Part shown: piece by piece, positions 1-38,533 of the stretch
How positions within the stretch are numbered: position 1 is the first letter of the stretch
How the letters are laid out: each line of letters opens with the position of its first letter
Source: a virus
IMG/VR virus record: IMGVR_UViG_3300045988_052225
Coordinates: 1-38,533 of that record
Length of the DNA: 38,533 nucleotides
Strand: one strand, 5' to 3'
The notes under the pieces: model-generated
What the model was told of the DNA's origin: nothing
Database searches by the model: none
Seen by the model: the letters and a program-made list of their open reading frames with translations, nothing else
Translations under genes and position numbers: made by a program

Positions 1-77
1 GGTTTGAAATCATTCTACAACTTGAAAAAATAAAACGTTGATTTAACAACGTTTCTGAGGACTCTGGGTTAAGCCTA
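1..77. repeat. Left copy of the 77-bp terminal direct repeat (att core or circular-assembly overlap)
   Basis: Bases 1-77 (ggtttgaaatcattc...gggttaagccta) are identical to 38457-38533. Confidence 0.95.
24..54 (-). terminator. Rho-independent terminator downstream of the integrase gene (minus strand)
   Basis: 8-bp stem aaacgttg (33-40) / caacgttt (47-54) with a 6-nt loop. Read on the minus strand it is followed by tattttttc (complement of 24-32). Confidence 0.6.
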
Positions 78-91
78 GAGTTCTTTTTTTT
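59..91 (+). terminator. Strong plus-strand Rho-independent terminator
   Basis: 10-bp stem ggactctggg (59-68) / cctagagttc (74-83) with two G-U pairs that work only in plus-strand RNA. Loop is ttaag, followed by T8 (84-91). Confidence 0.7.
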
Positions 92-1258
92 CTACCCAAG
101 GGGCAAGGAAGGGGCAAGGTTATTTGTAATTATATTATCTAAAACATTGACCGCTTGATCCTTCATGTTCCTTGTGACATGAGTATAGATGCTAGTAGTC
201 ACTTCCGAGTCAGCATGACCAACCCTATCCATGATGGTTTTTAGTGGCACATTATTTTCAGCCAATATGCTAATCGTGGTGTGTCTGAAGATGTGAGGGG
301 ATAGATGCTTGTCGATAGGCGTTTCCAGTCTTGTGTTAGCTCGTTGGAGCGATGCACTTAAAATAGTGCTATGGATAGGCTTGCCAGTGTTAGTCGTGAA
401 GATTTTATCGCTATGATGCCAATCTGGATTGGTTGATTCGCTTAACTCTTTCAATTCTAGTATCTGGTCAATAATTTCCATCTCTCGATTAGTGAGGTAT
501 GTAGTTCGGTAACTAGCGACTGTTTTCGTTCCTTCGTTTTCTGGAATGTATCTGTTAAATGAGGTGTGGATATCCAAGGAGCGTGTCTCTTTGTGGTAAT
601 CTGAAACAGTTAGACCAGCCAGTTCACCAATACGGCAACCATTCAAGAGCATAAACTCACACGCTAGAGCGTATCTCAGTGTTATGTCCTTTCGGTAGAG
701 TTCTTTCAATAATCGACTGTATTCGTCTGGTTCTAAGTATTTATTCTTGGCAGCTTGTTGTTTCTCAAGTTTATTCTTTTTCTTTGGGAGTCGTGCCTTT
801 CGTGAGGGGTTATCGTTAATAAGTTGTTGATCCATAGCATAATCGAAGAATGTATTTAGTACGGTCTTAGCACGATATTTCTGTGAATCCGTCCAGTCTT
901 CAGTGTCTAACAAGGATTGAATAAGCCTAACATTGATGTTTGATAGGATTGTTCCTTGTTCAATAGTGTCAGATATTCGTTTAACGGATGCTGCAAGGCT
1001 TTTGATTGAGCTTAACTTAATCTGCTTTTGGTGGAATTCCCACCACTCGTTGAAGACACCGTGGAATGATACATTAGTAGTGCTTGATGATTCTATCTTT
1101 TGGGCTATCTTATCATCCAGCAAGCGTTGAGCCTCTTTCTTTGCTCGATTTGAGCCGCTATTAAGCGTTACAGATACCCGTTTCCATTTCTCAGTGTAAG
1201 TGTCCTTGTATCTTTCGAAATATTTATATTTTCCATTCGGTAATTGTTCTACCCACAT
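92..1258 (-). CDS. int: Tyrosine recombinase, phage integrase
   Basis: 388 aa. Catalytic signature: GCRIGELAGL (Arg), HIFRHTTIS (H-x-x-R), GHADSEVTTSIYTHV (His/Tyr). AAGGAG RBS upstream of the ATG. Located at the genome end next to att repeats. Confidence 0.93.
   Translation of the reverse strand: MWVEQLPNGKYKYFERYKDTYTEKWKRVSVTLNSGSNRAKKEAQRLLDDKIAQKIESSSTTNVSFHGVFNEWWEFHQKQIKLSSIKSLAASVKRISDTIEQGTILSNINVRLIQSLLDTEDWTDSQKYRAKTVLNTFFDYAMDQQLINDNPSRKARLPKKKNKLEKQQAAKNKYLEPDEYSRLLKELYRKDITLRYALACEFMLLNGCRIGELAGLTVSDYHKETRSLDIHTSFNRYIPENEGTKTVASYRTTYLTNREMEIIDQILELKELSESTNPDWHHSDKIFTTNTGKPIHSTILSASLQRANTRLETPIDKHLSPHIFRHTTISILAENNVPLKTIMDRVGHADSEVTTSIYTHVTRNMKDQAVNVLDNIITNNLAPSLPLG
98..119 (+). 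promoter_or_regulatory. Tandem 11-bp repeats AAGGGGCAAGG x2, candidate integrase arm-type sites (P' arm)
   Basis: aaggggcaagg at 98-108 and 109-119. The same AAGGGGCAA core occurs twice more at 38314-38335 in the same orientation with the same 11-bp spacing. Confidence 0.5.
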
Positions 1259-1348
1259 TGCTATGTCTCCTTAATTTTGGTAAAATGGGTACAGAAAAAG
1301 ACTTGTAAGACTGCTCTCAGTTTACACGGTTTTTTCTGTGGTGCATAA

Positions 1349-1392
1349 GCTCTACACTCTAAGTTTGGCGACGGTGAGTGTAGGGCTTTTTT
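1349..1392 (+). terminator. Plus-strand terminator-like hairpin between int and the PH-SHOCT gene
   Basis: 11-bp stem gctctacactc (1349-1359) / gagtgtagggc (1376-1386) including one G-U, a 16-nt loop, then T6 (1387-1392). On the minus strand the G-U becomes a C-A mismatch and no T-tract follows. Confidence 0.45.
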
Positions 1393-1939
1393 ATTGCGAT
1401 AATAATTTAGCTTTCTGTGCTTGAAATTCTTCCTCAGTGAGCACGCCGTTATCAACTAATGATTTCAGCTTAATCAATTCGTCAGCAATCAAATTCTGCG
1501 ATAGCGGCTGACTGTTCTGGCTCACTTCTATCTGTGGTCTATATAGACTTTGTTTGTATGCTTCGGATGCACGTTTAATCTTGTCAGATAGGACTGGTAC
1601 AGCGATTTTCGGGATGTTCTTGATATGTGCCCAAGATACCCCATTCATCACCGAGATTTCACCCAAGAGAACCCCGCTTTTAGACGATACGCCATTGACC
1701 ATATCAAGAGGAATTTCAGAAGTTTGGACACCGTAAATCATGCCTTTATCAACAAACATAATGCGTTTTTGAGTTAGAACGATTAAGACAGTGTTACCGT
1801 CATACATTCCAGATGCGGCATATTGTATCACCTCATCGTCTGATAGTAATTGTGGTAGGTAATTAACCTCTTTTCGAGTACCAAACATCTTAGGGACGCC
1901 CGCCTGCATTAATTGAGTTTGGACTGTTAATAAATTCAT
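1391..1939 (-). CDS. Bacterial PH-domain (YokE-like) protein with a C-terminal SHOCT domain; candidate superinfection-exclusion or lysogenic-conversion protein
   Basis: 182 aa. The central segment NTVLIVLTQKRIMFVDKG...GEISV resembles a bacterial PH fold. The C-terminus DELIKLKSLVDNGVLTEEEFQAQKAKLL is a typical SHOCT motif. Position is between int and the repressor. Confidence 0.6.
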   Translation of the reverse strand: MNLLTVQTQLMQAGVPKMFGTRKEVNYLPQLLSDDEVIQYAASGMYDGNTVLIVLTQKRIMFVDKGMIYGVQTSEIPLDMVNGVSSKSGVLLGEISVMNGVSWAHIKNIPKIAVPVLSDKIKRASEAYKQSLYRPQIEVSQNSQPLSQNLIADELIKLKSLVDNGVLTEEEFQAQKAKLLSQ

Positions 1940-1943
1940 CGCG

Positions 1944-2309
1944 TTACCTCATCATTTTCAAGTATTCATTTTTAACAAACGTCTCATCACAAATTGTGGT
2001 GAGATTATATTTTTTCATAAAACGTACGTAGTTAAAATCATCCAAGGATTCATTTTCGAGCAATCCACGGATCATGTCTCTGTTAGCTTGAGCTTCGTAT
2101 TTCTCACGCAAACGCTCATAGTCTTTGGAGTTCTGCTCTAGGTGGCCCAATTCATGTAAAATGACCTTCAAACGTATTTCTGGGGCTAAATCCTTATTGA
2201 TATAAACCACCCTGTTTATGGGGTCGAGAAAGCCATTTCTGGGCCACTCGTTAGAACTAAACTCACAAAGAGACACGTTGAACTGCTCAAGCAATTCACT
2301 TTCAGTCAT
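1944..2309 (-). CDS. ImmA/IrrE-family zinc metallopeptidase (anti-repressor protease)
   Basis: 121 aa with an HELGH zinc-binding motif (ILHELGHLEQ). It lies immediately downstream of, and in the same operon as, the XRE repressor. Confidence 0.8.
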   Translation of the reverse strand: MTESELLEQFNVSLCEFSSNEWPRNGFLDPINRVVYINKDLAPEIRLKVILHELGHLEQNSKDYERLREKYEAQANRDMIRGLLENESLDDFNYVRFMKKYNLTTICDETFVKNEYLKMMR

Positions 2310-2315
2310 AGCACC

Positions 2316-2678
2316 TCACTTTTTACTGTTCATATAACCCGCAATGATGCCACGGATAGCCCGCTTATCATCATCGGTCAGCGGTTTGCCGTCGAACATC
2401 ATTGCATTAGCTATGATTTCATCAATGTCATGGGAGCTAGGTTGTTGTTCCTCGGTGTTTTCTGGACCGTCTCCAAAAAGAATGTAATCCGTAGAAGTTC
2501 CTAAAACTTGCGCTAATTTTACAATCTTTGTCCCCGTTGGAATACTAGCACCGCTTTCCCACTTTGAAATAGTTGAGTCAGACTTATACCCTAACATTTT
2601 CGCTAATTCAAGTTGACTAATGCCCTTACTAGCTCTCAAACTTTCAATTCTGCTTCCTCTTTGCTTATTCAAATCCAT
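2316..2678 (-). CDS. XRE-family HTH repressor (CI/ImmR-like)
   Basis: 120 aa. N-terminal HTH: IESLRASKGISQLELAKMLGYKSDSTISKWESG. Divergent from the cro-like gene. AGGAG RBS. Confidence 0.88.
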   Translation of the reverse strand: MDLNKQRGSRIESLRASKGISQLELAKMLGYKSDSTISKWESGASIPTGTKIVKLAQVLGTSTDYILFGDGPENTEEQQPSSHDIDEIIANAMMFDGKPLTDDDKRAIRGIIAGYMNSKK

Positions 2679-2705
2679 ATCTTTCTCCTTGCTGTTTATA
2701 TCAAT

Positions 2706-2734
2706 ATTATATAGTAGACTTTCCTAATTTTCAA
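2706..2734 (-). promoter_or_regulatory. Leftward sigma-70-type promoter for the repressor operon
   Basis: On the minus strand: TTGAAA (complement of 2729-2734), 17-bp spacer, TATAAT (complement of 2706-2711). It lies about 25 nt upstream of the repressor ATG at 2678. Confidence 0.65.
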
Positions 2735-2784
2735 GTTGATTTATAAAAAACTTAAAAAAACTTGAAAAAAAATCAACAAAACTG

Positions 2785-2813
2785 TTGACATTGAATTTAA
2801 TTCAAGTTATAAT
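2785..2813 (+). promoter_or_regulatory. Rightward consensus promoter for the cro-like/early operon
   Basis: TTGACA (2785-2790), exactly 17 bp, TATAAT (2808-2813). The spacer is filled by the operator palindrome. Confidence 0.8.
2789..2807. promoter_or_regulatory. Operator palindrome O1, inside the rightward promoter spacer
   Basis: cattgaat-tta-attcaagt. It shares ttgaatttaattcaagt with the 3068-3086 copy. Half-sites are TTCAAGT at 2730-2736 (overlapping the leftward -35), ACTTAAA at 2750-2756 and ACTTGAA at 2760-2766. Confidence 0.7.
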
Positions 2814-2846
2814 GTGTTTGTAAGTTAGTTAGAGAGGAGGAACAAA

Positions 2847-3050
2847 ATGACAGAAACAGTTCCAAAGATTACAATTAAAGAACTTCGAGCACGTCATAAC
2901 ATGACGCAAGAAGAATTTGCGAAAAGCGTTGGTACGACAGCTCAAACGGTTAGCGCCTGGGAGAAGAATGTGCTTTCTATTTCTCCTAAGAACATGGTAA
3001 CCATTTGTAATAAATACCACATTCAATCGTCTGATCTGTACGGTATTTGA
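2847..3050 (+). CDS. Cro-like XRE-family HTH protein
   Basis: 67 aa. HTH: IKELRARHNMTQEEFAKSVGTTAQTVSAWEKN. GAGGAGG RBS at 2832-2840. First gene of the rightward operon. Confidence 0.85.
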   Translation: MTETVPKITIKELRARHNMTQEEFAKSVGTTAQTVSAWEKNVLSISPKNMVTICNKYHIQSSDLYGI

Positions 3051-3067
3051 TATTTTTTTACAACAAA

Positions 3068-3086
3068 ACTTGAATTTAATTCAAGT
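3068..3086. promoter_or_regulatory. Operator palindrome O2
   Basis: acttgaat-tta-attcaagt: perfect 8-bp arms around a 3-bp centre. It lies in the cro-to-next-gene spacer, 279 bp centre to centre from O1. Confidence 0.65.
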
Positions 3087-3112
3087 CAAGATTAAGAAAG
3101 AGGTTACGCTAG

Positions 3113-4018
3113 ATGAACGAAGTAACATTGTCTAACAACCTTTCTCAAATTGAATTAGAAATAAACCACCACAAGCAAATAGCTGGGCAATCGATTTGGG
3201 AAATTGGTAGACGATTAAACCACGTTAAAGAAAATGATTTGGCACACGGTCAATTCATGGAATGGCTTAAGAAAATAGAGTTTAGTCAGACGGTTGCCAA
3301 TCAGTTTATGAAAGTAGCGAAAGAGCTTCCGAATTCTGTGACGTCACAGAATTTAGGGATAAATGCCCTTTACCTTATCGCAACGCTTCCAGAGGAAGAA
3401 AAGCAAAAGCAAATCGAAAAGATTGAGCAAGGGGACACACCAACGGTCAGAGAGCTGCAAGAGGTGAAGAAAAAACTCAAACTCAAAGAGCAAGCACTTG
3501 AAGCAGTTAAAGGCGAGTTGGAACGCACTAGGCTTGTCAAACCAACTGAAAAGGTGATTGAAAAGGAAGTCATCCCAGACGATTATAAAGCTACGCAAGA
3601 ACTAAATAAGCGACTACTAGCAAAAAACAAAGAGCTTTCAGATAGCGAACAAGCGGCTAACGAGCGAGCGCAATTCATTGAGTCACAACTCAAGGAGCTA
3701 ATGAATCAACGTCAAGAGGTTGATGAAAAATCAGCTAAATACGACGAATTGACAAGAGCTATCGAGCAGTCGCAAGGGCAATTAGACAGCTACCAAAAGC
3801 AAGTATCTGCCTATCGTCACACTATCAACTTTTTGGAAAAAGGAAACAATTTCCTTGCTAACTTTGGCGGTGTTGCATTTCTGGATATTAAGCCAGCATT
3901 AGGCAATCCAAAAGTTAGAACCGAGCTTGAAACATTCCTAACTATGCTGAATAGTCTCAGCCGTAGCGTTTCGGAGATACTGGAACAAGACGATGTGATT
4001 GAAGGAGAAATCTTATGA
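3113..4018 (+). CDS. Early protein, DUF3102-like N-terminus followed by a long coiled coil
   Basis: 301 aa. N-terminal IAGQSIWEIGRRLNHVKENDLAHGQFMEWL...ANQFMKVA is recalled from DUF3102 phage proteins. The remainder is rich in E, K and Q heptads. Confidence 0.5.
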   Translation: MNEVTLSNNLSQIELEINHHKQIAGQSIWEIGRRLNHVKENDLAHGQFMEWLKKIEFSQTVANQFMKVAKELPNSVTSQNLGINALYLIATLPEEEKQKQIEKIEQGDTPTVRELQEVKKKLKLKEQALEAVKGELERTRLVKPTEKVIEKEVIPDDYKATQELNKRLLAKNKELSDSEQAANERAQFIESQLKELMNQRQEVDEKSAKYDELTRAIEQSQGQLDSYQKQVSAYRHTINFLEKGNNFLANFGGVAFLDIKPALGNPKVRTELETFLTMLNSLSRSVSEILEQDDVIEGEIL

Positions 4019-4434
4019 CAAATGACATTATCGGTCAAAGCAAAGACCACGCAAGACAAGTGTCACACCTAGCAGTTACTAGAAACATGCTAGATGCACT
4101 TGAAAACCATGAAGAGCGTATTGCTAACTTGGAAGACAACATGAGAGTGAACGCTGCACAAGAAATGAAGTTGACTAATCTCGTTAACAGTAAAATTGTT
4201 GGATTGCTAGAAGGTAAGCAAAGCAAGGCTTACCGTGACAATCATATTCGAGGTAAAGCTTATTCTGCTATCAACAAAGAGATCGCTAATCGTTTCGGTG
4301 TTAGACGCAAAGAAATTCCTGCTAAAGAATTTAAGAACGCTGTTATCTTTATCGAAAATTGGGGGTTGAGCGACCAAGAACTCAAAGACGAGATTTTTGC
4401 AGCTAACCATCAAATGAGTCTGTTCGAAGCGTAG
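4015..4434 (+). CDS. Early protein, ORF6C-domain-like
   Basis: 139 aa. ATGA overlap with the upstream gene. The pattern ERIANLEDNMRVNAAQ...LVNSKIVGLL resembles ORF6C-type C-terminal domains of phage antirepressor-like proteins (from memory only). Confidence 0.4.
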   Translation: MTNDIIGQSKDHARQVSHLAVTRNMLDALENHEERIANLEDNMRVNAAQEMKLTNLVNSKIVGLLEGKQSKAYRDNHIRGKAYSAINKEIANRFGVRRKEIPAKEFKNAVIFIENWGLSDQELKDEIFAANHQMSLFEA

Positions 4435-4469
4435 TTACAACTACACAGCAAATCCAGAAAGGGCAAACA

Positions 4470-4709
4470 ATGGAAATCACCTACAAACCAGTTGGGATCA
4501 ATGAGACGGCTGAGTGGGGAGACTATGACCACCTCATGCAGCGGTGGGAAGGTCTAGGGAAGTCGATGGCAAAAAACCTCATTCGAGAAATGAGGGATAA
4601 CAAAGACTTTCGAGACTACGTATTCAACCCAACACACAAACTGGTTTTCATCAACTATGAAGGTTTCAAGTCCTTCATTGAATGGAAAACTAGAAACAGA
4701 TTCAAATAG
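4470..4709 (+). CDS. Small early protein, possible excisionase-like DNA-binding protein
   Basis: 79 aa and basic. Position is typical of the xis-like gene in streptococcal phage early regions. No clear motif. Confidence 0.3.
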   Translation: MEITYKPVGINETAEWGDYDHLMQRWEGLGKSMAKNLIREMRDNKDFRDYVFNPTHKLVFINYEGFKSFIEWKTRNRFK

Positions 4710-4717
4710 CATTACCA

Positions 4718-4847
4718 CCCTAGCCGTAACAGTGAGCTAGTGAGGAGATATAAGCAATACCTACCTGAAACTACAACGATTTGATATTCATAATTGTCTC
4801 CTTAAATATATGAAAAAATCCTCACTAGTTCTCTAGTGCGGTTAGGG
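4718..4847 (+). repeat. Long imperfect inverted repeat (29-nt arms, 72-nt spacer)
   Basis: 4718-4746 ccctagccgtaacagtgagctagtgagga pairs with 4819-4847 tcctcactagttctctagtgcggttaggg. That gives 23 Watson-Crick pairs, 3 G-U pairs (valid only in plus-strand RNA) and 3 mismatches. Confidence 0.6.
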
Positions 4848-4867
4848 AAAAAGAAAGGAATTTAAAA

Positions 4868-5050
4868 ATGAAAAAACTAAAAGCAAACAAAGGTGTAGTT
4901 AACTTTTTCAAAAGTTTTGGAATCAAAAAAGCATTCCTAACTGACGATATCCGTTTTGACAGGAACGGTGCACACCATGTCGGTGTGGACGTCATTCTAA
5001 ACGACGGAACATGCTTTGGTGTGTTCAGCAATGGTGAAATTCTAAATTAA
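4868..5050 (+). CDS. Hypothetical small protein
   Basis: 60-aa ORF. AAAGGAA purine-rich RBS about 8 nt upstream. Confidence 0.45.
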   Translation: MKKLKANKGVVNFFKSFGIKKAFLTDDIRFDRNGAHHVGVDVILNDGTCFGVFSNGEILN

Positions 5051-5063
5051 GGAGGAATTGAAA

Positions 5064-5216
5064 ATGAAATTATTTGATTGGATTTGGAGCAAGAAAGAGA
5101 AAGAACCAGAATATTTCTTCGAACCGGTGTGGACGCCATACGAAGAAAACGAACGCAAATATGAAGCACGCAAAAAACGTGAACAAGAATTACTAGCAAA
5201 ATACGGAAACCGTTAA
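5064..5216 (+). CDS. Hypothetical small protein (50 aa, below the ORF-track cutoff)
   Basis: GGAGG at 5051-5055, 8 nt before the ATG at 5064. Translation: MKLFDWIWSKKEKEPEYFFEPVWTPYEENERKYEARKKREQELLAKYGNR, stop at 5214-5216. Confidence 0.5.
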   Translation: MKLFDWIWSKKEKEPEYFFEPVWTPYEENERKYEARKKREQELLAKYGNR

Positions 5217-5225
5217 GATCACCAT

Positions 5226-5365
5226 CTTCAATCCGTAGCCACGGCCCCGCCGTGGAGTGTATCTTATCCCCATTCTTCCCCAAAATATAAACTTTACTTT
5301 ACCCACACATATCTTTCTAAAAAAACATATTTACAAAGCGGTGGGGCTATGGGTGCGGATTGAAG
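5226..5365 (+). repeat. Long-range inverted repeat upstream of the adhesin gene (23-nt arms, 94-nt spacer)
   Basis: 5226-5248 cttcaatccgtagccacggcccc pairs with 5343-5365 ggggctatgggtgcggattgaag. The outer 10 bp are perfect; the inner 13 positions have 9 Watson-Crick pairs, 2 G-U pairs and 2 mismatches. A local hairpin is ccacgg/ccgtgg at 5239-5255. Confidence 0.55.
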
Positions 5366-5370
5366 CACTA

Positions 5371-5397
5371 AAAAAAAGCATGGGTTAGGGCCCATGC
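5371..5397 (-). terminator. Hairpin preceded by A8 (reads as a minus-strand terminator) just before the adhesin RBS
   Basis: a8 (5371-5377 plus 5370), then stem gcatggg (5378-5384) / cccatgc (5391-5397). On the minus strand the hairpin is followed by T8. There is no T-tract on the plus strand. Confidence 0.4.
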
Positions 5398-5429
5398 AAG
5401 ACAAAATTAATTATCAAGGAGATTATACC

Positions 5430-7526
5430 ATGAAATCTTTTAACACTCAAACAACTTCAAAACCTAGCTACGTTAAAACTAAAGCCTATGGCTTGTGCGG
5501 AACGCTTGCTCTTGCTACAGCTCTATTGATTGGAGCTGGGGGAGTATCAGCCGATGAAGTGACTGAAACAGCAGTAAATACTCAACCAACAGTGTCTAAC
5601 GTATACACTGCCGATAACGCTGGGAATTTGACAGTGACACCTAGCGAAACCGCTCAACCAGTGGTGGAAACACCAGCAACAGTCGAAAGTGCACCAGTGG
5701 CAGAAACACCAAAACTGTTAGCACCAGCACCCGTTGAAGCTCAACCGATTGCAGATACTCCATCGGTTGTTACAGAAGCACCAGCGACAACTACAGAAGT
5801 AGCTCAACCAGTAGCTGAAACCCCAGCAGCACCTACTACAGTTACAAAAGAAGGCGACACAATCAACGTTGAAAATCCAAACGTTGAGGTTACTTTCCCG
5901 AATGGTAACGGAAAGTATAGCCCGTTCGAAGTTGAATACAAAGACATTAAAATTCCGGATGATGTGCCGGTGAATGAGGGCGACAAGGTTACTTTTGACT
6001 TGCCTGAAGAAGTGAAATTCCAAACCTCTTACGAGTTTGATGTACATAACCCTGAAAATGCTGTAGTTGGTAAGGCCACAGCGGATGCCTCAGCTAACAA
6101 AGTAACTACTGTATTCAATGACTATTTCAAGACACACCCTCTCAACAAAATCATGAGTCTGAAACTAGATGCAAGCTGGACAGATAAAGTTGTATCGGGT
6201 AAGCCAGTAAATGTCACTTTTAATGGAACGGTAGTAACTGCCAACATTGGTAAGGAGCAGGAAATTGGTAAAGACGAACTCATTTCTAAATGGGGAAGTC
6301 AAGACAAAGAAGATCCTACTGTTATTAATTGGACAGCTCGTGTGAACTACGCTCGCAAAGTGCTCAACTATGTGACAATCATTGATGAAATGAGTGAAAA
6401 CCAAAAGCTGGTTGATAACTATTTCGAAGTCAAAAATATTGAAAGTGTTGATCCTTGGATTGACAAAGGTTCAGCTATGGACTTAGTTAAGTCTATCAGT
6501 AAGTCAGATCGTGGCTTTACTATAAAGATGGATCGCTTGGATCACATGATCTACATCAACTATAAGACTAAGCTTGTTAATGCTGTTAAGGACTCAGTTA
6601 ACCCAACTAACAAAATTGAGTTGAAAGCAGAAACAGATGGAGCTACTTCGTATAGTTATGTGCAACTTGTAGGCGGCCGTGGTGATGCTAGCGGTGAGAA
6701 CAAACCAGAGGAACCAAAAGAGGAACCTAAACCAGAACCACAGCCAGAGCCAAAACCGGAACCTAAACCAGAGCCGGAAAAATGCGAGCCAAAGGTTATC
6801 GAGAAAATTGTTGAGAAACCAGTCGAAGTTATTAAAGAGGTCGAAAAACCGGTTTACATCGAAAAAGAAGTAATCAAGGAAGTGCCAAAAGAGGTCATTA
6901 AGGAAGTCCCAGTAATCAAAGAGGTCATCAAAGAAGTTCCCGTGGAAAAAGTGGTGACTGTTGTTAAAGAGGTACCTGTTGAGAAAATCAAGGAAATCGT
7001 TAAAGAAGTACCTGTAGAAAAAGTTAAAGAAATCATCAAAGAGGTACCTGTTGAGGTAATCAAAGAGGTACCCGTTGAAAAGATTGTCGAAGTAGTTAAG
7101 GTGAAAGAGGTTATTAAAGAGGTTCCAGTCGAAAAGATTGTAACCGTGGTTAAAGAAGTACCGGTTGAAAAAGTGGTTACAGTGATCAAAGAGGTTTGCA
7201 AGTGTGACAAACCAAGTACACCAGCTGAACCTAACACTGATAAGCCAAGCACTGAAAAACCAGTGACACCAACACCAAATAAACCTCAAAAACCTAGCAC
7301 GCCAGAAAAAGCCCCTAAAACGAGCGTAGATAACAAAGCGGCACAATCTGTCGCAGTATCTTACAACCTCGAACCAGTGAACGAGGCACCAAAAACAGCC
7401 GTTTATGGCGGCGTTCTACCAAACACTGGTGAAAAAGAAGGAATTGCTAGCACTCTTGGATTGGTAGTAATCGCAGCAGGTATCACTGGACTTACTCTTG
7501 GGTTTAAAAAACGTAACGAAAAATAA
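5430..7526 (+). CDS. LPXTG cell-wall-anchored surface adhesin (Cna/MSCRAMM-like A domain, RGD motif, Pro-rich and KEVPVEK repeat stalk)
   Basis: 698 aa counted from the ATG at 5430 (AGGAG RBS 7 nt upstream; the track ORF starts at 5394 inside the hairpin). Signal peptide: MKSFNTQ...LLIGAGGVSADE. Cna-like segment: INWTARVNYARKVLNYVTIIDEMSENQKL. RGD at 6678-6686. LPNTG at 7416-7430, followed by a hydrophobic stretch and a KKRNEK tail. Confidence 0.9.
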   Translation: MKSFNTQTTSKPSYVKTKAYGLCGTLALATALLIGAGGVSADEVTETAVNTQPTVSNVYTADNAGNLTVTPSETAQPVVETPATVESAPVAETPKLLAPAPVEAQPIADTPSVVTEAPATTTEVAQPVAETPAAPTTVTKEGDTINVENPNVEVTFPNGNGKYSPFEVEYKDIKIPDDVPVNEGDKVTFDLPEEVKFQTSYEFDVHNPENAVVGKATADASANKVTTVFNDYFKTHPLNKIMSLKLDASWTDKVVSGKPVNVTFNGTVVTANIGKEQEIGKDELISKWGSQDKEDPTVINWTARVNYARKVLNYVTIIDEMSENQKLVDNYFEVKNIESVDPWIDKGSAMDLVKSISKSDRGFTIKMDRLDHMIYINYKTKLVNAVKDSVNPTNKIELKAETDGATSYSYVQLVGGRGDASGENKPEEPKEEPKPEPQPEPKPEPKPEPEKCEPKVIEKIVEKPVEVIKEVEKPVYIEKEVIKEVPKEVIKEVPVIKEVIKEVPVEKVVTVVKEVPVEKIKEIVKEVPVEKVKEIIKEVPVEVIKEVPVEKIVEVVKVKEVIKEVPVEKIVTVVKEVPVEKVVTVIKEVCKCDKPSTPAEPNTDKPSTEKPVTPTPNKPQKPSTPEKAPKTSVDNKAAQSVAVSYNLEPVNEAPKTAVYGGVLPNTGEKEGIASTLGLVVIAAGITGLTLGFKKRNEK
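6783..7205 (+). repeat. In-frame tandem coding repeats (about 12-aa units, V/I-KEVPVEK-V/I-x-x-V) bounded by Cys residues
   Basis: CEPKVIEK...(KEVPVEKIKEIV, KEVPVEKVKEII, KEVPVEKIVTVV and similar)...EVCKC. The degenerate 36-bp DNA periodicity is visible at 6840-7190. Confidence 0.85.
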
Positions 7527-7563
7527 TTAAATAATTAGCAGCGGTGGGAGGGAGGCATTAAAT

Positions 7564-8430
7564 ATGGCAGACAATCAAAAATACTATTACATGAGACTCA
7601 AGCAAGATTTCTTCGAAACAGAGGAAATGATAATCCTTGAGTCAATGCAAGACGGCTACTTATATAGCAACATCTTGCTAAAACTGTACTTAAGGAGTTT
7701 GAAACGAGATGGTAAATTGATGTTTAATGACACAATTCCATACAGTGCAGAGGTCTTAGCTACAGTTACACGGCATAGCGTCGGGACGATTGAGAAAGCT
7801 ATGGATGTTTTCCAAAAGCTCGGATTGGTCGAAGTGATGGATGATGGAGCTATCTATATGTTGCAAATTCAGAATTTTATCGGCAAGAGTTCGACAGAAG
7901 CTGAACGAAAACGACGTTATCGAGACAAAATTAAGCTCGAAAAAAGCGACAACCAAGCGGTTTTGGAAGACGTGGGACATTTGTCCACCATAGGGGTGGG
8001 ACATTTGTCCGGACATTCGTCCACCAGAGATAGAGATAGAGATAGAGATAGAGATAGAGATAGAGATAGAAAAGAGATAGAAGAAGAAGTAGAGGATAGA
8101 AAGATATCTTCTGCTACTGCTGATAAATCAGATTTCAATATCTTTGACTATTATCAAAATCGAGTCGGTCTATTAGATGGTTTCCAACTTCAACAGATTG
8201 AAGCCTATCAAGCTATTGATGGATTAGAGCCAGATTTAATCAAGATAGCTATTGATAAAGCAGCCGATAATTCTAAACGCTCTTTTGGCTATGTTAACTC
8301 TATCTTGAAGTCTTGGGCACAGAATGGAATTAAAACCGTAGCCCAACAGCGAGAGGAACAGAATAGTTTCCAATCCAATAAACCAAATAGCGATAAACCA
8401 AAATTTGGTCCAGCTTGTAGCAAATACTAG
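7564..8430 (+). CDS. Phage replisome organizer (DnaD-domain replication initiation protein)
   Basis: 288 aa. The N-terminus YYYMRLKQDFFETEEMIILES...LYLRSL matches the replisome-organizer N-domain pattern. The C-terminus FGYVNSILKSWAQNGIKTV is DnaD-like. It is followed by a helicase loader. Confidence 0.8.
   Translation: MADNQKYYYMRLKQDFFETEEMIILESMQDGYLYSNILLKLYLRSLKRDGKLMFNDTIPYSAEVLATVTRHSVGTIEKAMDVFQKLGLVEVMDDGAIYMLQIQNFIGKSSTEAERKRRYRDKIKLEKSDNQAVLEDVGHLSTIGVGHLSGHSSTRDRDRDRDRDRDRDRKEIEEEVEDRKISSATADKSDFNIFDYYQNRVGLLDGFQLQQIEAYQAIDGLEPDLIKIAIDKAADNSKRSFGYVNSILKSWAQNGIKTVAQQREEQNSFQSNKPNSDKPKFGPACSKY
7972..8081 (+). repeat. Candidate origin of replication: iterons plus a GATAGA hexamer tract inside the organizer gene
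   Basis: gtgggacatttgtcc at 7972-7986 and 7996-8010, with a degenerate third copy ggacattcgtcc at 8011-8022. Then (agagat)x7.5 at 8026-8070, with further gataga copies to 8081. The tract encodes the RDRDRDRDRDRDRDR linker. Confidence 0.6.
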
Positions 8431-8432
8431 AG

Positions 8433-9224
8433 GTGATGCTTATGAGTTTAGAAAGCACAGCTAAGCAAATGCGAAGGCAGTATATGACGGTTAGCGATAA
8501 ATATTGCGAGAAACATAAACGGCATTATATAACCATTCACATCCCAAGCTCAACCCCTTACACTGCATGCGAGCTATGCCATCGTGAGGAACAAGAACGC
8601 TTAAACGCTGTTAAAGCACAAGAGCAGTACGAACGAGAGCAAGAGCAGAAACGCTTGTACTTCCTCAAAGATTTCAGCTTGCTGGATGACGACTTGAAGA
8701 ATGCTAGCTTTGACAATTACAAGGCAGTAACCAGAGAGCAGAAAGAAGACTTGAAAAATGTCAGAAATCAACTTAAAGGCTATCTTGACGGTCAAGACTA
8801 CAACATTGTTTTGATTGGCGATACTGGAGTGGGTAAAAGCCATCTAGCATATTCAGCACTCAAAGCCTTGTCTGATCATACGAAGAAGATGGGGCTATTC
8901 ATCAACGTGGTTGACCTATTAGCCAAAATCAAAGAGGACTTCAGTCTTGAAGCCGAATACATCAGACGCATTTCGGAAGCTGAATGGCTAGTGCTCGATG
9001 ATTTAGGGACTGAAAAAGTGACAGAGTGGTCTAACGGTATCTTGTACAGCATTTTGAACAAGCGTACCAAAACTATCATTACCACCAACTTAAGCCCACG
9101 GGACATCATGGGCACTTATGGAAAGCGTGTCTATTCTCGAGTGTTCAAGAAGACAGGACTTGGAACGACGAATGAACATGTTTATCAGTTTAAGACACAA
9201 CAAGACAAGAGGATGATGCTTTGA
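8433..9224 (+). CDS. DnaC/IstB-like AAA+ helicase loader
   Basis: 263 aa. Walker A GDTGVGKSH, Walker B LVLDDLG. The start may be the ATG at 8442 (AGAGG RBS at 8428-8432). Confidence 0.85.
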   Translation: MMLMSLESTAKQMRRQYMTVSDKYCEKHKRHYITIHIPSSTPYTACELCHREEQERLNAVKAQEQYEREQEQKRLYFLKDFSLLDDDLKNASFDNYKAVTREQKEDLKNVRNQLKGYLDGQDYNIVLIGDTGVGKSHLAYSALKALSDHTKKMGLFINVVDLLAKIKEDFSLEAEYIRRISEAEWLVLDDLGTEKVTEWSNGILYSILNKRTKTIITTNLSPRDIMGTYGKRVYSRVFKKTGLGTTNEHVYQFKTQQDKRMML

Positions 9225-9403
9225 CAGAAACGGAAGTAAAACTAAAACTCTTTGAAGACTACGAGCGTATTCATGGACTTGTGTTTTCAGAGGAACATAA
9301 ACAGAAAATGATGGACGAGCTAGATTTATACTCATTCATCAGCAAAATTAACGAATATATGTATTTTGCTAAGAAATCAACGCAGATTTTTAGCGTGCAC
9401 TAG
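9221..9403 (+). CDS. Hypothetical small protein
   Basis: 60 aa. Start overlaps the upstream stop, consistent with translational coupling. Confidence 0.45.
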   Translation: MTETEVKLKLFEDYERIHGLVFSEEHKQKMMDELDLYSFISKINEYMYFAKKSTQIFSVH

Positions 9404-9537
9404 AAAACACCTCTAAAATCGATTTTAAGGCGTGTGTTTTGTCGGGTGGTATAAATAGACTACGACACCGTTAAAATTGCACCACACCCCCTTAAAATGC
9501 GAAATAAGGGTATTTAAATCAAAAAAGGAGACAGAAC

Positions 9538-10293
9538 ATGACAAATCAACTACAAACACAAAACAAAAGGGATATTTCAACAGATACAAGTGCATGGACG
9601 TTTCAAGATATCAAACGATACTACGATCCACAAGATTTGCTGACAGAAAAACAAGTTGGGCAAGCTTTGTCATTGATTAAAGGCCGAAATCTCAACCCAT
9701 TGCTAAACGAGGTCTATATTGTAGCTTACAAAAAGAAAAATGGTGGGGCTGAATTTAGCTTAATCGTCTCAAAAGAAGCATTCTTGAAGCGTGCAGCACA
9801 AAACCCAAACTATGAAGGCTTTGAAGCCGGAGTGGTAGTTGTTGACGATTCTGGTGATATGGTAGAGCGAAAAGGGGCACTGTTACTACCTAACGACACG
9901 CTCGTTGGTGGTTGGGCAAGAGTTTACCGCAAGAATTTCAAGGTTCCTGTAGAGGTTTTCGTTAGTCGTGAAGAATACGATAAAAAGCAAAGCACATGGA
10001 ACGCTATGCCAGCTACCATGATTAGAAAAACCGCTCTTGTCAATGCCTTACGTGAAGCTTTCCCAGAGGATTTAGGAAATATGTACACTGAGGATGACGG
10101 CGGTGAAACATTCGACAGAATCAAGGATGTAACGCCACAAGAGACACAAGAGGATGTTAGAGCTCGTAAGCTGGCGCAAATCGAACAAATGAAGCAAGAA
10201 CAAACGCATTTCCAACAAACAAGTGAAAGCAATTCTCAACCGGTTGCCAACTCACAAAACGAGCCAGTTCAAGGCGAACTTCTCGACTATTAA
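9538..10293 (+). CDS. recT: RecT/Bet-family single-strand annealing recombinase
   Basis: 251 aa. Supporting segments: LNPLLNEVYIVAY, GGWARVYRK and TWNAMPATMIRKTALVNALREAFPEDLG. AAGGAG RBS. Confidence 0.8.
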   Translation: MTNQLQTQNKRDISTDTSAWTFQDIKRYYDPQDLLTEKQVGQALSLIKGRNLNPLLNEVYIVAYKKKNGGAEFSLIVSKEAFLKRAAQNPNYEGFEAGVVVVDDSGDMVERKGALLLPNDTLVGGWARVYRKNFKVPVEVFVSREEYDKKQSTWNAMPATMIRKTALVNALREAFPEDLGNMYTEDDGGETFDRIKDVTPQETQEDVRARKLAQIEQMKQEQTHFQQTSESNSQPVANSQNEPVQGELLDY

Positions 10294-10306
10294 CGAGGTG
10301 CGAACA

Positions 10307-11317
10307 ATGCAAGAATTACAAGTTAATATTGAACAAGCCAAGGTTGAGATTGTAGGGCAAGAGGTTTTTGAAAAAGGCATTGCTGATGTAGTTGCTAAGT
10401 ATCAAAATTACACAGTCACCGCTGGCACTATCAAAGACGACAAGAAAGTCTTGGCTGAATTACGAAAATTAACCAAGCAAATTTCAGACGAACGTATCAA
10501 AATCAAGAATGAGTTATCAAAACCAGCGACGGATTTTGAAAAATATATCAAGGAAACAGAGAAACCTCTTAAAAACATTATCAACCAAATCGCAAATGAT
10601 GTGAAAGAGTTCGAAAATCATCAAAAAGCACTGAGATTGGACACTGTTAAAAGCTATTTAGCTAACAAAGCCAGCGACTATATGATTGACACTCGCATTT
10701 TTGATGGAAAAGCAACGGAATACATCAAAAATGGCGATTTTATGGCGGACGGTGTAACTCTCAAAAAAGCGACTATGAAGGCATTAGACGACATGGTTAC
10801 TTTTGAATATCAAAAACAAGAGGAATTTAAAAAAGCCACTCAATCCATATCCGGACTTTGTTCAGAGTACGGAATGACCGACCAACCGTATATCCGCATG
10901 CTTCAAAATCTGACATTAGCAGAGGTGTTAGATCAGATTCGTTCAGACCATGCTTTTGAATTACAAAAGCAAGAAGCTGAACGCCAAAGACAAGAACAAG
11001 GAGCGCTACGACAAGCTGAATTACAAAAGCAAAAAGAAAAAATAGTAGAAACAGCACCAACGACATTAGTTGTTGATTCAGAAACAGGCGAAATTATCGA
11101 AAACACGCCAACAATTGAAGAAGCTAACGTTCCAGAATCAAAACGTTATCGCCAAAAAATGACGCTTGAAGTCTACTTTGAAGATTCAGACGATAAAGAC
11201 AGATTTAAACATTTACTTAGCGAAAACGGTTGGGAATACAAACAAAACTACACTGTCAGCGGCTATCAAAACATAGCTAGCATGACCGAAGAAGAATTGA
11301 AAATACATTTAAGTTAA
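10307..11317 (+). CDS. DUF1351-like protein (RecT-associated)
   Basis: 336 aa counted from the ATG at 10307 (GAGGTG RBS at 10295-10300; the track ORF starts earlier, at 10223, inside recT). Coiled-coil rich. The RecT-neighbour position is conserved in Firmicute phages. Confidence 0.55.
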   Translation: MQELQVNIEQAKVEIVGQEVFEKGIADVVAKYQNYTVTAGTIKDDKKVLAELRKLTKQISDERIKIKNELSKPATDFEKYIKETEKPLKNIINQIANDVKEFENHQKALRLDTVKSYLANKASDYMIDTRIFDGKATEYIKNGDFMADGVTLKKATMKALDDMVTFEYQKQEEFKKATQSISGLCSEYGMTDQPYIRMLQNLTLAEVLDQIRSDHAFELQKQEAERQRQEQGALRQAELQKQKEKIVETAPTTLVVDSETGEIIENTPTIEEANVPESKRYRQKMTLEVYFEDSDDKDRFKHLLSENGWEYKQNYTVSGYQNIASMTEEELKIHLS

Positions 11318-11384
11318 TGCCAAGACCGAAATCTAAACCCGCGTTGGTCAACTTCATCGAGAATAAAGAAAAAGGAAAATAAAC

Positions 11385-11885
11385 ATGATCAATAACGTTG
11401 TATTAGTTGGGCGCCTTACCCGTGACCCCGAACTAAAATACACAACCAGTAACATTGCAGTAGCTACGTTTAGCCTTGCCGTTAACCGCAACTTCAAGGA
11501 CGCTAACGGTGAACGTGAAACAGACTTTATCAACTGTGTTATCTGGCGTCAGCAAGCTGAGAATTTGGCTAACTGGGCTAAAAAAGGGGCGTTGATTGGC
11601 ATTACTGGACGCATTCAAACCCGTAGCTATGAGAATCAGCAAGGTCAAAGGGTGTATGTCACTGAGGTAGCCGCTGAGAACTTCCAAATGTTGGAGAGCC
11701 GTGCAGCGCGTGAAGGCAGTAATGCTACTCAAGGGAATACATCGGGAGCGTTTGGCAATGACAACGGCTATGCTGGGCCTTACGGGCAACAAGCACCGCA
11801 ACAGCAAGGGCCAAACTTTGCGAGGGATAGCAGCCCATACGGGAACAGTAACCCAATGGATATCAGTGATGATTTGCCGTTCTGA
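11385..11885 (+). CDS. ssb: Single-stranded DNA-binding protein
   Basis: 166 aa. OB-fold N-terminus [20 protein letters not shown], a Gly/Gln/Pro-rich linker and an acidic tip DISDDLPF. Confidence 0.95.
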
Positions 11886-11894
11886 GGTTGAAGC

Positions 11895-12356
11895 ATGAAA
11901 ATGACTTTAAATATCGAACCCAAACCTCAGACAAGGCCACGATTCAGCAAATTCGGTACTTATGAAGACCCCAAAATGAAAGCATGGCGTCGTCGATGCT
12001 CTCAACTTATCGAGCAAGAATACGACGGACAATTCTTTGACGGACCGATTTTAGTTGATGTCACATTCTACATGAAGGCACCTTTGAACGTATCAAAAAA
12101 GCCCACGCCAAAAGCTAGAGCTAAAACGTGGGACACATTCAAGAAATTCTTGGCTGAAAGGCTTTGGCATGCTAAAAAACCCGATATTGACAATCTAGTC
12201 AAAGCATTGTTCGATAGCATCTCAACCGCCGGTTACAACAAGGTTGATAAGAAGGGTATCGTGTGGACGGATGATAGTATCGTTTGTGGTTTAATAGCTC
12301 GCAAGAAGTACAGTCCTAATCCACGCATTGAATTAGAAATTAAGGAGCTTGGATGA
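11895..12356 (+). CDS. rusA: RusA-family Holliday junction resolvase
   Basis: 153 aa. PQTRPRF near the N-terminus and KPDIDNLVKALFDSI, which are typical RusA motifs. Confidence 0.8.
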   Translation: MKMTLNIEPKPQTRPRFSKFGTYEDPKMKAWRRRCSQLIEQEYDGQFFDGPILVDVTFYMKAPLNVSKKPTPKARAKTWDTFKKFLAERLWHAKKPDIDNLVKALFDSISTAGYNKVDKKGIVWTDDSIVCGLIARKKYSPNPRIELEIKELG

Positions 12357-12622
12357 ACAGTAGATACAAAGACAAGCTAGTCGGTGTATACGCTCCGGGC
12401 AGTTATGGGCACACAAGCATATTAGGTCAAACGCAAGAGTTTTCGAGATGGTTCTGGGCTAATCGTAAGGACATGGAGCTTATCAGCGTTAAGTTAGGTA
12501 TCGACGTAAAAAAGCTAAATCGTATACTGACACTAGAGCAATTACCAGACGCAGAATTACTAGCAAGGATGGTGGAATTATGCAAGCCAAAGAGTTCGCA
12601 TTGTACAAAGGTGAAGAACTAA
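12353..12622 (+). CDS. Hypothetical protein
   Basis: 89 aa. ATGA overlap with rusA. Confidence 0.5.
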   Translation: MNSRYKDKLVGVYAPGSYGHTSILGQTQEFSRWFWANRKDMELISVKLGIDVKKLNRILTLEQLPDAELLARMVELCKPKSSHCTKVKN

Positions 12623-12753
12623 TAGCAATGGGCACCAAGCGTGAGATAGCAGAACAGTTAGGTGTGTCAGTAAACACCGTTGGTTACTACGGTACGCCAG
12701 TGTATGCAAGGCGTACGAGCGAAAGCAAAGGAAGGAGATTGGTTGAACTATGA
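12580..12753 (+). CDS. Small HTH-like protein (57 aa, below the ORF-track cutoff)
   Basis: Translation: MQAKEFALYKGEELIAMGTKREIAEQLGVSVNTVGYYGTPVYARRTSESKGRRLVEL. REIAEQLGVSVNTVGYY looks like a helix-turn-helix. It overlaps its neighbours in the usual phage manner. Confidence 0.45.
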   Translation: MQAKEFALYKGEELIAMGTKREIAEQLGVSVNTVGYYGTPVYARRTSESKGRRLVEL

Positions 12754-12908
12754 AATATAAAGTAGTCGTGTACTACGACAATATGCCAGACAGTGAGCAT
12801 ATCTTTAATAACAAGAATGGCGCGACCAACGAGCTACATCGTTTGCGTGGTGTTAAATATCGCAATTCAAGAATGTATACAGTGGAGATGGAAGAATGCA
12901 GTGGGTAG
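12750..12908 (+). CDS. Hypothetical small protein (52 aa)
   Basis: ATGA overlap with the previous ORF. GGAAGGAG RBS at 12730-12737. Translation begins MKYKVVVYYDNMPDSEHIF... Confidence 0.45.
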   Translation: MKYKVVVYYDNMPDSEHIFNNKNGATNELHRLRGVKYRNSRMYTVEMEECSG

Positions 12909-13051
12909 TGAGAGCGGCACGCAACATGGATGATGTGAAAGAGTGCTATTTCACTGACAAAGAAAAAGCACTGGAACGCATGGAAATATTGAAGCGTTTA
13001 AGTTTGGCAGTGGATGATGCCACTGTCTGGATGGAGGAAATCGATGATTAG
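12896..13051 (+). CDS. Hypothetical small protein (51 aa)
   Basis: Translation begins MQWVVRAARNMDDVKECYFTDKEKALERMEILKRL... It overlaps both neighbours; GGAGATGGAAGA lies upstream. Confidence 0.4.
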   Translation: MQWVVRAARNMDDVKECYFTDKEKALERMEILKRLSLAVDDATVWMEEIDD

Positions 13052-13256
13052 AACGAAGTATTTACGTGAGAATACTAGCACTTTTAACCACCTAGAAATT
13101 GATGAATTAATCAATAATTTTCTTGCAGAAAACCCAAATATAGAAATTATTGATATTAAATATCAATCTAATGTGGCGTTAGCAATCTATGAGTATGACT
13201 TTCGCAGAACGTATGATACATCAGCACTGATTATTTACAAGGAGAGTACGAAATGA
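13044..13256 (+). CDS. Hypothetical small protein
   Basis: 70 aa counted from the ATG at 13044 (GGAGGAAA RBS at 13033-13040). The track ORF starts at 13014. Confidence 0.5.
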   Translation: MIRTKYLRENTSTFNHLEIDELINNFLAENPNIEIIDIKYQSNVALAIYEYDFRRTYDTSALIIYKESTK

Positions 13257-13744
13257 CTAGACAAGAAGCAATAGAAAAATTATCGACAATCGGGCATATC
13301 TCTGTATCGTACGCAGAAGACCTATACGATTCATTCTTCCCTAAAACAATCGTTCCGCAATGTGTGGCGGATTGGATTGATGTGTGTAAAGAAAATTTGG
13401 CAATAGGATTATATACTGCTATGAATCCAGATTTTTTGAAACAGTGGAATAAAAGTGATGAACTTATTTGCTGGATTAAAAAGGCAAGAAACCAAGATAT
13501 CTTTGCTCGTGCTTGGGTTGATGGCTACGAGGTCGAGAAAGAGCCTAGATATACGGTTAGAGTGAAAGGAATAAACGGGTCTCATCAGTGGTTGGCTTTC
13601 GGCAAACTGACGGAGTGTTGGTGTTTTGGGGGCAAGGAAAACTCTTCCTATGTCGTTCTTGAACACACCCGCAAAGAGCTAGAAGATGCTGATTTTAGTT
13701 GGGTGTTCGATTGCGAAGGCATGGAAGTGAAAGAGGTGGAGTAG
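13253..13744 (+). CDS. Hypothetical protein (possibly DUF1642-like)
   Basis: 163 aa. ATGA overlap with the upstream ORF. The family assignment is from memory only. Confidence 0.4.
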   Translation: MTRQEAIEKLSTIGHISVSYAEDLYDSFFPKTIVPQCVADWIDVCKENLAIGLYTAMNPDFLKQWNKSDELICWIKKARNQDIFARAWVDGYEVEKEPRYTVRVKGINGSHQWLAFGKLTECWCFGGKENSSYVVLEHTRKELEDADFSWVFDCEGMEVKEVE

Positions 13745-14257
13745 GTGAACAGACTTAAAGAGTTACGGAAATCACAGAAAATGACAAGAGTGGAGTTAGC
13801 CGAAAAAATTGGGGTTACAAAACTGACCATTCTTAATTGGGAACATGGCACCCATGAAATCAAAGGAAGTAACGCTAAGAAGTTAGCTGACCTCTTCGAT
13901 GTATCAATCCCATATTTGCTAGGTTACGATACCGATAACACATTTTCGGGACTAATCAATAAAATCAACGACTGGGCTGACACCCGTGGATTAAAGCAAG
14001 CTGACCCTAAGATTCAGTGGATGCGAATCACAGAAGAAGTAGGAGAAATTCGGGATGTACTCTTGAAACCGACTAAATTCACGGAACCGCAAGAAGCACT
14101 TAAGGACGCAATCGGTGACACGTTGGTAACAATTATCGTGCTAGCACATCAATTAGACCTCGATGTTACTGAGTGTCTAAGTATTGCATACGAAGAAATT
14201 AAAAATAGAAAAGGAAAGATGGTAAATGGAACATTCGTCAAGGAAGAGGATTTATAA
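13745..14257 (+). CDS. Fusion of an XRE-type HTH with a MazG-like NTP pyrophosphohydrolase domain
   Basis: 170 aa with a GTG start. HTH: LKELRKSQKMTRVELAEKIGVTKLTILNWEHG. MazG-type EExGE (ITEEVGEIRD) and DxxGD (DAIGDTLV) motifs sit in an all-alpha C-terminal domain. Confidence 0.7.
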   Translation: MNRLKELRKSQKMTRVELAEKIGVTKLTILNWEHGTHEIKGSNAKKLADLFDVSIPYLLGYDTDNTFSGLINKINDWADTRGLKQADPKIQWMRITEEVGEIRDVLLKPTKFTEPQEALKDAIGDTLVTIIVLAHQLDLDVTECLSIAYEEIKNRKGKMVNGTFVKEEDL

Positions 14258-14534
14258 TGACCTAGCTATTTCTACGGTGCTGTTCATGGTCTCACTAGCG
14301 ATTAATGTGACTACTGTCCTACGAGTGGTTAACAGACCAGTAGAAGCTATCGTGGTGCACAAGGCTGATAATGCCACTGTATTGCATGGGAAGATTACCG
14401 GCAAGGAAATGGTCGGGAAGCTATACACGCTCGATTGTGGGGCTTACGGTAAATTTCTTGTCAGCAAGGAACAATACGATGCGGTAAATGTTGGGGATGA
14501 TATCCCTAGCTACTTGAGAGGGCGTGGGAGCTAA
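14226..14534 (+). CDS. Small membrane-anchored protein
   Basis: 102 aa with one predicted TM helix (LAISTVLFMVSLAINVTTVL). The start is uncertain: 14226, or the internal ATG at 14286. Confidence 0.45.
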   Translation: MEHSSRKRIYNDLAISTVLFMVSLAINVTTVLRVVNRPVEAIVVHKADNATVLHGKITGKEMVGKLYTLDCGAYGKFLVSKEQYDAVNVGDDIPSYLRGRGS

Positions 14535-14767
14535 TGAACAAACGACAACGAAAGAAATCAGTAATGAGAAACATCTCAAAACTTTATGATGTGGCTTTTG
14601 AACGAGAGCGTTTTAGAAGAGACGTAGCTATTGTTTGTGGTAGAGGCGCTCGTGGGCAAAGAACGCTTACAACAATGCATGTTAAGAGCCAGCGATATGA
14701 ATTTAGCCCATACGAAACTATGGGTATATCGTTAGAAGGGTATGTCGTTGATCGCAAAGTGATATAG
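14534..14767 (+). CDS. Hypothetical basic protein
   Basis: 77 aa. TAATG overlap with the upstream ORF. Confidence 0.45.
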   Translation: MNKRQRKKSVMRNISKLYDVAFERERFRRDVAIVCGRGARGQRTLTTMHVKSQRYEFSPYETMGISLEGYVVDRKVI

Positions 14768-14778
14768 GAGCGGAACTC

Positions 14779-15489
14779 ATGAGCGTGAGATACAAATATT
14801 CCGGACTGACACCAGAATTATATCAACGGCTGGTCAGTGAACATGCGGCACTTAGAAAAACACACAAAAAAGGCTCTTATAAGCAGTTCTTTCAAGATGT
14901 CAAACAGTGCAGTGAAGCACAAGCACGTATCATTTACCAAGCGTTTAATAGTGCAGTCGTTGAACGTGCGAGGATATCTCCACAAACTGTCGATAGACTA
15001 GAAGGCATTATCTCCGATGAATTATTCGACGACCTTCAAGATTATCTGTCTACTAATTACACAAGGGGCAAAACCACGCGCCCAGTGTTGGAGAAAACCA
15101 ACGCAGGACTGCCAGAGGAACTGTTCAAACGATTCCAAGAGGAAGTGGAAGGATTACGCAAGGAACACCCTAATAACCTAAACAACTACATTAGAGGGGT
15201 TAAAGGGTGCGACCAGAAAACAGCTAACAAAACCCAAAACGCCCTCAATCTGTGCTATGTTGAGAAAGCTGCGCTAACACCATTGAAGGCGGTTCAAATG
15301 GAAGGAATGCTATCAAGAGAGCTATTCAGCGAGATTATTGATTATGTATTCAATAACTATGAATGGAGCGAGAGATTGGACAATGAAGTTGACCGCATCA
15401 TTCTTAAATATAGAACTAAGGGCAAGGTAGGTCGTGATAAAGCAACGGTCAGAAAAGCCCTATATACAGCCTATGCGTTAGGCGTGTAG
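14779..15489 (+). CDS. Hypothetical protein built from two tandem copies of a roughly 100-aa domain
   Basis: 236 aa. Residues about 10-95 and about 110-195 align: L-P-E-L-x-x-R...LRK-H...VK-C...VE-A...EG-x-S-x-ELF...DY...NY. Confidence 0.6.
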   Translation: MSVRYKYSGLTPELYQRLVSEHAALRKTHKKGSYKQFFQDVKQCSEAQARIIYQAFNSAVVERARISPQTVDRLEGIISDELFDDLQDYLSTNYTRGKTTRPVLEKTNAGLPEELFKRFQEEVEGLRKEHPNNLNNYIRGVKGCDQKTANKTQNALNLCYVEKAALTPLKAVQMEGMLSRELFSEIIDYVFNNYEWSERLDNEVDRIILKYRTKGKVGRDKATVRKALYTAYALGV

Positions 15490-15528
15490 CTAGAACGGTT
15501 TACGAGGGTTCGACTCCCTCACTAGCTA
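15487..15528 (+). ncRNA. tRNA-like minihelix 1 (acceptor stem plus T-arm only; not a canonical tRNA)
   Basis: 7-bp stem tagctag (15487-15493) / ctagcta (15522-15528). 10-nt linker aacGGtttac. T-arm gaggg-TTCGACT-ccctc (15504-15520). One bulged A (15521). It overlaps the TAG stop of the upstream CDS. Confidence 0.45.
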
Positions 15529-15603
15529 TTACCAGTAAATAAGAAATTAGAATCGAGGAGCCTTTTTTATTTCGTTCACTAATCTAAAGCGTCTTACTGG
15601 TGG
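15529..15603 (+). ncRNA. Long nested hairpin immediately 3' of minihelix 1
   Basis: accagtaa (15531-15538) pairs with ttactggt (15594-15601), plus two flanking U-G pairs. Inner pairings are attag (15546-15550) with ctaat (15579-15583), and gaa(t)cgagg with tttcgttc. Confidence 0.4.
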
Positions 15604-15717
15604 CGTGATTATTCAAGGCTTTATGCCTGCAAAAAGATATAGGTCAGAAATCTCCATAATTCACACTACTTTATTCTTGAAAGGGGAATATCCCCGATAA
15701 TGATTTCACTATATCTA

Positions 15718-15760
15718 GGCTGGAATGGTTACTCAAGGGGTTCGATTCCTCTTGCCAGTC
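15718..15760 (+). ncRNA. tRNA-like minihelix 2 (same architecture as minihelix 1)
   Basis: Outer stem ggctgg (15718-15723) / ccagtc (15755-15760). 10-nt linker aatGGttact. Arm caagggg-TTCGATT-cctcttg (15734-15754). One G-U in each stem, which is consistent with plus-strand RNA. Confidence 0.45.
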
Positions 15761-15812
15761 ATTGTCTGTCATCACTAAAAATAAAAAATGAATATAGATT
15801 TTTAGTGACTTG

Positions 15813-15862
15813 AACACTTTTTTAACACTTTTTCAACACTGTCGAGCTGACAGACCTCGACA
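15813..15862 (+). promoter_or_regulatory. Three helically phased AACACT(T) repeats followed by a 7-bp-stem hairpin
   Basis: aacact at 15813, 15824 and 15835 (11-bp period, each followed by a T-tract). Then tgtcgag (15840-15846) / ctcgaca (15856-15862). Confidence 0.45.
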
Positions 15863-16053
15863 CCAAAACCCAGCAAATTTAAGAAAAAAGGATGTGAAAC
15901 ACCCTCTTTCTTATTGATATCTTGCATTACTAAACAAAGCCAAAGACCTTGCTGGTGTCATTTGGCTAGAAAGGAGGTGATAAAAAAAGACCGACACAAT
16001 GGCCGGCACTCTTTGAAAGTCAACACTACTATTATACCAGAGAGGTCAGAGAA

Positions 16054-16470
16054 ATGCTATTGCCGGAAATTGATGAAAAAGCAACGATCAAACGTTGCAA
16101 GCGCAAACTTCGAGAATACCCACGCTGGCGAGAGATTGCACACGATGGCGCTGAACAGAAAATAACACAGGAATTCACATTCATGCCAAGAGGCGGTAGC
16201 GGAGTGAGTAGACCAGTGGAAAATATCGCAGTTAGGCGTGTCGATGCAATGAACGAGCTTGAAGCTATAGAGCAAGCAGTTAGCGGGCTATATCGTCCAG
16301 ACTATCGCAGAATACTGATAGAGAAATATCTAACTTATCCACCTAAACCCAACTGGCAAATCGCCCAAGCAATTGGATTCGAAAGGACAGCCTTTCAAGA
16401 ACTGCTAAATAATGCTATCCTAGCATTTGCAGAATTGTATAGAAATGGTCAATTAGTCGTAGAACGTTGA
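16054..16470 (+). CDS. ArpU-family late transcriptional regulator
   Basis: 138 aa. LPEIDEKATIKRCKRKLREYPRWREIA and the C-terminal HTH-like IAQAIGFERTAFQELL. Position is directly upstream of the terminase genes. Confidence 0.75.
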   Translation: MLLPEIDEKATIKRCKRKLREYPRWREIAHDGAEQKITQEFTFMPRGGSGVSRPVENIAVRRVDAMNELEAIEQAVSGLYRPDYRRILIEKYLTYPPKPNWQIAQAIGFERTAFQELLNNAILAFAELYRNGQLVVER

Positions 16471-16550
16471 GATTTCGGTATTTTGACGGATAAAGCACGG
16501 TATCTTACAAGTGTTTAAAGTGGTATTATTGTATTATCGAAGAGAAACGG

Positions 16551-16579
16551 AGACAACTCATTTTGTGGGTTGTCTTTTT
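16551..16579 (+). terminator. Hairpin plus T-tract between the late regulator and terS
   Basis: agacaac (16551-16557) / gttgtct (16569-16575), 11-nt loop, then tttt (16576-16579). Confidence 0.5.
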
Positions 16580-16598
16580 CAGTATCGGAAAGGAGTTG

Positions 16599-17042
16599 AT
16601 GGAAAATGGGATGACCGAGAAACAAATGAAGTTTGCCGATGAGTACATCATCAGCCTAAATGCTACGCAAGCATACAAAAAGGCTTATCCTAGTATTAAG
16701 AAGATAAGGACGGCAGAGGTAAATGGTAGCAAGCTACTAAGAAATACTGAGGTCAAGGCTTATATAGATGAACGACTGGAACAGTTGAAGTCAGAACGTG
16801 TTGCGGATCAACAAGAGGTCATGGAATTTCTCACAGCCGTAATGCGTGGCGAGGTTGAAGAACCCCTGCTGGTCCTCGATGGTGAGGGTATGCAACGTAT
16901 TGCTCAAGCCAAACCAAACGTCGCTACACGTCGCGCTGCGGCAGTTGATATCGGAAAACGCTATAGAATGTGGACAGACAAGGTCGAAGCTGATGTAACG
17001 CAAGATATCAATATCAATGTCGGTGAATGGAATGACGATTAA
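16599..17042 (+). CDS. terS: Terminase small subunit (Terminase_2-like)
   Basis: TEKQMKFADEYIISLNATQAYKKAYP matches the usual TerS N-terminal HTH pattern. The start is the ATG at 16599 or at 16611 (AAGGAG at 16590-16595). The track ORF begins at an upstream TTG at 16563, inside the terminator. Confidence 0.8.
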   Translation: MENGMTEKQMKFADEYIISLNATQAYKKAYPSIKKIRTAEVNGSKLLRNTEVKAYIDERLEQLKSERVADQQEVMEFLTAVMRGEVEEPLLVLDGEGMQRIAQAKPNVATRRAAAVDIGKRYRMWTDKVEADVTQDININVGEWNDD

Positions 17043-18297
17043 TCTTGATATCAACCCAAGTAGGGTGTTTAATCGGCATATCTATGAGCATTTGTTTGAT
17101 TACGACACTTTCACAGAAGTACACTATGGCGGAGCGTCAAGTGGCAAAAGTCATGGTGTTTTCCAGAAGATAGTCCTCAAAGCTCTTAAAAAGTGGGACA
17201 AACCCCGCAAAATATTGATATTGCGAAAAGTAGGCTCTACGGTTCGTGACTCGGTATTTGCGGACGTGCAAGCAGCGCTGTCTTATTTCGGTGTGCTTAA
17301 TCTATGCAAGGTTAACATGAGCGCATTCCGAATCGAATTGCCAAACGGTGCCGAATTGATTTTCAAAGGGATGGATAACCCAGAGAAGATTAAGTCTATC
17401 AAAGGCATTTCTGACGTGGTCATGGAAGAAGCGTCAGAGTTTACGCTTGATGATTATACGCAGCTAACACTTCGCTTGAGGGATAAAGCACACAAGCAGA
17501 AACAAATCTATTTAATGTTTAACCCGGTATCTAAAGCTAACTGGGTATATAATGCGTTCTTTGTGAAGAACCCTAAGAATACAGTGGTTTACCAAACAAC
17601 GTATAAGGATAATCGGTTCTTGGACGACTTGACCAAGGAGAATATCGAGGAGTTAGCAAATCGAAATGAAGCCTATTACAAAATCTATGCTTTGGGTGAG
17701 TTTGCAACGCTCGACAAACTAGTTTTTCCAAAATACAAAAAGAGATTACTTAACAAGGACGAGCTTGAACAGTTGCCGTCCTTTTTTGGTCTGGACTTTG
17801 GGTTTACTAACGACCCTACGGCATTTATGCACGTCAAAATAGACCGAGAGAATAAGCGGATATATATCCTAGAAGAATACGTCAAGAAGGGGTTGCTAAA
17901 CAACCAAATAGCAGAAGCTATCACTAGCCTTGGCTATTCAAAAGAGGTGATTATGGCCGACTCGGCAGAGCAGAAATCTATTGCTGAATTGCAAACGCTG
18001 GGCTTGCGTAGAGCTATTCCAGTAGATAAGGGTAAAGGTTCAGTCCTTCAAGGAATTCAGTTCTTGCAGCAATTCGACATCATCGTTGATGAGAGATGTG
18101 TTAAGACGATTGAGGAGCTTGAGAACTATACATGGCAGAAAGATAAACATACAAACGAATACATCAATAAGCCGTGTGATAGTTATAACCACTGTATCGA
18201 TGCGATTAGATACGCACTTCAAAACCTTATCTTCGTCAAGGATAGACAGGACGTAGACGCTAAGATAAGACGGGTTAACAAACTGATAAGGAGATAG
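17017..18297 (+). CDS. terL: Terminase large subunit (PBSX/Terminase_3-type)
   Basis: 426 aa. Walker A YGGASSGKSH. Nuclease-domain acidic residues lie near the C-terminus. Alternative start is the ATG at 17032. It overlaps the end of terS. Confidence 0.92.
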   Translation: MSVNGMTINLDINPSRVFNRHIYEHLFDYDTFTEVHYGGASSGKSHGVFQKIVLKALKKWDKPRKILILRKVGSTVRDSVFADVQAALSYFGVLNLCKVNMSAFRIELPNGAELIFKGMDNPEKIKSIKGISDVVMEEASEFTLDDYTQLTLRLRDKAHKQKQIYLMFNPVSKANWVYNAFFVKNPKNTVVYQTTYKDNRFLDDLTKENIEELANRNEAYYKIYALGEFATLDKLVFPKYKKRLLNKDELEQLPSFFGLDFGFTNDPTAFMHVKIDRENKRIYILEEYVKKGLLNNQIAEAITSLGYSKEVIMADSAEQKSIAELQTLGLRRAIPVDKGKGSVLQGIQFLQQFDIIVDERCVKTIEELENYTWQKDKHTNEYINKPCDSYNHCIDAIRYALQNLIFVKDRQDVDAKIRRVNKLIRR

Positions 18298-18298
18298 A

Positions 18299-19798
18299 AT
18301 GACGAATACAACACACAGTGCTGACGATATTCTGCATGAAGGGCAGTATATTCCTAGATCGTATCAATTCGAGCGAGACATGGAGCCAACTAGCTTACAG
18401 AAACGTGAAGATTTTCTTCGTTTCGCAAAAGAAGCTAACACGCACTTCATGGCTCAGTCAGCAGACGACCTGGTGGACACGTTCCAAGGACGTGAGAAGT
18501 TAGAGAAGATGGTAGCTCAGTTCCAAGACGAACAGATTGAGCGTTTGAACATCCTAGAGAGCTATTCAAATGGGAATAACTACACTATTCTAAATGGTCG
18601 TAAGCGATTGGAACCAGAGAAGGCTGACTACCGCATTAGACACGATTTAGGTGGACAAGCTAGCCGCTTCTTCACTGGGTACACAGTAGGTCAACCTATT
18701 TCAATCGGCGCTACTGACACCAATAGCGACTTGACAGCCATCGATGAATTCAACGCTTACAACGACATTGAAGCTCTTAACCGTGAGTTAGTCTATGACG
18801 CTTCACGCTTTGGGCGAGCGTTTGAACTACACTATTATGATGAATTTGGCAATCCCGCAGTGGTCTTGATTGACGCAAGGGAAATGTTCACTATTCGTAG
18901 CGCAGACGTCCGAAAGGATATCATTGCGGCTGTCCATTGCCCAGTTTACAACGGTGAGATGTTTGTCACAGTTTACACAGATAGCAAGATTGTTAGTTAT
19001 GATCCAAACTGGCAGGAAATCGAGCGCAAAGAAAACCCGTTCGGGATGGTGCCGGTGGTTGAATGGCAGAATAACCGAGAACGTTCGGGAGATTGGGAGA
19101 AAGGTATTCCAATCATTGACGCTTACGACGCAGCGGAATCTGACACGGCTAACTATATGTCAGACCTTAATGATGCCATGCTTGTCATCAAAGGTGATGT
19201 AGAAAGCACAGGGATGAATGCGTCTGACATTATGAAAATGAAACACGCTAACATGCTTGTTCTTGAAAGTGGTGTTGGGCACAATGGACAACAAACGTCA
19301 CTAGACGCTGGCTATATCTATAAGCAATACGATGTCAGCGGTGTTGAAGCGTACAAGTCACGTTTGATTAAAGACTTTTTCCGAATCGTTGGATTGCCTA
19401 ACTTGCAGGACGACTCGACATTCTCAGCTACGTCTGGGATTGCTATCCGCTATAAGCTCGTTGACTTGCAACAGGTTACAGCCGTCAAACGTGGGTTCTT
19501 TGTCAAGGCGCTCAGACGACGCTATAAATTGCTTGAGCTACTGTCTAACAATCTCAAGGGTATCGAACCAGTGGACGCTGACATGTTGACATTTACATTC
19601 CATGAGAATTTACCGACAGACGTATGGGCTGAGATTCAATCAGCTATCAATTCAGGCATGGAAATCTCACAAGAAACACTTATGGAATCAGCTAGCTTCA
19701 CCGATGCGCGCAAAGAAAAGAGCCGTTTGCTCAAAGAAGGCGGCGCTACTGATTTAGAAGTCAGCCAGATTGTAGGTACTGAGGATGATGACGAATAA
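18299..19798 (+). CDS. Portal protein (SPP1 gp6-like)
   Basis: 499 aa, directly after terL. Acidic C-terminus. Confidence 0.88.
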   Translation: MTNTTHSADDILHEGQYIPRSYQFERDMEPTSLQKREDFLRFAKEANTHFMAQSADDLVDTFQGREKLEKMVAQFQDEQIERLNILESYSNGNNYTILNGRKRLEPEKADYRIRHDLGGQASRFFTGYTVGQPISIGATDTNSDLTAIDEFNAYNDIEALNRELVYDASRFGRAFELHYYDEFGNPAVVLIDAREMFTIRSADVRKDIIAAVHCPVYNGEMFVTVYTDSKIVSYDPNWQEIERKENPFGMVPVVEWQNNRERSGDWEKGIPIIDAYDAAESDTANYMSDLNDAMLVIKGDVESTGMNASDIMKMKHANMLVLESGVGHNGQQTSLDAGYIYKQYDVSGVEAYKSRLIKDFFRIVGLPNLQDDSTFSATSGIAIRYKLVDLQQVTAVKRGFFVKALRRRYKLLELLSNNLKGIEPVDADMLTFTFHENLPTDVWAEIQSAINSGMEISQETLMESASFTDARKEKSRLLKEGGATDLEVSQIVGTEDDDE

Positions 19799-20741
19799 TG
19801 AACGCTACAATGCCGAGCGAAAAGCACAATCAGACCTAATCAAGCGTGACATAGAGCGTGACAAAGTCTTAAAAGAGCTTTATCAAGCGTCTTATAACCG
19901 CATGCAGAGCCAAATAAGCGGTTTTTACATGCGCTATGCCGACAAGGAAGGGTTAAGCCGTTCCGAAGCTATGAAGCGAGCTAGTGAGTTCGATGTCACT
20001 GAGTACAAAGACCGAGCTAGGAAGGCAGTAGTCGAGAAAGATTTCTCACACGGAACTAACCAATGGTTAAGACTGTTTAACCTCAAAATGAAAGTCAGTC
20101 GCTTGGAGCTGCTCAAAGCAGAATTAAGGCTTGAAATAGCTAGTCTTATATCAGACGTTAACGAAGTCTTTGACGAAGCGCGTGAGAACGAATATTTAGC
20201 TGAGTTTAAGCGCCAAGCGGGTATCTTGGGCAATTCTGCCATCAATGCAGTAAGTCGCATGAGAGCTATTTTAGACGCTGATTTCTACGGTCAGAATTTC
20301 AGTCGTAGAGTTTGGGGCAGAAACGGACTTCATGCAAGTATGCAGAAGGATGTGTTTAGCTCGTTAGCACGCATCTTCACCGACATGGACGGTTTTAAGC
20401 AGGAGCGGCAACGATTAGCTAAGAAATATAACACAAGCCAGTCCAACGCCCAACGATTGCTCAAAACCGAAATAGCTCGCATTAATGCTGATACAGAATT
20501 GATGATGTTGAAAGAAAACAACTTCACACATCTAATCTATGTCGCAGAAAGTGGGGCTTGCGATATCTGTAAGCCCTTGGACAAAAAAGCCATACCGATT
20601 AACAAGGCAGAAAAGGGGGTCAACATGTACCCAATGCATCCAAACTGTCGATGTTCAGCGTATGGACACATCAAAATGGAATATAAAGCTGGCGGCAGCA
20701 CTCTTGATGAAGAAGCTGTTAACGGCGTTTGGGGTGAATAA
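19785..20741 (+). CDS. Head morphogenesis / minor capsid protein (SPP1 gp7, Mu F-like)
   Basis: 318 aa. C-terminal CDICKPLDKK...YPMHPNCRC motif typical of the gp7 family. It follows the portal gene. Confidence 0.82.
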   Translation: MMTNNERYNAERKAQSDLIKRDIERDKVLKELYQASYNRMQSQISGFYMRYADKEGLSRSEAMKRASEFDVTEYKDRARKAVVEKDFSHGTNQWLRLFNLKMKVSRLELLKAELRLEIASLISDVNEVFDEARENEYLAEFKRQAGILGNSAINAVSRMRAILDADFYGQNFSRRVWGRNGLHASMQKDVFSSLARIFTDMDGFKQERQRLAKKYNTSQSNAQRLLKTEIARINADTELMMLKENNFTHLIYVAESGACDICKPLDKKAIPINKAEKGVNMYPMHPNCRCSAYGHIKMEYKAGGSTLDEEAVNGVWGE

Positions 20742-20827
20742 CCCCTTGTCCAGACCGTGCTGAGGACGTTAAAAGCTGCATGAGTTCGTCGAGGTTGGAC
20801 GTTAAAGCGTAAAGAAAGGAGCCTATC

Positions 20828-21379
20828 ATGGCAGAAAAAGAACTTGAAACAGTTGAAAATCCTCAAGAGGTTGAAGCTAGCCAACCAGAAAAAGAGGAGA
20901 AGATGGTGTCAGTCGCTGAAATGCAACGTAGACTCAAGCAGATGGAAGAAAAACATACTCTTGAAATTGCTGATATGCAAACCGGTATTCAATCTCAAAT
21001 CGAGGAAGCCGTTGCTAAAGCTAAAATGAGCGAAGAAGAACTTCAAGAGCTGCAACAGAAACAGCGTGATAAAGAATTCGAAGAAGCACAGAGCACAATT
21101 GCAGCACTTCAAGCTCAGATCGCTCAACGTCAAATGCAGGATATCGCTATTAAAGAACTCGAAGCTCAAGGCGTTCCTGTTAATGAGTCGACGCTTGCTT
21201 TCGTTGTAAAAGGCGACGAAGAAGCTACCAGGTTAGCTGTTTCAAATATGGCTAACATTCTAAACTTGCAGAAACGAGAAGAAGCCAAAGCTCTACCACC
21301 TCGCACTAGCGGTGGAGAGGAAGGGCGTTCACATCGTGGAAAAGACAAGTTTGACAAAGCCAAAATCACTAATTTCTAA
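20828..21379 (+). CDS. Capsid scaffolding protein
   Basis: 183 aa, highly acidic and coiled-coil (E/Q/K rich), immediately upstream of the major capsid gene. Confidence 0.75.
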   Translation: MAEKELETVENPQEVEASQPEKEEKMVSVAEMQRRLKQMEEKHTLEIADMQTGIQSQIEEAVAKAKMSEEELQELQQKQRDKEFEEAQSTIAALQAQIAQRQMQDIAIKELEAQGVPVNESTLAFVVKGDEEATRLAVSNMANILNLQKREEAKALPPRTSGGEEGRSHRGKDKFDKAKITNF

Positions 21380-21397
21380 TTTAAGAAAGGAGAGCGC

Positions 21398-22330
21398 ATG
21401 GCTCAACAAAAATTTAATCCAGACACAGTCCTATTGTCTGATTCTCTTGGAAAAGAGGTCACATCAGAACAAATCACTGATCTATTCACTGACGAACTCG
21501 TTAAAACTTCAAAAGTCATCCAACTTGGTCAAAAAGTTGAAATGGACGGCAAAATGGTCCGTAAAGGTGTTGAAGTTGGTCAATTGACAGACGCTTATTT
21601 TGTGGGTGAAGGTCAAAAAATTGGTACTGCAAAAGTACAAACTAAATCTTACGTTCTTGAATCTCGTAAGTTGGCGGTTATCTTGCCAGTTACAGAAGAA
21701 GTCCTCAACTACACTTGGACTGACTTCTTCGAATCAATCAAGGATAAGATTGTTGACTTGTTTAACAAAAAAATCGACGGGGCAGCATTCCTCGGTTTGT
21801 ATAACAACCCATTCGGTGCCAACGTTTTGGCGTCTGCTAAACGTGCTCAAAACATCGTATCTGGGGACATCAACCTCAATAACATCTACGATGTTGAGGA
21901 TAAATCAGAAAAAGAACCTAACGCATTCGTAGGTCACCGCACTATCAACCGCACACTTCGTGGGATTGTCGACAATGTTAACGGTGGTCAACACATCTTC
22001 ACTAAACCAGCTAACCCTAATGCAATCGGTGAGCTTGATGGCCTTCCATATTCTCAACTTCAATTGCAAGATGGGCAAACTTACCCAGCAGGTACATTGA
22101 TTACTGGTAACTTCAACGGCTTGGTTTACGGTATTCCAAACGGTACTAACTTGCGTCTTAAAATCGCAGACCAAGCTACTTTGTCTAAAGTTCAAAACAA
22201 TGGCGACCTTGATTCTGGTGACGTTCACTTGTTTGAACAAGACATGCAAGCACTTCGTGCAATCTTTGAAATTGCCGTAGCGATTCCAAACGACGAAGCA
22301 TTTGCAGCGATCCAACCAGTAGGAGTCTAG
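21398..22330 (+). CDS. Major capsid protein
   Basis: 310 aa. AAGGAGAG RBS. Position after the scaffold gene, with biased highly-expressed-type codon usage. Confidence 0.85.
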   Translation: MAQQKFNPDTVLLSDSLGKEVTSEQITDLFTDELVKTSKVIQLGQKVEMDGKMVRKGVEVGQLTDAYFVGEGQKIGTAKVQTKSYVLESRKLAVILPVTEEVLNYTWTDFFESIKDKIVDLFNKKIDGAAFLGLYNNPFGANVLASAKRAQNIVSGDINLNNIYDVEDKSEKEPNAFVGHRTINRTLRGIVDNVNGGQHIFTKPANPNAIGELDGLPYSQLQLQDGQTYPAGTLITGNFNGLVYGIPNGTNLRLKIADQATLSKVQNNGDLDSGDVHLFEQDMQALRAIFEIAVAIPNDEAFAAIQPVGV

Positions 22331-22343
22331 TCAGGAGGTTTAA

Positions 22344-22616
22344 ATGACCTATAAAGCTAAGATTACATTCCGTGACTTGCAAGATAACGAGTATATCTAT
22401 CAAGCCGGGGAAGTTTACCCACGAGAAGGCTATGAGCCATCTAAAGAGCGTGTGGCAGAAGTTCTTGAAAAAGGCGGTATCGAACAAGTCGAGCCGTCAA
22501 AAGAGCTTGCAGTCAAAGAGCTCAAAGCAAAACTTGATGAAGCTGGTATCGAGTATGATGCCAAAGCAAAAAAAGCAGATTTAGAAGAACTTCTAAAGGC
22601 TGCGGAGGGGGTCTAA
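22344..22616 (+). CDS. Small head-associated protein with a C-terminal HeH/SAP-like motif
   Basis: 90 aa. LKAKLDEAGIEYDAKAKKADLEELL resembles a HeH (Rho-N-like) helix-extension-helix. Confidence 0.45.
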   Translation: MTYKAKITFRDLQDNEYIYQAGEVYPREGYEPSKERVAEVLEKGGIEQVEPSKELAVKELKAKLDEAGIEYDAKAKKADLEELLKAAEGV

Positions 22617-22617
22617 A

Positions 22618-22965
22618 ATGAACGATATCCAACTTGAGAAGATTAAGCGTCGGTTGGGTATCGACGTTGAAGACGATCTTGAGGATGAATTGATTGAAGA
22701 CTTAGTCAACGACGCCGAGAGTTATTTCAAAGCGTTAGTCGGAACAACCGAGATTGACAAGAAATATCATTTCATTATCGAAAATGTTGTTTACAAGCTC
22801 TATGGTCGTAAGGGGTCAGAGGGTGTCAAAACCGAAAACGTAGACGGCTATTCAGTCACCTACGAGGATTGGGACGACATGTTCAAGCCTTACAGAAAGA
22901 TTCTGGATAAAGATTTTGGCCTAGATGGCTCGTTAGCTCGAAAAGGTAAGGTGAAGTTTCTATGA
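22618..22965 (+). CDS. Head-tail connector (gp6-like adaptor)
   Basis: 115 aa. Size and position in the connector gene string. Confidence 0.6.
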   Translation: MNDIQLEKIKRRLGIDVEDDLEDELIEDLVNDAESYFKALVGTTEIDKKYHFIIENVVYKLYGRKGSEGVKTENVDGYSVTYEDWDDMFKPYRKILDKDFGLDGSLARKGKVKFL

Positions 22966-23270
22966 AAACACCACACCGCATTAAGCTAGTGAAGCAAGGT
23001 GTTTCGACTTACAACCCAATCACTGATAAGCACGAAGAAAAGGCACAGTCTAGCAAGATTGTGCCTTGTTTAGTCAATTTTATTGACCAACAGCGTGCAT
23101 TTGAAGCCTACGGGAGTAGGTCGGACGTGATCATGATATGCCGATTCAATCAAGAGCAGAAGCCGTTTGACTACGCTCTATACGAGGGTAAGAAATATTA
23201 TCCTATCGAACGCATTGACGCACCGATTAAAGGGGCAATCCGATTGAAGCGAGGTGAGCTAAATGGCTAA
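22962..23270 (+). CDS. Head closure protein
   Basis: 102 aa. Overlapping start/stop. Assigned by position. Confidence 0.55.
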   Translation: MKTPHRIKLVKQGVSTYNPITDKHEEKAQSSKIVPCLVNFIDQQRAFEAYGSRSDVIMICRFNQEQKPFDYALYEGKKYYPIERIDAPIKGAIRLKRGELNG

Positions 23271-23616
23271 TTTCACAATCGAGTGGAGAGGGGACACAGT
23301 CCTCGCTGCTGCTTTGAACAAAGCAAGTCAAGGAGTTAGAACACAAGCTCAAAACGCTCTCAAAAACTCAGCCGAGAAGGGCAAGAGCATTTCAAAAGGT
23401 CTTGCGCCAGTCGACACTGGTTTCTTAAGAGCTAATATAACCACTAGGCACATGGGCGAAGAATCGCACATCCATTCAGCAGCTTCTTATAGTGGATTCC
23501 AAGAATTCGGAACACGCTATCAGCCTGGAAAACCGTTTATGCGTCCTATGATGCACCAAATCGAGCCTTATTTCACTGAACAAATCCGTAAAGTTATGGA
23601 AGGATCCTTTAAATGA
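23263..23616 (+). CDS. HK97 gp10-like tail/neck component
   Basis: 117 aa. GFLRANI...FQEFGT...PFMRP pattern, plus position. Confidence 0.55.
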   Translation: MANFTIEWRGDTVLAAALNKASQGVRTQAQNALKNSAEKGKSISKGLAPVDTGFLRANITTRHMGEESHIHSAASYSGFQEFGTRYQPGKPFMRPMMHQIEPYFTEQIRKVMEGSFK

Positions 23617-23993
23617 CACCTAGCCACGACTTATTCAGAAATCTATTTGCTATTGCTAACGAAACATTGGCAACTTATGACTATTTACCCGATTCATCCG
23701 CCAGCTATCCATTTGCGTTTATTGGTGAGAACAGTTCAACACCCGCGCTCAATAACGAAAACTTTGGAACGATAAGACAAACCGTCCATATCTACGGGAC
23801 TAGAGTGCAGCGTGCAGAGCTAGACACCCACTGTCAAACGTTGGAACGAGCTAGCGAACGAATTAAAGGGTTTGAATACAACTTATTAAAAACTGGTACA
23901 GACAAACAAGTTTTACCAGATAATACAGACGTCCAGCCATTGATACACATTGTGCTGGATTTTTCATTTACATATACCAAAAAGGAGGAATAA
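23613..23993 (+). CDS. Tail completion / tail terminator-like protein
   Basis: 126 aa, immediately upstream of the major tail gene. Confidence 0.5.
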   Translation: MTPSHDLFRNLFAIANETLATYDYLPDSSASYPFAFIGENSSTPALNNENFGTIRQTVHIYGTRVQRAELDTHCQTLERASERIKGFEYNLLKTGTDKQVLPDNTDVQPLIHIVLDFSFTYTKKEE

Positions 23994-24536
23994 ATGGCAG
24001 AACTTATTTTGGGTAAAGACCTAATGGTCTTCTTCCGCCGTGTCAAAGACCAGAAGACACAAGACGCTGCTAAAGTACGTTTCCAAACAGAACACACTAT
24101 CAATGCTGAAAAAGAGGTGGAAACTACCAAAACCAAAGACGGTGTAGTTAACTCTATTTCAGACGGTGAAGTGTCTGGGGAATTCGTATCACTTGCTTAT
24201 CGTGAAGATGGAACTACCACAGAAATGTGGCGTGAAATGCGTAAATGGTTCATCGCAGGCGACAAGGTAGAGTGCTGGCAAGTTGACCTTGCTTCTAAAC
24301 GCGCTTCTGGTGGCAAAGATATCTATGACGTTGAATATTACCAAGGTTATCTTAAAAACTTTGAAATCGCAGCACCCGCTGACGACAAAGTGGAACTTTC
24401 TTATGAGATGGCTATCGATGGCAACGGTATTATTTCAACCGACAGCTTGACAGAAGCTCAGAAGAAAGCAGTCGCAAGCGCTCAATACGACTACCACACT
24501 CTTGCTAAAGAAGACGGCCTAGTTTCATCTATCTAG
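23994..24536 (+). CDS. Major tail protein
   Basis: 180 aa. Strong AGGAGG RBS. Followed by a terminator and the chaperone pair. Confidence 0.75.
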   Translation: MAELILGKDLMVFFRRVKDQKTQDAAKVRFQTEHTINAEKEVETTKTKDGVVNSISDGEVSGEFVSLAYREDGTTTEMWREMRKWFIAGDKVECWQVDLASKRASGGKDIYDVEYYQGYLKNFEIAAPADDKVELSYEMAIDGNGIISTDSLTEAQKKAVASAQYDYHTLAKEDGLVSSI

Positions 24537-24542
24537 TCTATT

Positions 24543-24569
24543 GCAGGGGCTTTGTGCCCTTGCTTTTTT
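24543..24569 (+). terminator. Rho-independent terminator/attenuator after the major tail gene
   Basis: gcaggggc (24543-24550) / gcccttgc (24556-24563) including one G-U, loop tttgt, then T6 (24564-24569). Confidence 0.75.
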
Positions 24570-24590
24570 GTATAAAAGGAGAAATAAAAC

Positions 24591-24932
24591 ATGATTCTAT
24601 CTATCAACGGACGAGACTTTAATTTGATTTTCGGACTTGCGTTCTTGCGTGAGATCAACAAATTGCACTCAGCAGAGCTTGAAGGCATGAAGACTGGCTA
24701 CGGGGCTATGACATTGATTTCAGCCGGTGTGGCTATCAATGACCCGCTAGCATTCGTGGATATCATCAAAGCTGGTACAATCACAGCGCCACAAAAGCCA
24801 AGTGATGCTGACATTGAAGCCTATCTTGCCGATTTGATTGACAAAGGCAAATACAAAGAGACGATTGACTCAATTATCGACGAGTTAAAAGCGTCATCCC
24901 TACTCAAACTCGCAATGAACGTTCAAGAGTAG
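24591..24932 (+). CDS. Tail assembly chaperone (gpG analogue)
   Basis: 113 aa, acidic, directly upstream of the tape measure region. Confidence 0.7.
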   Translation: MILSINGRDFNLIFGLAFLREINKLHSAELEGMKTGYGAMTLISAGVAINDPLAFVDIIKAGTITAPQKPSDADIEAYLADLIDKGKYKETIDSIIDELKASSLLKLAMNVQE

Positions 24933-24973
24933 GGCACAGTCAACCAGATTATGATTTCAGCTATGACGACGCA

Positions 24974-25309
24974 ATGGCTCTCTTGATTGCAAGGCACGGC
25001 ATGAGCTATGTAGAAGCCGCTAGGACAACACTTGTTGAATTTGAGGTGTACAATACCGCCTATGCAATTAAACAAGAGGACATCCGTTTTAACGCAGCAA
25101 TTCAAGCATGGTATAACCAGACCGTCCAAGCTACCAAGGGCAAGGGCAAGAGTGTTCGCTCGGCTTACAGAACCTTTAATGAATTTTACGATCATGAAAA
25201 AGAGTTCAGCAAGATATTTAAGTCAGAGGACACTGCGCCTATAAATCGAATGCTCTCGTTAGCTGATAAGAATAGAATCATCAATCAACAAAAGAAAAGG
25301 GGTAGTTAA
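24974..25309 (+). CDS. Tail assembly chaperone C-terminal part (gpT analogue; possibly made as a G-T fusion by -1 frameshift)
   Basis: 111-aa ORF in the -1 frame relative to the upstream gene. That frame is already open from 24869, which overlaps the last 64 nt of the upstream gene. Confidence 0.6.
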   Translation: MALLIARHGMSYVEAARTTLVEFEVYNTAYAIKQEDIRFNAAIQAWYNQTVQATKGKGKSVRSAYRTFNEFYDHEKEFSKIFKSEDTAPINRMLSLADKNRIINQQKKRGS

Positions 25310-28278
25310 TGGGAGCATCTTTTGACGTTACGGCCATACTTCGTGCCAACTCAAGCGATTTCACTAATGGTGTCAATGCTGCCAAGTCTGCCCTTGCTGA
25401 TTTGAGAAATCAGTCTGGGGGCATGCTTGCTCAAGTTGGTAGCAGTCTAAAGTCAGTCGGTAGCGCCATGCAGTCAGTCGGAGCTGGAATGACCACAGCT
25501 TTCACACTGCCAATGGTCGGCGGTCTGACGGCTGTAATTAAAGGCTATGCAGACCTTGAGCAATCTTTGGGTGGTGTATCAACATTGTTCAAACAGAATG
25601 GTTCAAGCGTCAACACCCTTGCTAGAGACTACGGCATGACCAGACAGCAAGCCCAAGCGCTCTACAATACAATGGACCGTGAGGGGACTAATGTCATCGA
25701 GAATGCCAACCGAGCTTATAGGACGGCTGGTGTGTCTGCTAACCGCTATATGGAGCAGGTCACATCGTTCTCAGCTACTTTGCTACAAGGTCTAGGCGGA
25801 GATACTGCCAAGGCTGCGAAATATGGTGATAAAGCCCTTGTCCAAATGTCAGATAATGCGAACAAATTCGGCACGAACATGACGGACATTCAAAACGCTT
25901 ATCAAGGTTTTGCCAAAGACAACTATTCAATGCTGGATAACTTAAAACTTGGTTACGGTGGTACCATGTCCGAAATGGCTCGTTTGGTCAATGAGTCTGG
26001 TGTCTTGAATGGTGAATTTGAAGCCACAGCTGACAATATCCGTGACATCCCATTCCACACCTTGATTGATGCCATCGGTATTACTCAAGATAGGCTTGGG
26101 GTTACTGGAACGACCGCAAAAGAAGCGAGTACAACAGTTTCAGGGTCGTTTAATTCCATGAAAGCTGCCGCTGAAAACTTAGTGTCTGGCCTTGGTAATA
26201 ACGAAGCTAACATCAAGACGCTCATGGAAAACATGAAGCAGACTATCATCACGTTTAAAGACAATGTGGTGCGTGTTCTAGGTACTATCTGGGACAATCT
26301 GCCAGTAGACGGCTGGGTTAAATGGACAGCCTTAATCATCGGTACTGTAGGGCCGGTAATATTTGCCCTCGGTACACTGATAACGTGGGTCGGTAACGTC
26401 GTTTCTGCACTAAGTACAATTGGGAGTGCCATCAGTTCAGTAGTAGGGTTCTTTTCAAGCGGTTCAACCGCAGCGAGTGGGCTAGGAGCTGCTTTCAGCG
26501 GGTTATCAGTCGGAGCTCTCGCTGCTTTTGCTGCGATTGTTGCTGCAGTCGCTATGGTTGGGGCTGCACTCGTTGATTTGTGGAACAATAACGAGAATTT
26601 CCGTTCGCAAGTTATTGCAATTTGGGAAACTATCAAGAGTGCAATCACTAACGCTGTTCAAGCCATTGTGTCGTTTGTTATGTCAATATGGGGCCAGTTG
26701 ACTTCCTTCTGGAATGAAAACCACGCCTTAATTATGCAGACAGCAACGACTTACTGGAATATGTTTAAGGGCATGATTGAAAACGTCATGAACGCAATTC
26801 TTCCAGTGGTTCAAACTGGATTGAATTTGCTAATTACACTGTTCTCGACAAGCTGGCAAATGATCACGACTGTTATTTCAACAGTCATTGAAGTTATCTT
26901 AAATATCATCAAGATGGGGATGCAGATTCTGCAAGGTGACTGGTCTGGAGCGTGGGAAACGTTCAAAACCATCTTGTCTACTGTTTGGGAAGGCATCAAG
27001 TCGCTTGTTTCAATCGGTATCAATGCTATTGGTCCGATTATCCAAGCAGGAATTCAGTTCATTCTTGCTATCTGGAACGCAGCATGGGCATTGTTAGCTG
27101 TTCCATTCCAAGCGCTATGGGCGTTGCTTCAATCCATCGCTGGCGGGGCTATGTCTGCCATTAGTGGCGTTATTAGCGCTGGTATTGCTGTGATTCAGTC
27201 TATTTGGTCAGCGGCGTGGACAGTTATCCAGACTGTTTTCTCAACGGTTTGGAATACAATCATGTCCATTCTGTCACCTATCATGGCAGGTATCTCAAGC
27301 ATTATTTCAAGCACACTTTCAGCTATCAGCGCAATTTGGAACGCTATCTGGACTGGAATTCAAGCTGTTTTAGCTGGTGTATTGGCTGCTATTGTCGGAT
27401 TGGTGACTGGTAACTTCTCACAAGTTCAAGCGGCTATTTCGTCAATTATGTCAGCTATTCAAGCCACTATCAGTGCGATTTGGAACGCCATTTTGTCACT
27501 TATTAGTAGCGTACTAAGTGCGATTGCTAGCACTGTATCAAGTACATGGGCATCTATCCAGTCAATCGTTTCAAGTGCTATGAGTTCCGTTCAGAGCATT
27601 ATCAGCTCAGCTTGGAGTGCTGTTAGATCAGCAGTATCAAGTGCCATGAGCTCTATTCAGTCAGCTATCACTAGCGGATTTAGTGCCGTGGTATCAGCGG
27701 TAACAAGTGCCGGTCAGCGTATCATTTCAGCGGTCCGTTCAGCGTTCAGCGGTGCACTTAGTGCAGCCCGTGGATTCGTCGGTCAAGCTGCAAGCGTCGG
27801 TTCTCAATTGATTAGCGGTTTCGTTAGCGGGGTTACATCCGCAGCCGGCAAGCTGATTTCAGCAGTTAAAGGCGCGGTAAGTAATGCGATTAATGGAGCT
27901 AAAGCCTTGCTTGGTATCAAATCACCATCCCGTGTATTCCGTCAATTCGGTATCTACACGGATAAAGGTTTCATCATCGGTATTGATAGCAAAGCGGACC
28001 AAGTAGCCCGTTCAATGCGCTATATGGCCCAAGGAGCTATCGACGCATTCACTGGTCAAGATATCAACGGAGCCATCACTGATGAACTTGGTAGCATGGA
28101 CGATCAGTTAGGTCGTTTAGCAGGGTATGATCCATCTGTTTCATTCAACGGTGGCAAGATGTCAGTCACCCAACAAGCAGCGGATATCGTTCTAAAAATG
28201 GGTGATACAACTTACAGAGCATTTACTAATGACATCACTAACGCTCAATCAATGGAATTAATGCTTGATAACTATTAG
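25309..28278 (+). CDS. Tape measure protein
   Basis: 989 aa. Long hydrophobic, Ser/Ala/Ile-rich helical repeats with periodic W (SAIWNAIW, SIWSAAW and similar). Assigned by position. Confidence 0.92.
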   Translation: MGASFDVTAILRANSSDFTNGVNAAKSALADLRNQSGGMLAQVGSSLKSVGSAMQSVGAGMTTAFTLPMVGGLTAVIKGYADLEQSLGGVSTLFKQNGSSVNTLARDYGMTRQQAQALYNTMDREGTNVIENANRAYRTAGVSANRYMEQVTSFSATLLQGLGGDTAKAAKYGDKALVQMSDNANKFGTNMTDIQNAYQGFAKDNYSMLDNLKLGYGGTMSEMARLVNESGVLNGEFEATADNIRDIPFHTLIDAIGITQDRLGVTGTTAKEASTTVSGSFNSMKAAAENLVSGLGNNEANIKTLMENMKQTIITFKDNVVRVLGTIWDNLPVDGWVKWTALIIGTVGPVIFALGTLITWVGNVVSALSTIGSAISSVVGFFSSGSTAASGLGAAFSGLSVGALAAFAAIVAAVAMVGAALVDLWNNNENFRSQVIAIWETIKSAITNAVQAIVSFVMSIWGQLTSFWNENHALIMQTATTYWNMFKGMIENVMNAILPVVQTGLNLLITLFSTSWQMITTVISTVIEVILNIIKMGMQILQGDWSGAWETFKTILSTVWEGIKSLVSIGINAIGPIIQAGIQFILAIWNAAWALLAVPFQALWALLQSIAGGAMSAISGVISAGIAVIQSIWSAAWTVIQTVFSTVWNTIMSILSPIMAGISSIISSTLSAISAIWNAIWTGIQAVLAGVLAAIVGLVTGNFSQVQAAISSIMSAIQATISAIWNAILSLISSVLSAIASTVSSTWASIQSIVSSAMSSVQSIISSAWSAVRSAVSSAMSSIQSAITSGFSAVVSAVTSAGQRIISAVRSAFSGALSAARGFVGQAASVGSQLISGFVSGVTSAAGKLISAVKGAVSNAINGAKALLGIKSPSRVFRQFGIYTDKGFIIGIDSKADQVARSMRYMAQGAIDAFTGQDINGAITDELGSMDDQLGRLAGYDPSVSFNGGKMSVTQQAADIVLKMGDTTYRAFTNDITNAQSMELMLDNY

Positions 28279-28299
28279 AGAGAAAAGAGGTTTTAGCTA

Positions 28300-29091
28300 A
28301 TGTATGATTATGCTTCATTGAAGCGCACGGAATCAACGGTGCTGCAAAGAGCGCCGGTTGATAACATGCGTATCAACGGGACACCTATAGAAGATATCAT
28401 CCAAGGGTATCGACAACTTACGGTCAAAGGTCGTTCATTGCTCAATCGTGAAATTTCAACTACTCGTGTTCCTGGACGCCGTGGTGTCTGGGTGGACAGC
28501 GTCAATGACTCAGAGCGTGAGATTGAAGTTAAGTATCAGTTAACGACAGTCACCAGCCAAGTCATGAGGACCTCTTTCCGAGAGCTTAACCGCATCTTGA
28601 GAGAAGTAGGGCCTAGCGGCTATCTCGAAGTAACCTTTGATGATGAGCCGGATTTCACTTACTACGCAATATTCAAGGAAGCGGACGAAGTCGAGGAAGA
28701 TAGGCTTTCAGTCATTAGCAGTTTCGTTTTGCTAGTGCCAGACGGCTATAAAAAACGGGTTCCAGAGCGTTCTAACGGTGTTGTTTATCTAACTTACGCT
28801 AAGCAGGTAATACCCGAGAAGATTGTAGCCGTGACATCGGCAGCGTCAACAGAATTTGAAATCATCAACGGCCAAACCAAGTTATCGTTTAAGGGTAGCT
28901 ATGCAGCTAATAAGGAAATCGTCATTAAATTTGGCACCGAAGAAGTGACTGCTACTTATGATGGTCGTAATATCCTAAGTGAATTACAGCGATTTAGCCC
29001 ACTTGAGCAGTTTTTTGTCAAAGACGGGGACCGATTGAGCGGAAAAAACGTGGTGATTCGTGAAGTTCAGTGGAGGGATGAAAGTATATGA
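28300..29091 (+). CDS. Distal tail protein (Dit)
   Basis: 263 aa, immediately after the tape measure gene and overlapping the Tal gene. Confidence 0.75.
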   Translation: MYDYASLKRTESTVLQRAPVDNMRINGTPIEDIIQGYRQLTVKGRSLLNREISTTRVPGRRGVWVDSVNDSEREIEVKYQLTTVTSQVMRTSFRELNRILREVGPSGYLEVTFDDEPDFTYYAIFKEADEVEEDRLSVISSFVLLVPDGYKKRVPERSNGVVYLTYAKQVIPEKIVAVTSAASTEFEIINGQTKLSFKGSYAANKEIVIKFGTEEVTATYDGRNILSELQRFSPLEQFFVKDGDRLSGKNVVIREVQWRDESI

Positions 29092-32000
29092 TCTATTTAT
29101 TCGATAAGGACGAAAAACTTATCAAGATTATTCGCAAGCCTGCAATTAAGACGGCATTGCAAAAATTCAGTCTTACCACTGAAAACTACATTTCAGACCG
29201 CTTGACCGTTGAAATGAAAGCCTTGAAGGATGATGAACTGGCAAAACTGGAATACATGGCTATTCAGTCAATCGACGATACGCATAAATTCCATTACTTC
29301 TACATTGCCCAAGGCAATACCAAAGGGGATATCACAACGCTTGTCGGTGTTCAATCCGGTATTGAGGAGCTACGCAAGACAGTTGTTTACGACAAACGCC
29401 CAACAGACCAACGTGCTAGACCAGTCATCGAATGGCTTTTAACTGGCACAAACTGGTCCCCTCGCTTCGTTGCTGAAACAAACCCAAAGAGCACTAATTT
29501 CTATTACATTTCCACATTTGATGCACTGAAAAAAGTGTGCAAAGTGTGGGGCTTAGAAATGCAGTTCTTTGTTGAAATGAACGGCGCTCAGATTGGCGCT
29601 AGATACATTGATTTCAAGCGCAAAATAGGTGAAGCAGTCGGTAAGCGTGTAGTTTATGGGCATAACGCCCTTGAAATTCTGCAAGAGGTTGAGAAGACAA
29701 ACCTATACACTGCCTTAGTTGGTCGTGGAAAAGGTGAACAAGTCAGCTCAGCGGAAGATACTGGAAAAGACGCTGACGGGTATGGCCGAAAAATCAACTT
29801 CGAAGAAATTGTCTGGTCGAAAGCCAAAGGGGACCCACTAGACAAGCCCCTTGGTCAGAAATACCTTGAAATTCCAGAAATGACCGCTAAATACGGCATT
29901 AAGCAACCAGACGGCAAGATGCGCCCCAAGATTGGCTTTGTCGAATTTAGCGAGGAAGAAGATAAGAACGAGCTTATCAAACAGACTTACGAGGCCTTGA
30001 TTGAGTCTTCGAGACCCAAACTGACACTTAAAACGTCAACGGTGTATCTCAAGGGTGTTCAAATCGGCGACACTATCCGAGTAGTCCGACACGACAGACA
30101 CCTTGATTATGATACACGTATCTTTGAAATCACTTTTAACCGTTTAAACAATGAATCTAGCGACATTAAACTAGGGGACCGAGTTAGCGAAAGCAACGAT
30201 GCGAAGGTGCAGAGTACCGTCAACAAAGCACTCGACGAGTTTAAAGCTGGCGAGTTTACTGAGTTTGTCAAAAAGTTGCCAGAGTTTATCCCGTCAGCTA
30301 ATGGTTTTAACCATAACTGGTACACAAGCACTGATCCAACAGAGTCACATCCAGGGCAAGTCTTAATCAATGATTCTTGGTACAAGCCGGACCCAGAACA
30401 CGAAGGACACACTATCATGTATCGCTGGACCGGTGAAATGTGGCAAGAGGTATTGAGAACGTGGGACGGCACGGGGCTGCAAGACAAAATAAAAAAAGAA
30501 TTTGAAAAAGTCGCAGCTAACATGGCTAAGCAGCAATCGGAACACGACAGAGTGGTTGCTGAAATCACAGCCAAGGCTACTAATGCAGAAACGTTAGCTA
30601 GTTCAGCCAAATCGACTGCAGAGGACGCTTTTAGCCGTCTAAATGACGTCAAGAGCGAAGCTATCGCAGAAGCTCGTTACTTGGACACAGTCGAGCGTGC
30701 AGAGACAGAGAAGAAGATTGCTGTATCTAAAAAAGACGCACTATCAGAAGCTGTCAAACTGGTCGATAATGCTAAAAGTACGCTAAACACGGACTTATCA
30801 GAGACTGAAAAGAGAGTTGAAGCTCTAAAAGGTTCTATTGGTACATTGTCAAATGACACGTCAGTACAGTTTGCCAAGATCAATAACGCCCTCATTTCAG
30901 TAGCTAGCAAGCAAGACGTTGACAAAGTCAGTCAGCGCGTGTCTAATGCTGAGACGGTTTTGACACAGCAAGCAGGGCAGATTTCAGCCAAAGCTAGCAA
31001 AGAGGAAGTCAATGCTGTTTCTGGGCGTCTAAACAAGGCTGAGAGCTCGTTGACAGTGCAGGCTGGGCAAATCAGCCAGAAAGCCAATAAGCAGGACGTA
31101 GACACGCTGACAGGGCGTGTGAATCGTGCTGAAACGTCTATCACTCAACAAGCGGACATGATTGCATCCAAAGCCAATAAGCAAGAACTTGACAATGTCA
31201 ATAATCGAGTGCTAAACGCAGAAAGTCGTATCACTCAGCAAGCTAACGAGATTAGCCAACGAGTGAAGACAAGCGATTTTAATAATGCTACTCAGAGACT
31301 TGCGACGACTGAGAGCTCAATCACTCAACTAGGAAATAAGATCACTACTGAGATTAGCCGTGTGGATAGTAAGATCCCGACAGACTTTGGCAGTCGTAAC
31401 TTGATTTTGAAATCAGCAGATTTCGAGAATCTACACCGTCAACCCGGAGGAAGCGGAAATACTACTACTACTACTACGGACGGGCAAGCTTTCCTAATCA
31501 AGTCTCATAGCTATTCGAGCGACGTTTACGGTGGTATCTCATGGAACATGGCTATTCCAGAGATTAAAGCCGGTGAAACATTCTCGCTCTTGGTTCCGGT
31601 TTACATCGACAGTGGGGTAGACATTGACCGTGGCGCTATGATTATCATTAAAAATCATAAAAACAATGACAATCTGTTTGCGTTCAATATCCCGACAGAC
31701 GTCAAGAATGAGTGGTTTGACATTAAGTTGATTTTCACTTCTGGTAAAGATATCGTTCTCGGTGAGTGGCCATTCTTTATCACCGTCGTTAGAAACGGCT
31801 ATCTAAGGGTCAAACCACCTATGCTAGTCAGAGGAACACTCATCCCTTTGCAGCATACAGTGGCACCAGAGGACACCGAAGCTGAAATAAGCACGGTTAA
31901 AACAACGATTACACAGACCGAGCAGGGAGTTAGCCAGCTATCTCAGAAGCAATCTGAAACAGATAGCCGCATGACTAACGCAGAAACCAAGGTCAATCAA

Positions 32001-34013
32001 TTGGTCGGTGAAGTGTCGTCGAAGGTATCGAAGACTGATTTTGACAAACTGTCTAAGAGCGTAGCGGCTAATAGTACCGCAATCACTCAGACTGATAACA
32101 AAATCAGTTTGAAAGCAGACCGGACAGAAGTTCAAACGGCCAAAGCTACGGCTGACAGTGCCGTGTCTAAAGGCCAAGAATTAGAGCGTAAAATCAACCA
32201 GACTAACGCAGAATTACGTGTTACAGCGGATTCTATCGCTCAAAAGGTTTCAAGAGTTGATTTTGACAACCTTGAAAATAAAGTCACAAACGCTGAAACG
32301 CAAATCAGCACGCTAGCTGGCAAGATTGAAACTAAAATCTCCAGGGTTGACATAGACAGTGCTATTGATAGCAAAGGTTTTTTGAAAGAATCTGACGTCA
32401 ATAGATTGGTCGATAACAAAGGTTTTGCGACAGCTACGGCTGTAACAAACCTTATCCAACAGTCTGAACGAGGGACAACCCAGCTTATTAGCGAGGTCAA
32501 GAAACAGATTCCGTCAGTTGACACGCTGTCCGTAGGTGGTGAAAACTTGATCCGTAACTCAGCATTTCCAGAAACGCTTGACAATTGGGGTTATTGGGAA
32601 GTGCCACAACCTAACTCGAATTTATCTGTGTCAAGTCATTCATTCTATTACAACGGTTCTAAGCCGTTGTTTTTGCTTTCAACAACAACAACAACAACGC
32701 CTAGTGCCACGTTGAGATTTCCAGTTAAACGAAATACCGCTTACTCCCTTAATGTTTTGATTTTTGCAGGCGGTAACCTAAAGGGGATGGATATCTATTT
32801 TCTTGGGCGCAAGTCAAACGAAACTAAAGCATTTAGCAAAGTAGTTAACATCAAGCATTTCGATGGTTCGCCATCCACAAGCGGCGTTAAGAAATTTCAC
32901 TTCACTTTCAATTCTGGAGACTGTGATGAAGGTTTCATCCGTGTCGATAATACGGGCACTACTAACGGCAGTCAGTCAATGCTATTCTTCACCGAACTGG
33001 ACTGCTACGAGGGGACTATGAACCGTGCTTGGCAACCATCGCCAAAAGACGCAAGCCAAGAGGTGACAGTTAAATTCAATGAAATTAAGTCTACCGTTGA
33101 CGGTTTCAGCCGCACCATTGGCGAACATGGGCAGTCTATTTCTCAGATTATCCAAGAGGCCAAGGGTACAGTTTGGAAGGTGGAGAACCTAGAGGACAAG
33201 TGGTCATTTAATCTCGGTGTTACTAACAAGCAACTAGACAAGTTAGGCACCGGTCTTGAAGCTACCAAATCCGAAATGTCCCAGATTGCAGGGTCTTGGG
33301 CAGTTAAGAATCTGACAAGGTCCGGTGATGTGCTTAACCAAATTAACCTCAACAAAGACGGTTCGGTCAAAATCGACGGTAAATTGGTTCAAATCACTGG
33401 TTCTACCTACATCGAAGATGGTGTTATTAGCTCAGCTAAAATCGGTGAACTGTCAGCAAGTAAAATCACTAGCGGTCGTTTAAACGCTTCACTCGTTGAC
33501 GTCGTTAACCTAAACGCCGAGAGTGTCACTAGCGGTACGTTTACAGGTTTGAATTATCGAGGGGGTAGAATTGAAGCACTTAACGGAGCAATGAGGGTAG
33601 ACCTAAATGGCTCAGAGATGCATTTCTACGATAATGCGAAGATTGAATTCCATAACGAGAATAATGCGCTATTTCGTACTCGAAATGGAACGTCAGCGTT
33701 CATCCACTTTAGGGATGATTCTTACAATGGGGTCTATACTGCTATGGGTGTCAACGCTGACAATACCGGAACACAGAACGACTATTCTTCTGGACGATTT
33801 GCGGGCGTTCGTGTTGTTCGCTCGAATGACAACCAACAACCTAGAGCTTTTGTTGACGAGGTTCAATTGATTGGAGATACTGTCCATTTTAGGCACTCAC
33901 AACATCCAGACGCCGAGTTTATGAAAGTGAAAGCTGACGGTGGCCCTTGGATTGACCTCATACCATTTCTCAGACTAGTAGCTAGTCGTTTGAAAATTTC
34001 AGTACAGCCGTAA
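29088..34013 (+). CDS. Tail-associated protein / tail fiber (Tal; PblB-like host-specificity protein)
   Basis: 1641 aa. N-terminal prophage-tail (Tal) type region. Five consecutive 30-aa repeats at about 30909-31358, with extra degenerate copies further on. Two NLIxxSxF-led beta-rich modules, each containing a poly-Thr run. C-terminal ISSAKIGELSASKITSGRL fiber-type segment. Confidence 0.85.
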   Translation: MIYLFDKDEKLIKIIRKPAIKTALQKFSLTTENYISDRLTVEMKALKDDELAKLEYMAIQSIDDTHKFHYFYIAQGNTKGDITTLVGVQSGIEELRKTVVYDKRPTDQRARPVIEWLLTGTNWSPRFVAETNPKSTNFYYISTFDALKKVCKVWGLEMQFFVEMNGAQIGARYIDFKRKIGEAVGKRVVYGHNALEILQEVEKTNLYTALVGRGKGEQVSSAEDTGKDADGYGRKINFEEIVWSKAKGDPLDKPLGQKYLEIPEMTAKYGIKQPDGKMRPKIGFVEFSEEEDKNELIKQTYEALIESSRPKLTLKTSTVYLKGVQIGDTIRVVRHDRHLDYDTRIFEITFNRLNNESSDIKLGDRVSESNDAKVQSTVNKALDEFKAGEFTEFVKKLPEFIPSANGFNHNWYTSTDPTESHPGQVLINDSWYKPDPEHEGHTIMYRWTGEMWQEVLRTWDGTGLQDKIKKEFEKVAANMAKQQSEHDRVVAEITAKATNAETLASSAKSTAEDAFSRLNDVKSEAIAEARYLDTVERAETEKKIAVSKKDALSEAVKLVDNAKSTLNTDLSETEKRVEALKGSIGTLSNDTSVQFAKINNALISVASKQDVDKVSQRVSNAETVLTQQAGQISAKASKEEVNAVSGRLNKAESSLTVQAGQISQKANKQDVDTLTGRVNRAETSITQQADMIASKANKQELDNVNNRVLNAESRITQQANEISQRVKTSDFNNATQRLATTESSITQLGNKITTEISRVDSKIPTDFGSRNLILKSADFENLHRQPGGSGNTTTTTTDGQAFLIKSHSYSSDVYGGISWNMAIPEIKAGETFSLLVPVYIDSGVDIDRGAMIIIKNHKNNDNLFAFNIPTDVKNEWFDIKLIFTSGKDIVLGEWPFFITVVRNGYLRVKPPMLVRGTLIPLQHTVAPEDTEAEISTVKTTITQTEQGVSQLSQKQSETDSRMTNAETKVNQLVGEVSSKVSKTDFDKLSKSVAANSTAITQTDNKISLKADRTEVQTAKATADSAVSKGQELERKINQTNAELRVTADSIAQKVSRVDFDNLENKVTNAETQISTLAGKIETKISRVDIDSAIDSKGFLKESDVNRLVDNKGFATATAVTNLIQQSERGTTQLISEVKKQIPSVDTLSVGGENLIRNSAFPETLDNWGYWEVPQPNSNLSVSSHSFYYNGSKPLFLLSTTTTTTPSATLRFPVKRNTAYSLNVLIFAGGNLKGMDIYFLGRKSNETKAFSKVVNIKHFDGSPSTSGVKKFHFTFNSGDCDEGFIRVDNTGTTNGSQSMLFFTELDCYEGTMNRAWQPSPKDASQEVTVKFNEIKSTVDGFSRTIGEHGQSISQIIQEAKGTVWKVENLEDKWSFNLGVTNKQLDKLGTGLEATKSEMSQIAGSWAVKNLTRSGDVLNQINLNKDGSVKIDGKLVQITGSTYIEDGVISSAKIGELSASKITSGRLNASLVDVVNLNAESVTSGTFTGLNYRGGRIEALNGAMRVDLNGSEMHFYDNAKIEFHNENNALFRTRNGTSAFIHFRDDSYNGVYTAMGVNADNTGTQNDYSSGRFAGVRVVRSNDNQQPRAFVDEVQLIGDTVHFRHSQHPDAEFMKVKADGGPWIDLIPFLRLVASRLKISVQP

Positions 34014-34025
34014 GAAGGAGAACTA

Positions 34026-34247
34026 ATGAACAAACAAATTTACACTTCAATGATTCAAGATATCGCAAGTCAGAACGCTAATTTGACGATTGAGAAGGCT
34101 GAGTTTAAGGCTCACTTGCAGGCAACTGTTAGCGAACTTGAGCAGGTCAAATCGCAACTAGAGCATTATCAAAATGTACTAGCGTCTGATTCAGACCTTA
34201 ACGACCTCTTTAACGAGGTAGCGCAGAAAGGAGCGACTAATGAATAA
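34026..34247 (+). CDS. Hypothetical small coiled-coil protein
   Basis: 73 aa. GGAG RBS. Confidence 0.5.
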   Translation: MNKQIYTSMIQDIASQNANLTIEKAEFKAHLQATVSELEQVKSQLEHYQNVLASDSDLNDLFNEVAQKGATNE

Positions 34248-34839
34248 GTCTAATTTCAGCGTCACATCAAGTTATCTGACGACCCCGACAACAACACGGA
34301 TCGCCATCCAGTCCAAAGATGGCTCGACGTGGTTGACACGAGACGTTCCAGGCGACCACACAAGCAAGACGGATGAAGCTAAAGTCCAGCTTATCTTGGA
34401 CATCTTAACGACCGAGTTGGACCCTGCCGGAGCTTTGGCACGCTATCAAGCTAAGTCAGAGGAATCTATCAAAGACCTTGACAATCGCTTGAATTTGGCT
34501 GAGAAAGTCGCTGAACAAGGCGAATTGACTCGTAAAATTGCCAACGTGTCCATCCTCAATGCGGTAATGAGCCAGAATATCCAGTATGGCACAATCTACA
34601 AGCAATATTTGGAATTGTTGCCAGTCGCTAAAACAGGCAATGTATTCAACGCTGGCGACATCTTCGCTATCGAAGACCCTAGTCACGAAGAATTAGACGG
34701 AGAAGGCAAGTTGGTACTTATCCAAGTTAACGGGTCTTTCGCTTACGAAAACCAGCCATTCGCTGACTTTGCAAAAGGTGGCAAACTCGAAAACAATGGG
34801 GTTGCTACTGCATGGGTATTTAGACCGAAGGAGGGTTAA
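34240..34839 (+). CDS. Hypothetical protein (tail fiber-associated position)
   Basis: 199 aa. Start overlaps the upstream ORF. Confidence 0.5.
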   Translation: MNKSNFSVTSSYLTTPTTTRIAIQSKDGSTWLTRDVPGDHTSKTDEAKVQLILDILTTELDPAGALARYQAKSEESIKDLDNRLNLAEKVAEQGELTRKIANVSILNAVMSQNIQYGTIYKQYLELLPVAKTGNVFNAGDIFAIEDPSHEELDGEGKLVLIQVNGSFAYENQPFADFAKGGKLENNGVATAWVFRPKEG

Positions 34840-35276
34840 TGGTACAGAAACCAGACGGTATTTTTGGGCTCTTTGATGTGGTCCGAGACTTCTACGCACA
34901 CGGTATCGATGAGCACCCATGGGTGCTCTTTCTCGTCATAGTCATTTTTTCAGACATTGCCGTGGGTGTGTCCAGAGCTTGGGCTGCTCACGAACTTTCG
35001 AGTACCAAATTCCGCAAAGGGGTAGTCAGCCATACAGTAATGATTGTGTTCGTGGCAATATTCTATCCATTTGCTAATTTCATGAATTTGACGAGTATCG
35101 TTGATACATTCATTTTCGCCATGATTGCCGCTTACGGCTCTAGTATTTTGGCTAGTCTATCAGCGTTAGGGGTGGAAATCCCTTGTATCGACAAATATAT
35201 TAAGCAAAATATCGACAAAGAAAAATTTAATTTAACCTCAGAAAACGAGGAAGAAGGAGAAAATGAAAATGATTAA
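34839..35276 (+). CDS. Holin (three TM segments)
   Basis: 145 aa. Hydrophobic segments WVLFLVIVIFSDIAVGV, VMIVFVAIFYPF and FIFAMIAAYGSSILASL. Highly acidic C-terminal tail EEEGENEND. Confidence 0.75.
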   Translation: MVQKPDGIFGLFDVVRDFYAHGIDEHPWVLFLVIVIFSDIAVGVSRAWAAHELSSTKFRKGVVSHTVMIVFVAIFYPFANFMNLTSIVDTFIFAMIAAYGSSILASLSALGVEIPCIDKYIKQNIDKEKFNLTSENEEEGENEND

Positions 35277-35499
35277 TTTTAAACTACGCTTGCAAAACAA
35301 AACTACGCTTATTGCTCTTATCTCAGCAGTGTTCCTTATGTTGCAACAATTCGGACTTACAATCCCTAGCAACATTCAAGAGGGCGTTAATACCTTCGTT
35401 GTGATCTTGGTTATCCTCGGAATTGTTACCGACCCAACAACTAAGGGAGTAGCTGACAGCGAACAAGCTTTAAACTACCACGCACCTCGTGAGGACTAG
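35263..35499 (+). CDS. Holin (two TM segments, phi LC3-type)
   Basis: 78 aa. TTLIALISAVFLMLQQF and FVVILVILGIVTDP. The start may be the ATG at 35269. Confidence 0.7.
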   Translation: MKMINFKLRLQNKTTLIALISAVFLMLQQFGLTIPSNIQEGVNTFVVILVILGIVTDPTTKGVADSEQALNYHAPRED

Positions 35500-35502
35500 C
35501 TT

Positions 35503-35955
35503 ATGGCTAGACTCATGACTTCCATCAACCAAATTAAAGGGGGTGATGTCCTAAAATCTGGGGACACCACTTCCGTTTTTGGTTTTGAGATTCTAGGGTA
35601 TGACAGGAAACGCATGGAATTGTCCGGCACTGGCAAGCTCACGTTGTCCAACGATGAAACAGTGGCGCTATACCAAGATGTCACCGTTGAAAACGGGCGT
35701 TTCTCGTTCTCAATGGGTAGTGTGGTAGCTACTGGCACTTACTACCTTGAAATCAAACTAGATGGGCATATCTTCCCGTCTAATAATTTCAAAGTGAAAG
35801 TGAAGAGCTCACTGAGTGCAGACAGTGCTATCCCATCAGACAAGAGCCCTAAACTAAAGTTACTAGCGGATGAATTGCGAGAGTCCGGCTTAATCAGCGG
35901 TGGCAGTGAACCCACGGAAGATCTCGTTAACATCTATAATCTAGCTAAAATTTGA
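35503..35955 (+). CDS. Beta-rich (Ig-like?) protein inserted between the holins and the lysin
   Basis: 150 aa. The C-terminal motif EDLVNIYNLAKI is shared with the next ORF. Confidence 0.55.
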   Translation: MARLMTSINQIKGGDVLKSGDTTSVFGFEILGYDRKRMELSGTGKLTLSNDETVALYQDVTVENGRFSFSMGSVVATGTYYLEIKLDGHIFPSNNFKVKVKSSLSADSAIPSDKSPKLKLLADELRESGLISGGSEPTEDLVNIYNLAKI

Positions 35956-35968
35956 AAGGAATAATTAA

Positions 35969-36277
35969 ATGAGTAAATTACACGATTTTGCCCAAGCAGT
36001 GGGTGCTGACATCAAGGAGATTAAAGCGTCCATTGCTAGCAAGACCGTTGGTGTCAGCGAGGAACGCTTGACGCAAGCCATTACGCAAGTCAAGACAGAT
36101 ATCATCGGTGGAGCTCCCGAAAACCTTAACACACTCAAGGAAATCGCTGATAACATCGAAGCAGCTGGTGGCAACACCGACAGCGGTATTATCTCTAAAA
36201 TGACTGAGTTGGGCACTCGTCTCGACACAATCGAGCAAGAAGACCTTGTGAGCGTGTATAATGCAGCGAAAGCGTGA
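35969..36277 (+). CDS. Small fiber-like coiled-coil protein
   Basis: 102 aa. IIGGAPENLNTLKEIADNI resembles the GAPxxLDTLxELA motif of phage tail fibers. The N-terminus FAQAVGADIKEIK is shared with the next ORF, and the C-terminus EDLVSVYNAAKA with the previous one. Confidence 0.55.
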   Translation: MSKLHDFAQAVGADIKEIKASIASKTVGVSEERLTQAITQVKTDIIGGAPENLNTLKEIADNIEAAGGNTDSGIISKMTELGTRLDTIEQEDLVSVYNAAKA

Positions 36278-36555
36278 GCGCTATGAGTAAGTTCACAGAA
36301 TTTGCTCAAGCTGTCGGGGCGGACATTAAGGAGATTAAAGACAAGCAATCTTCATTATTAACAGTAAGCCAAGCATACGGTTTATTTCCAACGTACAATA
36401 ACTTTTTTCTACAGGTTTTAGAACAAAACAAATTTGCGGAAGACCCGCTTGTAACAAAATCTCAATTACCAACGAGCGAAATTGACGATTTGAAGAGGAA
36501 GGTTACTGAATTGGAAAACACGATTTTGGAAATTAAGCAATCCATCCAGAAATAA
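36274..36555 (+). CDS. Small coiled-coil protein, N-terminal paralogue of the previous ORF
   Basis: 93 aa counted from the GTG at 36274 (GTGA overlap), or 90 aa from the ATG at 36283 (MSKFTEFAQAVGADIKEIK). Confidence 0.5.
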   Translation: MSAMSKFTEFAQAVGADIKEIKDKQSSLLTVSQAYGLFPTYNNFFLQVLEQNKFAEDPLVTKSQLPTSEIDDLKRKVTELENTILEIKQSIQK

Positions 36556-36573
36556 ATTTAAGAAAGGAGACCC

Positions 36574-37959
36574 ATGACATCAAAAACACAATTATTAAAC
36601 ACTCTTGATAGTCTGGTTAATCAACGTGTTACGGTACCGACTAATCCGTACGGCGGGCAATGTATAAGCCTGATTGACTATATCTTGCAGTACGCCGGCT
36701 TGTTTAACCTTGATTTCAGCTACTTAAATGCCATTGATGCCTTAAGTCGTGCTGAAAATCTAGGATTGAAAGTTACCTATTTCAACGGGGCTAACAATCC
36801 ACCAGTTGGGAGTGTTTGGGTAACTAACTGCTTACCTTACCACCAATTCGGACATATCGGTTTTGTAGTGGCAGAAAACCCAGACGGTACAGTTACTACT
36901 ATCGAGCAGAATATCGATGGTAATGGTGATGCCCTCTATAATGGCGGTTGGACACGCAAGGTGACAAGAAACCTCGATAGTGCTGGTAATTTCAGCTATA
37001 TCGATTGGAATGCACCAACCCAGCAAATGGTTGGATGGTTTGAATTGCCATTTGACGGCGTGGCACAAGATAATTACTTCATCGACGTGTCAGCTTACCA
37101 GTCAGGAGACTTAACAGCTATCTGCCAAGCCAGCGGGACTAACAACACAGTTATTAAGGTAACCGAGGGCGTGGGCTGGGTTAGTCCAGTAGCCGGTCAG
37201 CAAACCAACACAAGTAATTGTATTGGTTACTATCACTTTGCCCGTTTCGGTGGAGATGTAGGCACTGCACAAGCTGAAGCGAATTACTTTATCAGCAATC
37301 TGCCATCTCGCCCACGTTACTTAGTGTGTGACTATGAGGATGGTGCTAGTGGAGACAAGCAAGCTAACACTAATGCAGTATTGGCATTCATGGACGTTTG
37401 TAAGGCGAATGGTTTTGAACCAATCTATTACAGTTACAAGCCATACACACTAGCTAATGTGTATGTAGATCAAATCACAGCACGTTATCCAAATAGCTTA
37501 TGGATTGCAGCGTACCCAGATTACGAGGTACGCCCAGAGCCATACTGGGGTGTGTATCCAAATATGGAGCATACACGCTGGTGGCAATTCACTAGCACCG
37601 GCCTAGCTGGTGGATTGGATAAGAACGTAGTTATCATTAATGATGGCGATAATTTAGTAAACAAGAAAGAGGAAGAAGAAAATATGAATTATGTAGTTCG
37701 AAGTGAGAGTGGAAAAGAAGGATATGTTGGTGTAGTTAATGGTCGTGTGTTCGGCATTGGTTCAATGGGAACAGTAGATGCTCTACGTTCAGCGGGTGCT
37801 AAACACTTGACATTGCCAGACGATGATTTTGACCGCTTCTTGAATAGTCAATCAAATGACACAGCAGCAGTCTCTAAGGCAATCAATGAAGCTAGTGCCT
37901 CAGTAGTTAAGGCTATCGAAGACCGTGCACAAGCCACACAAGGACAAACTGGTAAATAA
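36574..37959 (+). CDS. Endolysin: N-terminal CHAP amidase/endopeptidase, GH25 muramidase, and a C-terminal putative wall-binding domain
   Basis: 461 aa. CHAP Cys in GGQCISLIDY and His in FGHIGFVV. GH25 motifs DVSAYQ, YHFARF, LWIAAY and WWQFTS. The C-terminal 90 aa are unassigned. Confidence 0.9.
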   Translation: MTSKTQLLNTLDSLVNQRVTVPTNPYGGQCISLIDYILQYAGLFNLDFSYLNAIDALSRAENLGLKVTYFNGANNPPVGSVWVTNCLPYHQFGHIGFVVAENPDGTVTTIEQNIDGNGDALYNGGWTRKVTRNLDSAGNFSYIDWNAPTQQMVGWFELPFDGVAQDNYFIDVSAYQSGDLTAICQASGTNNTVIKVTEGVGWVSPVAGQQTNTSNCIGYYHFARFGGDVGTAQAEANYFISNLPSRPRYLVCDYEDGASGDKQANTNAVLAFMDVCKANGFEPIYYSYKPYTLANVYVDQITARYPNSLWIAAYPDYEVRPEPYWGVYPNMEHTRWWQFTSTGLAGGLDKNVVIINDGDNLVNKKEEEENMNYVVRSESGKEGYVGVVNGRVFGIGSMGTVDALRSAGAKHLTLPDDDFDRFLNSQSNDTAAVSKAINEASASVVKAIEDRAQATQGQTGK

Positions 37960-38044
37960 TCAGACCACGCAAACTAAAAAACGAAAAGGAGTATATCACC
38001 TCCCCTCACACTGCAGTAGGGATACCATGGCAGTAGTGGTCGAA

Positions 38045-38071
38045 GCCTCAGCATTGCGCTGGGGCTTTTTT
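38045..38071 (+). terminator. Rho-independent terminator of the late/lysis operon
   Basis: gcctcagc (38045-38052) / gctggggc (38058-38065) including one G-U, loop attgc, then T6 (38066-38071). Confidence 0.75.
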
Positions 38072-38074
38072 GTT

Positions 38075-38131
38075 TGCTATAATATATCTAGGAAAGTGCC
38101 AGTAACTCCACGGGGTCTGGTGCGTTTTTTT
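38075..38131 (+). ncRNA. Mini transcription unit 1: extended -10 promoter plus terminator hairpin (candidate sRNA of about 40 nt)
   Basis: TGcTATAAT at 38075-38083. Hairpin gtgccag (38096-38102) / ctggtgc (38117-38123), followed by gT7 (38124-38131). Confidence 0.4.
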
Positions 38132-38137
38132 ATTTTT

Positions 38138-38199
38138 TGTGCTATAATGAATATCCATCATAGGCAAAGAGCTACGAGGGTATCTCATAGCTCTTTTTT
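38138..38199 (+). ncRNA. Mini transcription unit 2: TRTG-extended -10 promoter plus terminator hairpin (candidate sRNA of about 45 nt)
   Basis: tgTGcTATAAT at 38138-38148. 9-bp stem aaagagcta (38166-38174) / tagctcttt (38188-38196), with the T-tract running to 38199. Confidence 0.4.
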
Positions 38200-38203
38200 A
38201 TAT

Positions 38204-38303
38204 TTGCCAATCTATGTGATAAGTGATACTATAGTCATTGGAATACTTGGCGTCTTTCGATGAAAATTCTCGAACTGCCCCCGGCTTTTAGTCGGGTTTT
38301 TTT
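38204..38303 (+). ncRNA. Mini transcription unit 3: full promoter plus terminator hairpin (candidate sRNA of about 65 nt)
   Basis: TTGCCA (38204-38209), 17 bp, TGaTACTAT (38224-38232). Hairpin cccggc (38280-38285) / gtcggg (38291-38296), followed by T7 (38297-38303). Confidence 0.4.
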
Positions 38304-38313
38304 ATATTAAAAA

Positions 38314-38335
38314 AAGGGGCAAATAAGGGGCAATA
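38314..38335 (+). promoter_or_regulatory. Tandem 11-bp repeats AAGGGGCAA(a/t)(t/a) x2, candidate integrase arm-type sites (P arm)
   Basis: aaggggcaaat at 38314-38324 and aaggggcaata at 38325-38335. The core, orientation and spacing match the pair at 98-119. Confidence 0.5.
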
Positions 38336-38338
38336 AGT

Positions 38339-38368
38339 GTAAACTTTAGTAACTTTATGTAAGTTTTA
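38339..38368 (+). repeat. Three tandem 10-bp repeats GTAAnnTTTA in the AT-rich att arm
   Basis: gtaaacttta (38339-38348), gtaactttat (38349-38358), gtaagtttta (38359-38368). Confidence 0.45.
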
Positions 38369-38456
38369 CCGACTATATCTTACACGCATATATCCTTATT
38401 TAATGGGTTTTCTTCCTATTATATACGCATTTAAAATGGTACTAACAGAATACCGC

Positions 38457-38533
38457 GGTTTGAAATCATTCTACAACTTGAAAAAATAAAACGTTGATTT
38501 AACAACGTTTCTGAGGACTCTGGGTTAAGCCTA
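38457..38533. repeat. Right copy of the 77-bp terminal direct repeat
   Basis: Identical to bases 1-77. Confidence 0.95.

Follow-up and report, generated by a model that had tools for sequence, protein, structure and literature searches.

A gene-free, hairpin-dense block separates the DUF1340 gene from the gene for an ArpU-type late transcriptional activator in the viral sequence analyzed here (IMG/VR record IMGVR_UViG_3300045988_052225; all 38,533 nt are referred to as the window), raising the question of what this block encodes. An initial annotation of positions 15490-16053 proposed a single large structured non-coding RNA, perhaps of the ROOL or GOLLD families, or failing that an unclassified structured phage RNA. 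The fallback is the description that holds: three covarying pairings, a strand-specific G·U bias, conservation at the level of the flanking genes and retention in distant S. thermophilus phages identify the block as a conserved modular structured RNA of S. salivarius and S. thermophilus phages, not a member of ROOL or GOLLD. Yoghurt and cheese fermentations face their main biological threat from S. thermophilus phages, and the human mouth and gut commonly harbour phages of S. salivarius. The element sits where early transcription meets the late-gene activator and is thus a plausible control point of the lytic timetable and a conserved anti-phage target.

The block and its relatives

As the annotation had stated, no ORF of at least 60 aa exists on either strand across 15490-15913; the longest inside are 31-48 aa (25-aa cut-off), and an 83-aa ORF with a TTG start begins at 15914, overlapping arpU. 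Features are on the plus strand unless stated otherwise. The constant upstream neighbour is the DUF1340 gene (14779-15489; PF07067, 1.8e-75), which is found in 336 phage records. Its product has no sequence match in the PDB, and its AlphaFold model (pLDDT 69.7), which shows two helical repeats, retrieved nothing better than E = 0.9 with Foldseek. Directly downstream of the RNA element are a ribosome-binding site (GAGAGG) and the gene for the ArpU-type activator (16041-16470; phrog_248 transcriptional activator, 4e-44). Small ORFs (those of 31-48 aa, one with an ATG at 15700 and, in relatives, one with a TTG after a strong Shine-Dalgarno (SD) sequence) were rejected as conserved genes: their frames and lengths vary among relatives, and the segment following the strong SD is absent from the window. 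A sigma70 promoter scan of the block returned plus-strand sites no better than those in shuffled sequences, and no plus-strand intrinsic terminator was found inside it. A boxA-like reading of CTCTTTGAAA at 16010-19 was likewise dropped, the sequence not being conserved by the lineages. Mimicry of CRISPR repeats would rest on a resemblance that we take to extend over only 8-10 nt.

Comparison of more than 200 related loci reveals a repeating unit of 180-280 nt composed of a T-loop minihelix, a GUCUGUCA:CUGACAGAC pairing and a CCAGNNA:UNNCUGG pairing. The window contains one truncated unit and one full unit. All 12 named phages of S. thermophilus and S. salivarius that were checked carry the unit, among them 7201, DT1, O1205, TP-J34 and 2972; these carriers come from Moineauvirus, Brussowvirus, Piorkowskivirus and from among the phages of S. 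salivarius, and at the DUF1340 loci every intergenic region sampled has it. Units occur once or twice per locus, whole modules are gained or lost and parts are deleted; the entire first unit is dispensable, and one-unit phages exist. The proposed single large RNA is not one fixed fold: its modules come and go, and phages with 86-100% identical DUF1340 proteins have intergenic regions as short as 345 nt and as long as 775 nt.

Identity across the block is about that of the flanking genes, with peaks at the minihelices and in the arpU-proximal 60 nt. The annotation had noted that a mere spacer or promoter region would be hypervariable or absent in otherwise syntenic phages. The region as a whole is about as conserved as its flanking genes and is kept in distant S. 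thermophilus phages; a part of it, 15529-15717, is missing from many syntenic phages, a point the annotation had overlooked. Part of this segment is the variable spacer between the units (15607-15717; identity 0.67-0.87), with the hairpins AGGC-TTTAT-GCCT (15616-28) and GGGGA-ATA-TCCCC (15683-95), the latter as annotated. Relatives replace GGGGA/TCCCC by GGAGG-AAAA-CCTCC, and one-unit phages lack the spacer. In a locus with a 310-aa ORF insertion, the minihelix stays with the downstream region, away from the translated stop codon. The unit has no Rfam family, and the only published trace of it that was found is a set of six 'stem_loop' features that carry no label in the GenBank record of TP-J34; a search of the literature on a tRNA-like element, ArpU transcripts, and the non-coding regions of 7201 or Sfi21 returned no description. 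A paper on AcrIIIA1 and tRNA fragments proved unrelated to this element.

Minihelices and long-range pairings

The plus strand of the block folds with -141.3 kcal/mol, against -121.2±6.0 for shuffled sequences (z = -3.4), and the minus strand reaches z = -1.8. More decisive than folding energy as evidence of structure is the covariation of four helices among related loci. The annotation had called for such a check on homologous intergenic regions, and the helices do covary: compensatory changes together with a plus-strand G·U bias are seen in the tRNA-like minihelix, in a hairpin termed b and in the CCAGNNA:UNNCUGG pairing. G-U pairs suiting only the plus-strand transcript had also been remarked upon; in the minihelix stems, 152 G·U cells are found against 9 A·C cells, and the plus strand is therefore the folding strand. 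Every hairpin listed in the annotation is present. RNAalifold, run on 66 and on 55 units, picks both long-range helices. In nested folding, the local helices are in competition with the long-range ones.

The two annotated tRNA-like minihelices (15487-15528 and 15718-15761) resemble T-arms and contain the motif GGTTCGAnTCC at 15507 and 15739. In minihelix 1 (15487-15530), the 5' arm TAGCTAG (15487-93) contains the DUF1340 stop codon TAG (15487-89) and is followed by a 9-nt bulge AACGGTTTA, the T-stem (C)GAGGG, the T-loop TTCGACT (15509-15), the T-stem strand CCCTC, the 3' arm CTAGCTA (15522-28) and TT. Minihelix 2 (15718-15763) consists of GGCTGG (15718-23), the bulge AATGGTTACT, CAAGGGG, the T-loop TTCGATT (15741-47), CCTCTTG and CCAGTC (15755-60), then A-TT; its variants GACTGG/CCAGTC, GGCGAG/CTCGTC and GACGGG/CCCGTC preserve the pairing. 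In every lineage, the minihelix lies over or next to the DUF1340 stop codon, and minihelix 1 is truncated in phage 2972. In 105 unique variants, 12.4 of the 13 positions are paired, compared with 9.5 in the control, and stem positions 3-13 each show several pair types. RNAalifold recovers the T-arm with 4 covarying pairs. The T-loop motif GGTTCGAnTCC is invariant, the loop TTCGA[ACT]T lying between an invariant GG and CC, so that the module combines about 12 stacked pairs with a 7-nt UUCRANY T-loop and the G53-C61 closing pair, as minihelix substrates of RNase P, RNase Z or the CCA-adding enzyme do. Nearly all variants have A/G at the discriminator position and then TT after the stem (stem, then R-TT-R), and none has CCA, in keeping with the CCA-less trailers of Firmicute RNase Z substrates. 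The helix is not a textbook minihelix, since in some types it has 13 bp rather than 12 and often carries a 5' bulge of 9-10 nt. Only an acceptor stem and a T-arm of the tRNA cloverleaf are present, and ARAGORN detected no tRNA or tmRNA in the window or in the two-unit relative L211. An origin as an att site or host-tRNA relic was rejected: a scan of 185,579 representative genomes with the 3' half of minihelix 1 gave no host tRNA and a single match, which is a prophage, and no locus has a large insert between the two minihelices.

Three nucleotides after minihelix 2 lies motif a, GTCTGTCA (15764-15771), whose complementarity to the loop of hairpin b extends over 8 of the 9 bases there. Motif a directly follows the last minihelix (3-4 nt) in nearly all loci, including those of S. 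thermophilus phages. Hairpin b (15840-15862), also listed in the annotation, has the stem TGTCGAG/CTCGACA and an invariant 9-nt loop CTGACAGAC (15847-55). Six of the seven stem pairs have changed on both sides, and the stem scores 0.548 for covariation against 0.148 in shuffles (0 of 500 reach the score) and at most 0.154 in slid controls. RNAalifold takes a:b as a consensus helix, which shrinks to 7 bp in phage 7201; it shows no covariation because both partners are invariant. This invariance could instead stem from protein or trans-RNA binding. The loop between a and b (15772-15840) contains an A/U-rich hairpin (TCACTAAAAAT, 15772-82, with ATTTTTAGTGA, 15798-808) and three (A)ACAC(T)TTTT repeats spaced by 11-12 nt (15810-40). 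Among relatives, the loop of the A/U-rich hairpin varies from 3 to about 45 nt and the ACAC repeats number one to three, some relatives lacking both. Motif a can alternatively pair with the first ACAC repeat. Additional copies of the a and b 8-mers in the window are at chance level (3 found, 1.46 expected). With a covarying stem and a conserved, invariant loop pairing, an H-type pseudoknot (PK1) is predicted.

The second long-range pairing (PK2) is present in both units. In unit 1 (15532-15606), CCAGTAA (15532-38) pairs with TTACTGG (15594-15600), which forms the loop of the hairpin GCGTC/GGCGT (15589-93 and 15602-06); the intervening loop contains an SD-like GAGGAG and then a U-run. In this phage, unit 1 has lost its a-to-b part, which the two-unit relatives L211, L050 and L081 retain. 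The annotation had described the same sequences, ACCAGTAA (15531-38) and TTACTGGT (15594-15601), as the outer stem of a nested 75-nt hairpin. The complementarity is as reported; what was missed is that this stem, like the hairpin at 15840-62, is part of a pairing between a single-stranded segment and a hairpin loop. In unit 2 (15870-15966), CCAGCAA (15870-76) pairs with TTGCTGG (15949-55) within the loop CTTGCTGGT of hairpin c (15939-15966; GCCAAAGAC, 15939-47, with GTC-A-TTTGGC, 15957-66), the GCCAAA/TTTGGC hairpin of the annotation. The unit 2 intervening loop contains AAGGATGTG...CACCCTCTTTCT with an anti-SD-like part (15900-11), and identity peaks at 0.93 at 15889-15918. CCAGNNA:UNNCUGG covaries as CAA/TTG, TAA/TTA and TCA/TGA, with 95.2% of cells pairing and a score of 0.218 against 0.099 in shuffles (0 of 500 reach it). 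The contiguous stem of hairpin c averages 3.5 bp against 2.5 in the control, a short local stem. PK2 is thus also predicted to be an H-type pseudoknot in which the loop pairing covaries and support for the local stem is weaker; in place of a pseudoknot, local stem and long-range helix may represent two alternative states. Hairpin c is followed by a perfect 14-nt SD sequence, AGAAAGGAGGTGAT (15968-15981), with no start codon at a working distance. Its GGAGGTG(A/G)T is conserved in all lineages, and its SD-like part at 15968-79 is complementary to the anti-SD-like 15900-11.

Comparison with described RNAs

ROOL and GOLLD RNAs are likewise non-coding, structured and several hundred nt long, and are associated with phages of Lactobacillales. 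The host clade, the gene-free length and the tRNA-like neighbourhood had been named in favour of one of these two families. Membership in them, in tmRNA or in another described large RNA family now has a negligible probability. No Rfam 15 family, tmRNA and intron models included, matches the whole window at gathering score, and a relaxed scan of 15300-16250 (E<=10) gives no ROOL or GOLLD line, just a match to the tmRNA 3' end with 13 bits where 47 are needed. Scans of two relatives had the same outcome, and the negative ARAGORN result and the variable length and modules point the same way: ROOL and GOLLD each form one large conserved multi-domain fold of roughly constant length, whereas the units here are variable and modular and match no covariance model.

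As in tmRNA, an acceptor/T-arm module lacks an anticodon arm and has a short G-containing bulge at the D-loop analogue, and hairpin-loop pseudoknots lie downstream of the tRNA-like part; the sole Rfam signal is the tmRNA T-arm. However, here both acceptor strands are local and there is no P2 helix, no G3:U70 pair, no CCA, no resume codon and no tag reading frame, the element being embedded in an mRNA. At the positions relevant to G3:U70, the pair that serves alanylation of tmRNA, position 10 holds C-G or U-A, and G·U occupies position 11 in only 13 of 105 variants, the identity of the third pair depending on a 12- or 13-bp register. No conserved ORF that could serve as a tag frame is found in the block.

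Other systems share single features with the unit. The C4 antisense RNA of P1 and P7 (immI) is a phage regulatory RNA excised from a longer same-strand transcript by RNase P, and it too acts via loop sequences complementary to same-strand sites. Here, by contrast, the host is Gram-positive, the partners lie 40-100 nt apart in one unit, there is no ant or icd target gene, processing is putative and the Rfam C4 model gives no match. In the tRNA-miRNA units of MHV68, in MALAT1-mascRNA and in mitochondrial tRNA punctuation, tRNA-like modules mark RNA ends. The unit is similar in that a tRNA-like module precedes a structured RNA, sometimes in tandem, and RNase Z or RNase P would set the ends; it differs in its bacterial host (the known cases are eukaryotic), in having a minihelix only and in that cleavage is putative. 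Firmicute mRNAs such as cryIIIA have STAB-SD 5' stabilisers, to which the perfect start-less SD in the leader corresponds, and we infer that it acts as a stabiliser. Structures that sequester 5' ends or resist exonucleases are also known; here, the first pairing would engage the very start of the putative processed RNA, which does not imply the ring fold of xrRNAs. Finally, the lambda anti-Q (paQ) and oop RNAs are antisense RNAs, and a short antisense transcript toward the late-gene activator region of a temperate phage is also predicted here, from promoter and terminator conservation; it would differ in its length of about 45 nt and in lying upstream of the activator RBS, not inside the gene.

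A probable antisense RNA and the proposed arpU leader

The last 60 nt of the block probably encode this antisense RNA, to judge from their sequence. The candidate gene (15982-16039, minus strand) has an extended -10 element TGGTATAAT (16039-16031), a leader of about 16 nt, the hairpin GCCGGC...GTCGGT (16007-15990) and a run of seven U (15988-15982). TGnTATAAT is present on the minus strand in 111 of 121 unique contexts and lies 40-43 nt from the A/U-run in 104 of the 111. In four lineages with three unrelated hairpin sequences, the hairpin is more stable on the minus strand (-10 to -12.7 kcal/mol) than on the plus strand (-2.3 to -7.3 kcal/mol), and a terminator scan also flags it on the minus strand. 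Identity in this region is 0.94-0.97. A conserved -10 element with a hairpin and U-run at a fixed distance on the same strand thus predicts a small antisense gene. TEX-based RNA-seq of phage 2972 reported no antisense promoter, and its libraries would miss a 45-nt RNA (PMC11551762).

The most likely, though still tentative, mechanism is that tRNA-like processing, pseudoknots that sequester the 5' end and the antisense RNA together control the arpU message. In 2972, which carries the unit, ArpU is assigned to the early gene cluster, and only one early and one middle primary promoter were detected (PMC11551762). The block would be the leader of arpU within the rightward early transcript, comprising the truncated and the complete unit. 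At the head of each unit, with its 12-13 stacked bp, T-loop UUCGAYU, purine 'discriminator' and UU without CCA, host RNase Z and/or RNase P might cut. The DUF1340 message would thereby be detached from the arpU leader and be terminated by a stable tRNA-like hairpin. The new 5' end would lie 2-3 nt before GUCUGUCA, near GTTAGTCTGTCA, and be tucked into the first pseudoknot, keeping RNase J1 from degrading the downstream RNA in the 5'-to-3' direction; the start-less SD could give additional protection. The short minus-strand RNA, starting from the extended -10 upstream of the arpU RBS, with its 5' end in 2972 expected about 7 nt downstream of TGATATAAT, would oppose arpU expression. Combined, these steps would set the timing and amount of ArpU and hence late gene expression. 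One step looks costly and counts against the mechanism: if RNase P cleaved the 5' arm, DUF1340 would lose its stop codon. Also against it are the truncated minihelix 1 of 2972, the dispensable first unit, the departures of the helix from a textbook minihelix, the lack of covariation in a:b, the short stem of hairpin c and the absence of an antisense promoter from the 2972 study. If true, the mechanism would extend tRNA-like processing signals and 5'-end-sequestering pseudoknots to mRNAs of Gram-positive phages, give an activator of the ArpU family a candidate antisense regulator, and provide a bacterial counterpart to the tRNA-linked RNA units of eukaryotic viruses. A broader proposal is rather doubtful in its entirety: a previously undescribed RNA class of tandem tRNA-like minihelix and double-pseudoknot units, excised by host tRNA-maturation enzymes to give RNase J1-resistant leaders or decoys directed at ribosomes or defence, which with the antisense RNA of about 45 nt would time the late switch.

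Alternatively, the units could be free, stable non-coding RNAs with a tRNA-like head and a pseudoknotted body that act in trans, either capturing (as decoy or sponge) a host factor with affinity for tRNA elbows, for SD sequences or for the invariant loop (ribosomes, enzymes that modify or cleave tRNA, a defence nuclease), or serving as guides that pair with another RNA via CUGACAGAC or GUCUGUCA. The strict invariance of the 8-9 nt of a, b and the T-loop while the stems drift would fit such a role, as would the SD-like tracts in each unit, the one or two tandem copies, reminiscent of arrays of processed RNAs, and the combination of pseudoknots with a tRNA-like domain whose T-arm resembles that of tmRNA. 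However, no promoter or terminator bounds a unit, target-like 8-mers in the window are at chance level, and the constant position upstream of the late activator points to a role in cis; an action in trans is therefore unlikely. A role in cis could also be that of a transcription or translation switch gating read-through of the early operon into arpU, for which the chances are lower still. The covarying hairpin with its invariant loop on a variable stem follows the pattern of lambdoid nut boxB and could be a protein site, or alternative pairings (local hairpins against long-range helices, the SD with the anti-SD-like CACCCUCUUUCU) could form a riboswitch-like or translation-coupled switch, thrown when a ribosome completes DUF1340 and unwinds the minihelix. 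The position of the minihelix 5' arm within the last DUF1340 codons, the competition of local and long-range helices in nested folding, the second partner of motif a in the first ACAC repeat and the complementarity of 15900-11 to 15968-79 are all consistent with a switch. Against it, the block has no plus-strand intrinsic terminator, the minihelix persists away from a translated stop codon in the locus with the 310-aa insertion, and no candidate RNA-binding protein emerged, the DUF1340 model having no structural match.

The elements might instead act as DNA, the ACAC repeats and the inverted 8-mers GTCTGTCA/TGACAGAC being sites for phage proteins at an origin or operator, or the T-loops marking boundaries of recombination or being remnants of tRNA genes or att sites. 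The iteron-like repeats at helical spacing, the A/T-rich hairpin and the inverted 8-mer pair have this appearance, chimeric minihelices and b-stems reveal recombination inside them, and origins of S. thermophilus phages are non-coding and repeat-rich (PMC6356513). Nevertheless, compensatory changes in three helices and the 152:9 bias indicate a folded plus strand rather than duplex sites, the element is common to phages with different replication and packaging modules, and the 3' half of minihelix 1 has no host tRNA counterpart in the representative genomes scanned, making a DNA-level function improbable. The origins of Sfi21 and DT1 map to the replication module or the cro-ori region, not to this site (PMC6356513). 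An origin of replication in the block was also rejected on the covariation and on the position of the replication genes of the window, which lie at 7564-9224, 6 kb upstream.

Identity of the gene-free block

The window represents a temperate Streptococcus siphophage in which all genes read rightward except the integrase (92-1258, minus strand). The gene-free block (15490-16053) is flanked on the left by a DUF1340 gene (14779-15489, plus strand; PF07067, 1.8e-75) and on the right by an ArpU-type late activator gene, arpU (16054-16470, plus strand; phrog_248, 4e-44), after which the small terminase subunit gene (plus strand) starts at 16563. The initial annotation found no ORF of at least 60 aa in the block up to 15913 and listed a series of inverted repeats. 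Both observations hold: only ORFs of 31-48 aa are present (25-aa cut-off), and all the repeats are in place, both GGTTCGAnTCC T-arm motifs included. The plus-strand fold of the block beats shuffled sequences (z = -3.4), the minus strand being less clear (z = -1.8). The suggested assignment to ROOL or GOLLD did not survive, and the block is not a tmRNA, tRNA or intron either. An Rfam 15 search of the entire window returned zero matches at the gathering score, and the sole relevant line of a relaxed scan (E≤10) was the last helix of tmRNA, at 13 bits vs 47 needed. The homologous regions of phage TP-J34 and of one two-unit relative gave the same Rfam outcome, and ARAGORN found no gene. On these negatives a known large RNA family was rejected. 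The alternative suggestion of an unclassified structured phage RNA was right and can be defined more sharply: comparison of related loci points to a modular leader that combines a tRNA-like minihelix with two pseudoknot-type pairings and is conserved in streptococcal phages, together with a candidate antisense small RNA gene. The leader falls outside all described families and has parallels in several known principles. In the TP-J34 GenBank record, the corresponding region carries six 'stem_loop' features, which are not discussed in the TP-J34 paper; a literature search yielded no description of the element beyond these features.

Architecture and distribution of the repeating unit

The comparison drew on 80 IMG/VR loci gathered via DUF1340, 119 loci gathered via a T-arm...GTCTGTCA pattern (~90 genuine family members, the remainder chance matches to real tRNAs), the corresponding intergenic region from 12 named phages, and one genomic prophage. 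Loci 3' of DUF1340 contain one T-arm, or two spaced 214-362 nt apart. Motif a (GTCTGTCA) always lies within 3-4 nt after the last T-arm, and its reverse complement, motif b (TGACAGAC), 36-100 nt further on. The unit runs from the minihelix through motif a, an optional A/U hairpin and 1-3 ACAC-U-run repeats to hairpin b, followed by CCAG(Y)AA, a 45-65-nt loop (purine-rich, then U-rich) and hairpin c. There are 122 distinct full units, 180-280 nt in length, and some loci (L050, L081 and L211) hold two complete copies of all elements. On the plus strand of the window, unit 1 (15487-15606) lacks the a-to-b stretch and unit 2 (15718-15966) is complete, with a variable spacer between them.

This order of elements is kept in Moineauvirus (7201, DT1, CHPC663), Brussowvirus (O1205, TP-J34, CHPC1246, P7953, 2972), Piorkowskivirus (9872) and the S. 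salivarius phages SA-TP2, Javan536 and YMC-2011, a range that includes cos-type and pac-type packaging modules and differing replication modules. SA-TP2 is the nearest named relative (83.5% identity across 91% of the block). At least the arpU-proximal end is common to 98 Streptococcus phage records, and DUF1340 is present in 336 phage records. In a set of 27 close relatives, the minihelices match the window at identities of 0.91-0.95; values of 0.93 at 15889-15918 and 0.94-0.97 at 15979-16038 compare with 0.67-0.77 in spacers and 0.77-0.93 in DUF1340 itself. One contig, L004 (IMGVR_UViG_3300045988_016946), encodes a DUF1340 protein 100% identical to that of the window yet has a one-unit intergenic form and a different downstream regulator, showing that modules were exchanged recently at precisely this junction.

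Helices of the unit

The minihelix resembles a tRNA acceptor/T-arm hairpin. Across 105 distinct variants, 12.4 of the 13 positions outward from the T-loop make standard pairs (9.5 with a shuffled 3' arm), and every one of positions 3-13 shows several pair types. Its stems contain 152 G·U cells vs 9 A·C cells; the plus strand is therefore the folding strand. RNAalifold independently recovered the T-arm with four covarying pairs. The loop, TTCGA[ACT]T, is flanked by invariant GG and CC, and a purine and then TT follow the stem on its 3' side. S. salivarius types have a 5' bulge of 9-10 nt (AAYGGTTnn) that S. thermophilus types lack. In three relatives (L073, L077 and L078), an inserted 310-aa ORF, guessed from sequence context to be a DNA methyltransferase, separates the DUF1340 stop from the minihelix (e.g. 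L073 3225-4157 and 4180-4230); the minihelix stays with the downstream region, and a 13-nt copy of the DUF1340 3' end (GTTAGGCGTGTAG) still precedes it. The phage 2972 record (NC_007019) is linearised inside the first minihelix (L212 2690-2705 and L213 1-20). Relative to O1205 it lacks 16 nt (TCCACTATGAGTCATT), so that minihelix 1 is truncated there; the second unit is intact.

Hairpin b (15840-15862, plus strand) has a 9-nt loop, CTGACAGAC, invariant save for rare A8G variants. Its stem occurs in at least seven forms, including GTCGAG/CTCGAC, GGACAAG/CTTGTCC, GAGCAAG/CTTGCTC, GCATCG/CGATGC, GTATCG/CGATAC and GATTATCG/CGACAATC, with both sides changed in 6/7 pairs. The covariation score is 0.548, vs 0.148 for shuffles (0/500) and at most 0.154 with the partner slid. 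The loop is complementary to motif a over 8 bp, and this a:b pairing is conserved between S. salivarius and S. thermophilus phages with DUF1340 proteins of only ~45% identity. It shows no covariation; the few variants (A8G in b; G or T at position 8 of a) give G·U pairs or one mismatch. In the second long-range pairing, CCAGNNA pairs with TNNCTGG, 60-85 nt separating the two. On a constructed alignment of concatenated flanking segments, covariation is seen at both of its variable pairs (CAA/TTG, TAA/TTA, TCA/TGA; intermediates are U·G), 95.2% of cells are paired, and the score is 0.218, vs 0.099 for shuffles (0/500) and at most 0.053 when slid. TNNCTGG lies in the loop of hairpin c, the stem of which varies by lineage (GCCAAAGAC/GTC-TTTGGC, GTAGTCAAAG/CTTTGACTAC, AGTCTTGC/GCAAGACT, AGCCTTG/CAAGGCT, CCAAAGC/GCTTTG(G)); with a mean contiguous stem of 3.5 bp vs 2.5 in the control, it has weaker support than the other helices. 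When 66 and 55 units were folded to a nested consensus, both long-range pairings were chosen as consensus helices. The loops of hairpins b and c each have 9 nt, with a C leading into the pairing tract, which is the layout of an H-type pseudoknot with a 1-nt first loop; the local and long-range helices may coexist or may alternate.

Antisense candidate, proposed function and neighbouring genes

The arpU-proximal 60 nt are a thing distinct from the repeating unit. The minus strand carries an extended -10 (TGGTATAAT, 16039-16031). Its motif, TG[G/A/T]TATAAT, is present in 111/121 distinct contexts and in 104 of these lies 40-43 nt from an A-run of at least 6. The intervening hairpin is stable on the minus strand only (-10.2 to -12.7 kcal/mol, vs -2.3 to -7.3 on the plus strand). 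Four lineages carry three unrelated sequences for it, each followed by U7, and point variants can be accommodated by G·U pairing on the minus strand alone. Together these elements form the signature of a putative ~45-nt small RNA gene antisense to the arpU leader. Just upstream lies a perfect 14-nt Shine-Dalgarno sequence (AGAAAGGAGGTGAT, 15968-15981, plus strand) without a usable start codon; its core is kept in all lineages, and CACCCTCTTTCT (15900-15911) is able to pair with it.

In phage 2972, ArpU is assigned to the early gene cluster, and TEX-based RNA-seq detected just a single early and a single middle primary promoter (PMC11551762), so that the block most simply belongs to the early polycistronic RNA. 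A plus-strand promoter and terminator scan of the block returned nothing convincing. A helix of 12-13 bp that carries a conserved T-loop and is followed by a purine discriminator and a UU trailer is, from established work on tRNA minihelix substrates, what RNase Z, RNase P, the CCA-adding enzyme and T-loop-modifying enzymes recognise. For a hairpin that merely stabilises the RNA, an invariant T-loop would be unnecessary, and the minihelix is thus proposed as a processing signal. Past folding, we infer each step: with a cut after the discriminator, the upstream message would end in a stable 3' hairpin and a 5'-monophosphate end would arise 2-3 nt ahead of GUCUGUCA; the a:b pairing would sequester this new end from RNase J1; the start-less Shine-Dalgarno would add STAB-SD-type protection; and the antisense RNA would counteract arpU expression.

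That the block is a functional folded plus-strand RNA is very probable, while this mechanism, as a particular whole, falls somewhat short of an even chance. The units might instead be released as a trans-acting decoy or guide RNA, which is unlikely, or serve as a read-through or translation-coupled switch or a boxB-like protein site, which is slightly less likely still. Sites acting at the DNA level (an origin, operator, recombination boundary, or tRNA or att relic) are improbable, a reading weakened by the helix covariation and strand bias, by the published Sfi21 and DT1 origins being placed elsewhere, by the minihelix keeping with the downstream region despite the ORF insertion, and by the finding that no host tRNA in 185,579 representative genomes matches the 3' half of minihelix 1. 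That the block belongs to a known large RNA family has a negligible probability.

Upstream, HTH-MazG, DUF1372 and DUF1340 form a conserved gene set ahead of the RNA element. The first (13745-14257), an HTH_3 domain fused to a weak MazG-like domain, is called 'DNA binding protein' in S. thermophilus phages. DUF1340 (14779-15489) is internally duplicated, with two helical repeats of ~110 aa each (...ISDELFDDLQDYLSTNY / ...LSRELFSEIIDYVFNNY); its AlphaFold model (pLDDT 69.7) has no structural neighbour in the PDB, and the protein gave no functional lead. No PHROG family matches a 710-aa early ORF (5394-7526) at E≤1e-5; the ORF lies upstream of the replication genes, which are DnaD-like and DnaC-like. 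After arpU, a hairpin (GACAAC...GTTGTC) followed by TTTTT forms a plus-strand terminator-like site (16540-16580), overlooked by the terminator scan because its loop is 11 nt; a terminator is annotated at the equivalent place in TP-J34. The early transcript probably ends here, before the ArpU-dependent late promoter is reached. A minus-strand promoter-like sequence between arpU and the terminase gene (16528-16556; TTGTCT-17-TACAAT, 9/12 in the scan) overlaps this hairpin and may be due to chance.
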